NCBI RefSeq assembly: GCF_022846255.1
Contig: NZ_AP025682.1
Reading direction: 5' to 3' (one strand)
Source of the DNA: Escherichia coli
GTDB lineage: Bacteria; Pseudomonadota; Gammaproteobacteria; Enterobacterales; Enterobacteriaceae
DNA length: 64,000 nucleotides
Shown here: positions 1 through 64,000 of the stretch, piece by piece
How the letters are laid out: each line of letters begins with the position of its first letter
Numbering within the stretch: position 1 is the stretch's first letter
Translations under genes and position numbers: made by a program
Notes under the pieces: generated by a model
Databases searched by the model: none
What the model saw: the letters and a program-made list of their open reading frames with translations, nothing else
Told to the model about the DNA's origin: nothing

Positions 1-1145
1 TCGGATTTAACGCTCTCGATAAATTCAAACGAGCTACCGGCACTCTGTTGCAGCTCCAGCAGGCTTTGCATCCAGCGCTGGGCGCGGATTTGCGCGGTGG
101 TGCTGGTTTCGCCGTGCTCTTTATAAGCCCAGTGCGCGGCAACACCCATCTCTGCCATCTGATCCATATCTTCGGTACGGATCTGGACCTCAACCGGCAC
201 GCCGTGCGGGCCAATCATCGAGGTGTGCAAAGACTGATAGCCGTTCGCTTTTGGAATGGCGATATAGTCTTTCACGCGGCCCGGACGCGGCTTGTACAGG
301 CTGTGCATCTGGCCCAGCACGCGATAACAGGTGTCAGAATCATTGACGATCACGCGGAAAGCGTAGATGTCCATGATTGAGTGAAAACGCTGCTCTTTGA
401 GCACCATTTTGCAGTAAATCGAATAAAGATGCTTTTCGCGACCACTGACGCGGCACGGTATTCCCGCTTCCTGCAAACGCCCTTCGATTTCAGAAAGAAT
501 CTTCTGGATCATCTCTTTACGGTTGCCGCGCGCGGCTTTCACCACTTCTTTGATTACGCGATAACGGTTGGGATACAGCGCCTCAAAACCCAGCTCTTCG
601 AGTTCGGTTTTAATGTGGTGGATACCTAAACGGTGTGCCAGCGGGCTGTAAATTTCGAGGGTTTCACGGGCGATGCGGCGACGTTTGTCCGGGCGAAGTG
701 CGCCCAGCGTGCGCATGTTGTGGGTACGGTCGGCAAGTTTGATGAGAATGACGCGGATATCCTGCACCATCGCCATAATCATCTTGCGAAAGTTTTCGGC
801 CTGCGCCTCTTTCTTATCGCGGAACTTGAGCTTATCAAGTTTCGACACCCCCTCTACCAGCTCGGCGACGCTTTTACCAAAAAGCTGTTCCATGTCCTGG
901 TAGGTGGCGGGAGTATCTTCAATCACGTCATGCAGCAGCGCCGCCATCAGCGTTTCATAGTCGAGTTTCATCTCGGCCAGAATGCAGGCAACCGCCACCG
1001 GGTGCGTGATATAGGGTTCACCGCTTGAACGTGTTTGCCCCTCGTGAGCATCACGTGCAACGAGATACGCCTGCCGCAGACGCTTGATTTGGTCTTCCGG
1101 CAGGTAGTTTTGAATCAGCTGATTCAGGCTTTCAAACAGATACAA
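1..1145 (-). CDS. spoT: Bifunctional (p)ppGpp synthetase/hydrolase SpoT, N-terminal part; 3' end lies beyond window start
   Basis: Reverse translation from 1145 reads (TTG)YLFESLNQLIQ..., matching the SpoT N-terminus; TTG start at 1143-1145; sits downstream of rpoZ as in the gmk-rpoZ-spoT operon. Confidence 0.9.
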   Translation of the reverse strand, partial: MYLFESLNQLIQNYLPEDQIKRLRQAYLVARDAHEGQTRSSGEPYITHPVAVACILAEMKLDYETLMAALLHDVIEDTPATYQDMEQLFGKSVAELVEGVSKLDKLKFRDKKEAQAENFRKMIMAMVQDIRVILIKLADRTHNMRTLGALRPDKRRRIARETLEIYSPLAHRLGIHHIKTELEELGFEALYPNRYRVIKEVVKAARGNRKEMIQKILSEIEGRLQEAGIPCRVSGREKHLYSIYCKMVLKEQRFHSIMDIYAFRVIVNDSDTCYRVLGQMHSLYKPRPGRVKDYIAIPKANGYQSLHTSMIGPHGVPVEVQIRTEDMDQMAEMGVAAHWAYKEHGETSTTAQIRAQRWMQSLLELQQSAGSSFEFIESVKS

Positions 1146-1163
1146 GGGCGACCCGCTTTGTGA

Positions 1164-1439
1164 TTAACGACGACCTTCAGCAATAGCGGTAACGGCTTGT
1201 AATTCAGCGGCTTCCTGCTCTTGCTGTTCCTGACGTTCGCGAACGTCGAGGATCTGGTTGTTGATCAGACCTTCTTCAATTTCGCGCAGCGCGATTACAG
1301 TGGTTTTATCGTTTTCTTCCGGTACCAGCGGATCCTTTCCGCCTACCTGCATCTGACGAGCGCGACGCGCGGCGACCAGTACCAGGTCAAAACGGTTACC
1401 AATTTTCTCTACAGCGTCCTGAACAGTTACGCGTGCCAT
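1164..1439 (-). CDS. rpoZ: RNA polymerase omega subunit
   Basis: 91-aa [32 protein letters not shown]... recognised as RpoZ. Confidence 0.95.
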
Positions 1440-1493
1440 ACTTAAAAAGCTCCACAGGTGAAGAAATGACTGGGCATGATACTGAAATCAGGT

Positions 1494-2227
<734 letters not shown>

Positions 2228-2282
2228 ATTTTGCGTAGCTGCTTCCGCATTTGCCTGTGATTCACTGCAATAAAGACGATTC

Positions 2283-2326
<44 letters not shown>

Positions 2327-2333
2327 TCTTCAC

Positions 2334-4671
<2,338 letters not shown>

Positions 4672-4981
4672 GGTTCTCTCCCTAAAAATCTGTCTGGCAG
4701 GGTAGCGATTTGTGCGTATTGTCACGATTGAGATTTTTTAAGGTGAGAGGAAATTGATAACTTTTAGTTATGTGAAATCGCTATTTTCTGTAGCGTAGAT
4801 GTATTCTTCTGACTTCTTGTCTGAGAAAATGCATAAGAAAAAATAGGTTAAAATTGAGGGTGGAAAAGAAAGGTGCAATGTTTAGCCATTGTGTTCACCG
4901 CACCTGGACTTTGGCTTACGCATCGGGTATCTCAATCAACAAAAAGAGTTTTTAGTTTCTGCTATTTCTTCTCTGTAATTT

Positions 4982-5239
4982 TTACACTGTTTTCCAACTG
5001 CTTGATGCTGACCTGCGGGGTCGGCAACTTAATACAACCATTTTGGTGGTTTCAACGAAATGGTCAGATGCAGCTTGATTGCTGGCTTCGCACGCTTGAG
5101 TCGCGCGGGCCAGTACCTTTTGAAAATTGCGCGAGTCCCGATAATCCAGTAACGGTGCCAATTCTCTCGCTGACCAAAATTCTTGCCCTTCAGTGCCATA
5201 ATGCCGTATTTCTTCAAAAGGTTGATGATGTTCGTTCAT
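4982..5239 (-). pseudogene. dinD: Truncated DNA-damage-inducible protein DinD (about 85 aa left of a ~274-aa protein)
   Basis: ORF MNEHHQPFEEIRHYGTEGQEFWSARELAPLLDYRDSRNFQKVLARA... matches the DinD N-terminus, then diverges and stops; no long in-frame continuation on the minus strand between 4726 and 4982; LexA box just upstream; position between yicC and yicG matches dinD. Confidence 0.55.
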
Positions 5240-5282
5240 TGCCCACTCCATGTGATATCGATTGCAAGGAAAGTAAGTTTAC

Positions 5283-5302
5283 AACTGTGTTTATATACAG
5301 TT
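5283..5302. promoter_or_regulatory. LexA (SOS) box AACTGTGTTTATATACAGTT upstream of the dinD remnant
   Basis: Perfect CTGT-N8-ACAG palindrome with AT-rich centre, about 45 bp upstream of the dinD start. Confidence 0.65.
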
Positions 5303-5460
5303 GTGAGCATCTCACGTTCTCACTGCGCTGGGCAAAAAAACATCGCAAAATCTGGAGCAGGCACGCAAAACAGAATTGAATGTTGCGGGGAGGAAAAATG
5401 CCGCTCTGTTTGAGTGGGCGGCATTTGTGAAGGCTGAAAAGGAAGAATTGGCGTTACGAG

Positions 5461-6324
5461 TTATTCAATGTTCTGGATCTGCTCGCGCATCTGCTCAATC
5501 AACACTTTCAGCTCGATGGCAGAATTCGTCACTTCGGCATTGATAGATTTCGACGCAAGAGTGTTCGACTCGCGGTTGAACTCCTGCATCATAAAGTCCA
5601 GACGACGGCCAACCGCTTCTTTTTTCTTCAGAATGTTGTAGGTCTCTTTGACATGCGCTTCGAGGCGGTCCAGTTCTTCGGCAACGTCAATTCGTTGTGC
5701 CAGCAGAACCAACTCCTGCTCCAGACGGTTGTTTTCCAGTTGCACCTGAGCATCTTCCAGCTTCGCGACCAGACGCTCACGCTGCCATTGCAGGATTTCC
5801 GGCATATGGGCGCGGACTTTGACCACTTCGGCGCTGACGCCTTCCAGACGCTGCTCGATCAATGCTTTCAGCGCCTGACCTTCGGTTTCGCGCGCGACGA
5901 TAAAGTCGTCCAGCGTACCATCCAACGCCGCGAGAATTTCAGCGGCAATCGCGTCGAGATCCTGCTCCTGGGCTGCCATTACGCCCGGCCAGCGCAGAAT
6001 ATCAACCGGGTTGATTTCCCCTTCGTCACTCTGCATTTTTACCCAGTTCGCGGCAGTTACCAGCTGTTTAGCCAGTTTTTCGTTGAGGATCAGCTCACCT
6101 TGCGCGCTAACATCTGGCTCATAGCGCAGGGTACATTCCACTTTACCGCGCGTCAGGCGAGAACGAATACGCTCACGAACGACAGGTTCAAGGCTACGGA
6201 ACTGCTCCGGCAGACGAAAGTAAGTTTCCAGATAACGCTGGTTTACCGAGCGCATTTCCCAGGTTGCGCTCCCCCATTCACCCTTGATTTCACGCCGGGC
6301 GTAGGCGGTCATACTGCGGATCAT
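5461..6324 (-). CDS. yicC: UPF0701 protein YicC
   Basis: 287-aa ORF MIRSMTAYARREIKGEWGSATWEMRSVNQRYLE... recognised as YicC. Confidence 0.9.
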   Translation of the reverse strand: MIRSMTAYARREIKGEWGSATWEMRSVNQRYLETYFRLPEQFRSLEPVVRERIRSRLTRGKVECTLRYEPDVSAQGELILNEKLAKQLVTAANWVKMQSDEGEINPVDILRWPGVMAAQEQDLDAIAAEILAALDGTLDDFIVARETEGQALKALIEQRLEGVSAEVVKVRAHMPEILQWQRERLVAKLEDAQVQLENNRLEQELVLLAQRIDVAEELDRLEAHVKETYNILKKKEAVGRRLDFMMQEFNRESNTLASKSINAEVTNSAIELKVLIEQMREQIQNIE

Positions 6325-6450
6325 AGACGTTCCTGTTTATAAAAGGAGAGGTGGAAGGATTATAGCCATCGATGCCTTGTCAGGATAGGAATAACCGCCG
6401 GAAGTCCGTATAATGCGCAGCCACATTTGTTTCAAGCCGGAGATTTCAAT

Positions 6451-7167
6451 ATGCGTCCAGCAGGCCGTAGCAATAATCAGGTGCGTCCCGTTACCCTGAC
6501 TCGTAACTATACAAAACATGCAGAAGGCTCGGTGCTGGTCGAATTTGGCGATACCAAAGTATTGTGTACCGCCTCTATTGAAGAAGGCGTGCCGCGCTTC
6601 CTGAAAGGTCAGGGCCAGGGCTGGATCACCGCAGAGTACGGCATGCTGCCACGTTCTACCCACACCCGTAACGCGCGTGAAGCGGCGAAAGGTAAGCAGG
6701 GTGGACGCACCATGGAAATCCAGCGTCTGATCGCCCGTGCTCTTCGCGCGGCAGTAGATTTGAAAGCGCTGGGTGAGTTCACCATTACGCTGGACTGCGA
6801 CGTGCTTCAGGCTGATGGTGGCACGCGTACCGCGTCGATTACGGGTGCCTGCGTGGCGCTGGCAGATGCGCTACAGAAGCTGGTGGAAAACGGTAAGCTG
6901 AAAACCAATCCGATGAAAGGGATGGTAGCCGCGGTTTCTGTCGGGATTGTGAACGGCGAAGCGGTTTGCGATCTGGAATACGTTGAAGACTCTGCCGCAG
7001 AGACCGACATGAACGTAGTGATGACCGAAGACGGGCGCATCATTGAAGTGCAGGGGACGGCAGAAGGCGAGCCGTTCACCCATGAAGAGTTACTCACCTT
7101 GTTGGCGCTGGCCCGAGGGGGAATCGAATCCATTGTAGCGACGCAGAAGGCGGCGCTGGCAAACTGA
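6451..7167 (+). CDS. rph: Ribonuclease PH, full-length 238 aa (no rph-1 frameshift)
   Basis: [45 protein letters not shown]... reads through to ...[11 protein letters not shown]. Confidence 0.95.
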
Positions 7168-7174
7168 TTTTTAA

Positions 7175-7201
7175 GGCGACTGATGAGTCGCCTTTTTTTT
7201 G
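7175..7201 (+). terminator. pyrE attenuator: GC hairpin GGCGACTGATGAGTCGCC followed by T8
   Basis: Inverted repeat plus T-run starting 8 nt after the rph stop (7165-7167) and about 30 nt before the pyrE start. Confidence 0.7.
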
Positions 7202-7232
7202 TCTGTAGAAAAGTAAGATGAGGAGCGAAGGC

Positions 7233-7874
7233 ATGAAACCATATCAGCGCCAGTTTATTGAATTTGCGCTTAGCAAGCAGGTGTTAAAGTTTGGCGAGTT
7301 TACGCTGAAGTCCGGGCGCAAAAGCCCCTATTTCTTCAACGCCGGGCTGTTTAATACCGGGCGCGATCTGGCACTGTTAGGCCGTTTTTACGCTGAAGCA
7401 TTGGTGGATTCCGGCATTGAGTTCGATCTGCTGTTTGGCCCTGCTTACAAAGGGATCCCGATTGCCACCACAACTGCCGTGGCGCTGGCGGAGCATCATG
7501 ACCTGGACCTGCCGTACTGCTTTAACCGCAAAGAAGCAAAAGACCATGGTGAAGGTGGCAATCTGGTCGGTAGCGCGTTACAAGGACGCGTAATGCTGGT
7601 GGATGATGTGATCACCGCCGGAACGGCGATCCGCGAGTCGATGGAAATTATTCAGGCCAATGGCGCGACGCTGGCTGGCGTATTGATTTCGCTTGATCGT
7701 CAGGAACGCGGGCGCGGCGAGATTTCGGCGATTCAGGAAGTTGAGCGTGATTACAACTGCAAGGTGATCTCTATCATCACCCTGAAAGACCTGATTGCTT
7801 ACCTGGAAGAGAAGCCAGAAATGGCGGAACATCTGGCGGCGGTTAAGGCCTATCGCGAAGAGTTTGGCGTTTAA
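7233..7874 (+). CDS. pyrE: Orotate phosphoribosyltransferase
   Basis: [41 protein letters not shown]..., 213 aa from ATG 7233. Confidence 0.95.
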
Positions 7875-7910
7875 AGAAACTCGCCGGATGAAAAGTCATC
7901 CGGCGTCATA

Positions 7911-8507
7911 TTACTGCAACTGTGCGGCAATTAGCGGCCAGCGGGCGTCAAAATCATCCGTCGGGCGGTATTTAAACTCGCTGCGGACAAAGCGTGACAG
8001 CATACCTTCACAGAAGGCCAGCAACTGGCTTGCCAGCAGGGTTTCATCGGTGGTGTAACCTTCACCCTCACGCATTCTCTTTTCACGCAATACCTGACGC
8101 AACTGCGCTTCAATACGCTCGAACAGCTGGTTGATGCGCCCTTGCAGACGATCCTGTTCGAACATTAGCGCATGACCAGTGAGGATGCGAGTCAGGCCAG
8201 GATTACGCTCACCAAAACCGAGAAGCAGCAACACAATCAGACGCAGGCGCGCTGTGGTGTCCTTCTCATCTTTCAGAATCAGATTGATGCGAGTAATCAG
8301 GCTATCTTCGATAAACTCAATCAGGCTATCGAACATGCGGGTCTTACTGGGGAAGTGGCGATACAGTGCCGCTTCGGAAACGCCGACAGAGGCGGCCAGT
8401 TTTGCCGTCGTGATACGTTGGCTTCCATCGCTGGATTCCAGCATCAGCGCCAGAGACTGAAGTATTTCCTCGCGACGGTTCCTTTTCGCAGTTTGTTTTT
8501 CTGCCAT
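7911..8507 (-). CDS. slmA: Nucleoid occlusion factor SlmA (TetR family)
   Basis: ORF contains [52 protein letters not shown]...; 198 aa. Confidence 0.9.
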
Positions 8508-8613
8508 GTTACAAAATACCCCTGAAAATAAGCACTTGCCAGGCGGCACCCACGCTATGACCGCAAACGAAATGTTTGCGGCTATGTTATGACGTTATTC
8601 GGATGCGTATGTG

Positions 8614-9072
8614 TTACTGACGACCAGAGTGACCAAAGCCGCCTTCACCGCGGTCGGTGGCGTCGAAATCTTCCACCAGATTAAATTCAGCCTGTACTAC
8701 CGGAACAAAAATCATCTGGGCGATGCGTTCGCCAGGTTGAATGGTGAAGCTGTCCTGACCACGGTTCCACACGGAAATCATCAACTGGCCCTGATAGTCA
8801 GAATCGATCAATCCTACCAGGTTACCAAGCACGATACCGTGCTTATGTCCCAATCCGGAGCGCGGCAGCATCATTGCCGCCAGTGAAGGATCGGCAATAT
8901 GAATCGCCAGCCCGGTCGGAACCAGCGTAGTGTCACCCGGAGCCAGTTCTACGGCGTCGTCGAGACAGGCACGCAGGTCAAGTCCGGCAGAGCCAGAGGT
9001 GGCATAAGTCGGGAGCGGAAATTCCTTCCCAACGCGCGGGTCCAGAATCTTAACGTCGATTTTTTTCATCAT
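8614..9072 (-). CDS. dut: dUTP diphosphatase
   Basis: [39 protein letters not shown]... recognised as Dut. Confidence 0.95.
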
Positions 9073-10270
9073 AACGGGTCACGATCTCGTCGAGTAATAA
9101 TTGGCCAAGGAGCTCTTTGCGCTCAAGCGGTAAGACTTTATCTCCGTCCTGCCAGAAAAGGTGTAATGCGTTGTTGTCGCTGTTAAATCCTTGAGTTGGC
9201 TGGGAAACATCGTTCGCGCAGATCAGATCAAGGTTTTTACGGATACGTTTTTGCCGGGCGTATTCTTCCACATTATTTGTTTCGGCGGCAAATCCAACGA
9301 CGTAGGGGCGATGGTCTTTTAGTGCGGCAACGCCTGCGACGATATCGGGGTTTTTAACCATTTTTATTGTTAATTCATCACCCTGCGTGGCCTGCTTTTT
9401 GATTTTTTCTGGGGCCACGGTAGCTGCGCGATAATCCGCCACGGCGGCGCAACCGATAAAAATATTTTGCTGCTGTACAGAAGCATTCACGGCGGCTTCC
9501 ATTTCCAGCGCGGTCATCACATCAACACGGTTAACAAACGGTGGCGTCGGTAGTGAAACCGGACCTGATACCAGCGTGACGTTCGCGCCACGACGGGCTG
9601 CGGCGGCGGCGATAGCAAAACCCATCTTGCCGGAGCTGTGATTAGAGATATAACGCACGGGATCGAGCGGTTCACGCGTCGGACCGGCGGTAATCATAAT
9701 GTTCAGATGTTTCAGGTCGTTGACGGGCGAAAAATGCGCTACCGCCATATCCACAATGGTTAACGGATCGAGCATTCGTCCTGGGCCGATATCACCACAA
9801 GCCTGACTGCCGCTGTCTGGCCCCCAGATGAGCAAACCACGTGAGGCAAGCACCTCTAAATTATGCTGCGTGGCAGCGGCACGGTACATCTGCTGGTTCA
9901 TGGCGGGGAGCACGGCTACAGGCGCAGGTGTAGCCAGACAAATCGTCGATACCAGGTCATTCGCCATTCCGGCAGCAACACGGGCAATTAAATCTGCCGT
10001 GGCAGGGGCGAGAATCACTAAATCAGCCCATTTACCCAGCTCAATATGGCCCATAGCGGCTTCGGCTGCCGGGTCCAGCAGACTGTCGGAAACGGGATAA
10101 CCAGAAACCGCCTGCAAGCTAAGTGGGGTGATAAAGGCTTTTGCCGCTTCGGTCATGGCTACGCGGACATCGGCCCCGCGATCGCGCAAACGACGCACCA
10201 GTTCAGGGGTTTTATAGGCAGCAATACCGCCGCTAACGCCGAGAACGATTTTTTTACCGGCCAGGCTCAT
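9050..10270 (-). CDS. coaBC: Phosphopantothenoylcysteine decarboxylase / phosphopantothenate-cysteine ligase (CoaBC, Dfp)
   Basis: ORF contains [37 protein letters not shown]...; 406 aa from ATG at 10268-10270; 3' end overlaps the dut start by 23 nt. Confidence 0.95.
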
Positions 10271-10441
10271 GATGATTTTTCCTGTTGGGTGACACCAGAA
10301 GTTGGCGATTTTATCACAATACTTTTGTTGTCGTGCCTTCACCTGAGATTCACTTTGCGAGGCGCTTTCCAGGATTGAAAACTGGCCGTCGATTTAAAGG
10401 AACGGCTATGACAGGATGCGAGCACCACAAAGGAGGTGAAG

Positions 10442-11110
10442 GTGAAAAACAATTCACAGCTGTTGATGCCGCGCGAAAAAATGCTGAAGTTTGGTATTAG
10501 CGCCTTAACGGATGTCGAGCTGCTGGCGCTATTTCTGCGTACCGGAACGCGCGGTAAAGATGTATTAACCCTGGCAAAAGAGATGCTGGAGAATTTCGGC
10601 TCTCTTTATGGCTTGTTAACCTCTGAATATGAACAATTTAGTGGTGTTCATGGAATTGGCGTGGCGAAATTTGCCCAGTTAAAGGGGATTGCCGAACTGG
10701 CGCGGCGTTACTACAACGTGCGGATGCGTGAAGAAAGCCCTTTACTCAGCCCGGAGATGACGCGGGAATTTTTACAAAGCCAGCTCACGGGTGAGGAGCG
10801 GGAGATCTTTATGGTGATCTTTCTCGACTCACAACACCGGGTTATAACGCATAGCCGTCTTTTTTCCGGCACGCTAAACCATGTTGAAGTCCATCCTCGG
10901 GAAATTATCCGCGAAGCGATAAAAATAAATGCCTCGGCGCTGATCCTTGCACATAATCACCCTTCGGGTTGTGCTGAACCCAGTAAAGCGGATAAACTCA
11001 TTACTGAACGGATAATAAAGAGTTGTCAGTTCATGGATTTACGCGTGCTCGACCATATCGTAATTGGGCGTGGAGAGTATGTTTCTTTTGCCGAACGCGG
11101 CTGGATTTAA
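10442..11110 (+). CDS. yicR: UPF0758 protein YicR (RadC-like JAB domain)
   Basis: ORF ...[37 protein letters not shown]... with HNHPSG motif; GTG start at 10442 preferred (GGAGG 6 nt upstream), alternative GTG at 10436. Confidence 0.85.
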
Positions 11111-11152
11111 CCCGCTATGCGCGATCCTTCGGGATCTTTGTCTGTTCGGGAC

Positions 11153-11181
11153 TTGAGCACATCGCTGAGTCAGCGTATACT
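11153..11181 (+). promoter_or_regulatory. Putative sigma70 promoter of rpmB-rpmG (TTGAGC-17 bp-TATACT)
   Basis: Near-consensus -35/-10 hexamers with 17-bp spacer about 150 bp upstream of rpmB; inferred from sequence only. Confidence 0.4.
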
Positions 11182-11305
11182 ACGCCACCTTTGAGAATCT
11201 CGGGTTTGGCATTTGGGCCTGGCAATCGAGAGTTCACATAGAACTGCGATGACCGGGCTGTAAAGCCTGACGAGGCGCCAATACCCCATACGAAGCTCGA
11301 GCTAA

Positions 11306-11563
<258 letters not shown>

Positions 11564-11580
11564 GTACTTAGAGGAAATAA

Positions 11581-11751
<171 letters not shown>

Positions 11752-11771
11752 TTCTCGCTTTGATGTAACAA

Positions 11772-11800
11772 AAAACCTCGCTCCGGCGGGGTTTTTTGTT
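11772..11800 (+). terminator. Putative rho-independent terminator after rpmG
   Basis: Imperfect GC-rich hairpin (CCTCGC..GCGGGG) followed by TTTTTT about 20 nt after the rpmG stop. Confidence 0.45.
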
Positions 11801-11848
11801 ATCTGCTTGCCCCCATATTGACTGCATCTGTTCATTCCTGGAGATGCT

Positions 11849-12658
11849 ATGCCTGAATTACCCGAAGTTGAAACCAGCCGTCGCGGCATAGAACCGCATC
11901 TCGTTGGTGCAACCATTCTTCATGCGGTGGTGCGCAACGGACGCCTGCGCTGGCCGGTTTCAGAAGAGATCTACCGATTAAGCGATCAACCAGTGCTTAG
12001 CGTGCAGCGGCGGGCTAAATATCTGCTGCTGGAGCTGCCTGAGGGCTGGATTATCATTCATTTGGGGATGTCTGGCAGCCTGCGCATCCTTCCAGAAGAA
12101 CTTCCCCCTGAAAAGCATGACCATGTGGATTTGGTGATGAGCAACGGTAAAGTGCTGCGCTACACCGATCCGCGCCGCTTTGGTGCCTGGCTGTGGACCA
12201 AAGAGCTGGAAGGGCATAATGTGCTGGCCCATCTTGGACCGGAGCCGCTTAGCGACGATTTCAACGGTGAGTACCTGCATCAGAAGTGCGCGAAGAAAAA
12301 AACGGCGATTAAACCATGGCTGATGGATAACAAGCTGGTGGTAGGCGTAGGGAATATCTATGCCAGCGAATCTCTGTTTGCGGCGGGGATCCATCCGGAT
12401 CGGCTGGCGTCATCACTGTCGCTGGCGGAGTGTGAATTGTTAGCTCGGGTGATTAAAGCGGTGTTGCTGCGTTCGATTGAGCAGGGCGGTACAACGCTGA
12501 AAGATTTTCTGCAAAGTGATGGTAAACCGGGCTATTTCGCGCAGGAATTGCAGGTTTACGGGCGAAAAGGCGAGCCGTGTCGGGTGTGCGGTACGCCGAT
12601 TGTGGCGACTAAACATGCGCAGCGGGCAACGTTTTATTGTCGGCAGTGCCAGAAGTAA
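11849..12658 (+). CDS. mutM: Formamidopyrimidine-DNA glycosylase (MutM/Fpg)
   Basis: 269-aa [39 protein letters not shown]... with C-terminal zinc finger [24 protein letters not shown]. Confidence 0.95.
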
Positions 12659-12667
12659 TTGATGCGA

Positions 12668-12689
12668 GCCGGATGGCATACCATCCGGC
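12668..12689. terminator. Hairpin GCCGGATGG-N4-CCATCCGGC between convergent mutM and coaD
   Basis: Perfect 9-bp inverted repeat in the 38-bp gap between convergent stops; no strong T-run, so function is inferred. Confidence 0.45.
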
Positions 12690-12696
12690 ATAAACG

Positions 12697-14461
<1,765 letters not shown>

Positions 14462-14775
14462 AGTAAATAGCTGACTTATGGATGTGCTGGGGATTCTATG
14501 TATTTAGCTGTGGCTTTACCATTACTTTTCCCGTTTTTGACTTAAATAGCAATTTACCCGCCAATTCTTGCTGAACATCTATACTTTTTTTGTATTTTTA
14601 TGCGATTCATTGATTTCTGCAGTACGTGCAGGAAGGAATCGCAGAGCAACAGTAAAAGAATATGGTTGCTAATGATTTTATTTGATTGATTTCTTTATTG
14701 AAAATCAACAATGTGCTTAAAAATCATTCGGGTCGGATTGCCGCGAAAGAAGTGATACACTAGCGCGTCAATATC

Positions 14776-14825
14776 AGTGCGGTATCAGTATTCAGGTAGC
14801 TGTTGAGCCTGGGGCGGTAGCGTGC
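14776..14825 (+). promoter_or_regulatory. JUMPstart region with ops element GGCGGTAGCGTG (14813-14824) in the waaQ operon leader
   Basis: Exact 12-nt ops sequence about 50-100 nt upstream of the waaQ start on the coding strand; RfaH-dependent antitermination is established for waaQ operons. Confidence 0.7.
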
Positions 14826-14873
14826 TTTTTCTGCTTCACCTTAATCGGATAATCTCAACAAAAAGAGTTACTT

Positions 14874-15932
14874 GTGGATAAGCCATTTCGAAGAATTTTG
14901 CTCATTAAGATGCGTTTTCATGGGGATATGTTATTAACTACTCCCGTCATTAGTTCGCTGAAAAAAAATTACCCTGACGCAAAAATCGATGTGCTGCTTT
15001 ATCAGGACACCATCCCGATCCTGTCTGAAAATCCAGAGATTAACGCGCTCTACGGCATAAAAAATAAAAAAGCAAAAGCTTCAGAAAAAATTGCCAACTT
15101 TTTTCATCTCATCAAGGTATTACGTGCCAATAAGTATGACCTTATCGTTAATCTTACCGATCAATGGATGGTTGCTATACTGGTTCGCTTATTAAATGCC
15201 CGTGTGAAAATTTCCCAGGATTATCATCATCGGCAGTCTGCTTTTTGGCGTAATAGTTTCACTCATTTGGTGCCGTTGCAGGGTGGAAATGTGGTGGAAA
15301 GTAACTTATCCGTGCTGACGCCATTGGGACTTGAATCGTTGGTGAAGCAGACAACCATGAGTTACCCGCCTGCAAGCTGGAAACGTATGCGTCGCGAACT
15401 TGATCACGCTGGTGTTGGACAAAATTATGTGGTTATCCAACCTACGGCGCGGCAAATCTTCAAATGCTGGGACAACGCCAAGTTTTCCGCTGTGATTGAT
15501 GCCTTACATGCTCGTGGTTATGAAGTCGTTCTGACGTCCGGCCCAGATAAAGACGATCTGGCCTGCGTCAATGAAATTGCGCAGGGATGCCAGACGCCAC
15601 CAGTAACGGCGCTGGCCGGAAAGGTGACCTTCCCGGAACTTGGTGCGTTAATCGATCATGCGCAGCTGTTTATTGGCGTTGATTCCGCACCGGCGCATAT
15701 TGCCGCTGCAGTTAATACGCCGCTGATATCGCTGTTTGGTGCGACAGACCATATTTTCTGGCGTCCCTGGTCAAATAACATGATTCAATTCTGGGCGGGA
15801 GATTACCGGGAAATGCCAACGCGCGATCAGCGTGACCGAAATGAGATGTATCTTTCGGTTATTCCGGCGGCAGATGTCATTGCTGCTGTCGATAAATTAC
15901 TGCCCTCCTTCACGACAGGTACGTCGTTATGA
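14874..15932 (+). CDS. waaQ: LPS heptosyltransferase III WaaQ
   Basis: ORF ...MRFHGDMLLTTPVISSLKKNYPDAKIDVLLYQD...; start ambiguous: GTG 14874, TTG 14898 or ATG 14910. Confidence 0.9.
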   Translation: MDKPFRRILLIKMRFHGDMLLTTPVISSLKKNYPDAKIDVLLYQDTIPILSENPEINALYGIKNKKAKASEKIANFFHLIKVLRANKYDLIVNLTDQWMVAILVRLLNARVKISQDYHHRQSAFWRNSFTHLVPLQGGNVVESNLSVLTPLGLESLVKQTTMSYPPASWKRMRRELDHAGVGQNYVVIQPTARQIFKCWDNAKFSAVIDALHARGYEVVLTSGPDKDDLACVNEIAQGCQTPPVTALAGKVTFPELGALIDHAQLFIGVDSAPAHIAAAVNTPLISLFGATDHIFWRPWSNNMIQFWAGDYREMPTRDQRDRNEMYLSVIPAADVIAAVDKLLPSFTTGTSL

Positions 15933-17053
15933 TCGTTGCTTTTTGTTTATATAAATATTTTCCCTTTGGCGGTTTGCAGCGCGATTTTATGCGCATTGCT
16001 CAGACAGTCGCCGCCCGAGGTCATCATGTTCGGGTTTATGCCCAGTCGTGGGAAGGCGAATGCCCTGATGTATTTGAACTGATCAAAGTGCCGGTTAAAT
16101 CGCATACCAATCACGGGCGCAATGCGGAGTATTTTGCCTGGGTGCAAAAACATTTACGTGAACATCCCGTCGATAGAGTCGTTGGATTCAACAAAATGCC
16201 GGGGCTGGACGTTTATTATGCCGCTGATGTTTGTTATGCCGAGAAAGTAGCGCAGGAGAAAGGCTTTTTCTATCGCCTGACGTCACGTTATCGCCATTAT
16301 GCCGCCTTTGAGCGGGCAACCTTCGAACAGGGCAAGCCGACACAGCTGCTGATGCTGACAGATAAGCAAATCGCCGATTTCCAGAAACATTATCAGACTG
16401 AAGCGGAGCGTTTTCATATTCTGCCACCGGGGATTTACCCTGATCGTAAATATAGCCAGCAGCCAGCCAATAGCCGTGAAATCTTCCGTAAGAAGAATGG
16501 AATAACCGAACAACAATATTTATTGTTGCAGGTCGGTTCAGACTTCACGCGTAAAGGTGTTGATCGTTCCATTGAAGCACTTGCTTCATTACCGGATTCG
16601 CTGCGCCACAACACATTGCTATATGTTGTTGGGCAGGATAAACCGCGAAAATTTGAGGCGCTGGCAGAAAAACGCGGCGTGCGCAGTAATGTTCACTTCT
16701 TCTCGGGGCGCAACGATGTCTCGGAATTAATGGCGGCGGCGGATTTATTACTGCATCCTGCCTACCAGGAAGCGGCGGGAATTGTGCTGCTGGAAGCGAT
16801 TACTGCAGGATTACCGGTACTAACAACAGCCGTTTGTGGCTATGCGCATTATATTGTTGACGCCAATTGCGGCGAGGCTATTGCTGAGCCATTCCGCCAG
16901 GAAACATTGAATGAGATTTTACGCAAAGCGTTAACGCAATCTTCATTGCGCCAGGCCTGGGCAGAAAATGCGCGACATTATGCTGATACACAAGATTTAT
17001 ACAGTCTGCCAGAGAAAGCAGCGGACATCATAACGGGTGGTCTGGATGGTTGA
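15929..17053 (+). CDS. waaG: LPS core glucosyltransferase I WaaG
   Basis: 374-aa [49 protein letters not shown]...; start overlaps the waaQ stop. Confidence 0.95.
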
Positions 17054-17843
17054 ACTTAAAGAGCCGTTTGCCACGTTATGGCGCGGTAAAGATCCTTTTG
17101 AGGAAGTTAAAACCTTGCAGGGTGAGGTATTTCGTGAACTGGAAACTCGCCGCACTCTGCGCTTTGAAATGGCGGGCAAAAGCTATTTTCTCAAATGGCA
17201 TCGCGGCACGACCCTGAAAGAGATAATCAAAAATTTACTCTCATTGCGGATGCCAGTATTAGGCGCAGACCGCGAATGGAATGCGATTCATCGACTGCGG
17301 GATGTCGGCGTTGATACTATGTATGGGGTGGCATTCGGCGAAAAAGGCATTAATCCGCTGACCAGAACCTCGTTTATTATTACCGAAGATCTGACACCAA
17401 CCATCAGTCTGGAAGATTACTGTGCTGACTGGGTGACCAACCCACCAGATGTTTGCGTAAAGCGTATGCTTATTAAGCGTGTCGCGACGATGGTGCGCGA
17501 TATGCATGCTGCGGGCATTAACCACCGTGACTGTTATATCTGTCATTTCCTGCTGCACTTGCCTTTTTCCAGTAAGGAAGAGGAGTTAAAAATTTCAGTA
17601 ATTGACCTGCACCGGGCGCAGCTTCGCACGCGCGTTCCACGTCGTTGGCGCGATAAAGATCTTATTGGGCTTTATTTTTCTTCGATGAATATCGGCCTGA
17701 CTCAGCGGGATATCTGGCGGTTTATGAAAGTGTATTTTGTCGCCCCGCTTAAAGACATTCTCAAGCAGGAACAAGGGCTGCTGTCGCAAGCAGAAGCAAA
17801 AGCCACAAAAATCAGGGAAAGAACGATTCGAAAATCGTTGTAA
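17046..17843 (+). CDS. waaP: LPS core heptose(I) kinase WaaP
   Basis: [57 protein letters not shown]...; overlaps the waaG stop. Confidence 0.95.
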
Positions 17844-17858
17844 TTTCCGGAGAGAAAT

Positions 17859-18875
17859 ATGAGTGCCCACTATTTTAATCCACAAGAGATGATCAATAAG
17901 ACAATCATCTTCGATGAAAGGCCAGCGGCGTCAGTGGCATCATCATTCCATGTTGCTTATGGCATTGATAAAAACTTTCTTTTTGGTTGTGGTGTTTCAA
18001 TCACGTCAGTTTTGTTACATAACAACGACGTGAGTTTTGTTTTCCACGTTTTTATTGATGATATCCCTGAAGCTGATATCCAGCGTTTAGCCCAATTGGC
18101 GAAAAGCTATCGTACCTGTATCCAGATCCATCTGGTAAATTGTGAACGGCTTAAGGCATTACCGACGACCAAAAATTGGTCTATTGCCATGTATTTCCGT
18201 TTTGTAATTGCAGATTACTTTATTGATCAACAAGATAAGATCCTTTACCTGGATGCTGATATCGCCTGTCAGGGAAACTTAAAGCCGCTGATAACAATGG
18301 ATCTTGCCAATAACGTTGCTGCTGTTGTTACTGAACGCGATGCTAACTGGTGGTCGTTACGGGGTCAAAGTCTGCAGTGTAATGAACTTGAAAAGGGTTA
18401 CTTTAATTCAGGTGTCCTGTTAATTAATACACTAGCGTGGGCGCAGGAGTCCGTTTCTGCTAAAGCGATGTCGATGCTTGCTGATAAAGCCATCGTTTCC
18501 CGTTTAACCTATATGGATCAAGATATCCTTAATCTTATCCTGTTAGGGAAAGTTAAATTCATTGATGCTAAATACAATACGCAATTTAGTTTAAATTATG
18601 AATTAAAAAAATCATTTGTTTGTCCAATTAATGATGAAACCGTATTAATTCATTATGTCGGCCCGACAAAACCCTGGCATTACTGGGCCGGTTATCCAAG
18701 TGCGCAACCTTTTATCAAAGCCAAAGAAGCATCGCCCTGGAAAAATGAACCGTTAATGCGGCCAGTTAACTCAAACTATGCTCGTTATTGCGCCAAGCAT
18801 AATTTTAAACAAAATAAACCAATTAACGGGATAATGAATTATATTTATTATTTTTATTTAAAGATAATAAAATGA
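17859..18875 (+). CDS. waaO: Outer-core family-8 glycosyltransferase, by position WaaO (alpha-1,3-glucosyltransferase)
   Basis: 338-aa ORF with GT8 hallmarks (YGIDKNFLFG..., YLDADI..., NSGVLLIN); first gene after waaP as in R1/R4 core loci; assignment rests on family plus gene order. Confidence 0.7.
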   Translation: MSAHYFNPQEMINKTIIFDERPAASVASSFHVAYGIDKNFLFGCGVSITSVLLHNNDVSFVFHVFIDDIPEADIQRLAQLAKSYRTCIQIHLVNCERLKALPTTKNWSIAMYFRFVIADYFIDQQDKILYLDADIACQGNLKPLITMDLANNVAAVVTERDANWWSLRGQSLQCNELEKGYFNSGVLLINTLAWAQESVSAKAMSMLADKAIVSRLTYMDQDILNLILLGKVKFIDAKYNTQFSLNYELKKSFVCPINDETVLIHYVGPTKPWHYWAGYPSAQPFIKAKEASPWKNEPLMRPVNSNYARYCAKHNFKQNKPINGIMNYIYYFYLKIIK

Positions 18876-18891
18876 AATTGAGAAAAGTTAA

Positions 18892-19887
18892 ATGAATGAA
18901 TTTATAAAAGAACGGTTTTCGTATTTAGCAGATAATAAAAAAGAAAACGCCCCAGAGCTAAATGTTTCCTACGGTATCGATAAGAATTTTTTGTATGGTG
19001 CTGGCGTTTCAATTTCTTCCGTTTTGATTAATAATTCAGATATTAATTTTGTCTTTCATGTTTTCACTGATTATGTGGATGATGATTATTTAAAGTCATT
19101 TAATGAAACAGCAAAACAATTTAATACCTCAATTATTGTATATTTAATTGACCCCAAATACTTTGCTGATCTGCCGACGTCACAGTTTTGGTCGTACGCG
19201 ACATACTTCAGGGTATTGTCTTTTGAATATCTGAGTGAAAGTATTTCCACACTGCTGTATCTGGATGCCGATGTTGTTTGTAAAGGAAGCCTGAAACCTC
19301 TCACAGAAATTATATTTAAAGATGAGTTTGCTGCGGTCATTCCTGACAATGATAGTACTCAGGCGGCATGTGCAAAACGCCTCAACATTCCCGAAATGAA
19401 TGGACGTTATTTCAATGCAGGCGTTATCTATGTCAATCTTAAAAAATGGCATGAAGCAAATTTGACACCGTATTTACTCACGCTTTTACGAGGGGAAACT
19501 AAATATGGCTCTCTTAAATATTTAGATCAGGATGCGTTGAATATCGCATTTAATATGAATAATATCTACCTCGCGAAGGATTTTGATACTATTTATACCC
19601 TGAAAAACGAACTTCATGATCGTAGTCATCGAAAGTATCAGCAAACCATTACCGATAAAACAGTATTGATTCACTATACAGGGATAACTAAACCATGGCA
19701 TAGCTGGGCTGGATATCCGTCTGCATCATACTTTAATATCGCGCGTGAACAATCTCCCTGGAAGAAATATCCTCTTAAAGAGGCGCGGACTGTTGCAGAA
19801 ATGCAGAAACAATATAAGCATCTGTTTGCCCATGGTGAGTATATAAAAGGCATAACTTCATTAATTAAGTACAAGCTTAAGAAATAA
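18892..19887 (+). CDS. waaT: Outer-core family-8 glycosyltransferase, by position WaaT (alpha-1,2-galactosyltransferase)
   Basis: 331-aa GT8-like ORF (YGIDKNFLYGAGVSISS..., YLDADVVCKG, NAGVIYVN); second GT8 gene in the operon. Confidence 0.6.
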   Translation: MNEFIKERFSYLADNKKENAPELNVSYGIDKNFLYGAGVSISSVLINNSDINFVFHVFTDYVDDDYLKSFNETAKQFNTSIIVYLIDPKYFADLPTSQFWSYATYFRVLSFEYLSESISTLLYLDADVVCKGSLKPLTEIIFKDEFAAVIPDNDSTQAACAKRLNIPEMNGRYFNAGVIYVNLKKWHEANLTPYLLTLLRGETKYGSLKYLDQDALNIAFNMNNIYLAKDFDTIYTLKNELHDRSHRKYQQTITDKTVLIHYTGITKPWHSWAGYPSASYFNIAREQSPWKKYPLKEARTVAEMQKQYKHLFAHGEYIKGITSLIKYKLKK

Positions 19888-19896
19888 ATTACTCTT

Positions 19897-20589
19897 ATGA
19901 TTACAAGTATACGTTATCGCGGCTTCTCATTTTATTACAAAGATAATGATAATAAATATAAAAAAATCTTTGATGAAATACTGGCCTATAATTTTAAAAC
20001 AGTAAAAGTATTACGTAATATTGATGATACCAAAGTATCGTTGATTGATACGAAATATGGTCGCTATGTTTTTAAAGTCTTTGCTCCGAAAACGAAAAGG
20101 AATGAACGTTTTTTAAAATCTTTTGTAAAAGGTGACTACTATCAGAATTTGATCGTTGAAACCGATCGTGTCAGAAGTGCAGGTCTTACTTTTCCTAATG
20201 ATTTTTATTTTCTGGCTGAGCGTAAAATTTTCAACTATGCCAGTGTTTTTATCATGCTTATCGAGTATGTCGAGGGCGTAGAGCTCAATGATATGCCGAT
20301 TATTCCAGAAAATGTTAAAGCAGAAATTAAGGCTTCAATGGAAAAATTGCATGCCTTAAATATGCTATCGGGCGACCCACACCGGGGTAACTTTATCGTT
20401 AGTAAAGATGGTGTCAGGATAATTGACCTATCCGGTAAAAGCTGTACGGCAGAGCGTAAAGCTCGTGATCGTCTGGCCATGGAACGTCACCTGGGTATTG
20501 CCAACGAAATAAAAGATTATGGCTACTATTCAGTAATCTACAGAACCAAACTACGCAAATTTATTAAAAAATTAAAAGGCAAAGCGTAA
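19897..20589 (+). CDS. waaY: LPS core heptose(II) kinase WaaY
   Basis: 230-aa ORF MITSIRYRGFSFYYKDNDNKYKKIFDEILAY... with kinase-like motifs (HGDPHRGNF); right size and position for WaaY. Confidence 0.8.
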   Translation: MITSIRYRGFSFYYKDNDNKYKKIFDEILAYNFKTVKVLRNIDDTKVSLIDTKYGRYVFKVFAPKTKRNERFLKSFVKGDYYQNLIVETDRVRSAGLTFPNDFYFLAERKIFNYASVFIMLIEYVEGVELNDMPIIPENVKAEIKASMEKLHALNMLSGDPHRGNFIVSKDGVRIIDLSGKSCTAERKARDRLAMERHLGIANEIKDYGYYSVIYRTKLRKFIKKLKGKA

Positions 20590-20614
20590 ACCACACAGTC
20601 AAAACGGAACCAAC

Positions 20615-21643
20615 ATGGATTTATTAGCTGAGAGTATTACTGAAGTCGCTGTCTCTGGGGAAATTGCTAACACCGATCGTGTGTTAAATATCGCTTACGG
20701 TATTGACCGCAACTTTTTATTTGGTGCGGCAGTATCTATGCAATCAGTTGTTATGCATAACCCGGACCTTGCGGTTAAGTTTCATCTCTTTACTGACTAC
20801 ATTGATGAAGATTATCTACAACGTGTTAATGCTTTTACCAGCAAAAATGCTAACGTTGAAGTAAGAATTTATAAAGTATCCAGTGCCTTTATTGATATCT
20901 TCCCCAGCCTGAAACAGTGGTCTTATGCAACATTCTTCCGTTTAGTTGCGTTCCAGTATCTGAGTGAAACTATTGAAAATCTGTTATATATCGATGCTGA
21001 TGTCATCTGTAAAGGCTCATTAGCTGGATTGCTTGATATTAATTTTGATGGCGATAAGTTCGCAGCTGTTATTAAAGATGTGCCTTTTATGCAGGAAAAA
21101 CCAGCGAAGCGTCTGGCTATAGAGGGGCTTCCAGGGAATTATTTCAACGCCGGTGTAGTATATCTGCAGCTTGAAGCATGGGCGAAAAATGATTTTATGA
21201 ATAAAGCCATTGCTATGCTGGCAAGTGACCCGCAGCACACGAAATATAAATGCCTTGACCAGGATATTTTAAATATTCTGTTCTTTGGTCATTGTATTTT
21301 TATTAGCGGCGATTATGATTGCTTTTATGGCATTGACTATGAGTTAAAAAATAAAAGCGATGAAGATTATAAAAAGACCATTACCGATGATACTAAGCTG
21401 ATTCATTATGTTGGCGTAACGAAGCCCTGGAACGACTGGACGAATTATCCCTGCCAGAAGTATTTTAATGAGGCTTATCAGGCTTCTTGCTGGAATGATG
21501 TGGCGTTTATTCCAGCAACGAATGAAAAGCAGTATCAAGTGAAATCCAGACATTTGAAAAGAAATGGTAAAATTGCATCTTCATTTTACTATTTCATGCT
21601 CTATTATAGTAAGAAAATAGCGCGTAAGCATTTTTCCAAATAA
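20615..21643 (+). CDS. waaW: Outer-core family-8 glycosyltransferase, by position WaaW (alpha-1,2-galactosyltransferase)
   Basis: 342-aa GT8-like ORF (YGIDRNFLFGAAVSMQS..., YIDADVICKG, NAGVVYLQ); third GT8 gene, following waaY. Confidence 0.6.
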   Translation: MDLLAESITEVAVSGEIANTDRVLNIAYGIDRNFLFGAAVSMQSVVMHNPDLAVKFHLFTDYIDEDYLQRVNAFTSKNANVEVRIYKVSSAFIDIFPSLKQWSYATFFRLVAFQYLSETIENLLYIDADVICKGSLAGLLDINFDGDKFAAVIKDVPFMQEKPAKRLAIEGLPGNYFNAGVVYLQLEAWAKNDFMNKAIAMLASDPQHTKYKCLDQDILNILFFGHCIFISGDYDCFYGIDYELKNKSDEDYKKTITDDTKLIHYVGVTKPWNDWTNYPCQKYFNEAYQASCWNDVAFIPATNEKQYQVKSRHLKRNGKIASSFYYFMLYYSKKIARKHFSK

Positions 21644-21674
21644 TTATTAAGATTAATCATCCAGAGATTTTTTA

Positions 21675-22448
21675 ATGAACTTGCCCATTTATATTGTCTC
21701 ACTTAAAAGAGATATTGAGCGAAGAAATAAAATAAATGATGTTTTTCATCGATTAAATATTAATTTTGATTTTTTTGATGCCATAGATGCTAAAGACCCT
21801 CAAAATAAAGAAATTATTGATAAAATGAGATTAAGTGGTGTCGGCGCAGAAATGACTGATGGAGAAATTGCTTGTACATTAAGTCATCAGCTTATATATC
21901 AGGATATGATAGATAAAAATATAGAATGGGCAGTCATTCTCGAGGATGATGTTATCGTCAATGAGAGATTTAAAAAATTTCTGCAATATTTTAATCTTTC
22001 TGAAAAAGACAAGTTAAAACATAATAATTTGTATTTGCTTGGAGGACAGAAAGGATTACATGATTATCCGGTATTGGGGCAAAGCCTTTTTAGTAAAGTT
22101 AAGGTAAGTACTTGTACTTTTCGGCGTGTTAATTTCAATAAAAATAAAATTCGGCGTACATGTTCATATTTGATGAATAAAGATATGGCACAAAAGTTGC
22201 TCAAATTGACAATGGATTGTGGCACCTATCGAGCTGATAGCTGGAAGTTAATGCATCAACATAATATTATAAAAGATTTTTATTTAGACGAAATAATATT
22301 ACATCCTATTTTAAATGAGTTTAATAGTCACCTTGAAAGTGAAAGGCTTTTAATATCGGAAAAAAAACAACCCAGGACAAGGCTTCAGAAAAAAATGAAG
22401 TTTATACGTTCCTGGATAAAGGTGGCTTTTTTTTCTCTTTTGAAATGA
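21675..22448 (+). CDS. Family-25-like beta-glycosyltransferase (LgtB/Lic2A-like): WaaV (R1) or WaaX (R4)
   Basis: 257-aa ORF MNLPIYIVSLKRDIERRNKINDVF...FDFFDAIDAKD...ACTLSHQLIYQDMIDKN...AVILEDDVIV resembles LgtB-type transferases; I cannot tell WaaV from WaaX without a reference alignment. Confidence 0.7.
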   Translation: MNLPIYIVSLKRDIERRNKINDVFHRLNINFDFFDAIDAKDPQNKEIIDKMRLSGVGAEMTDGEIACTLSHQLIYQDMIDKNIEWAVILEDDVIVNERFKKFLQYFNLSEKDKLKHNNLYLLGGQKGLHDYPVLGQSLFSKVKVSTCTFRRVNFNKNKIRRTCSYLMNKDMAQKLLKLTMDCGTYRADSWKLMHQHNIIKDFYLDEIILHPILNEFNSHLESERLLISEKKQPRTRLQKKMKFIRSWIKVAFFSLLK

Positions 22449-22482
22449 GATTGTTAATTTAAATTTATTGTGAGATATTAAC

Positions 22483-23736
22483 GTGGAAGTAAAAATTGAG
22501 CAATTTCGAAATAACAGCTGTAATTTTATTTTTTTATTATATTTAATCGGTTTATTGTTTGTGCCAATTGATCTAAATATTACCACTAAAATAATTAATG
22601 CTACAGGTGCATTTTCTCTTTTTTTATTAATTGTAAATAACAAGCATAATTATAATAAAAATATCATTATATTAATTCTTGGCTTACTTCTTTTGGGTGC
22701 AATGAACCTGATATGGTATGAGTTTTATAAAACAGAAGATGTAGTATATAGAAATGCTTATCGAGGCTATCTTGAGTCTGGAAAACTATTAGTATTTAGC
22801 TCGTTGACATTTTTATTACTAAGTAAAAATAAATTCAGGCAAAATGAAAAGCTACATTTTATTTCAGCTATCTTAGTTCAAATAATCATGCTATGTAGAG
22901 CATATTATCAAGGGATATATTTGCATGCAGACCGCATTCCCCTCTCCGCCATGAATGGGAATATTGGTCAGATGGGGGCAGCGACTATTGCGGCTTATGT
23001 GATTACATTCACTACTTTATATTCTTCAATTGTATTCATCAAAATGCAATCGAAATATAAATGGTTTCTATTTTATGCTAACTTTGCTTTAAGCTTTGCA
23101 GCAGTAATGATGACAGGAACACGTGCGGCAATTTTCACATTCCCACTTATGATTATGGTCATATTATTTCTTCAGCATCGTGATCAAAAAGTGTTTTTAT
23201 TTAAAGGATTGAGTGGTGTTTTTATATTGCTACTTGCTTGTGGTTTGATATTTAATAAGGAAATTGAGAGGCGAATTAATTCATTAAAAGCTGATGTTAT
23301 TTCATATGCTACAAAAAATAACAGTCAATCCTCGGTCGGAGCACGTTTTGCAATGGTTAATGCAGGAATTAAAGGAAGTCCTGATGGTTTTAATTGGCAA
23401 TCTCTTGAGCAGCGTGCTGAAAAGATAAAAGCATTAAGTGCAGAAAATAATATTTATAGTGGAGCTTTATTATTCCTTGATGTACATATGCATAATGAAA
23501 TTGTTGAATCTCTTTCCACGAAAGGAAAAATTGGTCTTCTTGTTCTTATTATGTTCTATGTTGCAATGATCTATTACTGTATCCGGGAGAAAAAATATAT
23601 ACTCTTGGTTTTCCCTGCTTCTATTATGTTATTTGGCATTAGTGATGTCATTACACATGCTAAACCAATACCGGCATCGTGGATTGTGTGCCTCTTCCTG
23701 TCTATATCGTTTTTGAGTAAAAAAGAACCACAATAA
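22483..23736 (+). CDS. waaL: O-antigen ligase WaaL (polytopic membrane protein)
   Basis: 417-aa, highly hydrophobic, AT-rich ORF at the end of the central waa operon; the track start is a GTG at 22483 and the true start is uncertain; called from position and topology rather than sequence identity. Confidence 0.7.
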   Translation: MEVKIEQFRNNSCNFIFLLYLIGLLFVPIDLNITTKIINATGAFSLFLLIVNNKHNYNKNIIILILGLLLLGAMNLIWYEFYKTEDVVYRNAYRGYLESGKLLVFSSLTFLLLSKNKFRQNEKLHFISAILVQIIMLCRAYYQGIYLHADRIPLSAMNGNIGQMGAATIAAYVITFTTLYSSIVFIKMQSKYKWFLFYANFALSFAAVMMTGTRAAIFTFPLMIMVILFLQHRDQKVFLFKGLSGVFILLLACGLIFNKEIERRINSLKADVISYATKNNSQSSVGARFAMVNAGIKGSPDGFNWQSLEQRAEKIKALSAENNIYSGALLFLDVHMHNEIVESLSTKGKIGLLVLIMFYVAMIYYCIREKKYILLVFPASIMLFGISDVITHAKPIPASWIVCLFLSISFLSKKEPQ

Positions 23737-23751
23737 TAAAAGCGTTGACTA

Positions 23752-23778
23752 AGTAAGTGGGTATAATGCCCACTTACT
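23752..23778. terminator. Hairpin AGTAAGTGGG-N7-CCCACTTACT between convergent waaL and waaC
   Basis: Perfect 10-bp inverted repeat in the 47-bp gap between the two stops; possible bidirectional terminator, inferred. Confidence 0.4.
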
Positions 23779-23783
23779 ATTTA

Positions 23784-24743
23784 TTAAATCAATGTGATTT
23801 TTTTATAAACAGCCGCTGCTTCTAAATTATTTAAATTCATTAGCGGAGCCCTACAAACCATCTGATTCTTCCCATACCCACCAATTAATCCCGGATCGGT
23901 AGGTCCATAAACCGTGATATTGGGTCTATCCAGTGCCGCCGTTAAATGGCTTAACCCCGTATCCACCGACACTACAAATTTAGCCCCGGCCAGTACGCGG
24001 GCAACGCCTTCCAGACTCATCTTCGGCAATACTTCAACATAAGCAAATCCTTCCGCCAGTCGTTTCGCCCGTTCTTCCTCATGCGGCGCGCCCCACGGAA
24101 GTTTAATCCGTATTCCTGAATCAGCCAGTAAACCAATCAATTCTCGCCAGTGTTCTTCCGGCCAGTGTTTATCATCTCGGGTTGTTGCATGAAGAAATAC
24201 GGCATATTCGCCAGCATCTGTAGGCAGGTTCGTCAGGAAATGCTGTGCGATAGCATAATCGCCCTGGGTTTGTGGTTTGCTATAGCCCAGACTTTTGGCA
24301 AACAGTTCGCGGGTGCGTTCTACGGCGTGCTGCTGTTTTGCAATATGATGTTTACGATTGTAAAACAGGCTGGCTAACGGTTCGCGAGCGGTTTGCCAGT
24401 CCATTCCATGCTTTACGCCATGCGCCAGACGCGTCACCAGCGCCGCGCTTTTTACCAGCCCCTGGGCGTCGATAACTGCGTCATAGTTCTTTGCTTGTAG
24501 CGCTTCACGAAACGCTTTGCGTTCAGCTTTTATGGGAGCCGAGAACCAGGCTTTACGCCAGCGACGTATTGCCACAGGAATAACTCGCTCAACGGCAGCG
24601 TGCCAGGAAGGAATCTGTGCGAACCCTTCTTCCACCACCCAGTCAAACTTAATCCCTGGGATTGCCTGCTGGGCATCAGTGAGTGCGGGCAGCGTGTGGA
24701 GAACATCGCCCATCGACGATGTTTTAACGATCAGAACCCGCAT
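23784..24743 (-). CDS. waaC: LPS heptosyltransferase I WaaC
   Basis: 319-aa ORF MRVLIVKTSSMGDVLHTLPALTDAQQAIPGIKFDWVVEEGFAQIPSWH... Confidence 0.9.
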   Translation of the reverse strand: MRVLIVKTSSMGDVLHTLPALTDAQQAIPGIKFDWVVEEGFAQIPSWHAAVERVIPVAIRRWRKAWFSAPIKAERKAFREALQAKNYDAVIDAQGLVKSAALVTRLAHGVKHGMDWQTAREPLASLFYNRKHHIAKQQHAVERTRELFAKSLGYSKPQTQGDYAIAQHFLTNLPTDAGEYAVFLHATTRDDKHWPEEHWRELIGLLADSGIRIKLPWGAPHEEERAKRLAEGFAYVEVLPKMSLEGVARVLAGAKFVVSVDTGLSHLTAALDRPNITVYGPTDPGLIGGYGKNQMVCRAPLMNLNNLEAAAVYKKITLI

Positions 24744-24746
24744 CCG

Positions 24747-25793
24747 TCAGGCTTCCTCTTGTAACAATAGCGCGTTGAGTTCTTCCAGTACGCGCTGGGG
24801 AGTAATGTCGATCAAGCTCTGGTGATAACCCTCCGCAGCGTCACCTTTACGCACTTTGTGATAGCCGGTAATCAGGCGGATCACGCGCGCTTTATGGGAT
24901 AGCGGTGGTGTGAAGTCCGGGCTGCTTGGTCCATACAGGGCAACCAGCGGACGATTGAGCGCCGCCGCAACGTGCATCAGACCAGAATCGTTAGTGACAA
25001 TGGCCTTACAGGCTGCAATCAGGATAACCGCTTGATCAAGCTGTGTTTCTCCCGCCAGATTCCGACACCATGCCTGCTGCTCGGTATTCAAAGCGGCAAG
25101 AATCTCATTGCCCGCCTCATGATCTTTCGCCGAGCCAAACAGAACTACCTGATAACCTTCATCAATCAGCTGCTTTGCCAGCTCCGCATAGTGGTAGTGT
25201 GGCCAGCGTTTTGCCGGACCAAACTCCGCACCCGGGCAAAAACCAATCATCGGACGTTCTGATGAGAGCGAAAATTGATTACAGGTATATGATTTTTCAC
25301 CTTCGCTCACCTGCAACTGCGGCCATAACAATGGTTGCGGCAGATCTTGTGCGGTACGCATAACGCCTTTGTCATAGGCCAGCGCGATATAGCGTTCCAC
25401 CATTAGCGGCCAGGCTTCTTTATCGAGCACGCGTACATCGTTGAGTAAACCGTAGCGCATCTCGCCGCGCCAGCCGGTGCGATGAGGAATACCTGCGAAG
25501 AAAGGCACTAATGCGGATTTGAAGGAGTTAGGTAAGACGTAGGCGCGGTCGTAGCGCTTTTCACGCAGACTATGACCCAGTTTGCGGCGTTCGCCGATTT
25601 CCAGCGCTCCGTGACCGAGAGGCATAGGGATCGCTTCGTTAACTTCCGGCATCCGCGATAATAATGGACGGCACCATGCCGGTGCCATCACGTCGATTAT
25701 CGCCTGGGGATAGCGCGCCTGGAGCGTGCGATAGAGACTTTGCGACATCATCATGTCGCCAACCCAAGACGGGCCGATCACCAGTATTTTCAT
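24747..25793 (-). CDS. waaF: LPS heptosyltransferase II WaaF
   Basis: 348-aa ORF MKILVIGPSWVGDMMMSQSLYRTLQARYPQAIIDVMAPAWCRPLLSRMPEVNEAIP... Confidence 0.95.
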   Translation of the reverse strand: MKILVIGPSWVGDMMMSQSLYRTLQARYPQAIIDVMAPAWCRPLLSRMPEVNEAIPMPLGHGALEIGERRKLGHSLREKRYDRAYVLPNSFKSALVPFFAGIPHRTGWRGEMRYGLLNDVRVLDKEAWPLMVERYIALAYDKGVMRTAQDLPQPLLWPQLQVSEGEKSYTCNQFSLSSERPMIGFCPGAEFGPAKRWPHYHYAELAKQLIDEGYQVVLFGSAKDHEAGNEILAALNTEQQAWCRNLAGETQLDQAVILIAACKAIVTNDSGLMHVAAALNRPLVALYGPSSPDFTPPLSHKARVIRLITGYHKVRKGDAAEGYHQSLIDITPQRVLEELNALLLQEEA

Positions 25794-25802
25794 GCAGAGC
25801 TC

Positions 25803-26735
25803 TTATGCGTCACGATTCAGCCAGGCCATGTATTCCGTTACGCCTTCGGCAACGGTTTTGAACGGTTTATCGTAACCCGCCGCGCGCAGATTCGTCAGAT
25901 CTGCCTGAGTGAACGCCTGGTAGCGGCCTTTCAGTTTATCCGGGAACGGAATGTATTCGATTTGGCCTTTCTTGTGATAAGCAAGCGTAGCATCTGCTAC
26001 TGCCTGGAAGGATTCCGCACGACCGGTGCCGAGGTTGAAGATGCCGGAAACGCCATTTTCCAGGAACCACAGGTTTACATCTGCCACGTCGCCCACATAG
26101 ACGAAGTCACGTTTAAAGTTCTCGCTACCTTCGAACAGCTTCGGTGATTCACCGTTATTAAGCTGGGTGTTGAGATGGAAAGCGACGCTCGCCATACTGC
26201 CTTTATGGCCTTCACGCGGTCCATAAACGTTGAAATAACGGAAGCCAACAATCTGCGAGTTCGCTTCAGGCAGGATTTGGCGAACATATTCATCAAACAG
26301 GAATTTTGAGTAACCGTAGACATTCAACGGTTTTTCATATTCGCGGGATTCAATAAAGTCGGAGGTGCGTCCACCGTAAGTGGCTGCGGAAGAGGCATAC
26401 AGGAACGGGATTTCGCGCTCCAGACAGTAGTGCAGCAGCTCTTTGGAGTATTGATAGTTGTTATCCATCATATACTTGCCGTCCCACTCGGTGGTGGAAG
26501 AGCACGCGCCTTCGTGGAAAATCGCTTCGACATCGCCGAACTCTTCGCCAGCCATAATCTGGATCAGGAAGTCTTCCTTATCCATATAGTCCGCGATATC
26601 CAGATCCACCAGGTTCACAAACTTGGTGCCGTCTTTCAGGTTGTCCACCACCAGAATATCGGTGATGCCTTTATCATTCAGGGCTTTAACGATGTTGCTT
26701 CCGATAAAGCCCGCGCCGCCGGTAACGATGATCAT
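25803..26735 (-). CDS. hldD: ADP-L-glycero-D-manno-heptose 6-epimerase
   Basis: 310-aa [45 protein letters not shown]... (Rossmann GGAGFIG). Confidence 0.95.
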
Positions 26736-26948
26736 AACTGTAACCTTCGAATTATGGAGTCAGAGACAATCTCAGACACGAATACTTCTATCATATCACT
26801 ACATGACGTTGGCTTCAGCCATTCACCAAAAGTGAGGGGGCTGGACGTTATTTATCCTGAATTTTGCAGAAGTGTTAACGCGTCATCTCGTCGCGACCTA
26901 TAAGTTTGGGTAATATGTGCTGGAATTTGCCCTGTCTGGAGAATCGCA

Positions 26949-28145
26949 ATGCGTGGAGAATTTTATCAGCAGTTAACCAACGATCTGGAAACCGCACGGG
27001 CGGAAGGGTTGTTTAAAGAAGAGCGCATTATTACGTCTGCGCAGCAAGCAGATATCACTGTGGCTGATGGAAGCCACGTCATTAACTTTTGTGCCAACAA
27101 CTATCTCGGACTGGCGAATCATCCGGATCTGATTGCGGCGGCAAAGGCGGGAATGGATTCTCACGGTTTCGGCATGGCTTCGGTGCGTTTTATTTGCGGT
27201 ACCCAGGACAGCCATAAAGAGCTTGAACAAAAACTGGCGGCATTCCTGGGGATGGAAGATGCGATTCTCTACTCTTCCTGCTTTGATGCTAACGGTGGCC
27301 TGTTTGAAACGCTGCTGAGCGCGGAGGACGCCATTATCTCCGACGCACTGAACCACGCGTCTATTATTGATGGTGTGCGTCTGTGTAAAGCCAAACGCTA
27401 TCGTTATGCCAACAACGATATGCAGGAGCTGGAAGCACGTCTGAAAGAAGCGCGTGAAGCCGGTGCGCGTCATGTGCTGATTGCCACCGATGGTGTGTTC
27501 TCGATGGACGGCGTGATTGCCAACCTGAAGGGCGTTTGCGATCTGGCAGATAAATACGATGCCTTGGTGATGGTAGACGACTCCCACGCGGTCGGTTTTG
27601 TCGGTGAAAATGGTCGTGGTTCCCATGAATACTGCGATGTGATGGGGCGTGTAGACATCATTACCGGTACGTTGGGTAAAGCGTTGGGCGGGGCTTCTGG
27701 TGGTTATACCGCGGGGCGCAAAGAAGTGGTTGAGTGGCTGCGCCAGCGTTCTCGTCCGTACCTGTTCTCCAACTCGCTGGCACCAGCGATTGTCGCCGCA
27801 TCCATCAAAGTACTGGAGATGGTCGAAGCGGGTAGCGAGCTGCGTGACCGTCTGTGGGCGAACGCGCGTCAGTTCCGTGAGCAAATGTCGGCGGCGGGCT
27901 TTACCCTGGCGGGAGCCGATCACGCCATTATTCCCGTCATGCTTGGCGATGCGGTAGTGGCGCAGAAATTTGCCCGTGAGCTGCAAAAAGAGGGCATTTA
28001 CGTCACCGGTTTCTTCTATCCGGTCGTTCCTAAAGGTCAGGCGCGTATTCGTACCCAGATGTCTGCGGCGCATACCCCTGAGCAAATTACGCGTGCAGTA
28101 GAAGCATTCACGCGTATTGGTAAACAACTGGGCGTTATCGCCTGA
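26949..28145 (+). CDS. kbl: 2-amino-3-ketobutyrate CoA ligase
   Basis: 398-aa [62 protein letters not shown]... Confidence 0.95.
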
Positions 28146-28154
28146 GGGTGTGAG

Positions 28155-29180
28155 ATGAAAGCGTTATCCAAACTGAAAGCGGAAGAGGGCATCTGGATGA
28201 CCGACGTTCCTGTACCGGAACTCGGGCATAACGATCTGCTGATTAAAATCCGTAAAACAGCCATCTGCGGGACTGACGTTCACATCTATAACTGGGATGA
28301 GTGGTCGCAAAAAACCATCCCGGTGCCGATGGTCGTGGGCCATGAATATGTCGGTGAAGTGGTAGGTATTGGTCAGGAAGTGAAAGGCTTCAAGATTGGC
28401 GATCGCGTTTCTGGCGAAGGCCATATCACCTGCGGTCACTGTCGCAACTGTCGTGGCGGTCGTACCCATCTGTGCCGCAACACGATCGGCGTCGGTGTTA
28501 ACCGTCCGGGCTGCTTCGCCGAGTATCTGGTGATTCCGGCGTTCAACGCCTTCAAAATCCCGGACAATATCTCCGACGACCTGGCTTCCATTTTTGATCC
28601 CTTCGGTAACGCTGTGCATACCGCGCTGTCGTTCGATCTGGTTGGCGAGGATGTGCTGGTCTCTGGTGCAGGTCCGATAGGTATTATGGCTGCGGCGGTG
28701 GCGAAACACGTTGGTGCACGCAATGTGGTGATCACTGATGTTAACGAATACCGCCTTGAGCTGGCACGCAAAATGGGTATCACCCGTGCGGTTAACGTCG
28801 CTAAAGAAAACCTTAATGATGTGATGACAGAACTGGGCATGACCGAAGGCTTTGATGTCGGTCTGGAAATGTCCGGTGCGCCGCCAGCGTTTCGTACCAT
28901 GCTCGACACCATGAACCACGGCGGTCGTATTGCGATGCTGGGTATTCCACCGTCCGATATGTCTATCGACTGGACCAAAGTAATCTTTAAAGGCTTGTTC
29001 ATTAAAGGTATTTACGGTCGTGAGATGTTTGAAACCTGGTACAAGATGGCGGCGCTGATTCAGTCTGGCCTCGATCTCTCGCCGATCATTACCCATCGTT
29101 TCTCTATCGATGATTTCCAGAAGGGCTTTGACGCTATGCGTTCGGGCCAGTCCGGGAAAGTTATTCTGAGCTGGGATTAA
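28155..29180 (+). CDS. tdh: L-threonine 3-dehydrogenase
   Basis: 341-aa [59 protein letters not shown]... Confidence 0.95.
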
Positions 29181-29187
29181 CACGAAC

Positions 29188-29212
29188 AAGGGCTGGTATT
29201 CCAGCCCTTTTG
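29188..29212 (+). terminator. Rho-independent terminator of kbl-tdh (AAGGGCTGG-TATT-CCAGCCCTT then TT)
   Basis: Perfect 9-bp GC-rich stem starting 8 nt after the tdh stop, followed by a T-run. Confidence 0.6.
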
Positions 29213-29418
29213 CCTGAGGATAATCCGTTAAATATGTAAAATCCTGTCAGTGTAATCAAGATATCGTAATTGCGCTGATCTCTTATATAGCTGCTCTCAT
29301 TATCTCTCTACCCTGACGTGACTCTCTCACCGGTAAAAATAATATCTCACAGGCTTAATAGTTTCTTAATACAAAGCCTGTAAAACGTCAGGATAACTTC
29401 AGAGGTCGTCGGTAATTT

Positions 29419-30453
29419 ATGATGAACAGCACCAATAAACTTAGTGTTATTATTCCGTTATATAATGCGGGCGATGATTTCCGCACTTGTATGGAATCTT
29501 TAATTGCGCAAACATGGACTGCTCTGGAAATCATTATTATTAACGATGGTTCAACGGATAATTCTGTTGAAATAGCAAAGCATTACGCAGAAAACTATCC
29601 GCACGTTCGTTTGTTGCATCAGGCGAATTCTGGCGCATCGGTGGCGCGTAATCGTGGGATTGAAGTGGCAACGGGAAAATATGTCGCTTTTGTCGATGCT
29701 GACGATGAGGTCTATCCCACCATGTACGAAACGCTGATGACCATGGCGTTAGAGGACGACCTCGACGTGGCGCAGTGCAACGCTGATTGGTGTTTTCGTG
29801 AAACGGGTGAAACCTGGCAATCCATCCCTACCGATCGCCTTCGCTCAACCGGTGTATTAACTGGTCCGGACTGGCTGCGGATGGGACTTTCTTCCCGCCG
29901 TTGGACACACGTGGTCTGGATGGGGGTTTATCGCCGCGATGTTATTGTTAAAAATAACATTAAATTTATTGCCGGATTACATCATCAGGATATTGTCTGG
30001 ACAACAGAATTTATGTTTAACGCGCTGCGTGCGCGATATACCGAGCAATCATTATATAAATATTATCTGCATAATACGTCAGTGAGTCGGTTGCATAGAC
30101 AAGGGAATAAAAACCTTAATTATCAACGTCACTATATTAAGATTACCCGCCTGCTGGAGAAATTAAATCGAAATTATGCCGACAAAATTACGATTTATCC
30201 GGAATTTCATCAGCAAATAACTTACGAAGCATTGCGTGTTTGCCATGCGGTGCGCAAAGAGCCGGATATTATTACCCGCCAACGGATGATTGCTGAGATA
30301 TTTACTTCCGGTATGTATAAGCGCCTGATTACCAATGTGCGCAGCGTGAAGGTGGGTTACCAGGCGTTACTGTGGTCTTTCCGCTTATGGCAATGGCGCG
30401 ACAAAACGCGGTCGCACCATCGCATTACGCGTAGCGCCTTTAATTTGCGCTAG
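29419..30453 (+). CDS. waaH: LPS inner-core family-2 glycosyltransferase WaaH (YibD)
   Basis: 344-aa ORF MMNSTNKLSVIIPLYNAGDDFRTCMESLIAQTWTALEIIIINDGSTDNS...VAFVDADD (GT2 DxD). Confidence 0.85.
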   Translation: MMNSTNKLSVIIPLYNAGDDFRTCMESLIAQTWTALEIIIINDGSTDNSVEIAKHYAENYPHVRLLHQANSGASVARNRGIEVATGKYVAFVDADDEVYPTMYETLMTMALEDDLDVAQCNADWCFRETGETWQSIPTDRLRSTGVLTGPDWLRMGLSSRRWTHVVWMGVYRRDVIVKNNIKFIAGLHHQDIVWTTEFMFNALRARYTEQSLYKYYLHNTSVSRLHRQGNKNLNYQRHYIKITRLLEKLNRNYADKITIYPEFHQQITYEALRVCHAVRKEPDIITRQRMIAEIFTSGMYKRLITNVRSVKVGYQALLWSFRLWQWRDKTRSHHRITRSAFNLR

Positions 30454-31399
30454 CGTTAAGTTTTGCCGATTCGGGCTGTTTGCCCCAGCCTTGCCACTGA
30501 TGCTGGAAGTAAACGATCAGCGTGCTCTGGCTGATGCTTTCGCTTAATACTTCAAAGAAGCGATTAGCATAAACAGGTTCTATCGGCTTCTTCGGTTTGC
30601 ACAGCTTCACGCCACGGAATGGATTACGCGGTGTGTCGGGCACAGTGTTTTTCGGCGGTGTAGACGTATCAACCTGCGGTTCATTCAACAAGCTGCTGGC
30701 TTTCACCAGCGTAATGTCTGGCGGCAGGTTATAAACCATCTGTTGTAGCACGCGTACCGTTGAAGGGTGAGGATGTCCAATGGCAATGGTTGAACCGTTG
30801 CGACGTGCCAGGTCAATTGCGCGATTAAATTGCATACGGATGTCCGCTTCATTTTGCGAATCGTCGAGGAACACCTTCCGTTTGATCACCTTCACGCCAG
30901 TGCCTTGCGCGGCGCGCATCGCCTGGGTATTACCGATGGTTACGCTGTCGAGGAAGTAAAGATTGTAACGCTCCAGCGCCTGCATCACTTTCTGCATACC
31001 AAACAGGTTAGAGGTCATCTTGCTGCCCATGTGGTTGTTGATCCCCACGGCATAGGGCACGTTATTGACCGCACTACGAATAATGCGCTCAATTTCGTCG
31101 CTGCTCATCTCCGGGCGTAGCGTATTTTTCTCCAGCGGCTGTTTACTCAGTGGTGCCATCGGTAGATGAATCAACACTTCGTGACCGCTGTTATGTGCTT
31201 TGGTCGCCATCTCTCTGGCGTGCGGTGAATCGGGTAATACAGCGACGGAGATAGCGGAAGGCATCGCCAGCACCTGGTTTTCGTTGTGCGGGCGATACCC
31301 AAAATCATCAATGACGATGGCAAGTTTGCCAGCAATTACGGGGGAGGAGAGCGCCAACAGAGCGGCAAATGCAAGAACGTTACGACGAAATGGAAACAA
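30440..31399 (-). CDS. yibQ: Divergent polysaccharide deacetylase family protein YibQ
   Basis: 319-aa ORF with signal peptide MFPFRRNVLAFAALLALSSPVIAG...; lies immediately downstream of envC as in K-12. Confidence 0.85.
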   Translation of the reverse strand: MFPFRRNVLAFAALLALSSPVIAGKLAIVIDDFGYRPHNENQVLAMPSAISVAVLPDSPHAREMATKAHNSGHEVLIHLPMAPLSKQPLEKNTLRPEMSSDEIERIIRSAVNNVPYAVGINNHMGSKMTSNLFGMQKVMQALERYNLYFLDSVTIGNTQAMRAAQGTGVKVIKRKVFLDDSQNEADIRMQFNRAIDLARRNGSTIAIGHPHPSTVRVLQQMVYNLPPDITLVKASSLLNEPQVDTSTPPKNTVPDTPRNPFRGVKLCKPKKPIEPVYANRFFEVLSESISQSTLIVYFQHQWQGWGKQPESAKLNASAN

Positions 31400-31402
31400 A
31401 AC

Positions 31403-32662
31403 TTATCTTCCCAACCACGGCTGTGGATTGACCGCCTGACCCTGGCGGCGAATTTCGAAATAGAGTGAAGGCCGACCCTGACCGCCACTGCTGCCCACCA
31501 GTGCAATTGGCTGGCCCGCGCGAACCTGCGAACCAACGCTCACCAGTGCGCTCTGATTATAGCCGTAAAGACTCATGTCGCCTTTACCATGCTCAACCAC
31601 CACCACCAGACCGTAGCCTTGCAGCCAGTCAGCCAGAATCACCCGGCCGTCGGCAATCGCTTTAACTTCAGTACCTTCAGAGGCACCAATCACCATCCCT
31701 TTCCAGCGTAATTCACCCTGTAGCTGTTCGCCATAGCGATGCAGCGTCGGCCCGCGAACTGGCCAGAATGCCTGACCGCGCGGTGCGCCCAGACCACCGG
31801 TACGGGACATCAGCGATTTTTCGCTTTCGGTCGGCTTGTAGGTGGTGCCTTTGCGCGTCGCTTCTTTCTGGCGGTCGCGAACCGCCTGGGCTTCGCGCGC
31901 TTCACGTTCAGCACGCGCTTTCGCCGCGGCTTCCGCACGGGCAATGCTGTTACGCAGACGGGATTCGTTGGCGCGCAGCTCGCTCAACTGTTGCTGACCT
32001 TGCTGGATGGAAGACTCCAGCCCTGCCAGTGTTTTCTTACGCTCGCTCAACGCCTGGGTCAGCTTCGCCTGTTGGGCGCGCTGCTCATATAAAAGCGTTT
32101 GTTGCTCGCTCTGTTTCTCTTCCAGTTCGGCACGCTGCATAGCGACTTCTTCACGCGTTTGTTTCAACTGAGCAATGGTTTCTTGTCGCGCCTGGTTGAG
32201 ATAGCCGAAATAAGCCTGTAACCGCTGCCCACGCTGGCTTTCTTCACCGCTGAGAATCAGCTGAATACCGGTATGTTCACCCTGACGAAACGCGGCATCC
32301 AGTTGCGCGGCGAGGCTGCGCTCCTGGGCGGCTTTTTGCTGCTCTAGTTTGGCAATCGACGCGTTCATCTCATCAATCTGTTTATTCAGTTGATTAAGCG
32401 TGTTTTGCGTTTCGCGCAGTTTACGGGTGGCTTCAGAGATCGCTTCTTCCTGCTTTTTCAATTGTGCGAGCAGGCTTGCGCGTTGTTGTTGCTTTTGGCG
32501 TACCGCGCGCTCTTTCGCGGCGATGTCAGCCTGAATGGATTTGAGTTGGTCACGCTCATCCGCGTGGGCGGAAAAGGCGCACAACAATACGCCAGCGCTC
32601 AGAACGCTGGCGTAGATGATGGGCCTGATTGCAAACCTGCGCGGTTTCACGGCCCGTGTCAT
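31403..32662 (-). CDS. envC: Murein hydrolase activator EnvC (coiled coil plus LytM domain)
   Basis: ORF contains MTRAVKPRRFAIRPIIYASVLSAGVLLCAFSAHADERDQLKSIQ..., Q/A/E-rich coiled coil and C-terminal LytM-like region; 419 aa from ATG at 32660-32662. Confidence 0.9.
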   Translation of the reverse strand: MTRAVKPRRFAIRPIIYASVLSAGVLLCAFSAHADERDQLKSIQADIAAKERAVRQKQQQRASLLAQLKKQEEAISEATRKLRETQNTLNQLNKQIDEMNASIAKLEQQKAAQERSLAAQLDAAFRQGEHTGIQLILSGEESQRGQRLQAYFGYLNQARQETIAQLKQTREEVAMQRAELEEKQSEQQTLLYEQRAQQAKLTQALSERKKTLAGLESSIQQGQQQLSELRANESRLRNSIARAEAAAKARAEREAREAQAVRDRQKEATRKGTTYKPTESEKSLMSRTGGLGAPRGQAFWPVRGPTLHRYGEQLQGELRWKGMVIGASEGTEVKAIADGRVILADWLQGYGLVVVVEHGKGDMSLYGYNQSALVSVGSQVRAGQPIALVGSSGGQGRPSLYFEIRRQGQAVNPQPWLGR

Positions 32663-32695
32663 GGTATTAATCGCCTTTCCCCTCATGGGGAGGGA

Positions 32696-34240
32696 TTATT
32701 CCACGATGAACAGCGGCTTACCAGTCATCTCTTGCGGGATTTCCATACCCATCAGCGACAACATGGTCGGCGCGATGTCAGAAAGTTTGCCGCCTTCAAC
32801 CGCTTTCACGTTCTTATCACCAACGTAAATCAGCGGAACTGGCAGGTTGGTGTGTGCTGTGTGTGCCTGACCCGTTGCCGGATCGCGCATCTGTTCAGCG
32901 TTACCGTGGTCAGCGGTGATCAGCAGTTGTCCACCCACGGACTCAACCGCTTTCGCGACTTCTTCCACGCAGTGATCCAGCGCTTCAACCGCTTTAACCG
33001 CCGCTTCCATCACCCCGGTGTGACCTACCATGTCGCCGTTCGGATAGTTACAGATAATGGTGTCGTATTTGCCGCTCTTGATTGCCGCAACCAGTTTTTC
33101 GGTCAGCTCTGCGGAGCTCATTTCCGGTTGCAGATCGTAGGTAGCCACTTTCGGTGAGTTGATCAGAATGCGATCTTCGCCTTTGAACGACTCTTCTACG
33201 CCACCGTTGAAGAAGAAAGTAACGTGGGCATATTTTTCGGTTTCGGAAATACGCAGCTGAGTTTTGTCGTTTTTCGCCATCCACTCGCCGAAGGTGTTAA
33301 CCAGGGAAGCGGGTGGGTAAGCCACTGCGGTTTTGATGTCGGCAGCGTATTCGGTCAGCATCACGAAATCGACGTTAACCACTTTCTTACGCGCGAAGCC
33401 ATCGAAATCAGCGTTCACGAAAGCACGAGTGATTTCACGCGCGCGGTCAGCACGGAAGTTCATGAAAATCAGCGCATCGCCGTCTTCCATTGCCGCATCT
33501 GGCTGACCTTCTGCACGAATAACGGTCGCTTTCACGAACTCGTCGTTTTCGTCGCGAGCATAAGCAGCCTGCAAACCGGCAACGGCGGTATCGGCCTGGA
33601 ACTCACCTTGCGCCAGAGTCAGCAGGTCATAAGCTTTTTCAACGCGATCCCAACGGTTATCGCGGTCCATCGCGTAGTAACGACCAATGATGGACGCTAC
33701 GCGGCCTTTACCCAGCGCGGCAAATTTCTCTTCGAATTTTTTCAGCGAGGATTCAGCACTGCGCGGCGGAGTGTCGCGACCGTCAAGGAATGCGTGTAGG
33801 TAGATTTTTTCTGCGCCGCGTTCAGCTGCCAGTTCTACCATCGCCATGATGTGATCTTCGTGGCTGTGTACACCACCTGCGGAGAGCAGACCCATAATGT
33901 GTACTGCTTTGCCTGCGTTTTTCGCTTTATCTACTGCACCAGTCAACACCGGATTAGCAAAGAAAGCGCGATCTTTGATTTCAACGTCCAGACGAGTCAG
34001 GTCCTGATACACGATGCGGCCGGCACCCAGGTTAACGTGGCCTACTTCGGAGTTGCCCATCTGACGGTCAGGCAGACCGACTTCCAGACCGGAAGCGTCG
34101 ATCAGGGTATGCGGACGATTGGCCCACAGTGCATCCATTACCGGGGTTTTAGCACTAAAAATGGCGTTATCCTGCTGTTCTTCGCGATAGCCATAGCCAT
34201 CCAGAATCACCAGTACCATAGGTTTTTTAGAAACCGACAT
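32696..34240 (-). CDS. gpmM: 2,3-bisphosphoglycerate-independent phosphoglycerate mutase
   Basis: ORF contains [44 protein letters not shown]...; 514 aa from ATG at 34238-34240. Confidence 0.95.
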
Positions 34241-34484
34241 TGCGACAACCTCATACTCAAGAGTCAAAATTTGCGTAATTTTACTACAGCTGAATCGATA
34301 AAATAGCCTCTGAAGATCAAAATATACGACCGCTCGCGGCAAGCAGATGCCAGATTTACGCTTTTTTTTCGTAGCGCCCCGCAAAATTGCATTCCAGTTA
34401 ACGCGCTGGCTGTATTTGCCGCAACGCGCAGGTATACTCCTTTCCTGGTTTTTTTAATCACTACGTCGGGAGTTGTTACCCCCC

Positions 34485-34916
34485 ATGCAAGAAATTATGC
34501 AATTTGTTGGCCGTCATCCCATACTGAGTATCGCCTGGATCGCGTTACTGGTGGCGGTTCTTGTGACTACGTTTAAGAGCCTGACCTCGAAAGTGAAGGT
34601 GATTACTCGTGGTGAAGCTACGCGTCTGATCAACAAAGAAGACGCTGTGGTTGTGGATTTACGTCAGCGTGATGACTTCCGTAAAGGCCATATCGCAGGT
34701 TCTATCAACCTGTTGCCGAGCGAAATCAAAGCCAACAATGTTGGTGAGCTTGAGAAGCACAAAGACAAACCGGTTATCGTGGTAGATGGTTCTGGCATGC
34801 AGTGCCAGGAGCCTGCAAACGCGCTGACGAAAGCTGGTTTTGCGCAAGTATTCGTACTGAAAGAAGGCGTCGCTGGCTGGGCTGGCGAAAACTTGCCTTT
34901 GGTGCGCGGCAAATAA
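34485..34916 (+). CDS. yibN: Rhodanese-domain inner membrane protein YibN
   Basis: [35 protein letters not shown]...; 143 aa. Confidence 0.85.
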
Positions 34917-35056
34917 TTTACCTGTCGTCTTTCATGATGCAGGCCGTTAGCTGCAATTAGGCCCCCAGCGACTTATTGATATAAGCTTCTGGGGACACTC
35001 CATTTTGCTGCCGCCCTGCAACATGAAATTTCAGGGTAAAAAACAGGAGCTAATTT

Positions 35057-35308
35057 ATGGCCAATGTTGAAATCTATACCAAAGAAACCTGCCCGTATTG
35101 CCATCGTGCAAAAGCACTGCTGAGCAGCAAGGGCGTGAGTTTTCAGGAGTTGCCGATCGATGGCAATGCCGCTAAGCGTGAAGAGATGATCAAACGCAGT
35201 GGTCGCACCACGGTTCCACAGATTTTTATTGACGCACAGCACATTGGTGGCTGTGATGACTTGTATGCATTGGATGCACGTGGTGGACTGGATCCCCTGC
35301 TGAAATAA
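35057..35308 (+). CDS. grxC: Glutaredoxin 3
   Basis: 83-aa ORF MANVEIYTKETCPYCHRAKALLSSKGVSFQELPIDGNAAKREEM... (CPYC active site). Confidence 0.95.
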   Translation: MANVEIYTKETCPYCHRAKALLSSKGVSFQELPIDGNAAKREEMIKRSGRTTVPQIFIDAQHIGGCDDLYALDARGGLDPLLK

Positions 35309-35371
35309 CGTGTGAACGTTGGCATTACATTGCGCAGTATTTTAAGGACAACACTTAAGGGTTTTCTACAC

Positions 35372-35839
35372 ATGTCAGAACAAAACAACACCGAAATGAC
35401 TTTCCAGATCCAACGTATTTATACCAAGGATATTTCTTTCGAAGCGCCGAACGCGCCGCACGTTTTCCAGAAAGATTGGCAACCAGAAGTTAAACTTGAT
35501 CTGGATACGGCATCTACTCAACTGGCAGATGACGTTTACGAAGTGGTACTGCGTGTTACCGTAACGGCCTCCCTGGGCGAAGAAACCGCGTTCCTGTGTG
35601 AAGTTCAGCAGGGCGGTATTTTCTCCATCGCGGGTATCGAAGGCACCCAGATGGCACATTGCCTGGGCGCATACTGCCCGAACATTCTGTTCCCGTATGC
35701 TCGTGAGTGCATCACCAGCATGGTATCCCGCGGTACATTCCCGCAACTGAACCTTGCGCCGGTTAACTTCGATGCGCTGTTCATGAACTATTTGCAGCAG
35801 CAGGCTGGCGAAGGTACTGAAGAACATCAGGATGCCTGA
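35372..35839 (+). CDS. secB: Protein-export chaperone SecB
   Basis: [49 protein letters not shown]...; 155 aa. Confidence 0.95.
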
Positions 35840-36858
35840 TGAACCAACGTAATGCTTCAATGACTGTGATCGGTGCCGGCTCGTACGGCACCGCTCTTGC
35901 CATCACCCTGGCAAGAAATGGCCACGAGGTTGTCCTCTGGGGCCATGACCCTGAACATATCGCAACGCTTGAACGCGACCGCTGTAACGCCGCGTTTCTC
36001 CCCGATGTGCCTTTTCCCGATACGCTCCATCTTGAAAGCGATCTCGCCACTGCGCTGGCAGCCAGCCGTAATATTCTCGTCGTCGTACCCAGCCATGTCT
36101 TTGGTGAAGTGCTGCGCCAGATTAAACCGCTGATGCGTCCTGATGCGCGTCTGGTGTGGGCGACCAAAGGGCTGGAAGCAGAAACCGGACGTCTGTTACA
36201 GGACGTGGCGCGTGAGGCCTTAGGCGATCAAATTCCGCTGGCGGTTATCTCTGGCCCAACGTTTGCGAAAGAACTGGCGGCAGGTTTACCGACGGCCATT
36301 TCGCTGGCCTCGACGGACCAGACCTTTGCCGATGACCTCCAGCAATTGCTGCACTGCGGCAAAAGTTTCCGCGTTTACAGCAACCCGGATTTCATTGGCG
36401 TGCAGCTTGGCGGCGCGGTGAAAAACGTCATTGCCATTGGCGCGGGGATGTCTGACGGTATCGGTTTTGGCGCGAATGCGCGTACGGCGCTGATCACCCG
36501 TGGACTGGCTGAAATGTCGCGTCTTGGCGCGGCGCTGGGTGCCGATCCTGCCACCTTTATGGGCATGGCGGGGCTGGGCGATCTGGTGCTTACCTGTACC
36601 GACAACCAGTCGCGTAACCGCCGTTTTGGCATGATGCTCGGTCAGGGCATGGATGTACAAAGCGCGCAGGAAAAGATAGGTCAGGTGGTGGAAGGCTACC
36701 GCAATACGAAAGAAGTCCGCGAACTGGCGCATCGCTTCGGCGTTGAAATGCCAATAACCGAGGAAATTTATCAAGTATTATATTGCGGAAAAAACGCGCG
36801 CGAGGCAGCATTGACTTTACTAGGTCGTGCACGCAAGGACGAGCGCAGCAGCCACTAA
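35839..36858 (+). CDS. gpsA: NAD(P)H-dependent glycerol-3-phosphate dehydrogenase
   Basis: 339-aa [51 protein letters not shown]...; start overlaps the secB stop. Confidence 0.95.
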
Positions 36859-36937
36859 ACCCAGGGAACCTTTGTTACCACTATGACCCGGCCCGCGCAG
36901 AACGGGCCGGTCATTATCTCATCGTGTGGAGTAAGCA

Positions 36938-37759
36938 ATGTCGTGTGAAGAACTGGAAATTGTCTGGAACAATATTAAAGCTGAAGCCAGAACGCTGGCG
37001 GACTGTGAGCCAATGCTGGCCAGTTTTTACCACGCGACGCTACTCAAGCACGAAAACCTTGGCAGTGCACTGAGCTACATGCTGGCGAACAAGCTGTCAT
37101 CGCCCATTATGCCGGCTATTGCTATCCGTGAAGTGGTGGAAGAAGCCTACGCCGCCGACCCGGAAATGATCGCCTCTGCGGCCTGTGATATTCAGGCGGT
37201 GCGTACCCGTGACCCGGCGGTGGATAAATACTCAACCCCGTTGCTATACCTGAAGGGTTTTCATGCTTTGCAGGCGTATCGCATCGGTCACTGGTTGTGG
37301 AATCAGGGCCGTCGCGCGCTGGCTATTTTTCTACAAAACCAGGTCTCTGTAACGTTCCAGGTTGATATTCACCCGGCAGCAAAAATTGGTCGCGGTATCA
37401 TGCTCGACCACGCGACAGGCATCGTCGTTGGTGAAACGGCGGTGATTGAAAACGACGTGTCGATTCTGCAATCCGTTACCCTTGGCGGTACGGGTAAATC
37501 TGGCGGAGACCGTCACCCGAAAATTCGTGAAGGCGTGATGATTGGCGCAGGCGCGAAAATTCTCGGTAATATTGAAGTTGGGCGCGGCGCGAAGATTGGC
37601 GCAGGTTCCGTGGTGCTGCAACCGGTGCCGCCGCACACTACTGCCGCTGGCGTTCCGGCACGCATTGTCGGCAAGCCGGATAGCGATAAACCGTCAATGG
37701 ATATGGATCAGCATTTCAACGGCATTAACCATACGTTTGAGTATGGTGATGGGATCTGA
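36938..37759 (+). CDS. cysE: Serine O-acetyltransferase
   Basis: 273-aa ORF MSCEELEIVWNNIKAEARTLADCEPMLASFYHATLLKHENLGSALSYMLANKL... Confidence 0.95.
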   Translation: MSCEELEIVWNNIKAEARTLADCEPMLASFYHATLLKHENLGSALSYMLANKLSSPIMPAIAIREVVEEAYAADPEMIASAACDIQAVRTRDPAVDKYSTPLLYLKGFHALQAYRIGHWLWNQGRRALAIFLQNQVSVTFQVDIHPAAKIGRGIMLDHATGIVVGETAVIENDVSILQSVTLGGTGKSGGDRHPKIREGVMIGAGAKILGNIEVGRGAKIGAGSVVLQPVPPHTTAAGVPARIVGKPDSDKPSMDMDQHFNGINHTFEYGDGI

Positions 37760-37773
37760 CATTCTGTGATCGT

Positions 37774-37807
37774 GCCGGATGCGGCGTGAACGCCTTATCC
37801 GGCCTAC
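37774..37807. repeat. REP element (GCCGGATGCGGCGTGAACGCCTTATCCGGCCTAC) between cysE and trmL
   Basis: Canonical REP palindrome in the convergent intergenic gap. Confidence 0.75.
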
Positions 37808-37813
37808 CGCATC

Positions 37814-38287
37814 TTAATCTCTCAACACCGCTCCCGGATATCCCAGCTGCCGCCAGGCTTCATACACCACGACCGACACCGCATTGGACAGGTTCATGCT
37901 GCGGCTGTCCGGCACCATTGGAATGCGAATTTTTTGTTCAGCGGGCAGGGCATCAAGAATGCTCGCTGGCAGGCCGCGTGTTTCCGGGCCGAACATCAGA
38001 TAATCGCCATCCTGATAGCTTACGGCGCTGTGAGCAGGCGTACCTTTCGTGGTGAGGGCAAACAGACGCTGGGGATTTTCTGCTTCGAGAAACGCGCGAT
38101 AGTCATGATGACGCGTAACGGCGGTAAACTCGTGATAGTCCAGCCCCGCGCGGCGCAGGCGCTTATCGTCCCAGGCAAATCCCATCGGTTCGATGATATG
38201 CAGACGAAAGCCGGTATTAGCGCAAAGACGGATGATGTTGCCAGTATTTGGCGGAATTTCTGGTTCGTAAAGTACGATGTTTAGCAT
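37814..38287 (-). CDS. trmL: tRNA (cytidine/uridine-2'-O)-methyltransferase TrmL
   Basis: 157-aa [57 protein letters not shown]... Confidence 0.9.
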
Positions 38288-38359
38288 ACTGCCCCCTTAG
38301 TGCGGGGGCAGGATAGCAGAAAATTGGTGATTGGTACGGCCTTTTCCCCTCACCCCCAA

Positions 38360-39550
38360 CTATGCCGCATTCCCTTTCGCCATCGGAGCTAGTGCCGCAG
38401 GCAATTCTTTATCCAGCCCTTGCACCAGCGAATCTTGCGTAATTTCGCTAATCGATTTCGCGCCAGTCAGCGTCATCGCCACTTTCATCTCTTTTTCGAT
38501 CAGATTTAGCAGGTTAGCTACACCCGCCTGGCCCGCTGTTGCCAGCGCATACAGGAAAGCACGACCCAGCAGTACGGTGTCGGCACCGAGCGCAATCATA
38601 CGCACGACATCAAGCCCGTTACGTATTCCGCTATCCGCCAGAATGGCGATATCACCTTTCACCGCATCTGCAATAGCGGGCAACGCACGAGCGGAAGAGA
38701 GTACACCGTCCAGCTGGCGGCCACCGTGGTTAGAAACCACAATCCCATCAGCACCAAAACGTACTGCATCGCGCGCATCTTCCGGATCGAGGATCCCTTT
38801 GATCACCATCGGGCCATCCCAGAAATCGCGGATCCACTCAAGGTCTTTCCATGAGATGGACGGATCGAAGTTATTCCCCAGCCAGCCGATGTAATCTTCC
38901 AGTCCGGTCGGTTTGCCGAGATAAGCTGAGATATTACCTAAATCATGCGGACGACCGTTCAGGCCCACATCCCACGCCCATTGCGGATGCGTCACCGCCT
39001 GCAAATAGCGGCGCATTGCCGCGTTCGGGCCGCTCATCCCAGAATGCGCATCACGATAACGCGCTCCCGGTGTTGGCATATCCACGGTGAAAACCAGTGT
39101 CGAACAACCCGCTGCTTTTGCTCGCTCCAGTGCGTTACGCATAAAGCCGCGATCGCGCAGCACATAAAGCTGGAACCACATCGGACGTTTGATAGCCGGA
39201 GCCACTTCTTCAATCGGGCAAACGGAAACCGTCGAGAGAGTAAACGGAATGCCATGCGCATCCGCTGCTTTGGCAGCCTGAACTTCGCCGCGTCGCGCAT
39301 ACATGCCACACAAACCTACCGGACCTAGCGCCACCGGCATCGACAATTTCTCATTAAACAGCGTCGTTTCCAGGCTTAAGTCAGACATGTTTTTCAGAAT
39401 ACGCTGGCGCAGCGCCACTTCTGACAAATCTTCCACGTTGCGGCGCAGCGTGTATTCAGAATATGCACCCCCATCCATATAGTGGAACAGGAACGGCGGC
39501 AGAATGCGTTGCGCTGCGGCGCGATAATCGCTGGCTGCGGAAATAATCAT
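38360..39550 (-). CDS. lldD: L-lactate dehydrogenase (FMN-dependent)
   Basis: 396-aa [56 protein letters not shown]... Confidence 0.95.
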
Positions 39551-40323
39551 GCGTTTTTCTCCCTCGAATGCTCATTATGGTCACCAGGCAGGCGGGTAAT
39601 GCGTGCATGGCGAGCCTGATCTTCATCGAATCGTTTCATGGTGGTGTGAACAAAGCTAAGGTGCGCCATCATTGCTTTACGCGCCCCGTCAGCATCACCG
39701 GCAAAAATGGCGTCAATGACTGCCTGATGTTGTTCGGTCAGCTGTGAAAAAACCGGGGGTACCAGATACATCCGCTGGCGGCTATGCTTCACGGAGGATT
39801 GCAGGACATCGAAGAAACCGCGCATGGTTTGCAGCAGCACGATGTTATGTGAGGCTTCGGCAATCGCCAGATGAAAACGAACGTCCGCTTGTGAGGCGAG
39901 ATCCGGGTCTTCACTTAGCGTTGCTTCAAAGCAAAGCTGAATCTTTTCTTTTTCGCCAGGTGTGGCGCGCATTGCCGCATGCCACGCGGTGCTGGCTTCA
40001 ATGGCGTAGCGGGCTTCCAGAATATCGAAACTGTAATCCGGATCATCGGCCATCAGCGTTTTCAGCGGCTGGACGATGTTTTGCTCCGACCATGTGTCAT
40101 GACGCCAGCGAATAAACGTCCCGCCGCCACGTCGACTGAGCAGCACACCTTCGCTTACCAGTTTCGCCAGCGCCTCGCGCAGTGAATTTCTCGACACGCC
40201 GAGTTGCATCGCCAGTTGACGTTCAGCGGGCAACTTCATGCCCGCTTCCAGGTTTTTTTCATCAATCAGCGCCCGCACACGATCGGCAACCTCGTCTGAC
40301 AGGCGTCTGGGTAAAACAATCAT
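39547..40323 (-). CDS. lldR: GntR-family regulator LldR
   Basis: ORF contains [52 protein letters not shown]...; 258 aa; overlaps the lldD start and lldP stop. Confidence 0.9.
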
Positions 40324-41978
40324 TAAGGAATCATCCACGTTAAGACATAGGCCTGAAGCGTGGTGATCACGCCCACCATACAGGTGAAGATCAGGCTGTG
40401 TTTGACAGTAAAGCGGAACAAATCAGACTCTTTGCCCACCAGGCCTACCGCCGCACAGGCGATAGCGATAGATTGCGGAGAGATCATTTTGCCGGTGACA
40501 CCACCGGTGGTGTTGGCAGCAACCAGCAACAGGTCAGAAACGCCAATTTGTTGTGCGGCGGTAGCCTGCAAAGCGGCAAACAAAGCATTAGATGACGTAT
40601 CCGACCCGGTCAGGAATACCCCAAGCCAGCCGAGGAACGGCGAGAAGAAGGTGAATGCATGACCGGTGTGCGCCAGTGCCAGCGCCAGTGTTGATGACAA
40701 ACCGGAATAGTTCGAGATAAAGGCGAACGCCAGCACCATACCGATGGAGTAGATAGGCAGAGCCAGTTCTTTCAGCGTGCTGCCGAAGGTGCTGATAGCG
40801 TCAGATGGTTTCATCTTCAGCCAGACAATCGAGAGCAGGGCAGCAAAAAGAATGGCGGTACCGGTGGCAGAGAACCAGTCAAACTTAAACACGGCGGCAT
40901 ACGCTGTCGCTTCGCTGACCACTGGCGGCATACGGGCAACCAGTTTATCGAGGTACGGCACCGGAATGTTGATCACCCACTCATACAGCGCACCGCCTGA
41001 AGCGAACAGGGCTTTAAACGGCGGGATACTCCACAGCGTTACGGTGGCGGTCAGGAACAGAAACGGTGTCCAGGCGCGCAGCACCTGACCTGCCGTGTAA
41101 CCTGTGTGAGCCAGCGTCATATCAACCTGTGACGCCCCCAAGTCACCGAAGCGGAATACGCGCACTGGTTGCCAGCGTTTGAGGAACAGCGTCAGGCAGA
41201 GCAGTGATACCAGCGAAGAGATAATGTCTGGCAGTTCCGGCCCAATGAAGTTAGAGCTGAGGTATTGAGCAATGGCAAACGAACCACCTGCAACCACGAC
41301 CGCAGGCCACGTCTCTTTGATACCGCGCCAACCGTCCATAATCGCCATGATCCAGAACAGCACGATAATGGTCATAAACGGCAGCTGACGCCCCACCATC
41401 TGACCAATCTCAAAGCTGTCGATGCCTGTTACCTGCCCGGCGACCAGAATCGGAATACCCATCGCGCCAAATGCCACTGGTGCGGTGTTAACAATCAGGC
41501 ACAGTCCGGCGGCGTAGAGTGGTTTAAAGCCCAGACCGACCAGCAATGCGGCGGTAATTGCTACCGGTGCGCCAAAGCCTGCGGCTCCTTCAAGGAAAGC
41601 GCCGAAACAGAAACCGACGATCAGCATTTGCAGGCGCTGGTCAGGGGTTATCGAAAGAATAGACGAGCGAATGATGTCAAACTGCCCGGTTTTCACCGAG
41701 ATCTTATAGACGAACACCGCTGCAATAATGATCCACGCGATGGGCCACAACCCGTAGAAGAAGCCATAAACCACCGAGGCCAGCGCGTTAGCGACCGGCA
41801 TTTTATAGAACAGCAAAGCCACGGCAAGGGCGATTGCCACCGTCCATGAGGCGGCGACGTATCCTTTCAGTTTGAGCTTAATCAGCGCAAAGAAGAAAAA
41901 CAGGATGGGAAGCGATGCTATCAGGCTGGAAAGCCAGATATTCCCGGCGGGATCGTAGTTTTGTTGCCAGAGATTCAT
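40323..41978 (-). CDS. lldP: L-lactate permease
   Basis: ORF contains [44 protein letters not shown]...; 551 aa, polytopic. Confidence 0.95.
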
Positions 41979-42052
41979 TGCAGGTCTCCTGCAGTCCACA
42001 CACGCCGTGTAATGAGTCTGTTGCTCATCTCCTTGTCACACGTTGTGTAAAA

Positions 42053-42068
42053 GTGGCACTGCCAATTG
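42053..42068. promoter_or_regulatory. Putative LldR operator (palindromic TGGCACTGCCA core) upstream of lldP
   Basis: Palindrome about 80 bp upstream of the lldP start; LldR is known to use two operators flanking the lldP promoter; assignment from position and symmetry. Confidence 0.35.
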
Positions 42069-42175
42069 TGTTGTGTAGGGATAATGACAATGGATAGTTA
42101 ACTAAATGTTATGCATTAGCAACATTGATGTGAGTTTTAATTGGGGAATTGTGAACCAGAGGTCAGATAAGCGAA

Positions 42176-42194
42176 GAATTGGTAGGGCCAATTC
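42176..42194. promoter_or_regulatory. Putative LldR operator GAATTGGTAGGGCCAATTC (perfect 7-bp arms)
   Basis: Palindrome about 200 bp upstream of the lldP start and about 120 bp from the other site; matches my recollection of the LldR O1 palindrome AATTGGCCCTACCAATT (reverse strand). Confidence 0.5.
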
Positions 42195-42273
42195 TGGGAG
42201 AGGGGTAATGAAGAAAAGGGCAATTCCCATCAGAGAATTGCCCTCAGATTGTTGATCTGGTGCGCCTTATCTT

Positions 42274-42357
42274 GCCGGATGCGGCGTGAACGCCTTATCC
42301 GGCCTACAGGGTAGTGCTGAATCACCCCGTAGGCCTGATAAGCGTAGCGCATCAGGC
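42274..42357. repeat. BIME: two inverted REP elements between the adhesin gene 3' end and the lldP promoter
   Basis: GCCGGATGCGGCGTGAACGCCTTATCCGGCCTAC followed by inverted REP GTAGGCCTGATAAGCGTAGCGCATCAGGC. Confidence 0.75.
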
Positions 42358-42389
42358 AATGTGGCGTTTACCCATTTGTTAATGGATCA

Positions 42390-45300
42390 TTACCACTGAA
42401 TACCAGCACCGAGTGCGGCGGAGTATTCACCCTGGCTATTGGTACTACCTTGTAATTTGTAGACCCAACGACCATTGGCGCTCACCATCGACACACCTAA
42501 AGCAACAGCCGATTCACCGTTGTAAGTACCGCCACCAATAGACGCCATGCTGGCACCCGGCGTGTAAGCCTGCGGCAGACCGGTCATTGCCATTGCAGAA
42601 GCGATACCACCACTCAGCTTGCTTTCAGTTTTGGACAGTTTGTTATCCATCTCAACCATGCGCTGATCGGTGTATTGCTTCGTTTCCTGCACACTTTGCT
42701 TCAACTGCGCATAGTTCACTGCGTCGTTGTTGTTCACGCCAGCAGAAACGTTGCTGATGCGAGTCGTACCGCTATTGCCGCCACCGAGAGTGATGTTGCT
42801 GTAGTCGATAGAGCCATCAGCTTTGGTGTCGTAGCGCACGCCGCCTGCTTCAGAAGACTTCAGTTGCGAAACGTTAACCGCATCGGTGGCATTAACACCG
42901 GCAGCAACGTTGGTGATACGGCGCTGGTTGGTAGAAGAACCCACAGAGATCGTATTTTCTTCGTCTGCTACGGAACCCGTGCCCAGTGCGACGCTGTTGT
43001 CAGCGGCAGCAATGGAACCAGAACCAATCGCAACACTGTCTTTACCCTGCGCGTTGGCGTCTGCGCCATCGGTGTTGGTCTTGAAGTACTTAGTGCTACC
43101 GGTGGTTACGATATCGCCAATGCCGTTTTCGATATTGGTCACGCGAGTATCCAGATTAGTGACCTGAGTGTTCAGGTTAGTAATGCTCTGGGTATTCTGG
43201 GAAACCTGCGCGTCCGTTACTTTCAACTGACCCACGTTAACCGCATCGGTATCCGCCGAACCTGCTGCGACGTTGGTGATCTGACGTTGACCGTCTTCAC
43301 TGCCGACAGAGAACTCACCCACAGAGTTCTGCGGTGCGTCCATGTTGTAGGCAGTGTAGTTGGTCTGCGCGCCACGGGTAGTCTGAGAACCATTACCCAT
43401 TGCAATGCTGTCGGCATGATTTGCGCGTGCGTTAGAACCGATAGCAATACCGTTGATCGCATCAGCCAGAACTAAAGTGTTCAGGCCGATACCAATACCC
43501 GCATTACCATTAACGATGGTTTTCGCGCCCATTGCCAGCGAGTCTTCACCGACTGCCAGTGAGTCTTCAGCCGTTGAGTTGGCGTGATAGTATTTGGTTG
43601 GTGTGGTTGCGACTGCACCAATGGCGTTCTGCAACTGGCGAACAGTAACAGCGTCATGGGCTTCAGAACCATCCGCGACGTTGATGATTTGACGATATTT
43701 ACCATCATCACCGATCGACAATGCACCAAGCAGTTCGCCGTCAGTTGTGTCATAACCAATAACCACTCCATCTTCTGTTACGCTGGTAGAGCGTGAACCT
43801 TTCAAAATGACCCGGTTAGAGACCGAATTGCTGCCTAATGCGATGCCGGAATCGATAGTGCTACTGCTGTTCTGACCAATCGCGACACTGCTTTCCCCGG
43901 AAGCGACAGAGTTATAACCCACAGCCGTTGAGCCAACGCCCGCGGCGCTTGCGTCGACAAAGGTTAAGCCCGTGTCGTTGGTGCGAACATAGTTAATACC
44001 CGCCCCATTTTCTTCGATATAGGTACTGTTAGTATTACCGGCGAGTTGGTTGATGATCTCACTATTCTGATTGATCAACATATTCGCGGCATACAACTGA
44101 GAACCGTTAACGGCATCGGTACTGGCGGCAGAAAGTTCACCTGCGGCAACATTCGTGATTTTGCTGGTGGTGTTAGTGCCGTGCGCCGCAGAGAATGAGC
44201 CGGATACGGAATCCCACGTCATCGCATCTTCACCGAGACTGTCGATAGCATCAGTCAGATTGGTGATGTTGGTAGTGTTAGTGGCAACGTCAGTGGTCAG
44301 ATTACTGATATTGGTGGTGTTGGCTGCCACATTCTCGTTGGTAGTATTCAACTGAGAGCCATTAATCGCATCAGTACTGGTGGCACTGATCTCACCCGCA
44401 GCAACATAAGCGATTTTGCTGGCACTACCACCGTGACTGGCACTGAAACTGCCTGAAGCGTTGTCCCAGAGCAGGGCATCGCCGAGTGAGGTTCCGACCG
44501 AAGTGTTAATGGCTGCCAGGGCATCGCCTACGCTGTTGTAGTCAGTTCCATTAATACTATAGGTTGGGCCAGTAAATACACCTGTATCACTTACAGTGGC
44601 ACCGCCACCAAAATAATCCGCTACCGTACTGCTAAGACCGTAGAGTTGTCCACCGTTCACGGCATCGGTACTGGTGGCAGAAATAGCACCTGCGGTGACA
44701 TTGGTGATTTTGCTGGTGGCGTCAGTGCCGTGCGCAGCGCTGAATGCTGTGCCCTTCCACAACAGAGAATCGTCACCGAGACTGTCAACAGCGTCAGTCA
44801 GGTTAGTGATACTGGTGGTATTGCCAGCGACGTCGTTGGTCAGATTAGTGATATTGGTAGTGTTGGCAGCAACATCGTCTTTGGTGGCTTTCAACTGCGA
44901 ACCGTTAACGGCGTCAGTGCTGCCAGCTGTCAGGTCACCGGCTTTGACATTGGTGATTTTGCTGGTGGCGTCAGTGCCGTGCGCAGCGCTGAATGCTGTG
45001 CCCTTCCACAACAGAGAATCGTCACCGAGACTGTCAACAGCGTCAGTCAGGTTAGTGATACTGGTGGTATTGCCAGCGACGTCGTTGGTCAGATTAGTGA
45101 TATTGGTAGTGTTGGCAGCAACATCGTCTTTGGTGGCTTTCAACTGCGAACCGTTAACGGCGTCAGTGCTGCCAGCTGTCAGGTCACCGGCTTTGACATT
45201 GGTGATTTTGCTGGTGGCGTCAGTGCCGTGCGCAGCGCTGAATGCTGTGCCCTTCCACAACAGAGAATCGTCACCGAGACTGTCAACAGCGTCAGTCAGG

Positions 45301-47021
45301 TTAGTGATACTGGTGGTATTGCCAGCGACGTCGTTGGTCAGATTAGTGATATTGGTAGTGTTGGCAGCAACGTCGTCTTTGGTGGCTTTCAACTGCGAAC
45401 CGTTAACAGCGTCAGTGCTGCCAGCAGTCAGGCTGCCAGCACTGACGTTGGTGATTTTGCTGGTGGCTTCGGTGCCGTGTGCGGCACTGAATGCTGTGCC
45501 GTTCCACAACAGAGCATCCTGCTGCAGGTCGTACAATTGAGAGCCGTTTACTACATCGGTGCTGGTTGCAGAAACCGTACCTTTAGCAACATTAGTGATT
45601 TTGTTGGTGGCATTTGCACCGTGATTGGCGCTGAACGCCCCCGCGGTTTTATTCCATTGTAGGGTATTATTGTCGATTCCTGACAGAGCATCACCCACGT
45701 TATTATAGGTTCCGCTTCTCAACGCGTAGCTTACTGCGGTTACGGTGCCATCGCTGCCTACAGTAGCGCCTCCTCCGAGTCGCTTGGCGACTGAATCACT
45801 GATCGTATAAAGCTGTGAGCCGTTGATGGCATCGGTACTGGTGTTGCTTATGGCACCAGCAGCCATATTAACAATTTTGCGTTTTGTTGCGCTGTTGCCA
45901 ACTGAAACCGTATTGCTTGCATCTGTGGTCGATCCTGCGCCGATAGCGACAGAATTGTCGGTCGCTGCTGCAGCCCCTACACCGAGGGCGACAGAATCAT
46001 TGCCGTTTGCCCTGGACTGGCTACCGAAAGCAAGGCTGTTGCTGCCACCAGCGGCACTACCCTCTCCCAATGCGATGGCATTCTCTCCCGAGGACAAACT
46101 GTTACTTCCCAACGCGATTGAGTTCACTTTGCTTGCAATGCTACCTTGCCCCAGCGCAATCGCATTTTGTTCGCTGGCTTCACTGGTGTTACCTAATGCA
46201 ATACTGGATTCGCCAGATGCCTGACTTGCATTACCCAGGGCCATCGAATTCACTCCCAGGGCTTGCGTTTTGTTCCCAATCGCGATGGCGTTATCGTTCG
46301 AACTGATACTGTCAGCACCTATTGCCAGTGAGCCAGTGCTATTAGCTGTAGATTGTCTGCCGAATGCGAGGCTATCAGCACCGGCAGCATTGCTACTTGC
46401 TCCCAGCGCCATTGCATAATCTTTTGACGCATTGGCATTATCACCGAGGGCGATGCTCATAATTTCGTAAGCTTTAGCCGAATTTCCTAACGCAATAGTT
46501 TTTTCACCATCGGCAAGGGAGGAGTCCCCAATAGCAAGAGATGTATAACCATTCGTCTTTGCGTAACGACCAAAAGCCATCGAACGATCGCCATTTGCTA
46601 CTGACGATGCACCCAGCGCGACACTTCTGTCACCCATTGATTTTGCACTAACCCCGAACGCCATGGATGCTCCACCAGTTGCAAGGGTTTTTGACCCGAT
46701 GGCAGAACTGTACTCACCTTCGGCTATCGCGTCATATCCTAAAGCTGTACTCGCGCCACTAGTGTTCATAAAGGTATTTGCTTTTGCCCCTTTACCGATA
46801 GCAACCCAGCCGTCACCTGCTGAGCCATCGCCATAATCAGTTGGCTGCCCGTCGTAGTTATTAGCTAACGCTCCAAACGACGACAACAACCCACCCGCAA
46901 CCAACGCAGAAATTAACAGCTTACTGCGCCCGCTTTTTTTACCACGGCTCTTCGCCGTTTCGCTGGCAACGCTGTAACTGCCCGTCGCCGGGTTCCAGAT
47001 AACTTTAAATATTTTATTCAT
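42390..47021 (-). CDS. upaG: Trimeric autotransporter adhesin, UpaG/EhaG/SadA family (1543 aa)
   Basis: N-terminal extended signal peptide [21 protein letters not shown]...; long low-complexity stalk with tandem repeats; C-terminal YadA-like anchor ending ...[13 protein letters not shown]; located between yibL and lldP, where UpaG/EhaG sit. Confidence 0.85.
44640..45620. repeat. Tandem 249-bp (83-codon) direct repeats inside the adhesin gene, about 3 near-identical copies plus diverged flanking copies
   Basis: Segment ttggtgattttgctggtggcgtcagtgccgtgcgcagcgctgaatgctgtgccc... recurs near 44701, 44950 and 45199; the protein shows the unit [25 protein letters not shown]...[11 protein letters not shown] three times. 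Confidence 0.85.
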
Positions 47022-47064
47022 TATTGATGCTCTCTATTCCTTGATATAAGCGCAGAGGCTGCAT

Positions 47065-47748
47065 TTATTTTTTGTTTTTCCGCTGTGGAGATTCAGCAGT
47101 TTGAAGACGGTCGAACTGAATATTTGCCATGTTGATGGCTAATTTCAGATATTTGAGGTTGTTGGGCGAGACACCTTTTAGCGTCAAATTAATGTCTTGC
47201 CATTGACCTGGTAATAATTTCAGGGAGGAGTTCATTGAGGTACTAAATAGCAATTGCTGCCATTTTGCTAATGCGTTGATGTCGGTGGGTTTTTCTCCCC
47301 CCCATGTCGCGTAGAAACCCATATTTGATACAGGAACACTTAATAAGTTAACCAGTGAAATACGAATAACGCTGCCGTTTTCTACTGCGTCAATAGACAG
47401 TATTTTCCCTGCCAAACCAACAGAACCGTTATTTAAAATGAAGTATTGGGTTTGTGCCGGGTTAAATTCTGTAAAGACAAATTCGTCCTGTTTGTCTTTA
47501 ACTGCCTTCACCACGCCAGCGAGCGTTTTGGTACTGTTTATGATGGTAGTTTGTTGTTTTTCAAAGTGTTCTATCTTGCGCTTGTCGAGTTCTTGTTGTT
47601 TTTCAAGCGCCTCAATTTTGCTTTTTTGTAACTCTTGCTGTGTAACGAGATCGTCGACCTTACTCGCTTTTTCAATATAGTCACACCCTACCAATAAGCA
47701 AAGTTGCAATATCATTAACACGCTTAACAGTGTTTTCTTTAGGTTCAT
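47065..47748 (-). CDS. SadB-like lipoprotein encoded just upstream of the adhesin gene
   Basis: 227-aa ORF with lipoprotein signal peptide and lipobox (LLVGC), then a coiled-coil-like stretch (ELQKSKIEALEKQQELDKRKIEHFEKQQ) and a C-terminal domain; 43 bp upstream of and co-oriented with the adhesin gene, like Salmonella sadB-sadA. Confidence 0.65.
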   Translation of the reverse strand: MNLKKTLLSVLMILQLCLLVGCDYIEKASKVDDLVTQQELQKSKIEALEKQQELDKRKIEHFEKQQTTIINSTKTLAGVVKAVKDKQDEFVFTEFNPAQTQYFILNNGSVGLAGKILSIDAVENGSVIRISLVNLLSVPVSNMGFYATWGGEKPTDINALAKWQQLLFSTSMNSSLKLLPGQWQDINLTLKGVSPNNLKYLKLAINMANIQFDRLQTAESPQRKNKK

Positions 47749-48306
47749 AGGATGAATTCCTTTTCATAATCCCGATACAGTTGATAATTACGGCACAATC
47801 ATTTTTTTTATGAATAATTGGAGTGGGGCATATCCGCAAAATAAATTTGTTAGAGAATTTTTGTATTAATTGGTTGTGCGAATATGTTATTAAATGTCAA
47901 ACGATTTCAGTTTGTAGCCAATAATATTAATCGCGCGGATTTTAATGATCGGTGTCAATCGATGTCAAATGTTTCACCGGATAAAGGCACAGGGCATGGA
48001 AAGGTAAATATTCAGTTGAGTGATGTTTTATTGTGGAATTTGCGAAGATGATTGAAAAATTTAAATAATTAATTATGTTTCAAGCATTGATATGCGGCAA
48101 TTCATTGTTAATATTGATACATCGTTCTTTAATTTGTATCTGATTTTCAGAATTTAGCCTGGCATGTGCGCTAAAAAGAATAGAGGAGATTGAATATATA
48201 ATGTTAAGAACGTTATAAATATTCGATCTCTGAAACAGGCTCCTGCATGTGCCAGCAGGAGCGAGTAAATGGTGAGAGGCTGTGATTACAGCGACGAGAA
48301 AGGAAC

Positions 48307-48669
48307 TTAAAACGCAGTCTTTGAGAACCCTGTCATCTCTTGCAGGCCCATTTCACGGCCCAGCGCGGTCATTGGGTGCACAACCACCAGTCCGCGAACA
48401 CTTTTTTTCAGTTTGCCCATATCAGCCTGCTCTTTTTTGGTGATTGCACGCTGGAACGGCATCTTCATCAGTTTCTGCGCTTCTTTGCTGAGTTTCTGGC
48501 TGTGAACTTCGCGCAGGCGAGCAATTTCTGCTTCCAGCGTGGCTTTCTCTTTTTCCAGTTCGGCATATTTGTCTGCGGCTTCAACCAGCGATAGATCGGC
48601 CTGCTGGTGACGGATGGCGTCCAGACGATCGCTGAGACGTTTGATTTCGTTTTTTTCGACTTCTTTCAT
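48307..48669 (-). CDS. yibL: YibL (ribosome-associated protein, 120 aa)
   Basis: 120-aa [59 protein letters not shown]... Confidence 0.85.
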
Positions 48670-48952
48670 GTGATGACTTCTGATAGAGATAAATTTATAG
48701 CCTCTAGTATGCGCGACCAGGTGCTTTGTTCACAACTAATGGCATTGTAATAGTTCCAGATTGTAACCATTAATGCGTTAAAAAATCACCCAATACATTG
48801 ATTAGTTAAGAAATTTAAAGAAAAAAGATAGTCAACAGAAGCAGGTGATTATTGAGGATTGAGCACGTTTTCCTTAATGTCATTTATACCGGGATCTAAA
48901 CTAAAATTGGCGGCCGCGCATTCCCGGCGCGGGGTAATACGGAGATATCATC

Positions 48953-49162
48953 ATGGGCAAATTAGGTGAAAACGTTCCGCTTCTTATCGATAAAGCCGTA
49001 GATTTCATGGCATCCAGCCAGGCGTTCCGGGAGTATCTGAAAAAACTACCTCCCCGTAACGCGATTCCGTCCGGAATACCTGATGAAAGCGTGCCGTTAT
49101 ATCTACAACGTCTGGAGTATTATCGTCAGCTTTATCGTCCGAAACAGGTAGAGGAGAAGTAA
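48953..49162 (+). CDS. yibT: Small protein YibT (69 aa)
   Basis: 69-aa [72 protein letters not shown]. Confidence 0.8.
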
Positions 49163-49172
49163 GCGAAAGTAC

Positions 49173-49760
49173 TTACTTTTGAAAGGCTTTTTTTAAGCTG
49201 ATTTTGGAAATCAGCTCTGTCAGTGAAAGGACCATTGTTGATCGCACAGCCTGTTGGTAACGCTGAATTTGCATTGCATACAAACTGGAGTCTGCAGGTT
49301 CAAACTGTGGCGGCGGTGGTAACGCCGCCACGCAATGCAGTTCACCAAAGGGTCCAAGTATTTCGTCGTCGGTAAAAGCGTACTCGTTGCCGTCGTGATT
49401 TAGCTCTTCACGCAATGCCATCAGCAGTTCCGCATCTTCGTATTCCTGGCGGTTAATGACGCCCAACCCGTAAATGAGTTTTAAACGCACAGAAAGATCG
49501 CCCAGCGGACCATCGCCGTCGAGTAACGGTTCTACAGCATACTTCACCGCGTAATCGTCTTTGCGGAATACCTGAAGCACCAGAAGATTTACCGCCTCGG
49601 TCAAAAGCTCGACGGCGGTGATCAGAAAGCTTCGCACGGTTTTGCCAGCATTCAGACGCTCAAGCACACGGTTTTCAAAGGCCTGGGTTTGTTCCATTGT
49701 TGCCTGCATATCTGACAATCTGTTATTCGGGCGCAGGGTATCCTGCGCCTGGTCCACCAT
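49173..49760 (-). CDS. mtlR: Mannitol operon repressor MtlR
   Basis: 195-aa [56 protein letters not shown]... Confidence 0.9.
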   Translation of the reverse strand: MVDQAQDTLRPNNRLSDMQATMEQTQAFENRVLERLNAGKTVRSFLITAVELLTEAVNLLVLQVFRKDDYAVKYAVEPLLDGDGPLGDLSVRLKLIYGLGVINRQEYEDAELLMALREELNHDGNEYAFTDDEILGPFGELHCVAALPPPPQFEPADSSLYAMQIQRYQQAVRSTMVLSLTELISKISLKKAFQK

Positions 49761-50908
49761 TATTGCATTGCTTTATAAGCGGTTACCGCCTCGGATACAA
49801 CCTCGCTGTTGGCATCAAGACCGGAAATCTGTGCCAGCGCGGCTTGTGGGCCTTTGTCGGCAATCAGCGCTGCCAGTTCCTGAGCCTGCGGATCATCTTC
49901 ACTGCGGAAGTGCATTGCAGCGGCAATACCTTCAATCAGGTTTTTATGTGGCAGACCATATTCCAGGGTTCCGAGCAGTGGCTTGATCAGACGGTCGCCA
50001 GCACTCAGTTTACGCAGCGGCTGACGGCCTACGCGTTCTACATCATCTTTCAGGTACGGGTTCTCGAAACGACCGAGGATTTTCTGGATGTATGCCGCAT
50101 GTTTGTCAGCATCAAAGCCGTAGCGCTTGATCAATACCGCGCCGCTTTCTTCCATTGCCCCTTTTACCACCGCGCGGATTTTCTCGTCGAGAATTGCGTC
50201 ACGAATGGTCTGATGACCGGCCAGTTTTCCGAGGTACGCGGTTATAGCATGACCTGTATTCAGGGTGAAGAGTTTACGTTCGACAAATGCCATCAGATTG
50301 TCGGTTAATTCCATGCCAGGGATGTTTGGCAGCGTGCCTTTGAACTGCGTTTTATCGACAATCCATTCGCTGAAGGTTTCTACCGTCACTTCCAGCGGAT
50401 CGTTAGTTGCCGAAGCCGAAGGCGGTACGATGCGGTCAACGGCGGAATCAACAAAGCCAACGTGTTCTTCTACCCACGCTTTGGCATCTTCCGGCAGGGC
50501 GTTCATCACATGGCCTTTCAGCTGCGTGGTGCCGCGGACCATGTTTTCACAGGCGATGATGTTCAGCGGAGATTCATTACCTTGTTCTTTACGTTTCACC
50601 AGCCCTTTGGCGATGGCCGGAGCAATACGTTCCAGCACGACAGGGCCAACGGCGGTAGTGACTAAATCGACCTGAGCAATCAGATCAACGACATCATCGC
50701 CAATGCTGCTGACGGCATTGACGCCGGAAACGGTATCTACCTGCTCGGTTTCACCAACCACATGAACCTGATAGCTATGACGGGCATTCAGGGCATCAAG
50801 TACCACCTGATTTACATCGGCAAACGTCAGTTGGATACCCGCGTCCGCCAGCAGTTTACCGATAAAGCCACGACCGATATTACCTGCGCCAAAATGTAAT
50901 GCTTTCAT
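49760..50908 (-). CDS. mtlD: Mannitol-1-phosphate 5-dehydrogenase
   Basis: ORF contains [53 protein letters not shown]...; 382 aa from ATG at 50906-50908. Confidence 0.95.
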
Positions 50909-50934
50909 AGTATTAACCTTCATCAATGTTTTTA

Positions 50935-51000
50935 CCCGAGAGGGCTGGGGTGAGGCTTTTCCCTCACCCAAACCCTCTCCATGTGGAGAGGGAGGGATTG
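50935..51000. repeat. Intergenic palindromic element between mtlA and mtlD (paired stem-loops)
   Basis: GGGGTGAGG-CTTTT-CCCTCACCC followed by CCCTCTCC-ATGTGG-AGAGGGAGG; REP-like structure within the operon. Confidence 0.5.
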
Positions 51001-51002
51001 TA

Positions 51003-52916
51003 TTACTTACGACCAGCCAGCAGTTCCAGTACTTCATCCACGCTGGTGGTGTGTGCCAGACGCTCGATGACAGTCTCATCATCCAGTGCATTGGTCAGGC
51101 TGGTGATAACCTGAATGTGCTCGTTGTTACGGGCAGCAATACCAATCACCAGACGGGCAATGTCATCTTCTTCTTCACCGAAGCGCACGCCTTCCGGGTA
51201 CTGGCAGAACACCACGCCCGTTTTCAGTACGCGATCTTTTGCTTCAACCGTACCGTGTGGCACCGCGATAGACTCACCCAGATAAGTCGGGGTCAGTTTT
51301 TCACGATCCAGCATCGCCTGAACATATTCCGGCTCAACGTAACCGCCTTTCACCAGCTGCTCGCCAGCAAAACGAATCGCTTCTTCTTTGGTGGCCGCTT
51401 TGCGACCGAGGAAGATGTTCTCCGCGCCCAGTTTGAACAGATTAGCACTGGAATCGTCAAAGCTGTCTTTCAGACTGTCTTTCACTTTCACTTCGTTTTC
51501 AGTATGGCGCTGGGCAGCAACCAGACGTTCGGTCAGGCTGGTGTACAGGCCGCTGTCGAGGAAGTTGGTCAGCGAAATATGCTGTGCCTGCGGAACCTGG
51601 CGCATAGCGCGTTCGGTCAGGTCACGGTGAGTGATGACCAGGTCCACATCTGGCGGCAGGTTGTTGATCGCGCTGTTAGTAACAGAAATCTGCGACAGAC
51701 CTGCATCCTGAATTTTCTTACGCAGCACACCTGCGCCCATCGCACTGGAACCCATACCGGCATCACAGGCAACGATGATTTTACGTACGTGGCTCAGGTC
51801 GTTAGTCACATCGCCCGCAGACAGCGGAGATGCACCTTTAGACTCAGCTTTCATGTCCTGCATACGACGCGTTGCTGCTTCAATATCATCTTCTTCTTTC
51901 ACTTTGCTGGTTTTCAGCAGAATGGCAGAGACAACGAAGGAGACAGCCATCGCCGCACACACACCCGCGATGTTAGCGAAATAAGCACCTTTTGGTGTCA
52001 TCGCCAGTACAGCAAGGATAGAACCCGGAGATGCCGGAGAAACCAGACCACCGCCCAGGATAGTCAGCGTGAACACGCCAGTCATACCACCGAGGATAAC
52101 GGCCAGAATCAGACGCGGATTCATCAGCACATACGGGAAGTAGATTTCGTGGATACCCCCCAGGAAGTGGATGATTGCCGCACCGCCCGCAGACTGTTTA
52201 GCGCTACCACGACCAAAGAACATGTACGCCAGCAGCACGCCCATACCTGGACCTGGGTTAGCTTCAATCAGGAAGAAGATGGATTTACCCAGTTCATGGG
52301 ACTGCTGAATACCCAGCGGCGAGAAGATACCGTGGTTAATAGCGTTGTTGAGGAACAGGATTTTCGCCGGTTCAACAAAGATAGACGCCAGCGGCAGCAT
52401 GTCATGGACAACCATGAAGTTAACGCCCGCCGCCAGCATTTTAGACAGGGCTTCAACAACCGGGCCAATGCCGAGAAATGCCAGAATAGCGAGGATCATC
52501 CCGATGATGCCTGCGGAGAAGTTATTCACCAGCATTTCAAAACCGGATTTGATCTTACCGTCTACCCAGCGGTCGAAGTGCTTAATGCACCAGCCGCCCA
52601 GCGGACCTGCAATCATAGAGCCGAGGAACATCGGCATATCTGCGCCGACGATAACGCCCATGGTGGTGATGGCACCGACTACGCCGCCACGTTCGCCGCC
52701 TACCAGCTTACCACCGGTATAACCGATCAGCAGCGGCAGGAGATAAGTGATCATCGGCCCGACCAGCTTCGCCAGCGTTTCGTTCGGTAACCACCCTGTT
52801 GGAATAAATAACGCGGTGATGATACCCCACGCGATAAACGCGCCGATATTTGGCATCACCATGTTGCTGAGGAAACGACCAAAGCTTTGCACTTTGATCT
52901 TAATATCGGATGACAT
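51003..52916 (-). CDS. mtlA: PTS mannitol-specific EIICBA component
   Basis: 637-aa [59 protein letters not shown]... Confidence 0.95.
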
Positions 52917-53059
52917 AAAAACACCCCTTCTTATGTTTGCTGTCGCGCAGGCTGGAAGCCCGAGGTTTTTTGTTAATGTGGCGGCAGAGGTAGCCGGACC
53001 TTGTAGATACTGCGAAATCTGGCACTGAATCGGTTAACTGTCCAGTCGACGGCCTTTTG

Positions 53060-53236
53060 TGTGATATCAGTCACATAAATGTAGGGGGTAGAGAGGTAAT
53101 TGACGTGATGCTCATCACAAAATGCTTGTGTAAAAAAGCAACAAGGCGGCGATTTTCGCTAAAAATGGCATTTAAATGTGAGTGATGTCACATTTTTATT
53201 TTGATGGTTTGTTGAATCTTTGTGATCTGAATCACA
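53060..53236. promoter_or_regulatory. Cluster of CRP-binding sites in the mtlA promoter region
   Basis: Three perfect TGTGA-N6-TCACA sites at 53060-53075, 53177-53192 and 53221-53236, plus weaker half-site matches near 53104 and 53263; the mtl promoter is known to carry multiple CRP sites. Confidence 0.65.
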
Positions 53237-53452
53237 AGATATTTTCTTACGGCGTTCACCTGATGTGATCTACAGCATGTTATGCCTTCGTCATGAAATC
53301 GTTATGTAACTAAGCAACTCATCACCTCTTAAAATTATTCTTTGGTGTTATGGCGAGAATCGCGAACCCGGATTATTGTCAAAATATCAGCCTGACTCCC
53401 TTCTGGCTGCCAGCCAAAAAACAACACTGATAAACGTGAATCCGAGGCAGAT

Positions 53453-53815
53453 ATGTTTCTAAACTATTTCGCGTTGGGAGTGCTGATCTTCGTCTTTCTG
53501 GTGATTTTTTATGGAATCATCGCGATACATGACATCCCTTATCTGATTGCCAAAAAGCGCAACCATCCCCATGCTGACGCTATTCATACGGCGGGCTGGG
53601 TGAGCCTGTTTACTCTGCATGTTATCTGGCCGTTCCTGTGGATCTGGGCGACGCTCTATCAACCGGAGCGCGGCTGGGGTATGCAGTCACATGTTGCGTC
53701 GCAGGAGAAAACGACTGACGCGGAAATCGCCGCACTTTCTGACCGGATTTCCCGGCTGGAGCACCAACTCGCCGCCGAGAAAAAGACTGACTATTCCACG
53801 TTCCCGGAGATCTAA
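53453..53815 (+). CDS. yibI: Small inner membrane protein YibI
   Basis: 120-aa [72 protein letters not shown]... Confidence 0.8.
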
Positions 53816-53817
53816 TA

Positions 53818-54954
53818 ATGGATCTATTGATTGTTTTAACTTACGTGGCGCTGGCGTGGGCGGTCTTTAAAATCTTCCGCATTCCGGTGAATCAGTGGAC
53901 GCTGGCGACGGCGGCGCTGGGAGGCGTGTTTCTGGTGAGTGGTTTGATTTTGTTGATGAACTACAACCACCCTTACACTTTTACCGCGCAAAAGGCAGTG
54001 ATAGCGATCCCCATCACGCCACAGGTGACGGGAATTGTTACTGAAGTCACCGACAAAAATAATCAGCTTATTCAGAAGGGCGAGGTGCTTTTTAAGCTCG
54101 ACCCGGTTCGTTACCAGGCGCGAGTTGACAGGCTTCAGGCTGACCTGATGACGGCGACGCATAATATAAAGACGCTGCGCGCGCAGCTCACTGAAGCGCA
54201 GGCCAACACCACCCAGGTTTCAGCGGAGCGCGACCGTCTGTTTAAAAATTATCAACGTTATCTGAAAGGCAGCCAGGCGGCGGTGAATCCGTTCTCGGAA
54301 CGTGATATCGACGATGCGCGGCAAAATTTCCTCGCGCAGGATGCGCTGGTGAAAGGCTCGGTGGCGGAGCAGGCGCAGATCCAGAGCCAGCTCGACAGTA
54401 TGGTTAACGGCGAGCAATCGCAGATTGTGAGCTTAAGAGCGCAACTTACTGAAGCAAAATATAACCTTGAGCAGACCGTCATTCGCGCACCGAGCAATGG
54501 CTACGTCACTCAGGTACTGATCCGCCCAGGTACATACGCCGCTGCCTTGCCGCTGCGTCCGGTGATGGTCTTCATCCCCGAGCAAAAACGGCAAATTGTC
54601 GCCCAATTTCGGCAAAACTCGCTGTTACGTCTGAAACCCGGCGATGATGCGGAAGTGGTGTTTAACGCGCTACCTGGGCAGGTGTTTCACGGCAAACTGA
54701 CCAGTATTTTACCTGTCGTGCCAGGCGGTTCTTATCAGGCGCAGGGGGTATTGCAATCATTAACGGTCGTGCCCGGCACGGACGGTGTGCTGGGAACCAT
54801 TGAACTGGACCCTAACGATGATATCGATGCCTTACCCGACGGCATTTACGCCCAGGTAGCAGTTTACTCCGACCATTTCAGCCATGTTTCGGTGATGCGG
54901 AAGGTGCTGCTGAGAATGACCAGTTGGATGCATTATCTTTATTTGGATCATTGA
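53818..54954 (+). CDS. yibH: HlyD-family inner membrane protein YibH
   Basis: 378-aa ORF with N-terminal TM segment, coiled-coil region and HlyD-like C-terminus; follows yibI by 2 nt. Confidence 0.85.
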
Positions 54955-55024
54955 GACTTGTATCACCTGTGTTTTGCGCGAGCCTGAGCCATACTGATAT
55001 TTTTCCTCGCACAAAGGACTCGGC

Positions 55025-55633
55025 ATGAAACTCGTCGGTAGCTACACCAGCCCGTTTGTACGCAAACTTTCTATTCTGTTGTTAGAAAAGGGCATAACGT
55101 TCGAATTTATTAATGAACTGCCCTATAACGCGGATAACGGCGTGGCGCAATTTAACCCGTTAGGAAAAGTACCGGTACTGGTGACCGAAGAGGGCGAATG
55201 CTGGTTTGATTCACCGATCATCGCTGAATATATTGAATTAATGAATGTTGCTCCGGCGATGTTGCCGCGCGATCCGCTGGAGTCGTTGCGGGTGCGCAAA
55301 ATTGAGGCACTGGCGGATGGCATTATGGATGCCGGGCTGGTATCGGTGCGTGAACAGGCGCGTCCGGCGGCGCAGCAGTCTGAAGATGAATTGTTACGTC
55401 AGCGTGAGAAAATCAACCGCAGTCTGGATGTGCTGGAAGGATATCTGGTCGATGGCACACTCAAAACCGATACGGTCAATCTGGCGACTATCGCCATTGC
55501 CTGTGCCGTCGGATATCTCAATTTCCGCCGCGTTGCGCCAGGCTGGTGTGTCGACCGCCCACACTTAGTCAAACTGGTCGAAAACCTGTTTAGCCGCGAA
55601 AGTTTTGCTCGCACCGAACCGCCAAAGGCTTGA
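55025..55633 (+). CDS. yibF: Glutathione S-transferase-like protein YibF
   Basis: 202-aa [75 protein letters not shown]... Confidence 0.85.
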
Positions 55634-55730
55634 TGCGCGATATGTCCTCCTGACCCATCTCACGTTACAATCCGTGGTTATGTTAAACGCCCTTCTCCGT
55701 GTGAGAGGGCCTTGATCAGCCAGGTTTCCT

Positions 55731-57122
55731 ATGACAACCGAAACGCGTTCCCTCTATAGTCAACTTCCGGCTATTGATCGCTTATTGCGCGATAGCTCCT
55801 TCCTTTCTTTGCGTGATACTTATGGTCACACCCGCGTGGTGGAATTGCTGCGTCAGATGCTTGACGAAGCGCGAGAAGTGATTCGTGACAGCCAGACGCT
55901 GCCCGCGTGGTGTGAAAACTGGGCGCAAGAAGTCGATGCCCGGTTGACGAAAGAGGCGCAAAGCGCGCTGCGTCCGGTAATCAACCTGACAGGAACCGTG
56001 CTGCATACCAACCTTGGGCGAGCTTTACAGGCGGAAGCCGCGGTGGAAGCCGTTACGAAGGCTATGCGTTCGCCAGTGACCCTCGAGTACGATCTGGACG
56101 ACGCCGGACGCGGACATCGCGATCGGGCGCTGGCGCAGCTGCTGTGCCGTATTACGGGGGCGGAAGATGCCTGTATCGTTAATAACAATGCGGCGGCGGT
56201 GTTATTGATGTTGGCGGCCACTGCCAGCGGGAAAGAGGTGGTGGTTTCTCGCGGCGAACTGGTGGAGATTGGCGGCGCGTTTCGTATTCCCGATGTTATG
56301 CGTCAGGCAGGATGCACCCTACACGAAGTAGGGACCACCAACCGCACGCACGCGAATGATTATCGTCAGGCGGTGAATGAAAATACCGCACTGTTGATGA
56401 AAGTACATACCAGTAACTACAGCATTCAGGGGTTCACCAAAGCGATAGATGAAGCGGAACTGGTGGCGCTCGGCAAAGAACTGGATGTTCCAGTGGTGAC
56501 TGATTTAGGCAGTGGCTCGCTGGTCGATCTTAGCCAGTACGGTTTGCCGAAAGAGCCAATGCCGCAGGAGTTGATTGCGGCGGGCGTCAGTCTGGTGAGC
56601 TTCTCCGGCGACAAGCTGTTAGGCGGGCCGCAGGCAGGAATTATTGTTGGTAAAAAAGAAATGATCGCCCGCCTGCAAAGCCACCCGCTGAAGCGTGCAT
56701 TACGCGCGGATAAAATGACCCTCGCGGCGCTGGAAGCCACGTTGCGTCTTTATTTACACCCTGAAGCTCTGAGTGAAAAATTACCGACCCTGCGCCTGCT
56801 TACCCGCAGCGCAGAGGTCATTCAAATCCAGGCACAACGTTTACAGGCTCCCCTTGCCGCACATTACGGCGCGGAGTTTGCGGTACAGGTTATGCCATGT
56901 CTTTCGCAGATCGGCAGTGGTTCGCTGCCGGTTGATCGCCTGCCGAGCGCGGCATTAACGTTTACCCCCCATGATGGACGCGGTAGCCACCTTGAGTCAT
57001 TAGCCGCCCGCTGGCGTGAATTGCCAGTGCCGGTGATTGGTCGTATTTATGACGGACGATTGTGGCTGGATTTACGCTGCCTTGAAGATGAGCAACGTTT
57101 TTTGGAGATGTTGTTGAAATGA
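55731..57122 (+). CDS. selA: L-seryl-tRNA(Sec) selenium transferase
   Basis: 463-aa [52 protein letters not shown]... Confidence 0.95.
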
Positions 57123-58963
57123 TTATTGCGACTGCCGGACACGTTGACCACGGCAAAACAACCTTGTTGCAGGCGATTACGGGCGTAAATGCCGACCGTC
57201 TGCCGGAAGAAAAAAAGCGCGGCATGACCATCGATCTCGGCTATGCCTACTGGCCGCAGCCGGATGGTCGCGTGCCTGGTTTTATCGACGTACCCGGTCA
57301 TGAAAAGTTTCTTTCCAACATGCTGGCGGGCGTTGGTGGTATCGATCACGCGCTGTTGGTGGTGGCGTGCGATGACGGTGTGATGGCACAGACCCGTGAG
57401 CATCTGGCGATTTTGCAGCTGACCGGTAACCCGATGCTGACAGTGGCGCTGACCAAAGCCGATCGCGTGGACGAAGCGCGTGTTGATGAGGTTGAACGCC
57501 AGGTAAAGGAGGTGCTGCGGGAATACGGTTTTGCTGAGGCAAAACTGTTTATCACCGCAGCAACCGAAGGTCGGGGAATTGATGCCCTGCGCGAGCATCT
57601 GCTTCAGTTACCAGAACGTGAACACGCCAGCCAACATAGTTTCCGCCTCGCGATCGACCGCGCATTTACCGTAAAAGGTGCCGGGCTGGTCGTCACCGGT
57701 ACGGCGTTAAGCGGGGAAGTGAAAGTAGGCGATTCACTCTGGCTGACTGGTGTGAATAAACCGATGCGCGTGCGTGCGCTGCATGCGCAAAATCAGCCAA
57801 CAGAAACTGCCCATGCCGGGCAGCGTATCGCGCTTAACATCGCGGGTGATGCGGAAAAAGAGCAGATTAACCGTGGCGACTGGCTGCTTGCCGATGTGCC
57901 GCCGGAGCCGTTCACACGGGTGATTGTCGAGCTTCAAACCCATACACCGCTGACCCAGTGGCAGCCGCTGCATATTCACCACGCCGCCAGCCACGTTACG
58001 GGACGCGTTTCGCTGCTGGAAGATAACCTTGCCGAGCTGGTGTTCGACACGCCGCTGTGGCTGGCGGATAACGATCGCATAGTGCTGCGCGATATCTCGG
58101 CCCGCAACACGCTGGCGGGGGCGCGTGTGGTGATGCTTAACCCGCCGCGTCGCGGTAAGCGTAAGCCGGAATATCTGCAATGGCTGGCGTCTCTTGCACG
58201 GGCGCAGAGCGATGCCGATGCGTTATCTGTTCATCTGGAACGCGGCGCGGTTAACCTTGCGGATTTCGCCTGGGCACGGCAGCTCAACGGCGAAGGGATG
58301 CGCGAACTGCTGCAACAGCCTGGCTATATTCAGGCTGGTTACAGCTTGTTGAATGCGCCAGTTGCCGCCCGCTGGCAGCGGAAAATTCTCGACACATTAG
58401 CGACTTATCATGAGCAACATCGCGATGAACCTGGTCCTGGGCGCGAACGTCTGCGACGTATGGCGTTGCCAATGGAAGATGAAGCGCTGGTACTGTTGCT
58501 GATTGAAAAGATGCGCGAAAGCGGCGACATCCACAGTCATCACGGCTGGCTGCATCTGCCGGATCATAAAGCGGGCTTCAGTGCAGAGCAGCAGGCCATC
58601 TGGCAAAAAGCAGAGCCGCTGTTTGGTGACGAGCCATGGTGGGTGCGTGACCTGGCAAAAGAGACGGGAACCGACGAGCAGGCAATGCGCCTGACGCTAC
58701 GCCAGGCGGCGCAACAGGGGATAATTACTGCGATCGTCAAAGATCGTTATTACCGTAACGATCGGATTGTCGAATTTGCCAATATGATCCGAGATCTCGA
58801 TCAGGAATGCGGTTCAACCTGCGCGGCGGATTTCCGCGATCGCTTAGGCGTAGGCCGCAAGCTGGCAATTCAGATTCTGGAATATTTTGACCGTATTGGC
58901 TTTACGCGTCGTCGTGGAAATGATCATTTATTGCGCGACGCATTATTATTTCCGGAAAAATAA
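57119..58963 (+). CDS. selB: Selenocysteine-specific elongation factor SelB
   Basis: 614-aa [54 protein letters not shown]... (GTPase G1 motif); start overlaps the selA stop. Confidence 0.95.
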
Positions 58964-59023
58964 GGAAATGATTAATTCATAATAAATATGAATTAATACA
59001 AAATTTCTTATTAATGTTAAGAA

Positions 59024-59056
59024 GGCACGTTATTTGATGAATGTAACGTGCTTTTT
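59024..59056 (+). terminator. Putative rho-independent terminator after selB (GCACGTTA-N11-TAACGTGC then TTTTT)
   Basis: Perfect 8-bp inverted repeat followed by a T-run, about 60 nt after the selB stop. Confidence 0.5.
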
Positions 59057-59153
59057 ATTAAAAATATTTTAATAAACGGTAATGTTGATCATATTTTCAA
59101 ATGAAAATCCTCAGTAAGCTGCCCGCCCTTTTTTACACTTTCAGGAGTGTGTT

Positions 59154-60305
59154 ATGGCAGCTTCAACCTTTTTTATTCCTTCCGTGAATGTTATTGGTGC
59201 TGATTCATTGAATGATGCAATGAATATGATGGCAGATTATGGATTTACCCGTACCTTAATTGTCACCGACAACATGTTAACGAAATTGGGTATGGCGGGT
59301 GATGTGCAAAAAGCACTGGAAGAACGCAATATTTTTAGCGTTATTTATGATGGCACCCAACCTAACCCCACCACGGAAAACGTCGCTGCAGGTTTGAAAT
59401 TACTTAAAGAAAATAATTGCGATAGCGTGATTTCCTTAGGCGGTGGTTCTCCACACGACTGCGCAAAAGGTATTGCGCTGGTTGCAGCCAACGGCGGTGA
59501 CATCCGCGATTATGAAGGCGTTGACCGCTCTGCAAAACCGCAGCTGCCGATGATCGCCATCAACACCACGGCGGGTACGGCCTCTGAAATGACTCGTTTC
59601 TGCATCATCACTGACGAAGCGCGTCACATCAAAATGGCGATTGTGGATAAACATGTAACTCCGCTGCTTTCTGTCAATGACTCCTCTCTGATGATCGGTA
59701 TGCCGAAGTCACTGACCGCCGCAACGGGTATGGATGCCTTAACGTACGCTATCGAAGCGTATGTTTCTATTGCCGCCACGCCGATCACTGACGCTTGTGC
59801 ACTGAAAGCCGTGACCATGATTGCCGAAAACCTGCCGTTAGCCGTTGAAGATGGCAGCAATGCTAAAGCGCGTGAAGCAATGGCTTATGCCCAGTTCCTC
59901 GCCGGTATGGCGTTCAATAATGCTTCTCTGGGTTATGTTCATGCGATGGCGCACCAGCTGGGCGGTTTCTACAACCTGCCACACGGTGTATGTAACGCCG
60001 TTTTGCTGCCGCATGTTCAGGTATTCAACAGCAAAGTCGCCGCTGCACGTCTGCGTGATTGTGCCGCTGCAATGGGCGTGAACGTGACAGGTAAAAACGA
60101 CGCGGAAGGTGCTGAAGCCTGCATTAACGCCATCCGTGAACTGGCGAAGAAAGTGGATATCCCGGCAGGCCTACGCGACCTGAACGTGAAAGAAGAAGAT
60201 TTCGCGGTTCTGGCGACTAATGCCCTGAAAGATGCCTGCGGCTTTACTAACCCGATCCAGGCAACTCACGAAGAAATTGTGGCGATTTATCGCGCAGCGA
60301 TGTAA
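59154..60305 (+). CDS. yiaY: Iron-containing alcohol dehydrogenase YiaY
   Basis: 383-aa [54 protein letters not shown]... Confidence 0.9.
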
Positions 60306-60320
60306 TCATCATTTCCACAA

Positions 60321-60347
60321 CGGCTGGCGAGTTGTCAGCCGCTTTTT
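60321..60347 (+). terminator. Putative rho-independent terminator after yiaY (CGGCTG-N10-CAGCCG then CTTTTT)
   Basis: GC-rich inverted repeat plus T-run starting 16 nt after the yiaY stop. Confidence 0.5.
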
Positions 60348-60350
60348 CAA

Positions 60351-60429
60351 CTATCTCAAAACTTGCTTTTTTTGAGATAGTTTCTCTTTCCTGCTATACA
60401 CTATCTCAATATTGCGCTTTTTTGAGATA
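60351..60429. promoter_or_regulatory. Two related palindromes (CTATCTCAAAA-N7-TTTTGAGATAG and TATCTCAA-N12-TTGAGATA) 50 bp apart, immediately upstream of the Fic gene
   Basis: Palindromes at 60351-60379 (11-bp perfect arms) and 60402-60429 (8-bp perfect arms); the second ends 5 nt before the Fic ATG; operator role is inferred. Confidence 0.4.
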
Positions 60430-60434
60430 AGCAC

Positions 60435-61730
60435 ATGGCTATCAAATCACCTCCCGGACTTATTCCTTTATCACACTTATCGGGTGAGGAACTCCTGGCC
60501 CACCTGCGCTTTAACCGGGTTACCGATGAAAAAGGACGTTATCTGCCTTTTGATGAGTTGCAGTACCGCATCAAAAAAGGAGAAAACGTCGATGTGGCGT
60601 GGACGCTTACCCGTCTGGCGCGCAACGCGGCGATCCAACGAATTAATTATTGCAATGAAGCGGGTGAACAGGCCGGATTCAACATTACCCCGGTGATTGC
60701 AGAAGCGTGCGAGCTTGTCGACAAACGTGCTACCGCGCTGGCGCTGAAAGATCAGACTGAACGGTTACGCGGGGCCGGAGCCGAGTTAAGCCAGTTACGC
60801 CTGGAAGAGCCGATCACCAGCTCCCAGCTGGAAGGTGCGAATACTACAACGCTGGTGGCGAGAAAAATGCTGGAAACAGGGCGGTCGCCACGCACTGAAG
60901 ACGAGCATATGATTGCGGGAAATGCCCGGCTGATGGCGGAAATTCCGCACTTACTCGCAGAACCGCTGACACCTGCGCTTATTCGCCAGTTACATGCCAT
61001 TGGTATGGGTGGAATCAATGACGCGAAATATCGTCCGGGAGAATTTCGTGAAACAGATGATGTTGTGATCGCCGACTATGATGGCAATATAGTGCATCAA
61101 CCGCCCGCTGCGGCATTGTTACCGGAACGGCTGGAAAAAGTTTGCCAGTGGTTAAACAGCCATGAAGGGTATATTCATCCGTTGGTCCGTGCCTGCATTC
61201 TGCATTTTATGCTGGCCCATGAACATCCGTTTCGGGATGGCAACGGGCGCACCAGTCGGGCGCTGTTTTACTGGTATATGCTGAAATCGGGCTACGATGT
61301 CTTTAAATATATTTCCATCAGCCGTTTGCTTCATGCTGCACCGGTCAAATATGCCGCCAGCTACCAGTACACTGAATCAGATGGTATGGATCTGACTTAT
61401 TTCCTTGAATATCAGGCGGGTGTCATTAAACGTGCTCTGCAAAACTGGCAGCAGCATATCGATGAAATTACACAACGAAGCGCAAAACTCGATAGTGTGC
61501 TGTTTAGCTCTGGTGTGCTTAAACGCCTGAATCCGCGCCAGGTAACGCTCCTGAATGTGATGCTCGCCAATCCGGGGAAAGAGTACACAGTTGCTGAAAT
61601 TAGCGCGAGCCTGGGCGTCTCTGATAATACGGCTCGAGCTGATTTACGGACAATTGTTAAAGAAGGATTCGCGCAAGAGAAAAGAATTAATAACCAGCAA
61701 GCAGTGTACGTCGCACACTACCCGCTGTAG
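60435..61730 (+). CDS. Fic-domain protein (Fic core [14 protein letters not shown], upstream inhibitory-type motif SSQLEG, C-terminal winged-HTH-like region)
   Basis: 431-aa ORF; canonical HxFx(D/E)GNGRxxR Fic motif; a [S/T]xxxE[G/N] segment (TSSQLEGAN) N-terminal to it; C-terminal [36 protein letters not shown] looks like a wHTH. Confidence 0.8.
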
Positions 61731-61837
61731 CTTTTGCCCGTAAATTCGTGATAGCCGTCGTAAAGCTGTTACCGGCTGGCGAAGATTTCGCCAGTCACGT
61801 CTACCCTTGTTATACCTCACACCGCAAGGAGACGATC

Positions 61838-63376
61838 ATGACCAATAATCCCCCTTCAGCACAGATTAAGCCCGGCGAGTATGGTTTCCCCCTCAAATTA
61901 AAAGCCCGCTACGACAACTTTATCGGTGGCGAATGGGTAGCGCCTGCCGATGGCGAGTATTACCAGAACCTGACGCCGGTGACCGGGCAGCTACTGTGCG
62001 AAGTGGCGTCTTCGGGCAAACGAGACATCGATCTGGCGCTGGATGCTGCGCATAAAGTGAAAGATAAATGGGCGCACACCTCGGTGCAGGATCGCGCGGC
62101 GATTCTGTTTAAGATTGCCGATCGAATGGAACAAAACCTTGAACTTTTAGCGACGGCAGAAACCTGGGATAACGGCAAACCCATTCGCGAAACCAGTGCT
62201 GCCGACGTGCCGCTGGCGATTGATCATTTTCGCTATTTCGCCTCGTGTATTCGGGCGCAGGAAGGTGGGATCAGTGAAGTGGATAGCGAAACCGTGGCCT
62301 ATCATTTCCATGAACCGTTAGGCGTGGTGGGGCAGATTATCCCGTGGAACTTCCCGCTGCTGATGGCGAGCTGGAAAATGGCCCCCGCGCTGGCGGCGGG
62401 CAACTGTGTGGTGCTGAAACCCGCACGTCTTACTCCGCTTTCTGTACTGCTGCTAATGGAAATCGTCGGTGATTTACTGCCGCCAGGGGTGGTGAACGTG
62501 GTCAATGGCGCAGGTGGGGAAATTGGCGAATATCTGGCGACCTCGAAACGCATCTCCAAAGTGGCGTTTACTGGCTCAACGGAAGTGGGCCAACAAATTA
62601 TGCAATACGCCACGCAAAACATTATTCCGGTGACGCTGGAGCTGGGCGGCAAATCGCCAAATATCTTCTTTGCTGATGTGATGGATGAAGAAGATGCCTT
62701 TTTCGATAAAGCGCTGGAAGGCTTTGCACTGTTTGCCTTTAACCAGGGCGAAGTTTGCACCTGTCCAAGCCGTGCTTTAGTGCAGGAGTCTATCTACGAA
62801 CGCTTTATGGAACGCGCTATCCGCCGTGTCGAAAGCATTCGCAGCGGTAACCCGCTCGACAGCGTGACGCAAATGGGCGCGCAGGTTTCTCACGGGCAAC
62901 TGGAAACCATCCTCAACTACATTGATATCGGTAAAAAAGAGGGCGCTGATGTGCTCACCGGCGGGCGACGCAAGCTGCTGGAAGGCGAACTGAAAGACGG
63001 CTACTACCTCGAACCGACGATTCTGTTTGGTCAGAACAATATGCGCGTGTTCCAGGAGGAGATTTTTGGCCCGGTGCTGGCGGTAACCACCTTCAAAACG
63101 ATAGAAGAAGCGCTGGAGCTGGCGAACGATACGCAATATGGCCTGGGCGCGGGCGTCTGGAGCCGCAACGGTAATCTGGCCTATAAGATGGGGCGCGGCA
63201 TTCAGGCTGGGCGCGTGTGGACCAACTGTTATCACGCTTACCCGGCACATGCGGCGTTTGGCGGCTACAAACAATCAGGCATTGGCCGCGAAACCCACAA
63301 AATGATGCTTGAGCATTACCAGCAAACCAAGTGCCTGCTGGTGAGCTACTCGGATAAACCGTTGGGGCTGTTCTGA
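61838..63376 (+). CDS. aldB: Aldehyde dehydrogenase B
   Basis: ORF contains [51 protein letters not shown]...; 512 aa from ATG 61838. Confidence 0.95.
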
Positions 63377-63387
63377 TGTGAAAGGCT

Positions 63388-63407
63388 GCCCGGCGTGTAT
63401 TGCCGGG
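63388..63407. terminator. Hairpin GCCCGGC-N6-GCCGGGC between convergent aldB and the epimerase gene
   Basis: GC-rich inverted repeat in the 46-bp convergent gap; possible bidirectional terminator, inferred. Confidence 0.4.
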
Positions 63408-63422
63408 CACTATCAGGTATGG

Positions 63423-64000
63423 CTACTGCCCGTAATAGGCATTGGCCCCATGCTTACGCAGGTAGTGCTTATCCAGCAGTTCGTTTTGCATCGCAGGGAG
63501 CTGTGGCGCAAGCTGGCGCGAGAACAGACCCATATAGGCGCACTCTTCCAGTACCACGGCGTTATGCACCGCATCGGCGGCATTTTTTCCCCAGGCGAAC
63601 GGGCCGTGAGAATGCACCAGTACCGCCGGGATTTGTGCCGGGTTCAACCCACGCTCTTCGAAGGTTTTAATGATCACTTTGCCGGTCTGGTATTCATACT
63701 CGCCGTTGATCTCTTCTGCGGTCATCAGGCGCGTGCAGGGGATGGCTCCGTAAAAATAATCGGCGTGAGTAGTGCCCCAGGCGGGGAGATCAAGTCCGGC
63801 CTGCGACCAGATGGTGGCGTGGCGCGAGTGGGTATGCACTATGCCGCCAATCTCCGCAAAGCGACGGTAAAGCGCCAGATGCGTTGGCGTGTCGGAAGAG
63901 GGCTTTTTGCTGCCTTCCACCACCTTGCCGCTGGCTATCTCAACCACCACCATATCGTCGGCGGTCATTACCTCATACTCAACGCCGGAAGGCTTAATCA
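63423..64000 (-). CDS. L-ribulose-5-phosphate 4-epimerase (class II aldolase family; SgbE-like), C-terminal part; 5' end beyond window
   Basis: Partial [77 protein letters not shown]...[14 protein letters not shown]; SgbE, AraD and UlaF paralogues cannot be separated without alignment. Confidence 0.7.

Follow-up and report, generated by a model that had tools for sequence, protein, structure and literature searches.

The interval between yiaY and aldB in this Escherichia coli genome raises the question of what its 431-residue protein does, and whether the gene was inserted into a conserved backbone or has long been resident there. The stretch of DNA analyzed (the window) comprised 64,000 nucleotides, and the reading frame was found in it intact and exactly as an earlier note on this DNA had described it. 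The gene, referred to here as fic, is flanked by yiaY and by aldB, the latter immediately adjoining it downstream in the same orientation, with 107 bp between the fic stop codon and the aldB ATG. Its product carries the RefSeq accession WP_000985737.1 (WP_000985752.1 for the O157:H7 counterpart), and a literature search with the RefSeq protein accession returned no paper that mentions it. Since the reading frame is intact and its dN/dS against E. albertii was 0.066 overall (0.079, 0.046, and 0.124 for the three domains), gene decay was ruled out. The features assigned to the locus are collected in Table 1.

Table 1. Features of the fic locus, with positions in the window, strand, and basis of assignment.
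Feature	Position	Strand	Basis or description
fic-like gene, 431 aa	60435..61730	+	ATG start; RefSeq "Fic family protein"
Subfamily-specific N-terminal domain, aa 1-100	60435..60734	+	Three helices, beta-hairpin, further helix
Inhibitory-helix motif S129-S-Q-L-E133-G134	60819..60836	+	Class II alpha-inh; fits [S/T]xxxE[G/N]
Fic core, Pfam PF02661	60963..61277	+	aa 177-281, E 1.7e-19; contains catalytic motif at 61224-61259
C-terminal winged helix-turn-helix, aa 362-428	61518..61718	+	AlphaFold2 secondary structure, weak Pfam HTH matches, profile alignment
Putative distal operator box O1	60349..60382	.	AACTATCTCAAAA-N8-TTTTGAGATAGTT, perfect 13-bp dyad, core CTATCTCAA-N12-TTGAGATAG; inverted-repeat search
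Putative sigma-70 promoter	60372..60400	+	-35 TTGAGA 60372-60377, 17-nt spacer, extended -10 TGcTATACA 60392-60400; read by hand
Putative proximal operator box O2	60401..60430	.	CTATCTCAA-N12-TTGAGATAA; ends 4 nt before ATG
Segment missing in K-12-type E. coli, 1368 bp	60358..61725	.	Type A scar: ...AACTATCTC|TGTAA...

A Pfam HMM search bore out the Fic active-site motif that the earlier note had recognized. Besides the match to the Fic family, the active-site loop was intact and read H264-P-F-R-D-G-N-G-R272-T-S-R275, in agreement with the pattern HxFx(D/E)GNGRxxR. The key residues of this motif were invariant across 52 homologues, and Foldseek assigned a probability of 1.00 to many Fic structures, so that the domain match, the loop, and the fold all place the product in the Fic/Fido superfamily. 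The same note had proposed a class II arrangement, where an inhibitory motif precedes the Fic core, and this reading held. The motif lies 131 residues N-terminal of H264 in the same chain, at the end of a helix that spans residues 114-132 in the AlphaFold2 model, and both S129 and E133 were invariant in the 52 homologues. E133 aligned with the inhibitory-glutamate position of human FICD, which we take to be E234 and which is a glutamate in 6i7j and a glycine in 6zmd, and the family-profile alignment placed it on the inhibitory motif S59ARIE63G of CccR. Because the S129-SQL-E133-G motif aligns with the inhibitory glutamate of both FICD and CccR, the fic product is assigned by alignment as a class II Fic protein. 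In proteins of this class, a scheme reportedly introduced by Engel et al. in 2012, the inhibitory glutamate makes contact with the second Fic-motif arginine and blocks the ATP gamma-phosphate site.

The winged helix-turn-helix (wHTH) tail, also suggested in the earlier note, was recovered in the AlphaFold2 monomer model (pLDDT 89.6, pTM 0.86), where helices at residues 367-378, 386-393, and 397-409 are followed by strands at 413-417 and 423-427. Weak matches to Pfam HTH families (E-values of 0.003-0.1) and a family profile that aligned the region with the C-terminal region of CbFic2 pointed to the same assignment. The order of a Fic core followed by a C-terminal wHTH was found both in the AlphaFold2 model and in Foldseek whole-chain alignments to 3zcn, 8cil, and 7xux, which covered 350-367 columns. 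The probable recognition helix comprises residues 394-404, with S396, N398, T399, and A400 conserved, and the type of recognition helix co-varied with the type of operator in distant homologues. Among wHTH-containing Fic enzymes, dimerization through an N-terminal helix is required for DNA binding or activity.

Preceding the helices ahead of the inhibitory helix, the product carries a further conserved domain of approximately 100 residues, in which Y36, R45, W56, R63, and D96 were invariant. This domain found no match in Pfam or PDB. It marks a widespread subfamily with members in the Enterobacterales, Pseudomonas, marine gamma-proteobacteria, and some archaea, and it is an obvious candidate for receiving the activating signal of class II Fic enzymes. 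It may sense such a signal in the fic product, a role that is pure conjecture.

The kind of protein is already known, since the closest structures are those of SoFic, CbFic2, and CccR and since the PADLOC SoFic model (PDLC03963) matched residues 96-427 along profile positions 30-351 of 361 with an E-value of 1.1e-43. The statement that target and function of such proteins are mostly unknown was hence too strong, as SoFic (AMPylation of EF-Tu), EcSofic (toxicity), CccR (autorepression), and CbFic2 have all been studied; what stands of it concerns the long subfamily with the extra N-terminal domain. The N-terminal domain, the operator pair, and the deletion history described below are new here.

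SoFic of Shewanella oneidensis (SO_4266; 3zcn and 3eqx) was the best structural match, with TM scores of 0.71-0.72, and CbFic2 (8cil) and CccR (7xux) were also among the best Foldseek matches. SoFic shares the Fic core, the N-terminal inhibitory glutamate, and the C-terminal wHTH with the fic product, but the sequence identity between the two is approximately 18-20%. The NCBIfam SoFic equivalog model NF046030 scored 40.3 bits against a cutoff of 550, and the fic product is not a SoFic equivalog. Additionally, SoFic and EcSofic have only a dimerization helix, whereas the N-terminus of the fic product is longer by approximately 65-70 residues, which make up a conserved domain of their own. SoFic binds the 100 bp that precede its own start codon and AMPylates EF-Tu; it is bifunctional, its modification of EF-Tu is reversible, and a dual role in transcription and translation has been proposed for it (bioRxiv 10.64898/2026.07.09.737422). 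In a Glu-to-Gly mutant of SoFic, AMPylation was not simply hyperactivated (bioRxiv 10.64898/2026.07.09.737422), and a model of an auto-inhibited toxin may therefore be too simple. EcSofic, from E. coli H397 and grouped with SoFic, is toxic in E. coli, where its catalytic histidine, its dimer, and its C-terminal domain are all required (PMC12249575). PDB entry 9vjc, which the fic product matched in phmmer with an E-value of 8.6e-8, is probably EcSofic, because H194 of its chain aligns with H264. The fic gene differs from EcSofic-AS1 in having no AS1-like small downstream reading frame: an AS1-like antitoxin of about 47 aa was not found directly downstream, and all reading frames of at least 20 aa that touch the 107-bp spacer overlap fic or aldB.

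CccR of Yersinia pseudotuberculosis is likewise a class II Fic protein with a wHTH (family-profile E-value of 2.7e-16), and its SxxxEG motif aligns residue for residue with that of the fic product. In contrast, CccR is 380 aa long without the N-terminal domain, and it is a T6SS substrate that AMPylates FtsZ, whereas no secretion context was found at the fic locus. CbFic2 of Coxiella burnetii (CBU_0822) was the best profile match among solved structures (E-value of 1.5e-22), with inhibitory motifs aligned as for CccR and with a Fic core and a C-terminal HTH in common. It is a bifunctional AMPylase and de-AMPylase regulated by DNA binding. However, CbFic2 lacks the N-terminal extension and reportedly serves as a host-directed effector that acts on histone H3, and its binding to DNA is said to regulate the enzyme and not the promoter of its own gene. 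Human FICD (HYPE) was the best single-sequence match in PDB (E-value of 2.6e-12), with both the inhibitory glutamate and the catalytic loop aligned, and it provides the precedent for a glutamate-dependent switch between AMPylation and de-AMPylation. It differs from the fic product as a eukaryotic ER membrane protein with a TPR domain, dimerization through the Fic domain, and no wHTH.

Upstream of fic, the box pattern CTATCTCAA-N12-TTGAGATAG occurred twice in the 64-kb window against zero expected occurrences, and both copies were at the fic promoter. The putative -35 element sits within the right arm of O1, and O2 covers the probable transcription start and the ribosome-binding region. The promoter assignment was deduced from sequence by eye; the automatic scan did not call it, as its -10 element ends in A, while a TGCTATA(A/C) or TATACT element was conserved directly 5' of the proximal box in orthologues. 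Two matches of the promoter scan inside the fic reading frame were rejected as chance level. The boxes were also found beside fic orthologues in ten other genera, where they accompany the gene into unrelated genomic contexts. Among 11 other Enterobacterales loci examined, the proximal box lay at -33 to -37 from the ATG in ten and was degenerate in Xenorhabdus, and the distal box lay at -83 to -85 in four (E. albertii, Pseudescherichia, a Salmonella ICE, and Pantoea). Conservation was concentrated in the box arms, at 1.78 bits per position versus 0.68 in the spacer, whose length of 12 nt was fixed while its sequence varied. Homologues at 37-45% identity in Pseudomonas, Glaciecola, and Alcanivorax had two palindromes with the TCTCAA core retained, and more distant homologues had different palindromes together with a different recognition helix.

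The nearest precedent for this arrangement is CccR, which footprints on an inverted repeat near the -35 and -10 elements of its own gene and represses it (PMC9755527). The operator of CccR is a single repeat, AGATAATCAT-N26-ATGATAATCT, whereas the two boxes at fic lie 50 bp apart. Dyad-symmetric boxes that overlap the gene's own putative promoter are what would be expected in sequence from an autorepressor of the CccR type. As the boxes overlap the putative promoter and travel with the orthologues, and given the CccR precedent, sequence and analogy support autorepression of fic through O1 and O2. The suggestion of autoregulation through the wHTH in the earlier note thus gained backing from a pair of conserved palindromes over the putative promoter.

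The distribution of the gene among E. coli revealed a different history from the one first supposed. The absence of fic from K-12 and its variability within the species were borne out: yiaY and aldB adjoin each other in K-12 and HB101, and the gene was present in 1,572 of 5,426 complete E. coli genomes (29%). In contrast, the reading of fic as an accessory insertion had to be abandoned, as sites without the gene retain relics of the cassette. At type A junctions, observed in 3,159 genomes, the left half of the distal box runs directly into TGTAA, with which fic ends. At type B junctions, observed in 575 genomes, the whole distal box is kept and TTATCTC is fused to TGTAA. Additionally, E. albertii carries fic at the same locus with the same synteny, and dS against E. 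albertii was 0.30 for fic and 0.35 for aldB. Because operator relics are fused to the end of fic, and because the E. albertii copy occupies the same locus and shows a dS like that of aldB, the absent state is derived and arose by deletion. By these sequence comparisons, fic is old at the yiaY-aldB locus, and most E. coli, including K-12, lost it by deletion, which makes K-12 the derived rather than the ancestral state and corrects the evolutionary reading. A recent horizontal transfer was also considered and rejected, as the GC content of fic is 50.8% against 50.1% across the window and its dS against E. albertii is that of aldB. The natural alleles with and without the gene, the latter with two types of scar, make isogenic comparisons easy. 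As a separate observation, fic alleles were younger than their flanks (dS of 0.034 versus 0.153).

Considering these results together, we think it reasonably probable that the fic locus is a self-contained, autoregulated cassette that encodes a class II Fic AMP-transferase, probably also a de-AMPylase, of the SoFic/CccR/CbFic2 architecture but of a distinct long subfamily. The gene carries its own putative promoter, with one dyad box over the -35 element and the other between the -10 element and the end of the ribosome-binding site. A dimer would bind these boxes through the C-terminal wHTH and repress its own transcription, keeping a potentially toxic enzyme scarce; this step is suggested by the conservation of the boxes across genera, the CccR footprint, and the promoter binding of SoFic. 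The active site is complete, and on the evidence of motif and homology Glu133 should block productive ATP binding, such that the resting enzyme would be auto-inhibited or act as a de-AMPylase. The inhibition might be relieved by a signal such as phage infection or an altered oligomeric state or DNA binding, and the N-terminal domain may sense this signal. The released enzyme would then AMPylate a conserved cellular protein and stop growth in the manner of abortive infection or of a toxin, for which EF-Tu at switch I (as for SoFic), FtsZ (as for CccR), and GyrB or ParE are candidate targets by analogy. The gene is old at this locus and common to E. albertii, and the deletions by which most E. 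coli lost it left relics of the operator behind. What the product targets, what triggers it, and whether it acts against phages are points that we infer.

Of the other explanations, a stress- or persistence-type toxin module without a phage role is unlikely but survives best. Here, self-inhibition together with autorepression would define the threshold at which growth is reversibly arrested, with a factor of translation or replication being AMPylated and de-AMPylated to this end. Such a module would fit the bifunctional SoFic with its reversible modification of EF-Tu, the AMPylation of GyrB or ParE by class I and II Fic toxins, and the long vertical residence of fic at the yiaY-aldB locus. It would also fit the deletion of a predicted SoFIC in one isolate, E. 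coli NILS69, which left 10 phages unaffected, although this may not be the same gene (PMC12409345). However, the PADLOC SoFic match and the defence, toxin-antitoxin, and mobile neighborhoods of homologues are equally compatible with defence. Only the biological trigger distinguishes this module from the cassette favored above.

Still less probable is that the protein acts mainly as a transcription factor, whose wHTH controls other genes, such as those of the neighboring carbon and aldehyde metabolism, and whose Fic domain, instead of being a toxin, is a regulatory module that senses a ligand or ATP or modifies itself. CccR does alter the expression of other genes, SoFic has its proposed dual role, and fic has been passed on stably by vertical descent, under strong purifying selection and with housekeeping genes on both sides, directly upstream of and in the same orientation as aldB. 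Nevertheless, the region upstream of aldB was identical with and without fic, the box was confined in the window to the promoter of fic itself, and the boxes moved together with the gene into unrelated contexts, as suits autoregulation and not a host regulon. Both the inhibitory glutamate and the catalytic motif were moreover invariant, which implies selection on the enzymatic function.

A secreted effector or interbacterial toxin acting in other cells, like CccR through the T6SS or CbFic2, is very improbable. CbFic2 and CccR, the nearest solved relatives by sequence and profile, are both reported as delivered, but no secretion system, chaperone, immunity protein, or PAAR, VgrG, or Rhs protein was found among the flanking genes here or at the homologous loci examined, and the family is spread over free-living bacteria and even archaea. 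Least credible, and largely refuted, is that the palindromes are intrinsic terminators or generic intergenic repeats beside a decaying relic: a scan listed O1 as terminator-like, with a T-rich tail behind its 13-bp stem, but a GC-rich terminator of yiaY is already present at 60321-60341, O1 contains only three GC pairs, O2 has no upstream gene to terminate, the spacing of both boxes to the fic ATG is preserved in other genera regardless of what precedes them, an Rfam search of 59000-64000 matched no RNA element, and the intact reading frame and dN/dS speak against decay.

For the autoregulated cassette, the genomic context of the homologues bears on a possible role in defence. Their neighborhoods included mobile, toxin-antitoxin, or defence genes, for example a Salmonella ICE, AbiEi_3, ParE, HicAB, and a DUF927 gene, the last of which we take as the marker of a P4-like element. 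The E. coli locus itself is flanked by two housekeeping genes and does not lie in a defence island, and vertical inheritance under purifying selection, as found for fic, is unusual for defence genes. "SoFic" was reportedly described as a single-gene anti-phage system by Millman et al. in 2022, and our literature search brought up no other paper on the mechanism of anti-phage defence by Fic proteins. A bolder combination, which we hold only tentatively, is that the N-terminal domain is a new sensor or adaptor module governing release of the inhibitory glutamate, and that the protein, long resident in the chromosome, regulates a core process (such as translation via EF-Tu) in the E. coli and E. 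albertii lineage and is not the product of a typical mobile defence gene, its gene having been dropped by most modern E. coli through at least two independent deletions. Enzymes of the wHTH-Fic type are only now gaining targets and roles, namely EF-Tu for SoFic, FtsZ for CccR, and anti-phage defence, and the fic locus adds an E. coli member with a clean putative operator pair defined by sequence. Among phage records, only short-form, distant relatives of the protein were found, and among plasmids, 18 of the 584 matching records covered at least 80% of it.

The fic gene encodes a kind of protein that is already known, and RefSeq labels it 'Fic family protein'. A Pfam search of the 431-aa product identified a Fic domain at residues 177-281 (E 1.7e-19) and weak HTH-family matches at residues 361-414. 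The catalytic loop runs from H264 to residue 275, and the segment S129-SQL-E133-G134 matches the inhibitory-helix motif. Among 52 aligned homologues (40-97% identity), S129, E133, H264, D268, G269, N270, G271, R272, and R275 were invariant. When searched against PDB sequences with phmmer, E133 fell on the inhibitory-Glu position of human FICD, which is Glu in 6i7j and Gly in 6zmd. The family profile aligned the same motif with S59ARIE63G of the class II Fic protein CccR, in whose crystal structure the second Arg of the Fic motif is hydrogen-bonded by S59 and E63. An AlphaFold2 model with the 52-sequence alignment as input was confident (pLDDT 89.6, pTM 0.86) and ended in a winged HTH (wHTH) of three helices and two strands at residues 367-427. 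These results confirmed the active-site motif, the N-terminal inhibitory motif, and the wHTH tail that the earlier note had read from the sequence, so that the protein has a Fic fold, a class II arrangement, and a C-terminal wHTH.

Features of the yiaY-aldB region and of the fic protein
Feature	Position	Strand	Source or remark
yiaY	59154-60305		upstream neighbour of fic
yiaY terminator hairpin	60321-60341		terminator scan
Distal box (O1), first 30-nt dyad, perfect 13-bp arms	60349-60382		repeat search
Proximal box (O2), second dyad	60401-60430		repeat search; 50 bp after distal box
Segment missing from type A sites relative to the window	60358-61725		1368 bp
fic, 431 aa	60435-61730	+	ORF listing; between yiaY and aldB
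Imperfect 15-bp hairpin	61695-61727		over last fic codons
Conserved aldB upstream region	61748-61837		kept with and without fic
aldB	annotated ATG 61838		downstream neighbour of fic
sgbE/araD-like epimerase gene	63377-63968	-	directly after aldB
N-terminal domain of fic protein	aa 17-26, 39-45, 52-66, 86-98 (helices); 68-73 + 79-82 (hairpin)		AlphaFold2 model

From the yiaY stop codon to the fic ATG, a span of 129 bp, there were three elements: the yiaY terminator and two putative operators, the distal and proximal boxes. The pattern TATCTCAA-N8-16-TTGAGATA occurred only at these two boxes in the 64-kb window and was absent from 100 shuffles. A plausible extended -10 promoter was read by hand from the sequence: the right arm of the distal box supplies TTGAGA, and TGcTATACA follows after a spacer of 17 nt. 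The promoter scan did not call this promoter because its -10 hexamer ends in A. The proximal box extends from the -10 element and stops 4 nt short of the ATG.

The decisive test for this candidate operator pair was a comparison of upstream regions from orthologues at 43-96% protein identity in 11 other loci (E. albertii, Pseudescherichia, Enterobacteriaceae RIT691, two Salmonella elements, Pantoea, Photorhabdus, Rahnella, Klebsiella, Kosakonia, and Xenorhabdus). In all loci but Xenorhabdus, where it was degenerate, the proximal box lay at positions -33 to -37 relative to the ATG (10 of 11); the distal box was found at -83 to -85 in four. Box spacing was constant at 9+12+9 nt while the spacer sequence varied, and the consensus over 15 boxes was a perfect dyad, CTATCTCAA-N12-TTGAGATAG, with 1.78 bits per position in the arms versus 0.68 in the spacer (82% A+T). 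These orthologues have flanking genes with no relation to yiaY and aldB, so the boxes go with the fic cassette rather than with its neighbours. Two upstream palindromes with a TCTCAA...TTGAGA core also preceded homologues of 37-45% identity in Pseudomonas, Glaciecola, Alcanivorax, Halopseudomonas, and MAGs, and still more distant homologues had two palindromes of a different sequence. The probable recognition helix is S-D-N-T-A-R in Enterobacterales and S-Y-N-T-A in the Pseudomonas group, and where the palindromes differ it is x-Y-x-T-A-R. The helix varies in step with the operators, a coarse correlation whose direction is nonetheless the expected one.

The best structural matches in a Foldseek search against the PDB were wHTH-containing class II Fic enzymes. 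These included SoFic (3zcn and 3eqx; target-normalised TM 0.71-0.72, 18-19% identity), CbFic2 of Coxiella (8cil), Dde_2494 (4rgl), a Mycobacterium marinum Fic (7cb8), and CccR (7xux). The family profile matched CbFic2 across the Fic core and HTH (E 1.5e-22), CccR (E 2.7e-16), and 9vjc (E 1.3e-12); we infer the last to be EcSofic because its H194 aligned with H264. The PADLOC model of SoFic, a single-gene anti-phage system, matched residues 96-427 (E 1.1e-43), and a PHROG of unknown function matched at E 6e-54. The protein scored 40 bits against the NCBIfam SoFic equivalog, below its cutoff of 550 bits, and is therefore a relative of SoFic rather than an orthologue. Defence-annotation tools would probably call the gene SoFic.

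Several of these relatives have been characterized. SoFic has been reported as a standalone Fic-domain defence protein (bioRxiv 10.1101/2022.05.11.491447); in S. oneidensis it AMPylates and de-AMPylates switch I of EF-Tu, requires dimerisation for AMPylation, and binds the 100 bp that precede its start codon (bioRxiv 10.64898/2026.07.09.737422). EcSofic of E. coli H397 is toxic, which requires the catalytic His, dimerisation through helix alpha-1, and the C-terminal domain, and the toxicity is countered by AS1, a 47-aa product encoded downstream (PMC12249575). CccR AMPylates FtsZ and represses its own promoter via AGATAATCAT-N26-ATGATAATCT, a repeat close to both the -35 and the -10 element (PMC9755527). 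DNA binding regulates CbFic2, which is a bifunctional enzyme (PMC10628234).

The locus is best read as an autorepressed, self-inhibited cassette for a Fic AMP-transferase/de-AMPylase. Autorepression via the two boxes is highly probable, given the conservation of the boxes and two experimental precedents, and AMPylation chemistry is likely because the canonical motif is intact. For a toxin-like growth arrest upon activation the balance is even. An anti-phage role is possible but somewhat doubtful, and EF-Tu is an unlikely target. Caveats are that the protein is distant from the validated ones, and that the gene has a housekeeping neighbourhood and vertical inheritance. Additionally, a natural E. 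coli isolate from which a predicted SoFIC was deleted responded no differently to the 10 phages tested (PMC12409345), and the E73G mutant of SoFic is not a hyperactive toxin in any simple sense. New here are the long subfamily, whose N-terminal domain is an orphan, the pair of operator boxes CTATCTCAA-N12-TTGAGATAG, and the deletion scars showing that K-12 lost fic, for none of which was a description found in the literature.

The intact yiaY-fic-aldB arrangement was present in 1,572 of 5,426 complete E. coli genomes, O157:H7 among them, and fic-less sites were of two kinds. Type A, found in 3,159 genomes including K-12 and HB101, has a junction of TTTTTCAACTATCTC with TGTAACCCTTGCCCG, where the left half of the distal box is fused to the last five bases of fic, stop codon included; the operator relic is a 9-nt half box (2750-2770 of the K-12-type locus L001). 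Type B (575 genomes) retains a complete distal box, AACTATCTCAAAATTTGCGATTTTTGAGAGAGTT, with one mutated arm (GAGAGAG; 1450-1500 in loci L087-L089), followed by a junction of TTAGTTATCTC with TGTAATCC. The presence of half or whole operators beside the stop codon of a missing gene indicates deletion; an insertion target would not be expected to carry either. Type A could have arisen from type B via a second deletion between repeated TATCTC sequences.

In E. albertii, fic occupies the same position directly upstream of aldB and has the same boxes. Between the window and E. albertii, nucleotide identity was 92.7% for fic and 92.9% for aldB, with dS of 0.30 and 0.35 and dN/dS of 0.066 and 0.020, respectively, and the G+C content of fic was 50.8% compared to 50.1% for the window. 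This synteny, flank-like divergence, and composition imply that fic is old at the locus and was lost repeatedly. Hence, of the accessory insertion proposed in the earlier note, the accessory status holds and the insertion does not. Within E. coli, fic alleles are much closer than their flanks (dS to O157, locus L002, of 0.034 for fic and 0.153 for aldB at 61838-63376), which suggests that a fic-bearing segment spread recently among lineages by recombination. A 503-aa predicted protein from a Logan assembly (P0099) joins Fic residues 1-167 in frame to the last two-thirds of AldB, which corresponds to a fusion of 60435-60935 to about 62400-63376 of the window (junction GNARLMA/SWKMAP); it is either a third kind of deletion or an assembly artefact.

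The inhibitory Glu lies at position 133, whereas it is E73 in SoFic, E70 in EcSofic, and E63 in CccR. The first ~100 residues were modelled confidently as a separate unit. A profile of this domain matched 285 clusters (E<=0.001) among 1.84 billion representative proteins; all inspected full-length matches were Fic proteins with the domain at the N-terminus, and the short matches look like gene fragments. Its dN/dS between E. coli and E. albertii was 0.079, hence it is under purifying selection. It lies directly before the helices that connect to the inhibitory helix, and from this position one may reasonably guess, though no more than guess, that it serves in dimerisation or senses an activating signal. 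The metagenomic protein P0180 (529 aa) has the domain and the inhibitory motif, while its Fic motif breaks off after HPFG into a tail with a GWWYL motif, WYL-domain-like in look; a frameshift, a chimera, or a genuine domain swap could each account for this.

Neighbourhoods of the orthologues varied among genera. In some, for example Kosakonia, where the flanking genes were read as udp and rmuC, and Rahnella, where the orthologue adjoins a fumarase gene, it forms a single-gene islet between housekeeping genes. Others were in mobile or defence-type settings, including a Salmonella ICE (AcaB, DUF3158, and DUF3577), a second Salmonella element (resolvase, ParA, and primase genes), Klebsiella (a DUF927 gene, taken to mark a P4-like element), Pantoea (AbiEi_3), and Photorhabdus (ParE/Phd and HicAB). 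Xenorhabdus belongs with these: its long-form homologue is followed after ~800 bp by a second, shorter Fic-HTH gene (336 aa; L095, 5206-6216), which has the opposite orientation. Long-form relatives were also plasmid-borne in some cases (Rahnella, Klebsiella, Aeromonas, and Vibrio), and phage records contained only short-form, distant relatives.

The scan scored the hairpin over the last fic codons as terminator-like for the minus strand. In the plus orientation just a short T run (TAGCTTTTG) comes after it, and the hairpin may act as a weak terminator for fic, upstream of the aldB promoter. The mechanical aldB ORF begins at GTG 61748, 90 nt upstream of the annotated start. Downstream of aldB the window continues directly into the sgbE/araD-like gene; stretches of L003 (3033-3774) and L091 (10278-11019) bear on the same spot. 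A yiaW-yiaV-yiaU-yiaT block separates the two genes in K-12/HB101 and O157:H7 and is absent from the window and E. albertii, and a type I restriction endonuclease gene lies right after aldB in a fic-less O169:H41 strain; this differing content marks a second variable region downstream of aldB.

Follow-up and report, generated by a model that had tools for sequence, protein, structure and literature searches.

The aldB gene of Escherichia coli K-12 is separated by several genes from the yiaK-sgbE operon that faces it. The question raised by this locus is why, in the 64,000-nucleotide stretch of E. coli DNA analysed here as a whole (the window), aldB converges directly on an L-ribulose-5-phosphate epimerase gene. 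A preliminary description of the window stated that yiaT, yiaU, yiaV and yiaW lie at this place in K-12. It took their apparent absence, together with the insertion of a Fic-family gene on the other side of aldB, as the mark of a rearranged segment.

The genes flanking the junction

The features of the junction are collected in Table 1. The plus-strand gene was assigned as the aldB orthologue, as its product belongs to the expected family and is identical to K-12 AldB (b3588) at 509 of 512 amino acids, and yiaY lies upstream with the Fic-family gene interposed. Its stop codon (TGA) occupies positions 63374-63376. Facing it, CTA at 63423-63425 reads on the complementary strand as TAG, the stop of the epimerase gene, whose minus-strand frame runs over 191 uninterrupted codons and then off the window end. 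The sequence and RNA folding both confirmed that the two stops are separated by 46 bp with a GC hairpin, as had been described.

Table 1. Features at and around the aldB-sgbE junction (window coordinates)
Feature	Position	Strand	Description
yiaY	59154..60305	+	conserved left neighbour; ORF; NRG857c annotation
Fic indel versus K-12	60358..61724	.	1,367 bp, clean; the two flanking alignment blocks abut at a single position in K-12
Fic-family gene	60435..61730	+	between yiaY and aldB; Pfam PF02661, E = 5.7e-20; annotated Fic family protein
aldB (aldehyde dehydrogenase B)	61838..63376	+	complete, 512 aa; Pfam PF00171, E = 5.6e-159; annotated aldB in NRG857c
aldB-sgbE spacer	63377..63422	.	exactly 46 bp between the stops of convergent genes; null-allele junction
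GC-rich hairpin	63387..63409	.	stem 9 bp, loop 5 nt (63387-63395 / 63401-63409); both strands folded
sgbE, 3' part	63423..64000	-	codons 41-231 + TAG; L-ribulose-5-phosphate 4-epimerase, yiaK-sgbE operon; leaves window

The 191 residues encoded within the window are 100% identical to SgbE of strain NRG857c and 96.3% to K-12 SgbE; AraD and UlaF are more distant, at 77.5% and 63.8%. The full-length NRG857c SgbE has the class II aldolase / AraD-type fold (Pfam PF00596, E = 2e-50). For the proposed extension past position 64000 we used NRG857c, whose sequence matches the final 13 kb of the window at 99.2% identity. Beyond sgbE this genome carries sgbU, sgbH, lyxK, yiaO, yiaN, yiaM, a DUF4862 gene, yiaL, yiaK and yiaJ, i.e. 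the sgbU-sgbH-lyxK-yiaONM-yiaLK part of the operon is intact, and sgbE is the last gene of yiaK-yiaL-yiaMNO-lyxK-sgbH-sgbU-sgbE. Judged by identity and by the NRG857c gene order, the epimerase gene is sgbE, the last gene of the yiaK-sgbE operon. What had been called SgbE-like is sgbE itself and no paralogue from elsewhere, and in the RefSeq and NRG857c annotations it is labelled 'araD', with sgbH labelled ulaD.

Some differences from related strains were also seen farther from the junction. The window is an exact match to neither Nissle 1917 (about 98.5% identity) nor NRG857c (99.2%). In the waa (LPS core) region of Nissle, megablast found nothing that matches positions 21564-23844, and positions 44167-49612, the counterpart of upaG and its neighbours, align at only 94.9% identity with many gaps. 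K-12 has an rhsA element by yibF (position 24184 onward of the K-12 locus), and in NRG857c yibF adjoins yibH-yibI with no Rhs. The window, with yibF at about 55025-55633 and yibH upstream, has the Rhs-free arrangement by collinearity with NRG857c.

Contents of the interval among E. coli genomes

The sgbE-aldB interval of K-12 MG1655 measures 4,191 bp, versus 46 bp in the window, and contains ysaC', ysaD', yiaT, yiaU, yiaV and yiaW. The K-12 gene order given in the preliminary description was thus borne out, K-12 being without the adjacency. The K-12 interval (b3583-b3588) lies between the same, equally oriented flanks, the yiaK-sgbE operon and aldB-yiaY-selBA, and is collinear with the lineage of the window. 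It further differs by REP-like elements past aldB, by another sgbE-proximal hairpin (GCCGGGGC/GCCCCGGC) and by the sgbE stop codon, TAA in K-12 and TAG in the window. The two primed genes (positions 12814-13110 of the K-12 locus) are remnants, ysaC' of an AraC-family regulator (104 bp, 94% identity) and ysaD' of a GH127 glycoside hydrolase (190 bp, 88% identity), and both genes are intact at the same site in other E. coli.

Overall, at least five interval contents were found. The K-12 type combines the AraC and GH127 remnants with yiaTUVW. The O157:H7 type retains an intact AraC-MFS-GH127 module plus yiaTUVW, and its entire yiaK-sgbE operon is deleted; in O157:H7 strain 1130, which also carries Fic, a truncated yiaJ fragment abuts the AraC-family gene (L003 1734-2691). 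The R11 type (phylogroup B2) has AraC-MFS-GH127 alone, with GH127 frameshifted, and the type represented by SW070910 and WR14-2 has AraC-MFS-GH127 and hicAB. In these two strains the hicAB toxin-antitoxin pair takes the place of yiaTUVW, from GH127 to aldB (SW070910, L004 9364-9976; WR14-2, L006 13520-14132). Finally, the null type is without either module, as in the window. The preliminary description was therefore right that yiaT-yiaW are missing and too narrow in confining the loss to them, AraC-MFS-GH127 being absent too.

The adjacency is by no means peculiar to this strain. Of 5,426 complete E. coli genomes, 480 (about 9%) contain the null junction as a single contiguous match, among them those of Nissle 1917, LF82, NRG857c and the type strain DSM 30083/ATCC 11775, all of which we take to be phylogroup B2 strains. 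At a coverage of at least 80%, yiaT-W were present in 3,720 of the 5,426 genomes and AraC-MFS-GH127 in 2,313, most of the others having K-12-like remnants only of the latter.

The annotations of NRG857c, K-12, O157:H7, R11, SW070910 and WR14-2 list no IS, integrase or phage gene in the interval, and neither transposase or integrase genes nor terminal repeats that would point to a mobile-element-mediated rearrangement were found at the junction. On either side of the junction, the genes keep the order and orientation that they have in K-12 and Citrobacter, so that the supposed rearranged segment reduces to pure presence or absence of genes.

The Fic-family gene upstream of aldB

The left boundary of the Fic indel falls inside a hairpin (AACTATCTCAAAACTTGCTTTTTTTGAGATAGTT), and K-12 shares the final 6 bp of the Fic ORF. 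The Fic-aldB stretch occurs in about 1,572 of the 5,426 complete E. coli genomes and also in E. albertii. Neither K-12 nor two Citrobacter species have Fic; in the latter, yiaY adjoins aldB. O157:H7 combines Fic with both modules, and SW070910 and WR14-2, whose interval contains AraC-MFS-GH127 and hicAB, have no Fic; in E. coli, the presence of Fic is thus independent of the null junction. The two co-occur in the B2 lineage of the window and in E. albertii. Fic, which had been counted as part of a rearrangement around aldB, is accordingly a separate indel.

Gene order in other Enterobacteriaceae

Outgroup loci were retrieved by searching contigs with AldB, and their gene order was read from tblastn matches of 20 marker proteins. 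Besides the outgroups, the AldB search covered two Escherichia representatives, with E. fergusonii, E. marmotae and E. ruysiae outside the sample.

The fullest order was that of Citrobacter sp. FP75, i.e. selA-selB-yiaY-aldB-yiaW-yiaV-yiaU-yiaT-GH127-MFS-AraC-sgbE-sgbU-sgbH, which C. werkmanii shares as far as AraC. Leclercia has aldB-yiaU-yiaT-GH127-MFS-AraC, and Enterobacter cloacae, Pseudescherichia vulneris and Kluyvera have aldB-GH127-MFS-AraC. One genome that likely belongs to a cryptic clade (L019) carries yiaWVUT and REP elements and not the null allele.

The modules of E. coli and Citrobacter are 70-83% identical, and aldB and sgbE 82-85%. As the modules have diverged from Citrobacter about as much as their flanks, the full content is most simply ancestral and the E. 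coli alleles would be independent partial losses from it. The ancestral enterobacterial order would most simply be aldB - yiaW-yiaV-yiaU-yiaT - GH127-MFS-AraC - (sgbE...yiaK).

The null junction in E. albertii

The type strain of E. albertii, NBRC 107761, has the order Fic-aldB-46 bp-sgbE, with 93.3% identity to the window over the shared 3.65 kb. In six E. albertii loci the spacer is identical to that of the window at 44 of 46 positions and the sgbE stop is TAG. An exact look-up with E. albertii SgbE, in which 14 contigs including the TW07627 chromosome were read and similar loci collapsed, gave five displayed loci. All five had the same spacing and spacer, and Fic was present in the three reaching far enough, the two shortest ending within aldB. 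Three of the loci continue beyond yiaM, and each of these has, like NRG857c, a DUF4862 gene in the yiaL-yiaM gap. E. albertii (NBRC 107761, TW07627) thus shares with NRG857c the junction structure, Fic upstream of aldB and the DUF4862 gene, in flanks that, at about 93% identity, differ from those of the window by species-level divergence. Because the spacer is shared in such flanks, the null junction probably predates the inter-species divergence of the flanks or is about as old. Judged in this way from sequence comparison, the null allele appears to be old, and it is not strain-specific.

The DUF4862 gene (Pfam E = 9e-95) occupies the yiaL-yiaM gap at positions 23685-24605 of the NRG857c locus (L001) and 601-1539 of a TW07627 locus (L090), and is lacking in K-12 and WR14-2. 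It is a third structural feature common to B2 and E. albertii at this locus. E. albertii differs in that lyxK and sgbH seem fused or truncated, being called as one 588-aa product (FGGY_N + OMPdecase; L020 4624-6387, L090 4388-6154) with a partial LyxK match, and in that TW07627 has an IS200-type (Y1_Tnp) transposase gene between Fic and yiaY. The yia operon of E. albertii may be decaying.

The flanks of R11, which carries AraC-MFS-GH127, and of NRG857c, which carries the null allele, are 99-100% identical and their few differences are scattered singletons, which we read as alleles having moved between close backgrounds by homologous recombination. Neither sliding-window identity, per-gene distances nor informative sites gave crossover points, a clear recombination tract or E. 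albertii-like import at the junction. B2 sgbE is 94.8% identical to that of E. albertii versus 92.2% to that of K-12, and sgbU has the opposite affinity. For aldB and sgbH, the distances of B2 and K-12 to E. albertii differ by less than 1 point; by per-gene distance, B2 is not consistently closer to E. albertii. Among the fetched alleles, no recent donor of the R11 AraC-MFS-GH127 module was found (96-98% identity to other E. coli modules). Between B2 and K-12, the yia operon genes from sgbE to yiaO are 91.6-94.7% identical, and aldB and yiaY 96.6-97.5% (L001 17124-21811 versus the K-12 locus). Within E. coli, the yia operon has therefore diverged about twice as much as aldB and yiaY, nearing the level seen between E. 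coli and E. albertii.

The 46-bp spacer and its hairpin

The spacer contains the inverted repeat TGCCCGGC-gtgtatt-GCCGGGCA and is identical in the window and in NRG857c. A 66-nt segment with the hairpin folded at -27.5 kcal/mol on the plus strand (z = -2.4 versus shuffles) and at -23.9 kcal/mol on the minus strand (z = -3.1). As in intrinsic bidirectional terminators, a GC-rich stem-loop thus stands just past the stop codon. No U-rich tract was found 3' of the stem on either strand, the tails being ACTATCAGG (plus) and AGCCTTTCAC (minus), so that the hairpin fails one defining feature of intrinsic terminators, and a simple intrinsic-terminator scan did not call it. The hairpin is most likely a common 3'-end structure of the convergent aldB and yiaK-sgbE transcripts, a putative role that we propose.

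With K-12, the spacer can be aligned over the initial 12 bp past the aldB stop only, and its last 34 bp were not found in any fetched locus with another allele. Breakpoints of a simple deletion were sought by aligning the null spacer to the sgbE- and aldB-proximal sequences of K-12, R11 and SW070910, and were rejected, the sequences beyond the 12 bp being unrelated. As these 34 bases are absent from every other fetched allele, the null allele did not arise by a simple, recent deletion from an allele now present in E. coli.

In both Citrobacter species, a hairpin stands 15 nt past the aldB stop with the stem TGCCCGG/CCGGGCA, which is the stem of the window spacer; it is followed by TATC in Citrobacter sp. 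FP75, compared with CTATC in the window. The local-alignment score of the spacer with the Citrobacter hairpin is marginal, as 13 of 2,000 shuffles score at least as high. The competing match, of the spacer with one arm of the sgbE-proximal hairpin of K-12, is equalled by 12 of 2,000, and MAFFT put the arms of the spacer and of the Citrobacter hairpin out of register. The shared stem thinly suggests that the spacer may be the ancestral aldB-proximal terminator region, now abutting the sgbE stop; if so, the other E. coli alleles would have swapped that hairpin for REP elements.

Discussion

We consider it probable that the source of the window is a phylogroup-B2-like E. coli with an old null (deletion) allele of a modular aldB-sgbE interval, in which the hairpin serves as shared 3' end. 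An ancestral gene block would have decayed piecemeal and differently in each Escherichia lineage. In the allele of the window, both modules (about 9 kb) would have been lost, leaving 46 bp with one GC-rich hairpin that may act as a weak terminator or as an RNA-stabilising stem for the aldB and yiaK-sgbE transcripts. Later, homologous recombination would have shuffled the alleles onto nearly identical B2 backgrounds.

Two other histories would give the same adjacency. In one of them, AraC-MFS-GH127 was recently deleted within B2 from an R11-like allele. The near-identity of the R11 and NRG857c flanks holds right up to the junction, homology ending 12 bp past the aldB stop and restarting at the sgbE stop, which on its own would point to such an event. 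However, the R11-type allele has neither the 34 spacer bases nor the TAG stop of sgbE, so that plain excision cannot yield the null sequence, and the E. albertii spacer in flanks of about 93% identity would call for a very short and precise interspecies transfer. We therefore disfavour a recent B2 deletion as unlikely. The other history holds that the adjacency of aldB and sgbE is primitive in Escherichia, yiaTUVW and AraC-MFS-GH127 having been inserted later in other E. coli lineages. Phylogroup B2 is often regarded as one of the early-branching phylogroups of E. coli, the null allele is common to B2 and E. albertii, and the spacer stem is that found next to aldB in Citrobacter, where other E. 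coli alleles have REP elements. Against this, the same modules, likewise ordered and oriented, separate aldB from sgbE in Citrobacter sp. FP75, and modules adjoin aldB in five other enterobacterial genera. In addition, a module identity of 70-83% versus 82-85% for the flanks argues for vertical descent and not for re-insertion at an identical site. We hold primitive adjacency to be improbable, and infer deletion rather than primitive absence.

A third explanation, that the epimerase is an araD or ulaF paralogue or that the junction is an assembly artefact, finds some footing in the RefSeq name 'araD'. It is refuted by the far closer match to SgbE (96.3%) than to AraD (77.5%) or UlaF (63.8%) and by sgbU, sgbH, lyxK and yiaO coming next in NRG857c, as well as by the one-piece junction in 480 independent complete genomes.

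With old deletion as the preferred reading, the depth of its history may be considered. The DUF4862 gene, the null junction and Fic might together form an ancient haplotype, persisting in E. albertii and B2 from near the divergence of the two species, either as a trans-species polymorphism or through a very old introgression. We put this forward tentatively, as a possibility short of an even chance. The divergence of the yia operon between B2 and K-12 fits a deep coalescence of the region. If the ancient haplotype is real, it coexists in E. coli with module-bearing haplotypes.

The interval resembles the strain-variable intervals of E. coli (genomic plasticity regions) in that conserved flanks enclose alternative contents (yiaTUVW, AraC-MFS-GH127, hicAB, REP elements or nothing) and in the pseudogene remnants of some alleles. 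It differs from them in that no integrase, tRNA, IS or phage gene occurs in the aldB-sgbE alleles examined. Apart from hicAB, ancestral chromosomal genes seem to have been lost step by step, rather than mobile DNA gained. The arrangement is a common collinear deletion allele of a decaying gene block and no new kind of element, and it is already annotated in hundreds of public complete genomes. A literature search on yiaT/yiaU/yiaV/yiaW and sgbE/aldB returned no description of the polymorphism, the papers found being a genome-reduction announcement and a promoter survey; this silence reflects ordinariness and not novelty.

Strains with the null allele are without the YiaT outer-membrane protein, the YiaU regulator, the putative efflux components YiaVW and the AraC-MFS-GH127 sugar-utilisation cassette. 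The practical worth of the finding is that of an annotation note, bearing on the RefSeq label 'araD' given to sgbE in null strains. For population genetics, the interval offers a tidy case of stepwise, lineage-specific decay of a gene block, in which one allele occurs on both sides of a species boundary.
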